A stretch of 46,274 bases of DNA from Perkinsus chesapeaki ATCC PRA-425 (Eukaryota > Protista > Perkinsozoa): the NCBI GenBank assembly GCA_013115145.1, contig JAAPAO010000256.1, forward strand, positions 1 to 46,274. The letters are read 5' to 3'. Made by a program: the position numbers and the translations under genes. The notes under the pieces were generated by a model. It searched no databases. It worked only from the letters and a program-made list of their open reading frames with translations, and was not told where the DNA came from. Of this stretch, positions 1 through 46,274 are shown in pieces; position 1 is the stretch's first letter, and every line of letters starts with the position of its first letter.

Positions 1-209
<209 letters not shown>

Positions 210-213
210 TTAC

Positions 214-2667
214 GATATGATCCGCATTGTTTAATAAAATCTACTAACCAACTTCTTTCATCTATTAACCCTCCTCCTCCTCCACCACCACCATGTTCTG
301 TACTACTATTATCACCATCAAGTAGTAGTAGTGAGTGACGTCTACTATGTATATTATATTCATCATCATCATATCTGTTATTATTATTATCTGGATAATA
401 ATTATAAAAATGCAATAATATATTACCCTTACCATTATCCCCTCCAGGTGGTGGTGGTGTTAAACGGAATATTCTAACTCTATCACCACCCCCAGCAATA
501 GCTAACCAATTCGGTAGTGAATGACCAAGTGATAGTAACTATAATAATGATACATCAATATTATTATTATTATTATTACCTTTGCTGGAAAGAAGAAGGA
601 TGCATGATTATATTCTATATGTGGAGGGGCGCCGCCGCCTTGTGGTGGTGTTATACTAGTTATGGCTAATAACTCTTTATTATTATTCCATATGCATAGA
701 TGTGTAAGAGAACTTGATATAAGTAGGACCTATTATTAAAACAACATTAATAATAATGCTAGTATTACTATTATTATACTTTATTATAATATGTATTTAC
801 CACTGCTAATGATAAGACTGCATTAGTATTACTACTAATATATGATGATGACGATATATCATCATGATCATCATGATCACTTTTATTATTATCTTTTACT
901 TCTTCTGATACCCCTGATAGTTTACTGATGCCACCAGCATGATTATAATGATAAAGGGTTCGACGACAGTTCCACAATAAATGCTTGTTGTTGTTATTCC
1001 TAGAACCCCATATTCGTATTGTACCTACTATTAGTATATTACTTATAATAGTATATAATAATATGATAATACCATCGCTGCTACCGGAATATACTTCCTC
1101 AACTTCCTTTGATGTTGATGTTATTGTTGTTGTTGATGCTAGACAGAATATAGCACCTATATTGTTAAGCTTCTTCTCCTTCTTCTTATTGTCGATATAG
1201 TTGTTATTATTATTACCTCTATGACCAACTAATGAGTATGCTTCTTGATCATCATATCCAGTTCGTGGTGATGATGATGATGGTGGCCACCATAATAATT
1301 GACCATCACTACTGCCAGATAGTATACCATATTTATATGGTAATAAACATGTACTAGTATAAAGATATTATTAATATAATTATTATTATTATTACACAGG
1401 TCCATAATGTTGTCTACTTATACCATTACCTTCTGCCTTATTATTATTATTATTATTGCCACTGCCTTTTAATATTCTTACGCATTCTCTGCTTGTCTCT
1501 TGTAAACGTGCTCTTTTTTTACCAATCACAACTGTTGTTGCTGCTGCTACCTTTTTACCACATCCTCCATAGTCCTTACTACTACTACACCTCACTTTAT
1601 TATAATCTGAGTAATATATTTTTATTCATCTATTATACTGTATATTACCATTATTATTATTATCATCAGCATCTGATATAATATTATCATTTAATACTCC
1701 CTTTACTCCTTTACCAGCAGCACCACCACCACCATCACATGACGTTGCAACAACATTGAGATCTGTTATTACTACTCAGGTATAGTATACAACAGAAGTA
1801 GTCGATAATGATGGTATATTACCTATTGTTAAGAATTTAATTGTTTTAGATTTGGTTTTGATTGATCTTAATGATTTCATCAACTTTGGTACATTTATAC
1901 TAATCTAATAATAATGATTAAATAACCATTAATAAATTATTATTAATGATGTCTTATTATTATTACTAATGATGTATTATTAAATCCAGCATATAAATAA
2001 TCAGTATTATTATTAACAGCTAATGATAATATTCTACCAGGATTCGGATTAAACTAACAATAAAACTTATACAACATATTATTATATTACTTATATTATT
2101 ATTTACTACCTTAATACAGAAAAGACAAGGTGTCTTAGTTGTTGTTGTTGTTGAGGAAGAGGAAGAAGAAGAGGCCATGTCTTTTCCATCCTCGTCGTCG
2201 TCTGCTTCTTTATTATTATTACTATGTCTCCTTTTATTATTATTCATCATCATCATCACCCAATATGTTATATCCCATATACGTAGTTCATTATCACCAC
2301 CGGTAAATAGTAGATTACTACTACTACTTCTAGAGCTACTTGCTCTTCTTCTTCTTGTTGATGATGTATGGAGGATGTTTGACTTATGTTCAATATTACT
2401 ATCATCTACTTTATCCTTTTCATGTGTTGTTGTTGTATTATTATTATTGTTAGATGATGATGATGATGATGCAGGTGATGCAGCAGATGATGCAATGGTA
2501 ACCACTGGACTTGTTTGTTTTCTAATATCCAATATATCCCATATATTAGTATCATAAAATCTAATATGACCATCTTGAAATCCAACAACTAGTATAGCCG
2601 GTATTATTATTATATTATTATTCACCTTTATTAGACTACCAAGACTACTACCATCTATTATATCCAT
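214..2667 (-). CDS. WD40-repeat protein with low-complexity insertions; multi-exon, continues past the left window edge
   Basis: WD-like repeat ends ILVVGFQDGHIRFYDT, LLFTGGDNELRIWDIT and VSYCWGGDRVRIFRL. Last visible exon ends DFIKQCGSY at a GTAAGT donor. May be the C-terminal part of the amidotransferase gene. Confidence 0.6.
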
Positions 2668-2682
2668 CTAAATATGATTATA

Positions 2683-5600
2683 TTAATAATATCTTATATA
2701 CTCTATACTTACACTACAGACTGTATTATTCATATCATACCCATCACCACGACCATACCCACCACTATTCACCATTTTCCCACTATCTCCCCTATTAACT
2801 GTAGTAGTAGTAGTGGAAGCCTTCAATTCCATAAAGGGATCATCTAATCCTGTGATATATGGTTTAATATTATTATTATCATTATTATTATATCCATTTG
2901 TAACACTATCATTTGGCGATAAAGTAGCTAATAAGTCAATAGTAAGGGAATAGGTTATAATAGTAATAAGTCCATATTATTATTACTAATAATATCTCCT
3001 AGGGTAGTAGGTCCAGCTGCTATATCCGGTATTGGGTGGGTATTTATTATATTATAAATGTCATCAACACCACCACCACGTGCTGATAGATCTTCATCTC
3101 TTCCTCTATTTTGTTCATGTTGAGTATTATATGCTGTCTCTCTAAATGCTGCTGATGATGATGCCCTTATCATTATACTTCTTTTTTCACAACATGAACA
3201 ATAACATGGTTTGTCAATACTTGGCCATAAACGTTTCATTAATGGTGCTAATAATACAGTTACAATGTCGGTATTAGGCTTAGTCATTAACCTAACATCT
3301 TAACCTATCATATGTTCATCATCATCAATTATTATTATTACACTAAGGTATGATTATGTGGTACTGGTGTCCATTCATCATGTAATGTATTTAATGGTTC
3401 TGATGATACTATTGCTACTCTAGGTCTTGGATCAGTATGTATCTACAATTACTAATATTATTAACTACAACTACAACAACCACTATTATTATTACTATTA
3501 CCATATGATAATTATCATTAACTCCTCCTTCTCCCTCTCCTCCTCTATTAGGTGTTATACATGACCATTTAGATCCAGTTATATAATATAATGAGCATGA
3601 TGCCACTGGTACTCCTCCCGTCCCCTCACCATCATCACCACCACCCCAGGCATAACGTGTAGCTATAATAGTATTACCATCCGATACAACAAAATTAGCT
3701 AGACTCGAGGGTAGGTTATGGTTAGGTTGTTTATTATCTTTATATGCCTTCTCACATGTATGACGTATTATTAACACCTAAACAGTAGTAGTAGACAAGA
3801 GTTGGAGTATGATTAATAATAGTTCAAACGGTTAACTATGTCATGTTAACTATTTCCGACCTAAACATCATCCTCATTATCATATCTATCCGTATAAAGA
3901 GAAGATGAGGAGGAGGAAAGGTTGGACTATACCATAGTCATATCAACATAGTCATCTCATGAGGTTATTATGGCTCACATAATTATCAATTTTTCGACAC
4001 TTTTTTCGTCTAGATCCCATCACTCGCTTTTGCATACAAAGCAGCCTGCATTATTATTGATGCAGCTGACATTCTTCTCCTTCTCCTCCTCCTCGAAGTG
4101 CTTGCTCGCCCTCTAGAGGAGGGGGACCTCCGCTTCTCTATTGCTTTAAGTCATTCGATTGCCCAAAGGCATATCGCATCGACAATCGATGCATGACTCG
4201 GGTCCGTTATCCATTCATCCTACTGTAGTAGGAGTCGGATTATAGGGCAGTAGTAGGATGGTGTTTACAGTCATGGCACAAGTTAGATCTAACCTTATCA
4301 CTGAATACCAGTTAACCAGGTATGACAGACCGAAGCGTAACAAATCCGAAGGGACCGATTCCATAAAATGGAAGTGTCGGTAGTCTGATTATTATGATAT
4401 CGCCCCTGCAGGCATGAGATAGTAGTTTTCACAATACCTCACTTTCCCTGTTTTTAGCCCACATTGTTTGACGCGAGAATCGCGTAATTTGTGCTGAATT
4501 TAGGAATGGTTAAGTACTTGAATGCTGCATGAATGTGAAAATGTTCAGAGCAAGTATTTCAGAGCAAGTATTTTCAAGAGCCGAGTTTCCCAATCCGCCT
4601 ATAAAGCTCAAGAATTATGCCAAAAATCGGTGGTTGATCGCTTGGAAGCTCGGAAGCAGTTGCATTCCGAAATGGTTAATTCTACATTATTAACTAGTGA
4701 TGAGAGGGTGAGTTTTTAAATTCACATATCTACAATTTCGCCTCTTCTAGAGTCCGGTGGTGGTGGTGGTGGTGTAATGTTTCATCACATTATTCCTTTA
4801 TATTATTATTGCGTTGCAGTAAGTAGTATTATTATTATTATCATATTACAGTAGCTTCCATTGCCTTCCTTAAATCATCAGCATCATATTTACATTTGCC
4901 ATATCTAATAACAAAGTGTGTGATGTATAATTAGTTGTTATTATTACGATTCTTGTATAGTAGTTGCTTTTGGACACAGTTGTGTTAGAAATAATGCAAA
5001 TGCTACTGCTGAATCTATTGATGAATGTCTCATAGCTATATCAAATGATATATCATTTAATAATGATAATAATGGACGTTGAACCCCTTTATTATTAAAT
5101 CCACCAATGACACCATTATGCATGAATATAAATTTACCACATCTAAATGGATGACATAATGATTGCCCTACTGGTGTTGATGGTCCTGCTGCTCTAACCT
5201 AATATTAATAATACTACTACAGTATATGTTGTATATTCATATTATTACTATTACATGTGCAAATATTAAATGACTTCTTACTCGATCACTTAGTTGAGCT
5301 AAATTACTATCATTCCAAGCTGGTGCACCTTATTATACTATTATCACTAGTCATGACTATCAGGATCCTATTAGTATTATTATTACTTGACACAAATACA
5401 CATGCGCCTTCACCACCTTGTTTAATATCATTTATATCATACCATCCAATACCATAACCATCACCATTTAAGAATGCTTGTTTATAGCTTTCTGATGGTA
5501 CTGTACCTTGGGGTAGTTGCTGTCGTTCTTGGCAGGCATATCTAATAATAGTAGATAAGTATATCATCATTTGCACTATTATTATGCAGCAGCAGCAGCA

Positions 5601-5713
5601 CGTCTTCATTATTATTATTACGATTGCCTTATTATACTCATATTAGGTTCAGTTGTTATATCTGCTAATAATACTTCTTCATCACCTGATATTAATGCTG
5701 TTAATCGACACAT
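2683..5713 (-). CDS. Class II (Ntn) glutamine amidotransferase, DUG3/EgtC-like
   Basis: Spliced reading: MCRLTALISG (Cys2 nucleophile), NGDGYGIGWY, VRAA..CHPF..FMHNGVIGGF, SIDSAVAFALFL, ANFVVSDGNTIIATRY, SLYY, VSSEPL..WTPVPHNHTL. These are established DUG3/EgtC motifs. The 3' end is either the stop at 2683 or a splice into the WD40 exons. Confidence 0.88.
4010..4364 (-). pseudogene. Possible F-box-like gene fragment nested in the long intron, with one in-frame TGA
   Basis: MESVPSDLLRFGLSYLVNWYSVIRLDLTC resembles the F-box pattern. After a putative short intron the frame reads DEWITDPSHASIVDAICLWAIE*LKAIEKRR...SDGI*. Speculative. Confidence 0.25.
4522..4777 (+). CDS. Short hypothetical ORF nested antisense in the long intron
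   Basis: 62 codons, then a GTGAGT...CTTCTAG intron (4708-4750) and a stop at 4775-4777. Contains a 14-nt direct duplication (TTCAGAGCAAGTAT x2). No recognisable family. Confidence 0.2.
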
Positions 5714-5973
5714 TTATAATAATAATAATGATCATCATCAATTATTAATTATATAACACAATATCAATCATCACTAGTTGTTATCGCCTTTTGTTCTGAC
5801 TTATACAATATTATCAATTAGAACCTATTAGCATTGTGGATGCATCATTCAGATGGTTGTGGTGGTGGTGGATCATACAGCTTCACTTAACACACCGTAC
5901 TCAACATAGTCAGTGATGATGATGATGTTGAATCATACCATGTAGGTTGATATGATAATATCAACAATAACAA

Positions 5974-7262
5974 TTAAAAAACATTTAATTCGGTATTAAT
6001 ACCTATTAATAATAACATTATCATTAATATTATTATTACCATTATATAATTTATTAAGTTGTTCATAAACTATAAATGTAACCATTGTTTGTGGCCCTAG
6101 TCTCGTATAATTAGGTAACCATCCTTTAAACCTATTGCAATGAGGATAATACTACTACTACTGCTGCTGCTCTATTATCCATCCCCCCACCCCCTCCCGC
6201 CCTATTATTACAAAGCCATTATTCCTTCATTTGTTAATAAATCCTTAGTTACTTTATTAACAGTATAACCTTTATTAATAGTATTAGCCATTAATTTAGT
6301 TTTAATAACATCAAATGGTGATGTTAAAGTAGTTGATACTATACCAGATATTAATGCTGATACTACCGTAACCTATTATATAGTAGTATCATAAACTATA
6401 TGATATTATTATTACTCCAAGATCAGATGATATTATTATATTATCTTTTAAATAATGTTTAAGTGTTGTATATGGACCTATCTGTGATGCTGTTAATATA
6501 GCTGCTCTAGTAGCTGACATAGATGTACCATTCCACAAATTACTGTATAATGATGATGTTGTTATACATCTATATGCCGGTGACGGTGGTATTATCTATT
6601 AATTATCTCTATATGAATATATACAGTATAGGGTGTGATTACATGTGTACTATAATTATTACCACTTTGAAGTCTAACTTTGAGTACTTCTAATGGATTC
6701 CCAATAACAGCTGCTAATGCACCTATTATTAATTATACAATGATTACTATTCTTATTACCAGATAATAATGCTGATGTTATATTAATAACTGTATTATTA
6801 TTAACATCATATATATTATTAATAGTATTCTTAATAGGTGCATATCTGGTATTAGTATTATTTATTAATATTACATATACTTATTACAATCCAAGCCTAG
6901 CTCCACCATATATAAAGGCTCTGCTTAATGCAGGTATCCATCCTTTAAATAAACCACTTAACTTTTCATTATGAATTATCTATTAATCTATATAATATTA
7001 AATATTATTAATAATATTTACATCTTTTGCTACACTAAATGTCATTCTAGGGGATATTATTAATCCAACAGTACTACTTCTTGATAATGCTCTTGTTGTT
7101 GATTGAGCAATTGTTAATAATTGTAAACGTACCTAATTATTTATTATAATGCTATTAATAATTAATCATTACCTTAACTAGATCTAACGGATGTGTTATT
7201 ACTGTTGCGCATGATACCGATAATGATGATATCAATATATGAGCTGTATTATTATCAATCAT
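5974..7262 (-). CDS. Mitochondrial carrier (SLC25), UCP/dicarboxylate/oxoglutarate-like group
   Basis: Three signature motifs (PLDLVKVR, PLEVLKVR, PFDVIKTK), plus FKGWIPALSRAFIYGGARLGLY, RAAILTASQIGPY and GWLPNYTRLGPQT. Confidence 0.92.
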
Positions 7263-7407
7263 ATGAGTCAACTAAGTTCACGGCTATCTACGACAACAAC
7301 AAATACGCCGACGACGAACAGTAGTTGCGTTGTGGATAGTTAAGGAATTTCAAGATTTGTCAAGTTTTCAAGATTTATCTCTATTTTATCACCAGTGTAT
7401 AGCAATT

Positions 7408-9586
7408 ATGAAGGCCCAAAGAGTATCAACAACAAATAATAATATTATTAATAATAATGGTAATGTATTAATAAATGGTATATGTAAAGATATATTATCA
7501 TTTTATCGTATACCACCCAAAGGTAGTAATTATTGGTAGTTATTATAATACAAGTTTGTGTTATTATTTTTAGGTGATATATCATTAATAGAACTAGATA
7601 ATATATGTAAAGCTAGATTAGCATTATTACAATCAATTGATAAAAAAATAAACAATTATGAAAGGAGTAATGAAACTGGTGGTGATATAATACAAGGTAA
7701 GCTTTATGAGGTTGTTAATGGTTAACAAATATGATAATAGGATTCTGTAAAAGTGGTGAGGCTGATAATATTATTATGTCAATACCAGCATGTTTAAAGG
7801 ATAATGATAATGATATTACCAGTCATTATATGCTAAGATTAGCGTAATAGTTAATAATAATCAATTATTAATATTATTATATTAGGTTCTGTAGATCACC
7901 GGAATTATGTAATTGGTTTATAACATGTGAAGAGGTATTATTACAATGTGTATTATATTATTACGGTCAAACTGCTATTAATAATGTAATATTAATTATA
8001 ATATATTATTAACTAATAATAGGCATTACAACTAACTGGTGTATCGTCACTTATTAATCGTATTATAGATGGGAAGGGTAGTATTGAATTATAATATTAT
8101 TATTATTTAATATTATAGATAATAGTGATATACAACAACAGCAGGACATTACATTTATTGATACTCTAAATAAAGCAACACAAGGGGGATCAACTAATAA
8201 TATATATTATGAGATACCATTTATGGTAATAATATTAATTATTATCAATAATGTTATTATTATTATTAATAGTATTGTTCACCTAATTTAATATCTAAAA
8301 GATCAGTTGTTATTAAAAGTGGTATGGTATATTTGCCTGATACGCAACTTAATACTTTATTATGCAAGTAATAATAATAATATCAAATATTAAATAATAT
8401 TTAATATTAGAACTTATTCAGAGGAATTACGTAAACATTTGGATATAGCATTACAAGTAGTAATATTATTAATTATAATATTAATATTAACCATTTAGGA
8501 ACGTACAGTATTTATGAGTGATATGCGTATAGCTAATATACTTAAACAAATGCATCCAACATTTAAGTAATAATAAGGATATTATTATTATAATTGATAT
8601 TAATAGACCATCTTCTAATAATAATGATAATATACCTGATTCGGAGAAACTATCATTAGATAATTTTAATATGGTAATGATGATTATCATAATAATCATT
8701 AATATGACTATTATTATTATAAAGTTACTAGAACGATCATTTCCACCTTGTATGAGAAGTTTAATTGAGCAGATGCGATTAAGGAAAACCCATCTTAAAC
8801 ATCGTGGAAGACAACAATTACCACCATTTATCAGATCTGCTGGTAATAATAATATTTAATATTATTATTATGATTGTTATTATCAGGGCTGAATATGGAG
8901 GATAGTTTAAAATGGTTTAAAAATGAGTTTACACGTGATCAGACTATTGACGGTGATAAATTTGATCGTCATTATAGTTATGATATTAAATGGGTATATG
9001 GTAAAGTAATGTATAATTTATTATTATTAATTATATGATAATTATTAATAGGTTGGTCGTATGAAGCCTTCACAGGCATTCAGTTGTAGTAGTATTATAG
9101 GGTTTGAATATCCTACTAGTGATCAAATCCATGGATGCCCTTTTAAGTAGTAATAATATTATTAATAATTATTTCATTATTGAATAGAAATATGGATGAT
9201 AACATATTGAAGAAGACATTAAATAATTGGGCAGAAAGAGCTGGCCATCAAGCATCATCACAAATAATGATTGATGATATTGTTAAAAGAAGTAAACGTG
9301 AGAGTCAACTAGCTTGTCAGGTAGTAGCAGTATCAATAATTATGAAAATAATTAATTATGTTTAATTATTTAGGAATGGTTTCGTATTATGCATCCTGGT
9401 AGTAGTGGTGATGGTGTTGGTAATCATCCTAATTCATATTTTAGGTATTATTTATTATTCAATAATATTTATTATTTATTTAGTGAATCCATTGCATATC
9501 ATCTTCCTAAAGAGACGGCTATTGATAAAATGGACGGTGTTGAAGAAGAACAAGATTCTTCTGCTGCTGCTGATGATAATAGTTAA
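7408..9586 (+). CDS. PRIM2: DNA primase large subunit
   Basis: FYRIPPKGDISLIEL..ARL, FPPCM, HLKHRGRQQL, FSCSSII, HGCPFK, LACQ, NHPNSYF. All four candidate Fe-S cysteines are present. Confidence 0.93.
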
Positions 9587-9724
9587 ATGGTTTCATAACA
9601 TGTAATACTGCATTTAATAATGATAATATTCTTGAGTTAATAAGTAATATCGATATTAAGTCAGCAAAAGTACTTTTCAACACGAACCACTTCATCATTT
9701 ACTTATATAACAAAACAATATGGT

Positions 9725-12319
9725 TTAGAAAGTATTATTAATCAGCCAAGAGTCTTCAAAAACATCTGAAGACAAGTTATTGATAATTATTATCAAATAA
9801 TTATTTATTACTCTAGTAACTTTACGCTCTTCTATTTGTGTATCATTTCTAAGATTAACATCTCTTGGATTAATCTTTAATGATCGGCATGACATATTCC
9901 TATCATTAACCAATTGTCCATATATTGCTGTTGATGATGTTTTATTAGATTCTTCTTCGGTCAATCTCTATATATATAATAATATATTATTACTTATAAT
10001 ATTATTACATTTAACCACATTAATCTCCTTTTGGATGATAATGATTCATCTTTATGTGTAATAGGATTAAGTCGACTATCTTCAGGTTTATCACGACTTC
10101 CTTTATTCTTCTAAATTCTCAATCTATCAACATAATTTACATTACTATTACTTACTTCGGTCGGTGGTTCAATTCCCAGTTCCGGTATTGATAAATCTCT
10201 CGGATCAACTTCTGGTATTGGTTCTTTTATTATTTTTTCAATAGCTTTAACTGTTTTCCATTCATCAAACCATATTGTGCCTGTTGTTGTTTATTAATAC
10301 TGTAATTATTAACTCCTTTTATTATTATTACATCCACCATCTTTAACTAGTCTTGTATCATGACATCCTTTACCTCTTGGTTTATTACATTTATGAAACC
10401 ATACCCTTTCCCTCACCTCATCAGCAGCCACTATAGCAATAGATAAACCCATATGACCAGCTCTACCAACTCTACCGATTCTATGGATATATCTATGGAT
10501 TATATACAATATAATTAAACACTAATAATTATATATTACGTTTCAGCATCATCAGATGGTGGTAATGTTAACATAAGCTCAAAAGGTAATCCTGATATAT
10601 CAATACCACGTGCAGCAACATCAGTACATATGAGAAACCTATTATAATTATAATAAAGAATAATAACCGATAATAATAATATACTGGTTTATAATAATAC
10701 TACTACTACCTAATAACACCTTGTTTAAATGCTTCTAATGCTTCTTGATTATGTTGTCTACCTCTAGCACCCGCAACCACACAACAGCTATATCTAGTAA
10801 ATGTTAATATACATTACTCAATACTGTTGTTATTATTACTGATAACCAGCTGTAGAGGTCATCATCTCCTCAACACTTACATTACGATTACTAAGATATA
10901 ATAATAAATACGTCATTAATAAATTATAACCTTACGGTGGTATACCATCTAATGAATGGAGATAGGTTTCAAGATTATCACAATCAAGGTTAGTTCGGCA
11001 AAATACCATGCATCTATCCATTTTATATGCATCCGCAATCTATTATAACAACTACTATGCTTTATTACTTATGTTTAATATTATTATTATTACCTTAACA
11101 GCAATCTTTGGTTTTTTAAGTTTAATCTCTTGCGATGCTAGACCAGTTGATGGATCCAAATCATATATACCATCTAATATTATTATATATTAAATATATT
11201 ATTATTATTACCAGTAGGCACCGATGCTCTAGGGTTCTTACAATAATTATCATCACTTATAATTATAGGTTCATCTGGATGAATTCTATAAAATGCATGA
11301 TGTACTGTATCAGGTAATATATTTCCAAGTATACTCCCTTTAGTATCAACCCATTGTGCATTGGTTGTTAATAATTTAATCATATCTTGTACCTCTTCAC
11401 TTGCTAATGTAGCACTTGTTAATATAACTTGTACTCTTTTAGAAGATCCATCTCTCTCACCATGTGTTTTAATATCATCACCTGATTCACCACCACCACA
11501 ATAACAACAACAATATCATCTATATCTCGTTCATATTGGCTTAATTAATACTACATAATTTAGCCAATATCTTTTCTTGATCATTTTTAATAAGATCATC
11601 AGCTTCATCCAATATAAGCATAAACACTCTTGATAAATCTAATTCACCTCGACGTATCTAATCAACGGTGACAAGGCAACAATGATCATTTAATAATAAT
11701 AACATTATTATTATTATTTCTTAATATTACAGAATTCTTAACTTTCTGTGGTGTACCAACAATAACATCTGGTTCTTCACCTTTAGGGCCTTTCACATCT
11801 GCTGCATATAAATGCACTTTAATTGATGGTTCAAGATCTCTGATGTTTACAATATTAATGATAATAATTTATTATAATATATTATTACTTAGAATAATCC
11901 CTCATACATTTACATGTTTGTTCACATAATGGTATAGTAGGTTCAAGTACTATACAATATGGTGATGCTTGTTTATTATTATTAGTTCCTTTATTGCTGC
12001 CTTCTTCTTCATGTTGTCCTATGTATTATACAATCAGTAATACTATATTCGATATATTTTATTGTTACTTTGTTCATATATCTCTTGTATTGACGCTAAA
12101 CCAAATGCTGCTGTTTTACCAGTACCAGTCTCAGCACATATACATACATCACCACCACCTTTATTATTATAAGTATTATTATCATAAGATACAACCCTTA
12201 TTATTACCAAGTATTAATGGCACTGCTTCTGCTTGTACTGCTGTTGGTAATGTCCAATCTAAATCCTCAACAGCTTGTATAATTGATGGATGAAGTCCAA
12301 ATTCTTCAAATGCAGACAT
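9725..12319 (-). CDS. DDX1: DEAD-box helicase DDX1, lacking the SPRY insertion
   Basis: [96 protein letters not shown]. The C-terminal end is approximate. Confidence 0.9.
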
Positions 12320-12444
12320 TATAAATCTTATTATTATAAAGTTATTAACACAATACCCATTATTCTTGATATATTATTATAATACTATTACCACACTTCT
12401 TCTTATAATAATAATAATCTAATTAACCACCTATACTACTACTA

Positions 12445-13274
<830 letters not shown>

Positions 13275-13286
13275 TTATTATTATTA

Positions 13287-16200
13287 TTACATATCCATTT
13301 GTGTTACTGCTGGTGATGATGCATATAATTTAGTTTCCAAAGGTACAAATGGCATATATTTAGTCCATACATTATTAATATTACATGAATTACCACTTTT
13401 AATTAATGGTGGTAGCTCTATTAAGTTTTCATTATGAACATCTAAACATTTATATGTTTTAGTATTCATTATAGTACCACTTGGTTTATCGTATATAAAC
13501 CTAATATAAATTATATTATTAAATCCCATTATCATTATTAATACTGTTGTCCTATATTATATTCTTCTTCACCATAACATACATATGTTATTGGTGTATT
13601 ACCATCAGCTGCATCTATACACTGTTGCGTATTAATGTTACCTAATGATATACATCATATCGTTTCTATTATTAATAATAACAACAGCCTATTACGTATT
13701 TGTATTTTATGTATCCATTCCCACACTTGTTTATTATCATTATAATCACATTCAGCAACAGTAAGTGGTCCATTAGGTTCATCAGATGCTAACATTAGTA
13801 GGTAGTAGTAGTAGTAGGGCATATAACAGCATATAACATAGTACCAGACTATTACCTCTTAAACAAGCTTTACCTCCTTTAACTGAATCACCACCACCTA
13901 GTTTATCAGCATCTGTTTGTAATAGGAATGTCGATGAGGAGGAGGATGAACCATCTATCGCTCGCTTTACCAGCATGGTGAATTTTTGACTAGGTTTAGT
14001 AACTTGGTAAGCATAAAGCATCATTAAGTATATAAATGTATATATTTAGCTACCTGAAGTCTCTGGATCAACTTGACATCCATTTAGTGATGCTTTCTCT
14101 ATTTCCTCATCATTATTGGATAATATCTCAGGAGGCACTAATAATATAACATAATCTACATACTAAAATACTATTATATTACCAACACATTTAACATCAC
14201 CGCCGCCTCCGACTCCGCCGCCTACTCCTCTTAAATTATTATCACCTGTTAATGATATACCAGTTAATAACTGACCATCATCTGTTATGTGTAATGTTTG
14301 TAATGGTGATGTACCTATTACTCATTATTATTAATTAGTATTAGTATTATTATTACCATCATCCATACATTGTGTTGGGCTTAATCTATTACCACCTATC
14401 CCTAAACATATACCACTATTCCAAAAACGTATACCTAATAATAATAATTATTACAGTATTACTATTATTATTACTACTACCTTGACAACATTTAAAACTA
14501 TGTGGTGAATCATAATTAGAACCATGCCACAACTGTAATCTATTATTACTACTACATTTATTCATTACCTATATTATTATAACATTGATATATAACCTTA
14601 TATATTACTAATCTATGTTTATCCCTTAATTCAAGACATCTACTATCATCAGACACCATCACACCATTATCATAATGTGCTTTAATATGATATACATTAT
14701 CAGGTAATAATCCAGCATCTTCGTATAGGAATTTAAACCTTTGTGATAATACTAATTATAATAATACTAATTATAATAAATATATTACTTTTTTAAAAAG
14801 TATGAGAAATGTTTACAATGATTCTTCTTTTTAATATCTAATACATTAGATACATCTGGTCTATCACCACCATGTCCCCAATACATAAACCTAATACAAA
14901 TTAATACAATTATTATCATATACCAATTATCATATTACTCAGATTGTTCCTCTGCTTTAGCAATAAATTCATCAAACCAGCTTAATGCTGCACGATACCT
15001 ATTTCTCATAAGACTACCGCTTGGTAATGTATATTTAGCCTTTGTCTTCTCATCACCAGGTAATCTCCACATATGAGCTATATAACTGTCTAAAGCACTG
15101 ATAACAAGAGCAACAGCAACAACAGTTAATATTATATTAGTCAATAATATATTATTACTGCATAATTTCACCACCACATAAATGTATTCTTAAACTTTGA
15201 TCAACATTCTCTCCACCCCATCCTATCATACCACTATCATATCCTCCAGTATATTCCCACATGTTCCTGTGCATTGATAATAATCCACCTATCATTATAG
15301 GTATTCTAGTATCCTCTGCATTATACCATGGAAAATCAACATTCCATGTTAATTTACAACATCTTGTAGTACCTTATTATAATATCTATATATATATATA
15401 TCACCTTACTATATTACCAGGTTCATCTCTGGTCTCTAGCCATGTATTAGGATCTAAACTAGTTACTGTAGGTACAACTACTGTTTTAGGATTCTCCAAT
15501 ATATATTTAGATGTAGGTTCAGTCCTAATAATACATAATAAATATACTAAGATATATATTACCAATGTATATCTGGTTTAACATGACAATCTAAAAATGT
15601 AATAATATCACCAGTCGCTTTCCAACCACCAACACTTTTAGCGTTAATTAAACCTAATATAGTACTAGTAACAAGAATAATAATATTATTACCAGTAAAA
15701 TGTTCATGTCTTATAAACTTTAATTTCCATAACTTAACTTGATCATCTAGTAATAATAACTATATCATATTACAGCTAATATACCTATTACTACCTGTTA
15801 CTAATGTTCTCAATGGTGGTGTACTACCATCATCTACTACTATTATTTCATGTAAACTAGGTGTTGATTCATATACAGATTTAGCAGTTTTAACCATAAA
15901 CCTAATTAATATATAATTATTAATAAGTGTAATAACTTACTCCCCTTCATTGGCACATGGTAATACTATACTGTAACTTAATGTATTACTATTATTATAT
16001 CTAAATATTAATATTAATATTAATGAATACATATTACTTTTTAGGTGGTGCTAAAAACTTATTATCAAGCTCTATATTAGCTTGTTCATTATATATCGGT
16101 ATAAAGGCCCTTTTATCATACACAAGATATTCGATACCCTAATAATATATCAAATATTATCAAGATTATATATATTATTACCTTTACTATTATTATCTGT

Positions 16201-16510
16201 ATTAACCATATTATTAATATACGCCATGTCCATGGTGTTCTTAAACTAATTAAACCCCTTTGTAAATATAATAATAGTAATATACCTATATATAATAAAT
16301 ATATTATAAATATTATAATATATTACAACTTATTAATAATGATAATAAAGTAGTTAATAATGGCCATTGTAATACTATACTTATTATAGGTATCACAAAT
16401 AAAGGTATGGACCTAATAGCCCATCGTAATGGCCTATTAACTAACATTAACACCAACACCACCACCACACTAGTAGAGATAATAGTGCCTTTGTATTTAG
16501 CGCTCGCCAT
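13287..16510 (-). CDS. GALNT: Polypeptide N-acetylgalactosaminyltransferase (GT27) with C-terminal ricin-type lectin repeats
   Basis: SIVLPCANEG, EIIVVDDGS, FLDCHV (DxH), VVVPTVTSLD, GGYDSGMIGWGGENVDQSLRIHLCGG, SYIAHMWR, followed by Cys-containing QxW-like repeats. Confidence 0.9.
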
Positions 16511-16591
16511 TCTAATCGATATTTATTCCGCGCAAGATCGTTGTACAAACTGGAACAGTCTTCTTCTTCTTGTTGTTGTTGAAATGTTAAA

Positions 16592-19500
16592 ATGAACCCT
16601 ACTACAGGATTTGAGGAAGAACAATCAGCTAATGAGGAATGCAAGAAGGTATTATTATGTATAAGAGTTTATATGATGATGTTATTAGTTAAATACTAAA
16701 TTAGATGGTATAGTAGAGCAATTAATGACATTTAATATTGGTATGGCACAGGCAATGAATAATGAGATTAATGCATTAAAAAGGTAGTATTAATATATGA
16801 CGTTATAATTGTATGCATGATGTTATAGTTGTATGCATGATGAATTAATATTATTAAGGGAAGGATTAAGAAAGGATATAAGGATAATAATAGGGGAAGA
16901 GTTGGGGAAAGATGATAAGTAATAAATTATTATTAATATTAATATATATTATAATATAGGACATCTAATGATAATAAAATATCTAATGTATTAGAGACAT
17001 TACCAACTATAATAGATAATGTAATAATAATAACAATATAATAATGAATATATTATTAGGTTAATAACAATATAAAGGATAAGAAATCTATTATTAGTAG
17101 GAAAAGTGGTATCAATAATAGTACATCACAAATAACAATTAAAAAGGAAGGTTTAGCATTATTATTGGATACATTAGGAGTATCAGCAACAATAATACCA
17201 TCTCATGATGGTATTATTATTTATTATATTACTTTATATGTATATATTAGGTATTGATGATAATAGGAATAATAATAGGAGAGGTAAATTCGGTAGGAGT
17301 GCAACAAGAACGGTAATAAATAGTAATAATAATAGTGAATATTTATAATTATTATAGTTTACATCTAATGGTATGACAGCATTAAATAGTAATCATAATA
17401 ATGGTAATATATCTAATAAATGGCGACAAGTACTTAACAAGGTAGTAATACATATACTATATTAATGATATCAAATATTAATGATAGATTGATAATGATA
17501 AGAATAATAATAAACGAGCAGCTAAAAGTGGTAGTGATGTTGTCGGTGGTGGTGGTATAAAGAAGAGTGATAGTAAGACGTTATTAAAAACAGCATTATC
17601 AAGTAATGAGCTGAATGATGGTGGTCCATCTAATATAGATGATATTACTAATAATGATAATAATGATACACACAGTGTATTAGAGACACTGTTATTCTTA
17701 CCCGATAAAGGGTAATAATAATATAGAATTATAGTAGTTAGTATTATTATTAGGTACATGCTTATATTAGATTGTATTATATTAATATTAAGTGTATATA
17801 CAATATTATTAGTACCATTTAGAATAGCATTTGGTAAGGATGAGCATCATCAAGGCTTATTATTATTATTATTATTTATACAATATCTCCTTATATATAG
17901 ATACCACTACATCATTAACATCATGGGATAGTATTACACAACTCTTTGTTGATACGATATTTTCAATGGACATCGTCATTAATTTTCGTAATAAAAATAT
18001 TATTATTATACTATCTTGAATTATTATTATAATAATATTTTAGGTACATGTTTTTATGATAGAGGCACGTTAAATAAGAATGCAGTTGATATAAGAAATA
18101 GATATATTAAGTCAGGAAGGTTTGGTATAGATATATTATCAACCTTGCCAGGTTATATGGTAATATTCATCATCGTTGTTGTTATTATATATATTTATTA
18201 TCATTAGGTTATGATATCCCCATCATTATATCGTAATATAGCTTTCTTACAATTATTAAGATTTTCAAGGTTAAGGCCTATATTAGTACGTTTGGAGCAA
18301 CATATACATAATCCAGCATATATGTTATTGTAATAATAATACAATAACATGGCAATGATATATAATATTATTATTAGGTATACATGTTGTAAATTATTAT
18401 GTTTTCTATTATTAATGGCGCATTTAGTAGCATGTTTATGGTGGGTGTTAGCAAGAATTGGGGAAAATAATATAAATGGTGGTGATTATTGGGCCCAGGA
18501 TTTTGATATACAATTTAAAGACTCAACATTAATACCGTAATAATAATATAATCCTGTTATTTATTATGTTATTATTATTAGATATATACATTCAATGTTT
18601 TATTCAATTGGTATGATGACAACATTTGGATATTTTGACATATCACCATCTAATAGTTTAGAAAGGACCTTTACTATGGCTATTATGCTTATATCTGGGG
18701 TTATGTAATAATAATAATAGCAGCAGCAGCAGTAGCAGAAGGCAATGGTTGTTGTTATTAGATATGCCTTTGTTGTCGGTGCTATATCAAGAGTAATGGC
18801 ATCTTATGATGAACATGAAAGTTATCATAGGACTAAAATGAAACAGTAATAATAATAATAAGTAGTAATAATAATAAATAATATTATGATAGATATACAC
18901 AATTCATGATGAGTCATTCTATTAAAGATGAACTACAAATGAAAGTTAGGAGATATGTTGATCATAAATTTGATAAAGACCTAACTAAATCGGTGATAAT
19001 AATAATAAGACTAATATGATTATTAATACTGTTATTGATATGCTTGTTGTTGTTATTGTAGGTGCTCCAATCCATGATGGGTATATTATCATCATCATTA
19101 CAAAATGAAGTTTTATTACAATTAAATGGTAAATTATTAATACGAGTTAATTTCCTAAGTCAATTACCACGTAACCTATTGGGGAGAATATGTAGTATAG
19201 CAGAAACAGTAATAATAATAATAATATAAAGAAGGAGAAAAAGGATTACACTGCTGCTACTACTACATGATGTTATTAGGTACATTATGCACCTATGGAT
19301 ATTGTGTATTATAAAGGTGATGCTGGTGATAGTACATATTGGATATCATCTGGTAAAATAAGGGAAGTTGGTAGAGATGATCTTACTAAGATTGATATTA
19401 AATTTAGGAGTAGAACATCACGTAATACTAATATTGATAATATAATAATTATAATTATTAAGGTACATCTATTACTGGTATACCTACATTAGCAACACCA

Positions 19501-22500
19501 ACTGCTAGCGAACATACAATTAATTCGAACCAGGATGGATTGGGTAGTAATGACCATCCTACTATTGAGGTAGTAAAAGTAATGATAATAATACTACTTA
19601 TTATTATGGTATTATTATTATTAAATGTATTGTTGTATTCATGTATCTGTGTGAATATTATTATTACTACTATTAGGTGGCTGCTGCTGCTAGTAGTAAT
19701 AATAGAACAGCAACATCTAGGATTAATGAAGCTAGATCCACTATTGTTAGTAATATATTCTTATTATTAAAAAGAATTATTTAATAATTTAGATTTAATA
19801 AATATACCAGTTGTTAGAGGTGGTAATAGAAAGGGTGACATTATGGCATTAGCTTCAAGTGACTATAATACTAATAATGATAATAATAATAATGCTGGGG
19901 GGGTCAATAATAATAGTTCAATATTAAGGAGTTTAACAGGAGATGGTAAGTGAATTATAATAATAATAGTTATTGTTTTTACTATAGATGCTGCTAAACC
20001 ATTAGCTGGCAGTATGATTGGTATTCCTGGTGTAACATTATTATATGGTATGCCGCATTATCCATCTGATATTGTATATTCAGATCGTGATGTAATATAT
20101 ATCCTAATAATAATAGTAGTGGTAGTAGTAGTTTCGCTGCATATTATTAATAAGGTTATGTCCGATACTTGCCTATTTGTCGAAGAATCACGAAGAGCAA
20201 CGGCAATCTGTGAAACATTTGTTGAAGTTGTGACAGTTAAAAGGGTCGCTCTACAAGAACAGCTTAAAGCGAATACTGGATGGTAATAATAATATTAAGT
20301 AGATAACATTAATTATTATTATTATTATTATTATTATATTGATAGGTTTAATCTATATTGTCGTGAAGCAGCCCTTATTGCATGTGCAAATAATAATGAT
20401 GTTGAATTACGAAGATTATTAGCTAAAAGGCTTATTGACGTCACATCAAGAGTAATGATATTATTTTGGGGGAGGGGTGCTTAGTGTTGGTTAGAGTGAT
20501 TGTTGTTGTTATTATGGGGGAGGGGTGCTTAGTGTTGGTTAGAGTGATTGTTGTTGTTATTATTATTGATAGTAGGTTCGTAGCACTAAAGAATATCTTA
20601 TACATGTTGCATCATATCATAAAGCGAATTCAGCTGTTAAAGTGTTATTAGAAAGAGAAGCTGATGTTAATGCTGAACTACAAGATGGTAAAACAGCATT
20701 ACACATAGCAGTATATAATGAAGATAGTAATAGAAGATATTAATAATACAAGATGATAATTTGTTATTATTATTAGAGGAGTTGGTGGCACTATTAGCAA
20801 AACAGGGAGCAAATGTACAATGTGCCGATAAGAAGGGCATCACACCAAGGGATGTTGCACGTGAGTCATAATACACCAATTTATGTATGTATTAGTTGTA
20901 ACCTTTTAATATTGGATTATTAAATACTGTAACCGAGAATCGAACTCGGAACCTATCGCGTGTGAGGCGATCGTCATAACCAACTAGACCATTCCAGCAC
21001 TAATACTGTGTGCCATAATACTTTGATTATCATCAGGATTACGACAATTTAAGAAGGTTGAACTCCTCCTTGACGCAATGGATATTCATACTAAAGCGAG
21101 GGATGGTGACTTAGAGGGTGTTAGAGATGCACTAGCTGAAGGTTGTGATGCGAGTTGGGTAATAATAATAATTAGTTATAATATTATTATTATTATCAAC
21201 ATAACCTTATTATTATTAGATACATCCTAAAACAGGAACTACACCATTATATAATGCAGTTGATAAAGGACACTATGATGTTGCTGAATTATTATTATCA
21301 ACTAATGCAGATCCTGATTTAGCTCCAGATGATGGTTTTCCCCCATTGTAAGGATAACATAACGTTATTATAGAATAGATATATTATTATCAGATATTCA
21401 GCAGCTAATCGTGGTGCAGCTGATATTACAGAGTTATTATTATCTCATAATGCAGACCCAAATCGTTGTCTTAGTACTGGTATGTCTCCATTAATGGTTG
21501 CTGTAATAATATTAATATTCATAAACATACTTATATGGTTATTATTATGATAGATACGTAAAAAGCATTGGAAAGTAGCAGTAATGTTATTAGAAGAAGG
21601 AGCAGATGTCAATCAAGCTGATGGTAAAGGTATAACGCCACTCATGGTAATAATAATAATAACACCAGCAGTATTGTTGTTGTTATTATGAATAATAATA
21701 ATAGGCGGCATTAGAAAAGAATAGTATAGAAGGAACGGAACTGTTATTAAAATATGATGCGGATATTAATGAAGTATTCTCGGATGGTGTAATAATAATA
21801 AATATTAATAATGTTGTTGATTATTATTATCAATAATTAGGTACCTTCATTACATCGGTTATGTCAACAAAGTGGATTAAATCCAATATCAATATCATTA
21901 TTAAGAGATAATGGAGGTGATATTGATATATTAGATGATGAACATGAATTATCTGCATTACATTGGACAATAATGCATAGAAGGGATAAAACAGCATCAA
22001 AGACAGTTGAAGCTCTTATTAAATATGGTCTACCAGTTGATTTATTATGTGGTACACCTAATCCATTAACACCTTTAACATTATTATGCGAATGTGATGA
22101 AAATGAAAATAGGACAGAAAGTGAAAGAAAAACAGCAAATGTAAGCAGCTGCTGATGAGGAGCAGATGATGATGATGATGATGATGATGAGCAGGATGAT
22201 AATAATTATGATATTCCTATTCTTATTCAGATGGCTTTATCATCATTAACAAGTACATTATTAGAAGCTAAAGCTAATCCACTTGTTAAAACATCATCGG
22301 ATGCTTCACAATATGCTTTAGCTTATGCTCATGAACGTGGTGGTGCTAATAAAGAAGCTATTATTAAAGCAGTTAAAGAATATTTACCAAAGGATATATT
22401 AGTAACAGGATTATTAACAATATTATTATTACATCTACTAGTATAATTATAGATACAATTATTTGGTGAACAAATAGAACTGGAGGAAGTGAGGAAGGTT

Positions 22501-23212
22501 GAAAAAGGTAGTGAAGGAGAAGGAGATCCATCTACTACAGTAACAGGTAAGTTAGTTATAATATGTAGGATGATTATATGGATATTATTACTGTATGACA
22601 GATAATAAAGGAAAGAAGGGACCACGAAAAGAGAGGAAAAGAGCAAGTATTATGGTGAAGGCAACAGATGTAGATAAAATAAATAAAGAAGAAGTCAATA
22701 CTATAGCGGAAAAAGTGAAGAAATCATCACCTAAAGATAGTCCTAAGAATAGTGATGGTGAAAAAGCATTACGAAAACATGGCAAAAGCCTTACAGGAAC
22801 TCTTAAAAGAGGAACATCGCTTATTGGAGCTTTATTATCACCAAGAATAATTAAAAGTGAAACAATACCTGAAGATCATCAACAACAACAGCAACAGCAG
22901 CAGGGTGCTAACGTAACTACATTTACATTTGGAAAAGAAGATATAAAAGAAGATAAAATAAAAGGGAATGATTTGAATGGAATCAAGGATAATAAAGAAG
23001 AACAAAAAAAGGAGAGAAGAAAAAAGAAAGATTTAAATGAGAAAGTAAAGAATAATAAAGAGAAAAATGAAGATAAGATGGAAAGAATAGAAGTAAAGAT
23101 AACACCACCAAACATGATAAATGATAATGAATCATCATCTGAATCACATACTAATAATAATCTAGGAATACCACGCTTTGGTGGTGTTAAATTCGGTAAA
23201 AGAGTTGGATGA
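16592..23212 (+). CDS. 6TM cation channel with C-linker, cNMP-binding domain and many ankyrin repeats (plant Shaker AKT/SKOR-like architecture)
   Basis: S1 LLVPFRIAF, S2 VDTIFSMDIVINFRT, S4 LLRFSRLRPILVRLE, S5 MAHLVACLWW, pore MMTTFGYFDISP, CNBD YYKGDAGDSTYWISSG...RRATA, ankyrins GKTALHIA, GTTPLYNAV, GMSPLMVA, GITPLMAA, LSALHW. Lys/Glu-rich tail. The 5' exons are less certain. Confidence 0.88.
20925..20998 (-). tRNA. tRNA-Val(CAC): tRNA-Val(CAC), antisense within an intron of the channel gene
   Basis: Cloverleaf GCTGGAA TG GTCTAGTTGGTTATGAC G ATCGC CTCACAC GCGAT AGGTT CCGAG TTCGATT CTCGG TTACAGT A. Anticodon and T stems are perfect, A and B boxes are present, discriminator is A. The acceptor stem has one mismatch. 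Confidence 0.9.
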
Positions 23213-23355
23213 TGATGATGATGAATATATTCCTTCGATGTTGTCCCCCTTATGTTGTTATATTATTAATAATTATTGTGTTATTAGTATTACTAAACAT
23301 GTAATACAACAGCAGTAATAATGTTTGTACAAAAATGACATATTAATAACAACCA

Positions 23356-24421
23356 TTAAATCTCTCTATTATCTTCATCACCTTCATTCTTCTTATTAAC
23401 ATTTGTTGATGGGAATGGATCATGTATATACTAGAAATAATAATAACATTATTATTATTGTTATTATTACCTTTCTAACTAACATATAAAGCGCAGAAGA
23501 CGCTAAAGCAATATTAACAAGAGCTAGATTAATATTAACTGGTGTAATAACAAATGACCATCTTGCCCATATAGCACCTAATTATAATATTATTATATAT
23601 GTTACTATCATTACTATTACTACCTGTAGCAAATAATGCTAATTGTTGTGGTACACTTACTGCATGAACAGGTCTTTTATAATCCATTAAATTGGCGGCA
23701 CTAAGACCCCATTTACAAGTTGGTGCCCAAAAGAATATAGTAAAAGGGCCAGCTGGATGTTGAAGGAATAATCTAACTTTAGATGGCATTGGTAATGCAC
23801 ATACCTTTTTTTGTAATCTTGGTACTATACCAAAACCTAATATAAATAATAATTATTTATAGTTGAATAATAATAATACCAGTTGCAACGGCAGCGCACA
23901 TCATAGCCCTTTTAGCTGATGTTTGTAATAATGCTCCATCATCATTTACAGTTAATCCCATATTATCCTTCAACCGTCCCTGTTCTTCTTGTTGTTGTTG
24001 TTGTTGAAGTTGTCTATCATACTTCATTCTTCTATATAATTGTGTTAATTGAACACCCTAAAGACACTACCATATTTATTAGTAATATTTATCATTACTT
24101 CATTAAATATATGACATGTAAATAATATATAATTTCTAGGTTGAACCATCCAGGCAAATCTCATAAACATAGCTGAATATATACATAAAGTACCAGTCAT
24201 TTGTAATGATATATATTCAGGTCCTTTAGTAGTTAAATCAGCAACACCAGCTAATGCTATTGTCCAATTAGCAACTGGCCCCCAAAAATGAGTAGTTTTC
24301 CATCCTATCTGATGATTAATAATAACATCACTCACATAGTTATTACATTAGGATCTAGGAAAGCATCTTTACCGGCTTTTAATAATAAACGAACTTTAGG
24401 TATAATAACCCCCGAACTCAT
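23356..24421 (-). CDS. Single-chain mitochondrial pyruvate carrier (MPC1-linker-MPC2 fusion), copy B
   Basis: Spliced: MSSG..LDPN|[36 protein letters not shown]|GVQL (MPC1) ..[10 protein letters not shown]|[37 protein letters not shown]|[21 protein letters not shown] (MPC2) ..DNREI*. Confidence 0.9.
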
Positions 24422-24937
24422 CAAGTAAGAAATAATACTACCTATATAATAATTATGACAACTAAACAATACTACTAGTGGAAAGGAACCAAGTATTAGC
24501 AGAAGAACAAGTAATACACCTATTGGAGTAGGAGCCAGCTTTAGCATCCAAATAATACCAATGTTGATATAACAGTAATAACATCAACAGTATTAATAAT
24601 GCTGCTAGTAATAAGTGTGGCGATGAATGTAATCGAGTGTGAAGCGTATAGAACATCTAAGTAGTAGAAGACGAAAGCAGCAAGAGGAGCAGCAAGAGGA
24701 GCTAGATAACAATCCTAGTTGTAATTGGATAATGTTAATGATGATGATGATGGCCAGGAATAGATCAGTATAAGACTATCTTGTCATAAATGACTTATAG
24801 AAATTTCCATTATTATGCCGCCAATCATCATGATCATCATCATTATACCAACATTATGATGCCATCTCCCCATTTAATAAGAGAGTGGCGGTCGGGTTGA
24901 TAGTAGTCTATTATCCAATAGTGCTCTTAACATCATC

Positions 24938-26226
24938 TTATGCAGTAGTAGCGGCGGTACTAGTAGCTGATGATGATGCCGCTGCTGCTGCTTGCTTGGT
25001 TGAAGCATTACGATCAACTGCTGCTGCTGCTGTTGATTGGGGAGCATTATCATGAACACTACTTGGGAATGGATCATACACCAACTAAGATGAATTATGA
25101 TACACTTATTATAATAGTGTTATTACCTTTCTCATTAAATGATAGAAAGCAGTGGATGCTAGACAGACATTGACAAGTGCCAAATTGTAGTTGACTGGAG
25201 TAATAACAAATGACCATCTCGCCCAGATTACACCTACAAACAAAAACAACAAGAGTAATAATACCATTATATTATAATATTACCAGTAGCAAATAGTGCA
25301 AGTTGTTGTGGTATACTAACCTTTTCAACAGGTCTCTTATAATCAACTAAGTTAGCAGCAGATATACCCCATTTAATAGCTGGTGCCCAAAAGAATATAG
25401 TAAATGGGCCAGCTGGATACATAAGGAATTTACGAAGTAATTCTGGCATAGGTAAAGCACATATCTTAGATTGAAGTTTAAGTACTGGATGGAAACCTAA
25501 TAATAAACCTAACATTAATATTATAATAATAGTATATTTACCTTTAATGGCAGCCTTAGCAGTATTAGCTGCAGGTGTTGCCTTAGCAGCAGCCTTTGCT
25601 ACATTCTCAGCAGTAGTAGTACTAGTTGTAGCCGCCGCAGCAGCAGCAGCCTCTGCTGCTTTAGATGATATATCACTAGTAGCTTTAGCAGCAGCGGCAC
25701 CAGCAGCAGTAGCAGCAAACATAGCCTTACTACCAGTAGATATACTACTAGACATACTCATATTATTGTTCTGTTGAACGGTGGTAGGCGGGGCTTGGGC
25801 TACTAATGCAGGAGACATACCAGCTATTTGCTGAGTACGTTGATCTTTTAGAGCTTTTTGATCACGTTGATATTTTAATGCACGTCCAAGTTGTATCAAT
25901 TGTACACCTTCATTGAATATATGACAATACAATAATAGATAATTCCTAGGTTGAACCATCCAGGCAAATCTCATAAATAATGCGGAGTATACACATAAAG
26001 TACCAGTCATTGGTATGGATATCATATCAGGACCTTGTGTGGTCATATCTAATACACCAGCAGCAACAATACCCCAGTTAGCCATAGGACCCCAAAAATT
26101 GGTAGTCTTCCAGCCCATCTAAAATATATGCCATAATAATATATAATAATAGTAACTACTTACTGTAGGGTCTAGAATGGCAGCTTTACCTTTAAGAAGG
26201 AGACGACGAACAGCAGTTGACGCCAT
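24938..26226 (-). CDS. Single-chain mitochondrial pyruvate carrier (MPC1-linker-MPC2 fusion), copy A
   Basis: ORF 25267-26118 holds MPC1 motifs (GWKTTNFWGPMANW, PRNYLLLYCHIFNE) and MPC2 motifs ([32 protein letters not shown]) in one stop-free frame. Later exons give [21 protein letters not shown] and a stop at 24938. Confidence 0.92.
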
Positions 26227-26606
26227 TTTTTGGAATAATCTTCTACTAATAATAAGATATAAATATTTTGACTAGCTTAAACTAACTCTATAATATTAAA
26301 AGGATACCACCATGTCAACACACAATAACACAATAGCTAGAGGTGTCAGAATACGTTGATAACCCAATCACACATCCTCAAGCGTATTGAAGTCTATTTT
26401 AAAAGGAGGTATGACCAAGAATACAACAAGACACAACAACGCAAACAATTTGTAGCGTTTGCAAAAGTGCGTGAATAATCACCACTTATTTTTGTTGTGA
26501 GTAAATTATTCCGAGAATGGATATTCTTGCACGATTATGTGCTTTACACGGGGAGCCAGTAGAGGAGTCTAGCGTATTTGGTTTGTTGGCGTTTTTGTCG
26601 TTAAAT

Positions 26607-28525
26607 ATGTCGACGCCTAATCCCGAAGAACAAGAACATACTCATAATGATGAGGAACGTGATGATAGGCAAAAGGGGACTGGAGATGGTAATATTGGAG
26701 GTAATAATAGCTATTATAAAGAAGAAGCTAAAGGGGGGTTATTATTAAGGTACTAATAATACAGTTAATAACAAACATAAAGTAATATTATTTATTATAT
26801 TATCATATATAATAATTAATAGGATGATGATGGTAAAGATGCTCCTGAAAGTGCCGTTAAATCCGCTGCTTCACCACCTAAAATGGATAATCCAGATATG
26901 CAAGCTATTGTTAACAAGGTAGTAATATAAAGGGATATAATAGGGATATAATAGTAGTAGGTATGGCCTGCATTAATGAATGAAGTTGAAAAGAAGAGTA
27001 CATCTATGGAACAGGTAATATATCTATTTAGTATTAATAATTATTATTGATAGGATTTGATCAAACGACATAATATTAGAATGATGAATGAGATGCAGGA
27101 GGTAGTCAGACAGATTAAGATAGCTAAGGTTAGAAATGATGAGGTACTACTAGTAGTAGTAATATTATTATATATATTATTATTAATAAAGGTATTAAGA
27201 GCATATCATGCTAAGCATGGTGAACTAACACGTGCAGTGACGGATGTTGTTGAAAAACAACAAACTTTAACAAATGATTTAGATGATGTTAAACGTAAGA
27301 TGGCACAGTTGAAGCAAGAGCTAACCCTAAGGTAATATTATTTTCGGGTTATAGTTGGAATAATGTGGTATAGATGTGGACAGAATACTGAACAGTTGGC
27401 TCAGTTAAAACATACTGTATTTACAGCATGGCAAAAAGAGAAGTCTGATGTACAACAAAGGTAATAATAATATTTAATATCAATAATATCAATTATATCA
27501 TTTAGGGTCACTCAATTATATCGTAGTGATCTAGCACTTGTTTTGCAACAATGCGAGATGAAGCTTAAGGAGAATCATTCACAGGTAGTAGTTGTTGTTG
27601 TTGTCGTTTGTGGTTAAGTAGTATTTAATATAGATTATTGGACTTAAGAAACAATTACGCAAGTTAACTATTAAAGTAGAGGGTGAAAATGGTGCTGCTG
27701 CTGATATTGGTGGTGATGCTGTAAGTTATATATATTAATAATAAGGTAACCAATATTATGGCCTATTAATTAAATAGGTATCTGATGAGGATGATACCGC
27801 TCCTTCGTTTGATCTTACTAAAATATTAACAAAAACTGATACAACAAATGATCAACAACTACAACAGCCATCATCATCATTTACACCATCGGTATGTGTT
27901 GTTATATTATTATTATATTATTATTATAAAAGGGTACACCATCCTCATCGGCAGCAGCAGCAGGAGGAGGAGGAAGTGCAGTAGGATTACATACAACAGG
28001 GCCTGCTACTACTACTGCAACACCTATGTCAACATCATCATTAACACAAACAAAACAACAACAACAACAGGTAGTAGTAGCATTATTATGATATGAATGA
28101 ATATTAAGTATATCAACCGCAGGGTGCCACTCAACAGCAACAACAATCTGCTACAGCTACGAGTACAACAACAGCACCTGCTGCTGCTGGAGCTGGTGGT
28201 GTCAGTAGTGGGGGAATATCCAATATATCAAAGTCGATTGCTGATATGCTTAATAGAAGTATTAACATATATTATTATTAAAGGTAGTATTATTATTAGG
28301 TAGTAATCCTGCAGCAACACAATCTGGTATAGCACAATTAATGGCTAATTTACCAAGACAACAACAAATACAATTACAATTATTAGTACAGCAACAACAA
28401 CAAGCTCGTCAACAGGCACAATTGGCAGCTGCAGCGGCAGCACAACAACAGGTATATAATACTAATAGGTTACGTATTATATATATAGTAGGCAAGAGCT
28501 AATGCTGCACAGGCAGCTATACACC

Positions 28526-28566
<41 letters not shown>

Positions 28567-30425
28567 AAGACACAACAGGCAACAGGACAAGAATGGGGCG
28601 GTATGATACAAGGTAAGTTGTAATAATAAAGTGAGGTAGGTATTATTAATATTATATATTAGCATTAGCTAATAAACTTGGTACACAAGTACCTAATCAA
28701 CAACAACAACAACTAAGTAATAGTTATATATTATTATTACTATGTATTATTATTATAAGCAGCACCTTCTGCATTAACTGCTACTACTCCACCGCCACAA
28801 GCACAAGCACAAGGAACAACACAAGCAACGAAGGCACCCCCAGGAGCTACACCATGCCCCTTCTTTACTACATTCGGATGGTGTAAATTTGGTGATAAAT
28901 GCAGGTAGTTATAATGATAATATATAATAATTATTATATTACTACTAGATATGTACATACATCAACTGGACGTGAACCATTAAGGCATTTACCACCAGCA
29001 ATGATAGCACAATTACAACAACAATTATCAGCTCAGGTACTAGGTATTTATAATATCATAGTAGTAGTAATAGTTGTTGTTGTTGGTGGTGGTGGTTAGG
29101 TACAATCTGGTCAAATAACAGGGTCAGTTGGGCTTACACAGGCCATTGCCGCATCAGCTAGACACGGTGCTCATCAAGCAGCAGCATCAGCAGCAGCTGC
29201 AGCAGCTGTAGCACAGCAACAGGTAATAATATGAATATTTAAATGCTTTTATTATTAATATAAAGGCACCTACTACTAATGCTACTGCTACATCGGCAAC
29301 CTCAACAAATGCTTCTGCTTCTGCTGCGGCGGCGCAACAAACATTGATGGCAGCTCAAATAGCTAGTCAACAAGAGGCTATGAATATGGGAAGAGCTAAA
29401 GCTAAAACATTACCGTGTAAATTCAATTTAATGGGGAGGTAGTAGTAATAATAATATATCATAATATTCATCATCAACATCTTAGATGTGCCTATGGTGA
29501 TCGATGTGCTTATAATCATGATTTGACTGCTGCTGCTACTCCTACTACACAAGCATCATCCCAGCAACAACAACAACAGCAGTCCTCATCTGGGCATGTC
29601 TCTGAACGTTATCTTGATGAAGTACTTGGTAATCTTCAACAACAGCAGAATCGTCATAGAGAAGGAACAGGTACTAATAACGGTATAGAAGTAGTATTAT
29701 TACAATTATTGTTATTATTGTCAGATGCACCTAACAAGAATCGTAGTGGTGGTGGACTAGGTGTTGGTGGCTTTGCGGGTCTACATTTGCCTACTGGTGC
29801 TCAAGCCGATCTTACAGCACAAGCAGCAGCTAAGGCATGGGGTTCACCCGCTCCAGGACCTGCTGCTGCTGGTATACACTCAACAACACCATGGTCTACG
29901 GCAACAACACCACAAGCGGCAGCAGCAGCAGCAGTAGCTGTACCTGGATCAACCTCATCACTAGCATCCTCATCAGCAGCAGCTAAGGGATTAAATAAAC
30001 AACAAAGAGGAGCTCCTACTACTACAGCAGCAGCAGCAGGAGGACAAGGAGAATCGAGGAGTAGTGCTGTACCTGCTCCTCCTCCTCCTCCACCGGGTAT
30101 AGGTGGCGGTAATGAAGATATGGGTATAAGAGATGGAGAAGATGATACTGAATATGATCAATGGAATGCTATGACATTTGATTTGGGTCCAGATAATCAG
30201 CATGATAACCCTAGTGAACATCAACATCAACAACAAACAACGAGTACACAGAATAATAACAACAACAAATCATCATCATCATCAGACTTCACTGGACCGC
30301 CACCAGGTAGTAGTAATAATATGATAGTATATAGTAATATTATTAATGTAGGCCTTGGTATCGGTAAAGGGGGTAATATAGCACCACCACCAGGATTATC
30401 ATCCACCACTAATAATAAAAAGTGA
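26607..30425 (+). CDS. Coiled-coil, Q/A-rich low-complexity protein with one CCCH zinc finger
   Basis: Heptad-rich exons at 27.0-27.7 kb and long Q/A tracts. CKFNLMG|RCAYGDRCAYNH (C-x7-C-x5-C-x3-H) is split by an intron at about 29.42-29.52 kb. The start codon is inferred. Confidence 0.75.
28525..28566 (+). repeat. (CAA)14 coding polyglutamine tract
   Basis: Directly visible, in frame within the CCCH gene. Confidence 0.9.
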
Positions 30426-31053
30426 TAACCATCATCATCACCACCACCATCGTTAAATACTACTACTAGTACTACTACTACTACTACTACTGCTACTACT
30501 AGTTGATTATCATTATCAACATTCTCTTGCTCCTCCTCCCCCTCCTCTTTGTCTTTATTTTTCCTGTATTAGCCTATATCATCCAGGGTTGTTGTAGTTG
30601 TTAGTATTGATAACAACAATACTACTTTTAAAGAAGACTGAAGCAGCAGCAGCATTGGGCACCGGCATGGGGAGCAGGCTATTTTACTGTTGTATTACAA
30701 CAACTACAACTACTACTACTACTACTTGAGGAGCTACTTGCTATCAGTTACCTATACCTTATATCTAGTTCTACCACTACAAACACCAACACCAACAGCA
30801 GCAGCAGCAGGTGGTGGTGGTTGTGGTTTGTCGTGGTGATGATGATAAGTCGTTGTTGTTATTATTGTACGTTGATAGTCTATTCTACTACTCGTTACTA
30901 CTAATGATAATGATTATTGTTCTTTGAAATAATAACAATAGTAACAACATCAATAATCATCATCATTACACCATTTGTTATTTACCATCATTTATTATGA
31001 CTGTTTAGTTGTTGTTATTATTGATAATAGTAAGAGTAGTTATTGTTGTTATA

Positions 31054-32167
31054 ATGAACGTATCGTCTATGATTAAGTGTAATGCATCATCATCATCTTC
31101 AGGTAGAATAAGGTTTTTGTATGCTACAAGGCCACTGTAGTAACTCTAATAATAGTCTAACTTACTCAGTATTACATATTAATAGGTTATTTCTCCATGA
31201 TTTTCGCATAAAAACATCAGCAACGGGATACCCAGCTTATACAGGTTCACAACATCAATTTGTTAGTAAGGAAATACCAGTAATACTATTAAAGAATGTG
31301 CCACGTCTTGGAGTTAAAGGAGAGATAGTTATGGTACGTCGAGGACGAGCTAGACATTTTATGGTAGTATAATAAAATGAATTATAACAATGATAATAAA
31401 GATGATAAGTAATAATAAGATACCACAGAAGCAAGCAGTATACGCAAGCCTTTGGGAGAATGTTGATGCATATGCTGATCCAAGTCTTATTGATAAAACT
31501 GCAGCAACTATAATTGGTATTGGTGTTAAAGGAGAGGTAATAATAATATGATGGTAATACATTTATATTAATTAGTCTCGACCATTTGACTGGGTTAATA
31601 AAATAAGTTTACGTTTCATATGTGAGACCAGAAGTATTAGCGGAGGTGATGGAGATGAAGAAACATTAGCTGAACCATTAACATTTATTGATGTATTAGA
31701 AGCATTGAGTACACAGTAAGTATTTGAACAGTTATTATTATATTAACATCATCAACAACAGACATGAATTGGATATTTTACCCAATCAATTGGAGATGCC
31801 AAGTAAAGGAATAACACATTCCGGTGTGCATGAGGTATATACTACTTGATATAAAAATAAGTAATAAGAAATTTAATAGATAACGATAACTTTACCTTTC
31901 AAAACTTGGACTGGTAATTACAACGTAAAGGTAATATTTGTTACTATCATTTGATGATGACTTGTGGAACGAGAATCCATATAGGTTCATGTAGAGTCTC
32001 GTGCTGCTCTGGAAGCTGCGAGAAAAAGAGCTATTGAAGCGCGAAAAGCTAAACTGGCTGAATTGGCAAAGTTCGATTTCAAGGAGGAAAAATCAATTGC
32101 GTCAGATTTATCGGGCGCATGGGCAGAAGATGAAGATGAAGAAGAGGATAAAACATATCTAATGTGA
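31054..32167 (+). CDS. MRPL9: Ribosomal protein bL9, probably mitochondrial
   Basis: IPVILLKNVPRLGVKGEIVMVRRGRARHFMIPQKQAVYA matches the L9 N-domain. The Ser/Arg-rich N-terminus looks like a presequence. Organelle assignment is inference. Confidence 0.85.
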
Positions 32168-32529
32168 GGAGGGTCTTAAGTATGTCATTATTGCCGGTTA
32201 CAGGAATCCTCGACGGGCCGAATATAAAGCATGGATGAAACGGAAAGCGGAGGAGACAGCAAAAGGAAGTGATGTGTTGAGGGATGAATGAATGATCATG
32301 TGTTTCTGATTCAATATTATCTTGGGTTAATCGAGTAGTCTTACTAATAATATATTAACAAACTAGAAACAATATAGCATTCTATGAAACTGGAATGTAA
32401 AGCAAAGTTGTATGTAATATAAAACTACTACATTAATAGACTAAATCTAGTTTGAATAGTTGATAAGATAATGGATTGACTTTAATGGTGTAGATCTGAA
32501 ACGAACATCATATAATTATCATCACTCAT

Positions 32530-32937
32530 CTAACGCCAACATCTATCCTCGGATGTTCTATCTTTAATAATGATGGGGAATTCCATTTTATAAATATTAT
32601 ATTCATTCCTCTTCATCGTAACATAAACCTCATGTTTGCCGACCGTAGCCATAGCAGCATCGATAGTGAAGTCCATTCGTATGCTTCCAATATCATAAGG
32701 ATCAGTAGCATTTACCACTACTTTTGGGTAAAGTGTTAACCCGGGAACCGGAAGGTGTGTATCCACTTCAACTCTTATATGAGTGTCGACCAGTCCCAAA
32801 CAGTCGAAACTATAAGACCCATTTTTGGTTTCGAGGCTTTCAACACAAAATGGAGTACACTTCTTCAACATGCATTCTACACCACCAACACTTTTACCTA
32901 TGTATAGTCCCAGAAGGATAATTTCATAAACTTTCAT
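32530..32937 (-). CDS. Intronless hypothetical, probably secreted protein (about 135 aa; the frame is open upstream to 33171)
   Basis: MKVYEIILLGLYIGKSVGGVEC resembles a signal peptide and is followed by a beta-rich, Cys-containing region. No family recognised. Confidence 0.55.
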   Translation of the reverse strand: MKVYEIILLGLYIGKSVGGVECMLKKCTPFCVESLETKNGSYSFDCLGLVDTHIRVEVDTHLPVPGLTLYPKVVVNATDPYDIGSIRMDFTIDAAMATVGKHEVYVTMKRNEYNIYKMEFPIIIKDRTSEDRCWR

Positions 32938-34615
32938 AATCATAACAAAGGATATTTTCGGTGCTATGGTTTTATTGGCCGCCGTGACAGCAACTCGCGT
33001 CACAGCAACCCTCCAGCGCTCGCCCAATATTCGATATTCCCATTGATAGTTCAATGGCTTCAAAGACTTCTCAATTATACAATGTGATCTTGAAGTTTCG
33101 GTTAGCTTTTGGAAGGGATACTTTCGTGGAGCTGCTCTTTTACTGAGACTATGAGTGCTGGTGGCGCGCATTCAGCACGTTTATGGATGCGCGGGGATCA
33201 TGTGCACGCCTCGTGGGTGACGTGTGTTGTCGCGTGTTCCACTTCTTAAAGAGCAACTCTAAGTTCCTTGACGCCCTAGATGTGATTGGCAAGTCATTTA
33301 ACCGACACGAAGCAATAGAATTGAATAGTACTAGCAGCCATGAGAGACTCTCTGAGAGCGAGTATCCCTGTAAACAAGAGCTAAATGCTGAAGCCAGTCT
33401 GTACGTGTGCGCATCAGCCACTCTGGCGCATGAGTGTGGATGTTCTAGTATAATCACAAGAGATTACTGTACCTGCAGACTTCCTACTTTTACTAATCGT
33501 TGTCTTCTCCCTCTAGCTCTCTGATAGAGCTTGTATTGACCTGTATTCTCATATTTACTCGTCAGTGCGTACTTGTCTCTTTCGCTAATATCCACTGTTG
33601 CCCGTATAACTCAGGAGCCACCTGTCAGCGGGCTCGCACAGCATACCCTTCCCCACCGTTGGACACTGTCCAGGAAGGCATGTGGTCAACTGGGCAGGAT
33701 GCCCAACAGCACTACTAATATAGGCGGCGCACTGAGTCAAACAACATGTCCGATTAGTGATTACAGTAGCAACAGCTCATCTTTAAAAATCAACATAGCC
33801 TTAAAAAACTAGATATGCCTCAAGGGAAATATCACGACTTGGCTTGAGCCACTCATAAAGCCTCAGTTGGTTAACGACTCAATGCTTCTACTGAACATAC
33901 AATATCTCTACAAGTACGCAGCAACGTGCCTGCCCCCGAACCGTTGTCTAGACTGTCCTCTTCTTCTGGAGTGCTTCATGACGAAGCACGGGTTCATTCT
34001 CGGGTTTGTTAATTGGGAATAATTGGGCTACGTGATGACGCAGTGCGCAAGGGTGTTTCAAACCAAGTGAGAGGTACTCTGGAGTCTTATGGTTAGAAGG
34101 TAAACTTCAACCGTTTAAGAGGAGAAGATCGAAGACGAAGCCGTGATACGTATCTGCCTCAATTCGTATTCAAGGTTGTTGGTGGATGCTTGCCGATTAC
34201 GAAACCGACTGAATCCATCCCTTCCATCAAGTGGGCAGCTCCCTCCTGCGCGGCACTCCAGGATCCTGGACCAGAGGCGCTTCACCCTGATAGCGAAGCG
34301 CTAATTCTTCTTACGAGCGGAAAGCCAGTCGCTCATGGACTGGCTTTATCAGAACAGACCATGATCATACTGGCTGCCGACTCGGAAGAACCTTCGAGTA
34401 GTTCCTTAAATTATGGCTCGTAATGGGCCAACGATTTGTGGCAGCAGAAATATGTGAGTTACCGTCTTATCGATCATGACTTCATATCCGTTGGATATGT
34501 GGAGTGGATGGATATCATCCATAGGGAATCACTTCACACACTTCTCTCCGAACTTATTCCATACTTGATTACTCTCATAGACCTACCTTCGACTTTAAAG
34601 TGTAACTAGCTTACG

Positions 34616-34888
34616 ATGGTGGTTAACATCAAGATCAAACAAATCTTTATTCGACAGTTGAGTTGAGCTCACTTTGGCTACCCTTATATAGTAAATCGCT
34701 GCAGCGTTTGAACATGACCATGATTCTGAAGTTGTTCTTTGTTACTAAGAAACGATTCTACCTTTTCTGATCGTCAGGTAGAAAGTGACGGAGCAACTTT
34801 GAAGGTGAATACAGTTAGAGTAGAATTTCATGGAGCTGTTTCACTCACCGCCAAGCAGAAGACCAAAACCTATGGGATAAGGAAATGA
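34616..34888 (+). pseudogene. Degraded paralogue of the 35721 gene
   Basis: About 34541-34695 aligns by eye with about 35645-35782 (TCCGAAC..TGATTACT.TCAT..GATGGTGGTTA..AAGAT.AAACAA.TCTTT.TTC..ACTTTGG.TACCCTTATATA). A short AGTTG-repeat insertion creates a stop. Downstream ESDGATLKV resembles EDGGATFTV. Confidence 0.65.
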
Positions 34889-35720
34889 ATTATTCAATTG
34901 ATATCCGTACTGTATTTCTGAGGTTGCTGAGGGTGTGAGCATGATGCATGTTTCATGAACATCAGTGCTTAGCCCGGTCTTATGCATGTATCGCTGTTGC
35001 ACCCACACCGCAGTCCTCTAGCACCAATTAACCGCAAAACTGTGTCTACTAATCGACCTATCGAATAGTGTCCTGGTTAGTCGAAGTCATAGGGCCCAAC
35101 AGGGTCATAGAATCATTCTCCGTTGCCCCTTAAATTTGGAGAGACGAGTCGGGCAGCAACCAAGTGCGTAAATAACTAGACAATGGTTAATCCCGCTGCA
35201 GCAGGTACGTAACCTACATGCCAGGGTGGAGCAGCACCAGTCGCAGACTGTCTGGAAAGGTATCTTACAACAATTTGAAGGTAGTTCCAACCTCAAGCCC
35301 TTAAGCCTCGATACTAGAGACTGAAAGAAGCACGCCACCGGGGAAAATACCCATATATCAATCTAAGCTCGAATCCAATAGCATTTATGGATGTCTGCTG
35401 ATTACAAAGCGGATTGGCACTTGAACGTTACGAGGCGCATCATGGAACGGCTCGGTGCTCCACCAGTACAATTCCCCTAACTGCAAAACGCTAAAAACAG
35501 GGAGCAATTAACAAGCAGTCGTACACTGAGGTTTATTACGACAGGTCACAGTTAGGTTGATAAGTATCATAGTTCAGGTGCATTTTGTGAGTGTAGAAGT
35601 TTCCTGGCGAGCTATTCTACCCATAGGAAATCAGTTCAAGGGCGACTTCGATCCGAACACATTTCTCAGGTGATTACTTTCATTGGCCAACCTCCTACTT
35701 TGAAGTTTAACTAACTTAAG

Positions 35721-36194
35721 ATGGTGGTTAGCGGCAAGATTAAACAAGTCTTTGTTCAACTTACTTTGGTTACCCTTATATATTCAGTAGCCTCAATCAT
35801 TGGCATTTATATGATGGGCTGTGGTCATGAACTCATTAAATGTCCAAACCCGCTCGGTATCTACCAGGGTGAAGATGGAGGGGCAACATTTACAGTGATT
35901 ATCGATGGTACCACGGCAGATTATCAGCTATATGGGAAGCTGACCTTTGCTAAGAACGGCAAATCTATGACTTGCAAAGATTGTACGTTTACTTTCGAGC
36001 GCGAGACCGGTTACGTCAGTAATAACTGTGGCCAATCGTTCGACAGCTGCCTTAAACCACTACTGGAGCTTGTCGGATGGACTACAGACTACTATCCATA
36101 TATCTCCTGTTATGACGATGGTACGATGTACTTCGTTGAATTGATAGAACCAAATGGTGCTGCGTGGAGCGTTGAGCTCGAGAGGGCTCGTTGA
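35721..36194 (+). CDS. Intronless Cys-rich secreted-type hypothetical protein (157 aa)
   Basis: Hydrophobic N-terminus (VFVQLTLVTLIYSVASIIGIYMMG), eight Cys and a clean single ORF. Confidence 0.7.
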   Translation: MVVSGKIKQVFVQLTLVTLIYSVASIIGIYMMGCGHELIKCPNPLGIYQGEDGGATFTVIIDGTTADYQLYGKLTFAKNGKSMTCKDCTFTFERETGYVSNNCGQSFDSCLKPLLELVGWTTDYYPYISCYDDGTMYFVELIEPNGAAWSVELERAR

Positions 36195-36217
36195 GCTCGA
36201 GAGGGCTCGTTGAGCTC
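36171..36217 (+). repeat. 19-nt tandem repeat GTTGAGCTCGAGAGGGCTC, about 2.5 copies, spanning the stop codon
   Basis: Directly visible. Confidence 0.95.
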
Positions 36218-36456
36218 AGATTCGTGAAGCCGCCAGCTGGTTTCAGCTGATGATGATGCTGTTGATGGTGGTGGTGGTTGTACCCACTCACTCTCCCAAA
36301 GAGTGGTCTCACAAAGAGACCAGAGTCCTGGTCTGTCTTTTGTCTGTTTGTACAATTACTCTCATTTGATACCATTTCTTACAATATTGACTAACCTCAA
36401 ATAATGATTATCGGTTTATTGTTGGCCCTGTTATGAGGAGAAGCTAATAGATACCT

Positions 36457-37049
36457 TTGTTGTTGGGCTTAGCTGTACGTAGCCCTGACTATGAGAACCC
36501 TATGTGTACTTATGTCATCGGAGCCACACGTGTCGTCGTCCTCTTGGAATTCTATCACCAAGTTATTGGCCGTTTATCGACACCTTCACGGCAATGTGTT
36601 GAGTCCAGCGCGGGCGAATCAACAAGAACCATCAACGATTCTCTCTTCACCGCTACAATGATGGCCTTGTTACGGATTGCTAGCTCACACAACGGTTGCA
36701 ATTCTCCCATATATATACACTTTCATGGACTCAAGAAATTAACCATTGAACACGGCAACAACATGATAATAGCGTAACCTTTAGGGTGAATGGTTGTTGT
36801 TCTTTACTGTTAATGGAATTAATGATAGAAACGGCAGCACTTTACCACATGTGTAATAATCATACAAAATATTATCAAGTCGCTGATGCTGCTGCTAGAG
36901 TTACAGCTATATTATCCCACCAGCATCAAATGAGTGATATCAGAAAGAGGAGGAGGATAGAAATATTGAGAGGACTAATAGAACATAAGAAAGTGAAGGG
37001 GGCACTCCTAGAGTTGGCTGATTCAGTATCTTTTAAAGTAGTGCCCTAG
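36457..37049 (+). CDS. Possible hypothetical gene (two adjacent ORFs); structure unresolved
   Basis: ORF 36786-37049 reads like a helical protein (AAARVTAILSHQHQMSDIRKRRRIEILRGLIEHKK). I could not build a convincing splice model joining it to ORF 36457-36777. Confidence 0.25.
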
Positions 37050-37057
37050 TATACCAC

Positions 37058-38893
37058 TTAACTATGATCAAGATGGATGATGCTATCTGAGACACCCTCA
37101 GTGGCTATAGAAGGAGAATCATCATTAACGTTAATCGGGAAATTACTCCTTTTTTCCATATTGTTATGAGTAAGCTTATCATCATCATCACCATCATCAC
37201 CATCAACAGATACTGGTACTGTAACGAGTACAGAGCCAAATGCAACTTCATCATCATCATCATCGCATTTGCCATTAAACCTCGCAGGTAGATCGTGTTT
37301 AGATGAATTGCTGCTGCCATTTTCTACTTCCAGTTCACCTGTGAGTTCACCATCTTCCTCCTCTTTATTCAAACAAGTGCAATAACTCTGATATGGCTCC
37401 TGAAGTATAATATTATTAATTATCATCGTCATACTCGCCTTACATTATGATGCCTCTCTCTTATCTCTCTTTCTACTTCATCAGATGATGATGATGATGA
37501 TGAGGTGCTACTAGGACTAGTAGTATTACTAGAAGCGGCTGCAGCAGTAGCGGTAGTAGGATGGTTTAACTCATTATTAACTAGTAATTGCTTCCAATGA
37601 CGACTTATATGATTTACAACAGGTACGCCACAATTGTGGATATCTTGAGTTGTATGATTAACCAATTTAAAGTGCGCAGATCCATCAAACATAGCCGCCC
37701 ACGACCACATAGGGAATTTAACAGCATATCTTCTCCAGGTTAATGAATTAAGAGCTACAGCTGGGGCCAATGGGTCTAGCTTATCGGTTGCTTCAACATA
37801 TGCTGGATAAATTGATGCTTTCTTTTCATTATTATTATCATCAGTAGTAGTATCTTCAACAACTTCTTGACAAGTAACATCATAAGTCTCATCCAACCAT
37901 AATTTACATCCAGGTGGTACTATTAATGCACTATCTGCTGATACGAGTAAATCAGCTTGAATATTGCCATAAACCAATCTCTCTCTAAATGGTCTTATTG
38001 ATTCAATACCAGAGAAGTCACATAATTGTTGTAAAAGCTTTCCTTTTGAATCAAGGAAGTCTACCATTGACTGCTGTGCTAAAGCGCCAAGTGCAGCTCC
38101 TGCTCTAATATGAGCTGGTACATCTCTTATACCAAGATTGGGGCATGCTAATAATATCTAAAACTACAGGGTGATAAGGTATTATGTGATAAAAGGTATT
38201 ACTAGTCTATCCAGTATAAGACCTCTTGCAAGGAAATAATCAGGATACTTCTCAAATAGGTTACGAAGGGCTACTCTGATATACCTGATAATATGAATAA
38301 TAATAGATAGATATTAATAATGTATTAGTACAATCCTCCTAGTGAATGACCCAGGAAGGACACCTTCGATCCATGAGGTAAACTGTCAAAATAAGGGATA
38401 CATTCAGCTAATAGACGAAGGCCACCAGCAACAACACCTTATAATAATACGTATTATTAACAACAACATTACTTTATACCCCTTACCATCTCCAGTTTTC
38501 CCTACATTTGATTTAATCATAATTGGTAATGCTCCACTACGTTTATAAATACCATAAGCCATATTATGAAGATCATATGGGTGTCCCCATAAACCATGTT
38601 GATAGAATACTACACTAACAGGCTCAGACACTAACAATAATAACAGCATTAGGGATAATTACGGCGGGGATAATAGGAATATTACTTTTATTGAAGTCTT
38701 CAAGTGTTGGTAATGGTAATGTATCACTACGTACACCTTCTTCTAGTCTATTTGAATCATTACTATTAACATCATCTTCAGTATCATTCTTAGTATCATC
38801 ATACTTCAAACCTTGAGCATCTAACTCTGTTGTATCTCTGGTGTCTTCTTCATCATCATCAGGATGAAGAGCTGCCACTTGTTGATTACCCAT
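37058..38893 (-). CDS. DUF676 / putative lipase (alpha-beta hydrolase)
   Basis: HGLWGHPYDL, SNVGKTGDG, VSFLGHSLGGLY (Ser), ACPNLG, VYGNIQADLLV (Asp), LNSLTWRRYAV..SAHFKLV (His). Start inferred at MGNQQV. Confidence 0.85.
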
Positions 38894-39005
38894 ACTAAAG
38901 GAACTTTTATATGAAACAACCTTAGCTATAACAACAACACAACTAATAATGCTGTTAAGTGTTATCAACTACTTCTTTTTATCATTATGATTGAGGGCAT
39001 GGTTG

Positions 39006-40422
39006 TCAACTAACAGTATTCAATGCAGCTGATATTGTTGGTACCAATAATACTAATAAAAATATTATACAAATTAATAATATACACATCCTAGTCTTTT
39101 GAGCTGATCTCTGATGCTTTTTAGCACGTATAAGACTTTTCTCAGCCTCTGCTGTGTAATGCTTCGCATTTACTACATTATATTCAACATTATCTAATAA
39201 CTCACCCTGAATGCTGGAGTACATAACAATACATAATGAAGAAATGCTAATACCTGTTGATGGACTAATATAGCCATTTCTACAAACATTTGATGAAGGT
39301 CTGTTACTGCTTCCTCTAACCTCTTTAGATCAGAGTATCTTATACCAATAGTAATGATTCCAGTTGTTGTTATTATTATTACTTATCCTGCATATCTTGT
39401 AACCTCCTTATCATACTAACATGTGCCTCCTCTTTTCCCATAGTAACATCATCCTTCATTACCATTCTCCTTTTTAATGCCTCAGATGGTTGTACTCCAC
39501 ATTCGACTAGTTCATTAATCTATAATAATGTATAACCTGTACTCCATTCAATTACTTCACCACCTCATCCATAGTAGCTTCTGGTAATGCTAAATGTAGG
39601 TTATTAAAAGCTCTTCTTTTTACATCATATGCAAATCTAGCTTGTATATCTTGATAATCTATAACCTAACAACAACAACAACAACAACTACTTCTATTGA
39701 TAATACCTTAGACTATCAGAAACTTACTAATGCTCTAAACTGTGCACAAATGCCTTTATAAATGTTATCTCTAGTACGCCAATCAGCAACAGCTGTAGGT
39801 GCTACCTCCTATTATTAGTGTACGATAATACCATTGCTATGATATATTATATTAACTATAAATTCATCATTTTGTCTTTTCATTTCCTCTATCCTTTTCC
39901 TTAATAATGTCATTATATTATTATTAGCTGATATAAGTTCCTCAACTCTCCGTCTAACTATTATCTCCTTCTCTTGCGATGTAACCTAACCTTTATACAC
40001 CCTCGTACTACTACCCCACTATATAACTAACCCTAGCCATATCATCTCTCCCTTTACTAATAATCAATATATTATCCTTAACATTACCCATAGATTGCCT
40101 CATATCAGCTACCTCTTCATAATAACTACCCATAAGCTGTTTAATCTCCTCTATAATAATACTATCATTACCACTATAATAGACTATACTACCTTCACTG
40201 GCCCCTCCTGGATTTACTAAAGATGTTACAATACTCTTCCATGGCCTTTTCTTCTTCTTCTTGTACTGTTCTTTATCAACAAGTATTATATCACTATCAT
40301 TAATGCCATAAACTGATATTATACCAAAGGCTAAAGCCCGCTGAGAAAATGTACTAGATGGATGTAATAAGGATAAGCTCACCTACTTGCCTTAACTCCT
40401 CTAATCTATCTTTAATAACCAT
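39006..40422 (-). CDS. Qa-SNARE syntaxin (Syx1/plasma-membrane type)
   Basis: N-peptide MVIKDRLEELRQ, Habc helix YYEEVADMRQSM, SNARE LKRLEEAVTDLHQMFVEMAILVHQQ|GELLDNVEYNV, C-terminal TM MCILLICIIFLLVLLV. Confidence 0.92.
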
Positions 40423-40554
40423 TATATATAACTATATATCAACTATATATAATATATAAATACTCAATAACTCAACAACAATATTAGAATACATTACGAG
40501 ATAAACTTATAGAAGCCTTATTAACTACACATACACTTCTAGTAGATCCTATCA

Positions 40555-41956
40555 TCAATCGTCGAATAACCCACTGGCAACAGGTCTCCTATTGCTACCA
40601 CCTGCTGCTCCTGATAATAATAAGGGATATATATAACTTACAATATCTTATATTACCTCTATTACTACTAGTGCCCGCCCTATTAGGTGTCGGTTCTCTA
40701 GTAGTAAAATCATCATCAAACAATCCAGTACCCCCTTCAGTTGGTGATGATGATGATATTGCTGCAGGTGAGTCACCACCAGTTAAACCGCTCATAAGTC
40801 CTTGAGTTCGCTTTGCCAATGCTTCTCTACGTATCCTTTCTTCCTCCTAATACATATCCCCCATATCATCATTATGATACAACTAATATCCCTCGTAATT
40901 ACCTCCCTCCTAAGCCGCTCTTCATTAAGCCTCTTTTGCTCCTCCATTTTCTTCCTTTCTTCCTCCTGTCGTAACCTCTCTAACTCAGCTTCCCGTCGTC
41001 TACGTTCCTATTATCCAATATAATGCCCACCATATTACAATCCCCTCAACCATCATCATTACTTCTTCATCAATTCCTCTGCCTATTGTTGGTGGTGGTG
41101 GAGGTGGTGGCATACCTTGCCTTGTGTTAGTTGATGGACTATGTCCCATACCTAATATTAACATTACCAACAGTATGCATCCTATCTCCAGCTACCAGGT
41201 GGCATTATTATCTGACCACGAGGCCCATCACGACTATGTGCACTTGTAGATGATCTTCCACCAGAACTTGGCGCAACACCACAACCACCTACTCGAGGTC
41301 GAGTAGTGCCTATTATAACCGCCAATGAGGAGGAAGAGGGAGAAGGAGTAGGGGCGGTACTACCTTGAATGGCATCTACAGTAGACTTTTCCATCACCTC
41401 AATTCTCATTGTAAGATTATCTATCTTACTATTAGCTGTAGTAAAGAGTTCTACTATACGATCTAATGATAACAATAAGAACAACTCAGTGAATCGAAGT
41501 GAAGTTATATTATTACTGAGTAGTTGTTCTTGCCTTCTAGAACTTTCTAACAACATCTTCATATAGTCTTCAGATTCATCTATACTAGATGACCTTATAT
41601 TCTAAGAATATCAGATATTGCATGTATGAAATGCAATGCAGTTACCTGTTGATGATGTTGGTAGGGAGACAGTTGTTGTGTTGCTGCTGATCCTGGTATG
41701 TATCCTTCATGACTCGTTGTGTTGTTGGTGTAGTAATAATCCTCATTACTATTCATTAAATCATAAGACGATGATGTAGTAGTATGATCAACAATGACGG
41801 GGTGAGTAGTAGATGAAGTAGTCATCTATAACAACTTCTTAATGCTAACCCCTCATTATTTATTACCTTCGAAGATGAGGCCGCAGCTTCCTGCTGCTGC
41901 TGCTCCTGCTGCTGGTGGTGGTGAAGGGGGGCAGTCGGTGATGGCGGTGATGACAT
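40555..41956 (-). CDS. Hypothetical coiled-coil / proline-rich protein ending in LFDD motifs
   Basis: Spliced exons give KIDNLTMRIEVME, PPPPPP, an E/R/K coiled coil, GLFDDDF and a terminal SGLFDD*. Start inferred at MSSPP; it could be at 42103. Confidence 0.6.
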
Positions 41957-42102
41957 CAATTCGAATGCTATGTTATTATTAAGATACTTATTCCAATTCA
42001 ATACTCCTATAGAACTGCCAGAAACTGTCATATTCACGTAAACGCCGCACCTCTTCTTGTTGGCTATGGAGGATAAGCTATTCTTGATGATAAGATCCAT
42101 CA

Positions 42103-45583
<3,481 letters not shown>

Positions 45584-45742
45584 TGCAACAACAACTATAA
45601 CATAAACAACAATATTAACGTTGCACTGTCCTTTACAATTTCGTGGCGCGTGACTGTGATAATTCTCCTATACAAGTGGCGAAATCATCGAAGTCAGGTG
45701 GTGTAAGGGTTATTGCTGTAGAGTTGTGATTGAGCTTTTATT

Positions 45743-45981
45743 ATGTCGGGTACACCTGAAGATGAAGTAGTGGATTTGGATTCATCTGAGGTGGTAGTAT
45801 AATATATAATAATGGTTATATTGTCTTATAGGTTGGATCTTCCTCCGTTGTTGTTGATGATGCTGCTGGTGCTGGTGGTATACCTGATACTACGTCTAAT
45901 GTTGATGAAGATGATAATAATGAAGAGCCTCAAGCTAAAGTACAAAGAACAGGAGTTAGAATAGATGGTACTAGTGGATAA
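45743..45981 (+). CDS. Small acidic hypothetical protein, or the 5' part of a longer gene
   Basis: MSGTPEDEVVDLDSSE|VGSSSVVVDDAAG..EEPQAKVQRTG with one GT-AG intron, divergent from AFG3. Confidence 0.4.
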
Positions 45982-46274
45982 TACGTTGGGGAGGCAGGAC
46001 AGTGGGGCTCATCATATATATTAAAGATAATAATGGTCATGTTAAAGTGTATGAATGAATCAAACAAATTAATGAACAAACTTCGAGCAGTTTTGAAATT
46101 TGGTGTTGATGGCTGGCCTTACAGTTGGAGGTCGAAAAGAGGATAAATTACCCCAAGAGAATTGTAGTGTTTACTTATACGTCATGCGTTCAACTGTGAA
46201 TTTTGTAGATGCATGACGTTTGTATATCTGTGATACTTCGCTTCGCTCATGCGAGCGCGGTTTCATTTCCGTTT

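Follow-up and report, generated by a model that had tools for sequence, protein, structure and literature searches.

On contig JAAPAO010000256.1 of Perkinsus chesapeaki ATCC PRA-425 (assembly GCA_013115145.1), two neighbouring genes raised the question of whether a mitochondrial pyruvate carrier (MPC) can be encoded naturally as a single chain with both an MPC1-type and an MPC2-type domain, and whether such a fusion is a novelty of Perkinsus. The window analysed was a stretch of 46,274 nucleotides, positions 1 to 46,274 of this contig. The two genes, referred to as copies A and B, are arranged in tandem on the minus strand of 23356-26226, and each of them reads in one frame from an MPC1-type domain through a linker into an MPC2-type domain. 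An earlier note on this DNA had read both copies as MPC1 then MPC2 in a single frame, which was borne out by gene models, PF03650 matches and RNA joints; its end coordinates were exact, 23356 being the stop of B and 26226 the ATG of A. The gene models derived from the sequence are given below.

24938 to 26226, minus strand: copy A gene, 5 exons, CDS 1107 nt, 368 aa; MPC1-type half, long Ala/Thr-rich linker, MPC2-type half and Ala/Ser/Thr-rich C-terminal tail
26226-26164, 26118-25542, 25496-25284, 25233-25127 and 25084-24938, minus strand: exons of copy A
23356 to 24421, minus strand: copy B gene, 6 exons, CDS 858 nt, 285 aa; architecture as in copy A, with a short linker
24421-24347, 24308-24099, 24057-23880, 23836-23624, 23577-23471 and 23430-23356, minus strand: exons of copy B

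All nine introns of the two genes had GT..AG ends, a length of 38-50 nt and a GC content of 9-26%, and intron positions were conserved between A and B. Among the 7283 stop-free runs in the six frames of the window (median 5 codons), only two reached at least 283 codons, one being the ORF at 25285-26118 of copy A (283 codons). The claim that both domains of copy A lie in this one ORF held for the whole MPC1 domain and the linker, but the MPC2 domain is included only as far as LFATG, its first half, TM6-TM7 being encoded in the next exon past a 50-nt intron. The public P. chesapeaki models of both copies were wrong: 67 residues of the MPC1 domain are deleted from that of copy A, and that of copy B (P0057) starts at an internal Met (MKYDRQ...) and is without the MPC1 half. 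Since RNA ties the MPC1 exon of B to the linker, P0057 was considered a truncated automatic model.

Every coding piece of A and B matched PF03650 at 32.5-155 bits (curated cut-off 27 bits), placing both proteins in the MPC family (TC 2.A.105), and ORF 25285-26118 gave two matched stretches (E 6.7e-46). No match to the SWEET/MtN3 profile (PF03083) was found in the Pfam scan of A and B, which returned PF03650 only. The best human match was MPC1 for the N-half (E 3.5e-24) and MPC2 for the C-half (E 9e-24), indicating one protomer of each type, and each half was approximately 40-55% identical to its human counterpart. Domains and key residues, with human equivalence by alignment, were located as follows.

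25825 to 26115, minus strand: copy A MPC1-type domain, TM1-TM3; PF03650 stretch, residues 2-98 of ORF 25285-26118
26082-26074 (ANW), 25995-25984 (CVYS) and 25926-25915 (CHIF), minus strand: copy A MPC1-type residues Asn35, Tyr65 and His87
25127 to 25496, minus strand: copy A MPC2-type half; amphipathic helix FHPVLKLQSK, then TM5-TM7, broken by intron 25283-25234; PF03650
25377-25366 (IKWG), 25231-25214 (VIWARW) and 25177-25166 (LVNV), minus strand: copy A MPC2-type residues Lys255, Trp288 and Asn306
24099 to 24308, minus strand: copy B MPC1-type domain exon, ending ...CHIFNE, with GVQL opening the next exon; PF03650 E 1.4e-25
23471 to 23836, minus strand: copy B MPC2-type half, exons 4-5 with intron 23623-23578; Lys196, Trp229 and Asn247; PF03650 E 1.7e-15 and 1e-07

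The six polar residues of the rotation centre (MPC1 N33, Y62 and H84; MPC2 K49, W82 and N100) were present in A and B and invariant in 41 fused homologues; their functional roles have been described (PMC12280002). As had been proposed from the sequence, the substrate site is kept, with ANW, CHIFNE, KWG and LVN aligning to human Asn33, His84, Lys49 and Asn100.

RNA support was taken from joints in Logan RNA-derived contigs (runs X1 and X2). Six of the nine introns were seen as joints. In copy A these were introns 26163-26119, 25541-25497, 25283-25234 (joint 25231>25282) and 25126-25085, the second being the linker intron, for which a spliced joint 25494>25540 (cut +2) was found in X2 and agreeing loose ends in X1. 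The linker of A was transcribed, with contigs over 25571-25770 and 25540-25669 and depth unbroken across it. Joints backed introns 24346-24309 and 24098-24058 of copy B, and the proposal that its introns restore NE/GVQL agreed with the sequence and with joints 24056>24098 in two runs. A contig of X2 running from 24165 over the joint to 23946 placed the MPC1 domain and linker of B on one RNA, and no sense-orientation RNA was found over the linker intron or MPC2 exons of this copy. No Logan contig spanned a complete gene A or B, because these contigs are short. Joint 24810>25127 was rejected as an alternative splice, as it skipped 316 nt, had non-canonical ends and occurred in one contig with 25 nt on the short side. 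Both copies are expressed, and in copy A the fusion is spliced across the linker.

The linker features were as follows.

25542 to 25824, minus strand: copy A linker, stop-free and GC-richer (48%); hydrophobic segment AMFAATAAGAAAA at 25725-25687, then an Ala/Lys/Thr low-complexity stretch
25497 to 25541, minus strand: copy A linker intron, 45 nt, phase 1, in frame and stop-free
23820 to 23907, minus strand: copy B candidate TM4 (ending /FGIVP), divided by linker intron 23879-23837; Kyte-Doolittle 19-residue mean 1.03, similar to true MPC helices

Since the linker intron of A is in frame and stop-free, the fusion holds whether this intron is spliced or not. The same position and phase had been noted for the linker intron of both copies, correctly, as 25541-25497 in A and 23879-23837 in B are both phase 1 (G/GF). 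The linker sequence was poorly conserved between A and B. In most fused homologues it was approximately 40-50 residues long with a hydrophobic Gly/Ala-rich segment in place; in dinoflagellate-type homologues it fell under the hydropathy threshold. The B-type segment formed helices 112-120 and 122-135 in the AlphaFold model of P. olseni P0007, with only moderate pLDDT (56-73). The hydrophobic segment of A is just 13 residues long with lysines on either side. In the model of the P. marinus A-type orthologue the linker was mostly disordered (pLDDT <50 at residues 133-172), followed by a helix at 173-200; this helix, at the place of TM4, was Ala/Lys-rich and not very hydrophobic, and the hydrophobic segment itself was left disordered. 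The models suggest that the linker segment may cross the membrane as TM4, although the case for copy A is weak.

Copy A shared 95% identity, in its N-half and its C-half alike, with the partial P. marinus proteins P0002 and P0003, and copy B was 89% (N-half) and 88% (C-half) identical to P0007. The P. olseni locus, found via P0001, has the same A-B tandem and the same neighbours on either side; A and B are paralogues older than the split of P. chesapeaki and P. olseni. A chance ORF or mis-joined neighbouring genes were ruled out by the ORF statistics, by the RNA joints and by the fact that the fusion is conserved across three Perkinsus species and recurs in many transcriptomes. Altogether 57 homologues of fused length were obtained, approximately 45 of them with an MPC1 motif and, about 130 residues on, an MPC2 motif; the order was always MPC1 to MPC2. 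They included complete ORFs of assembled transcripts (MMETSP, EukProt) and came from perkinsids, dinoflagellates, diatoms, brown algae, labyrinthulids and chlorarachniophytes. In an exhaustive search, approximately 30 fused cluster representatives were among the best 150 matches of 1688 MPC-family representatives. Fused proteins named to taxon were from SAR lineages without exception, and separate MPC1 and MPC2 genes were found in animals, fungi, plants, red algae, Naegleria and cryptophytes. Among the best 120 of 384 single-domain matches to the 70-aa exon that encodes the MPC1 domain of B, no stand-alone MPC1 named Perkinsus was found. P0058, P0059 and P0101, candidates for stand-alone MPC1s in the fused clade, were rejected as truncated models, two of them reading into an intron.

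The fused N-halves formed one clade (SH-aLRT 98-99). When the tree was rooted with MPC2, they lay inside the stand-alone MPC1s, with Naegleria and others branching earlier, and the fused C-halves lay inside the stand-alone MPC2s, the backbone support being weak in both cases (61-86). When both types were put in one tree, a branch with support 100 set the MPC2-type sequences (43 C-halves and 35 singles) apart from the rest. The C-half tree, used for MPC2 membership only, had as its biggest well-supported clade 27 of the 43 C-halves with 2 stand-alone MPC2 rows (SH-aLRT 96), the others being unplaced. This tree evidence suggests that the fusion is an old, derived event common to many SAR lineages, with a single origin from separate MPC1 and MPC2, and no Perkinsus novelty. 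A fuller scenario is offered tentatively, as one that may well prove wrong: the fused MPC arose once and is scattered over SAR (perkinsids, dinoflagellates, diatoms, brown algae, pelagophytes, labyrinthulids and chlorarachniophytes), while the sister lineages Platyproteum (apicomplexan-type), oomycetes, Nannochloropsis and a cercozoan keep an unrelated stand-alone MPC1, so that either fused and split carriers would have had to exist side by side for a long time, with losses differing between lineages, or a core mitochondrial transporter would have been passed on by lateral or endosymbiotic transfer. In the same scenario, the Perkinsus duplication would have led to two specialised isoforms, a compact B and an A whose linker and tail are long and disordered; if true, these would be analogous to yeast MPC2/MPC3.

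The protein C5K6B0 is probably a UniProt entry of P. marinus. It represents the 7-TMS MPC proteins of TC 2.A.105.1.8, with 3+1+3 topology and MPC1-like and MPC2-like halves (Medrano-Soto et al. 2020, PMC7176098), and a "single fused MPC" of P. marinus, as well as fused MPCs of Aureococcus and Symbiodinium, has also been reported (bioRxiv 10.1101/2025.01.06.631440). Copies A and B are of this type in having both halves, MPC1-like first, in one polypeptide, and they share its architecture of MPC1-like N-half and MPC2-like C-half, with a putative central TMS in between. These works are, however, at catalogue level and do not include the gene structure, tandem paralogues, RNA support and phylogeny given here. 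In diatoms, Cyclotella cryptica g13004.t1 was described as one gene with MPC1 and MPC2 parts, perhaps in a different (export) role, as its authors suggested because lower glycolysis is mitochondrial in stramenopiles (Traller et al. 2016, PMC5124317). P0191, the Cyclotella protein of 300 aa, matched the query through both halves in one stretch, a single gene as in Perkinsus but only 37% identical. The earlier belief that the fusion was undescribed was thus mistaken, since it had been in print in 2016 (diatoms), 2020 (TCDB) and 2025 (P. marinus); proteins with two PF03650 domains are widespread and already noted, though none is experimentally characterised. The single-chain MPC was already known, and the P. 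chesapeaki proteins are a confirmation and not a discovery. The corrected P. chesapeaki gene models, the conserved tandem paralogues, the RNA support for a spliced fusion and the evidence for a single origin are new in this work.

Copies A and B are probably tandemly duplicated, expressed nuclear genes, each encoding a single-chain mitochondrial pyruvate carrier of 3+1+3 architecture. Human MPC1 and MPC2 are oriented alike, with the N-terminus in the matrix and the C-terminus in the intermembrane space, so the two bundles of a fused chain can stay parallel only if it crosses the membrane once more, and with this added crossing the layout becomes 3+1+3, as in SWEETs, PQ-loop transporters and KDEL receptors. 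An MPC1-type three-helix bundle (TM1-3) would be joined to an MPC2-type three-helix bundle (TM5-7) by a linker whose weakly hydrophobic Gly/Ala-rich helix would return the chain across the inner membrane and which would also bear the MPC2-type N-terminal amphipathic helix. The fused protein is presumed to be mitochondrial, uncleaved when mature and a transporter of pyruvate. Import would proceed by the rocking mechanism of the heterodimer, with the conserved Lys/Asn of the MPC2-type half and Asn/Tyr/His of the MPC1-type half as the transport centre, and the 1:1 stoichiometry would be set genetically.

Two other readings concern the product. The chain could be a polyprotein precursor whose linker is cut during or after import, so that the mature carrier is an ordinary MPC1/MPC2 heterodimer and the fusion serves co-expression and co-import only. 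Polyprotein precursors are used for some organellar proteins in dinoflagellates and their relatives, and the linker of A and its P. marinus orthologue, being long, low-complexity, Ala/Thr-rich and predicted to be disordered, looks protease-accessible; its poor conservation between A and B points the same way. We nevertheless regard this as unlikely, because the hydrophobic segment retained in most fused lineages would be needless if the halves parted, most homologues have short linkers, the models are compact 7-helix bundles and no conserved cleavage motif was seen. Very improbable too is a dual output, in which internal spliced-leader trans-splicing or an internal start gives an MPC2-only product besides the fused mRNA and separate subunits are still made. 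Spliced-leader trans-splicing occurs in perkinsids, each copy has in-frame Met codons ahead of its MPC2 half, and the public annotation of B opens at an internal Met. However, that annotation is the truncated P0057 model, an mRNA containing the MPC1 half reads through as no stop codon follows this half, and no spliced-leader sequence was found joined at the linker acceptor, where every loose end belongs either to the regular splice of exon 2 to exon 3 or to a divergent allele.

A third reading differs on origin and not on function: the 3+1+3 protein would be ancestral, formed from a duplicated 4-TMS precursor, with stand-alone MPC1 and MPC2 arising by fission. Medrano-Soto et al. (2020, PMC7176098) favoured such an origin, and the unrooted MPC1 tree has one long, well-supported branch between fused and stand-alone forms on which the root could sit. 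Rooting with the MPC2 paralogue instead nested both fused halves among stand-alone proteins, weak as that backbone was, and the restriction of named fused proteins to SAR, with separate genes in the other groups listed above, also argues against fission, which appears quite unlikely.

With the single-chain carrier as the preferred reading, subunit stoichiometry and orientation would be fixed by nature, which would make the protein convenient for studying the structure and transport of a carrier that is a drug target. Perkinsus is a shellfish parasite, and its mitochondrial pyruvate entry probably rests on genes A and B alone. The fused MPC can also be seen as an independent replay of the SemiSWEET-to-SWEET transition, an idea already in print (2016, 2020, 2025).

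For comparison with known systems, structures predicted for the Perkinsus orthologues P0007 and P0002 were used in place of the spliced P. chesapeaki proteins. The P0007 AlphaFold model (pLDDT 85.8, pTM 0.78) matched as a whole AtSWEET13 (Z 13.2, 202 residues), OsSWEET2b, cystinosin and KDELR, and the A-type model (P0002) gave the same picture; whole-model matches had Z 10-13 over 160-206 residues, of which Z 12-13 is a level that, as the tool warns, helical bundles generally can give. These fold matches support the parallel with SemiSWEET and SWEET that the earlier note had drawn. SWEETs (AtSWEET13 5xpd, OsSWEET2b 5ctg), the PQ-loop protein cystinosin and the KDEL receptor are like the fused MPC in the predicted 3+1+3 seven-helix architecture, whereas identity is only 5-16% (11-16% for the SWEET structures), the MPC halves are two old paralogues and not a recent internal duplication, and substrate and membrane differ from those of SWEET. 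By these models the fused MPC resembles SWEET in architecture only, and by profile and sequence identity it is no member of the SWEET family.

The overlay on human MPC that had been suggested showed that the halves of the orthologue models superpose, with TM-scores of 0.85-0.90 on MPC1 chains (rmsd 1.1-1.6 A, the three-helix-bundle protomer fold) and 0.73-0.75 on MPC2 chains; for P0007 the values were 0.90 and 0.75. The human/yeast MPC1-MPC2 heterodimer (PDB 8yw6-8yw9, 9giv-9giy, 9mnw-9mo0, 9o9s/t) shares with the Perkinsus protein superposable halves and the rotation-centre residues Asn33/Tyr62/His84 and Lys49/Trp82/Asn100. In contrast, it consists of two separate 3-TM polypeptides, whereas the Perkinsus carrier is a single polypeptide that also contains a linker and a putative seventh helix, and the alveolate fused forms, unlike human/yeast MPC, extend at the C-terminus into an additional tail in which a DPFP motif is conserved.

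On the minus strand of positions 23356-26226, an AT-rich region with a GC content of about 31-36%, two tandem genes interrupted by very short GT-AG introns were identified, each encoding an MPC1-type half, a linker and an MPC2-type half. Both gene models were built by hand and then verified by translation, which agreed with the coordinates of the earlier note.

Copy A: exons 26226-26164, 26118-25542, 25496-25284, 25233-25127 and 25084-24938, minus strand, fused MPC of 368 aa
Copy B: exons 24421-24347, 24308-24099, 24057-23880, 23836-23624, 23577-23471 and 23430-23356, minus strand, fused MPC of 285 aa

The introns of the two copies (n = 9) were 38-50 nt long with a GC content of 9-26%. Four introns were common to A and B in both position and phase, and copy B had an additional intron between NE and GV, at exactly the point where A is uninterrupted; this intron, described in the earlier note, was borne out by the sequence and by the RNA joint 24056>24098. 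The linker intron was in phase 1 in both copies, directly before GF(H/G)(P/I)V. Since that of copy A (45 nt) contains no stop codon, the fusion in A stands whether it is spliced or not. The sequence statements of the earlier note were all correct, with the restriction that the single ORF of A (25267-26118), beyond the MPC1 domain and linker, reaches no further than halfway through the MPC2 domain. Among the 7283 stop-free runs in all six frames of the window, only this ORF and one other are 283 codons or longer.

Four RNA-type runs were mapped to 23300-26300. Contig joints matched all four introns of copy A (26118>26164, 25494>25540, 25231>25282 and 25084>25127) and the first two of copy B (24305>24347 and the joint between NE and GV). 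RNA depth was unbroken through the linker of A, with a 200-nt contig lying entirely inside it (25571-25770). The contigs were short and none of the four runs yielded one spanning a whole gene, nor was sense-strand RNA for the linker intron and MPC2 exons of B found in them. The source of several contigs was an allele or strain that diverges from the window. Loose ends at 25473-25541, 25127 and 24403 revealed a second, clearly different version of both genes, with letters replaced at the linker junction of A, a different start of exon 5 and a different N-terminus of B, suggesting that a second haplotype, or else a close relative of this strain, was present in the cultures. In run X4, a 454 metatranscriptome, a 508-nt contig matched 23314-23802 with zero mismatches and retained the introns of copy B; it carried 19 extra letters, CCGTAGCCATTTTGGCTCA, at its plus-strand 5' side, which we take to resemble a dinoflagellate/perkinsid spliced leader. 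On that reading an SL-capped transcript would begin just past the AG at 23314-23315 and run antisense to copy B over its 3' exons; a library artefact could also explain the contig.

The public P. chesapeaki models of both copies were wrong. In P0005 (copy A, 301 aa), a false internal intron at roughly 25800-26003 drops 67 residues of the MPC1 domain, and RNA contigs 25867-26091 and 25956-26064 cross its supposed donor without a break. P0057 (copy B, 180 aa) takes an internal Met as its start, and the first exons with the MPC1 half (24058-24421) are missing from it, contrary to one RNA contig that links the MPC1 exon of B, over the intron between NE and GV, to the linker. The P. olseni models (locus L001, 6001-8969) were uneven, as P0001 stops early after LFATG and P0004 lacks a portion of the linker. 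In Perkinsus, this gene family is in general not reliably annotated by automatic methods.

All coding pieces of A and B were matched by PF03650, and the ORF of A was matched twice. When the B orthologue of P. olseni was compared with PDB sequences, its N-half matched human MPC1 (E 3.5e-24) and its C-half human MPC2 (E 9e-24). In an alignment of P. olseni with human sequences, both copies kept the equivalents of MPC1 Asn33, Tyr62 and His84 and of MPC2 Lys49, Trp82 and Asn100, including the four substrate-site residues named previously (Asn33/His84, Lys49/Asn100), and all six were invariant among 41 aligned fused proteins. These residues form the "rotation centre" in 2025 cryo-EM work, where Lys49 and Asn100 were essential for transport (PMC12280002). 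Gene models, PF03650 matches and RNA joints together confirmed fused MPC1-MPC2 genes in two tandem copies. A (V/I)(Y/H)DPFP motif directly follows the last helix in both copies (25064-25081 and 23410-23427) and in many fused homologues, including the two from named alveolates, Amoebophrya (P0035) and P. olseni (P0007); human MPC2 is without it.

Orthologues of A and B occur in the same order and orientation in P. olseni JABANP010000004.1, so the duplication predates the split of P. chesapeaki and P. olseni. There the pair has a CCCH zinc-finger gene on one side and an ion-channel/ankyrin gene on the other. A plus-strand ORF in the window (22595-23212) is a candidate for a channel-type gene at the position equivalent to the latter. 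Its stop (23212) lies 143 bp from that of copy B on the opposite strand, so the 3' UTRs must overlap or be very short.

A search limited to fused-length proteins gave 57 matches; in about 45 of them an MPC1 motif was followed about 130 residues on by an MPC2 motif, and the order was never reversed. Named sources were P. olseni, P. marinus, Amoebophrya, Amorphochlora, Hondaea and Ectocarpus, to which a cluster look-up added a dinoflagellate and the diatom Cyclotella cryptica. Several matches were complete ORFs of assembled transcripts (MMETSP, EukProt), and the fusion in relatives is thus supported at the transcript level. Exhaustive HMMER searching of 1.84 billion representatives found 1688 clusters of the MPC family, and roughly 30 of the best 150 of these matches covered both halves. 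Such proteins are widespread, and they are also in print: the earlier note knew of no description, but fused MPCs were reported in diatoms by Traller et al. (PMC5124317), Medrano-Soto et al. (PMC7176098) gave C5K6B0 (TC 2.A.105.1.8) as an example with MPC1-like TMS 1-3 and MPC2-like TMS 5-7, and a 2025 preprint on the Plasmodium berghei MPC named Perkinsus marinus, Aureococcus and Symbiodinium as organisms whose only MPC is a single fused one (bioRxiv 2025.01.06.631440). Neither the type of protein nor its presence in the genus Perkinsus is new; no experimental characterisation of a fused MPC was found in the literature searched. Worth recording are the corrections to the gene models, the conservation of the tandem paralogues and the single-clade result and, as questions, the candidate linker helix TM4 in copy A and possible cleavage of the linker.

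In the MPC1-domain tree, all 43 fused N-halves fell on one side of a branch (SH-aLRT 98), joined only by three short proteins that are truncated fused models, two of them reading into an intron. Stand-alone MPC1s, including those of Platyproteum (apicomplexan-type), oomycetes, Nannochloropsis and a cercozoan, lay on the other side. Fused C-halves grouped with MPC2 in a joint MPC1+MPC2 tree (support 100), and a paralogue-rooted tree with weak backbone support nested both halves within their own subfamilies. An ancestral 7-TMS origin of the fused MPC was preferred in PMC7176098; the nested tree positions argue against it, as does the restriction of all fused proteins with a taxon name to SAR lineages. 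Together with the single clade of N-halves, these sequence comparisons favour the view that MPC1 and MPC2 fused once, as a derived event. The patchy spread within SAR may reflect differential loss or transfer.

Human MPC1 and MPC2 both have the N-terminus in the matrix and the C-terminus in the intermembrane space (PMC12280002), so in a head-to-tail fusion the two bundles can stay parallel only when the linker passes back through the membrane. In the alignment, the linker of most fused proteins contained a Gly/Ala-rich hydrophobic stretch, followed by an amphipathic (I/V)VP(K/R)(I/L)Q helix and the MPC2-type LPMP...HPAGP entry. Its hydropathy was 0.9-1.5 in Perkinsus, Amorphochlora, Hondaea and Ectocarpus, comparable to true MPC helices, and sub-threshold in dinoflagellate-type sequences. 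The AlphaFold2 model of the B-type orthologue P0007 had a pLDDT of 85.8 and a pTM of 0.78, with linker helices at 112-135 (pLDDT 56-73). The comparison with human MPC proposed earlier was made on this model by Foldseek, and its halves matched human MPC2 (TM 0.75) and MPC1 (TM 0.90). In the model of P0002, the P. marinus A-type orthologue (pLDDT 80.1), linker residues 110-172 were disordered and followed by a helix at 173-200, and the model matched 7-TM folds end to end despite this disorder. A topology of three helices, one linker helix and three helices is thus reasonably supported by modelling for copy B, whereas the identity of the segment predicted to cross the membrane in copy A is uncertain. 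The single-chain pseudo-dimer of the earlier note, paralleling the step from SemiSWEET to SWEET, is the best-supported mechanism. VIA-align ranked 7-TM proteins at the top for the P0007 model (5xpd, Z 13.2, 202 residues, model residues 3-248), and the whole model matched AtSWEET13, OsSWEET2b, KDELR and cystinosin in Foldseek.
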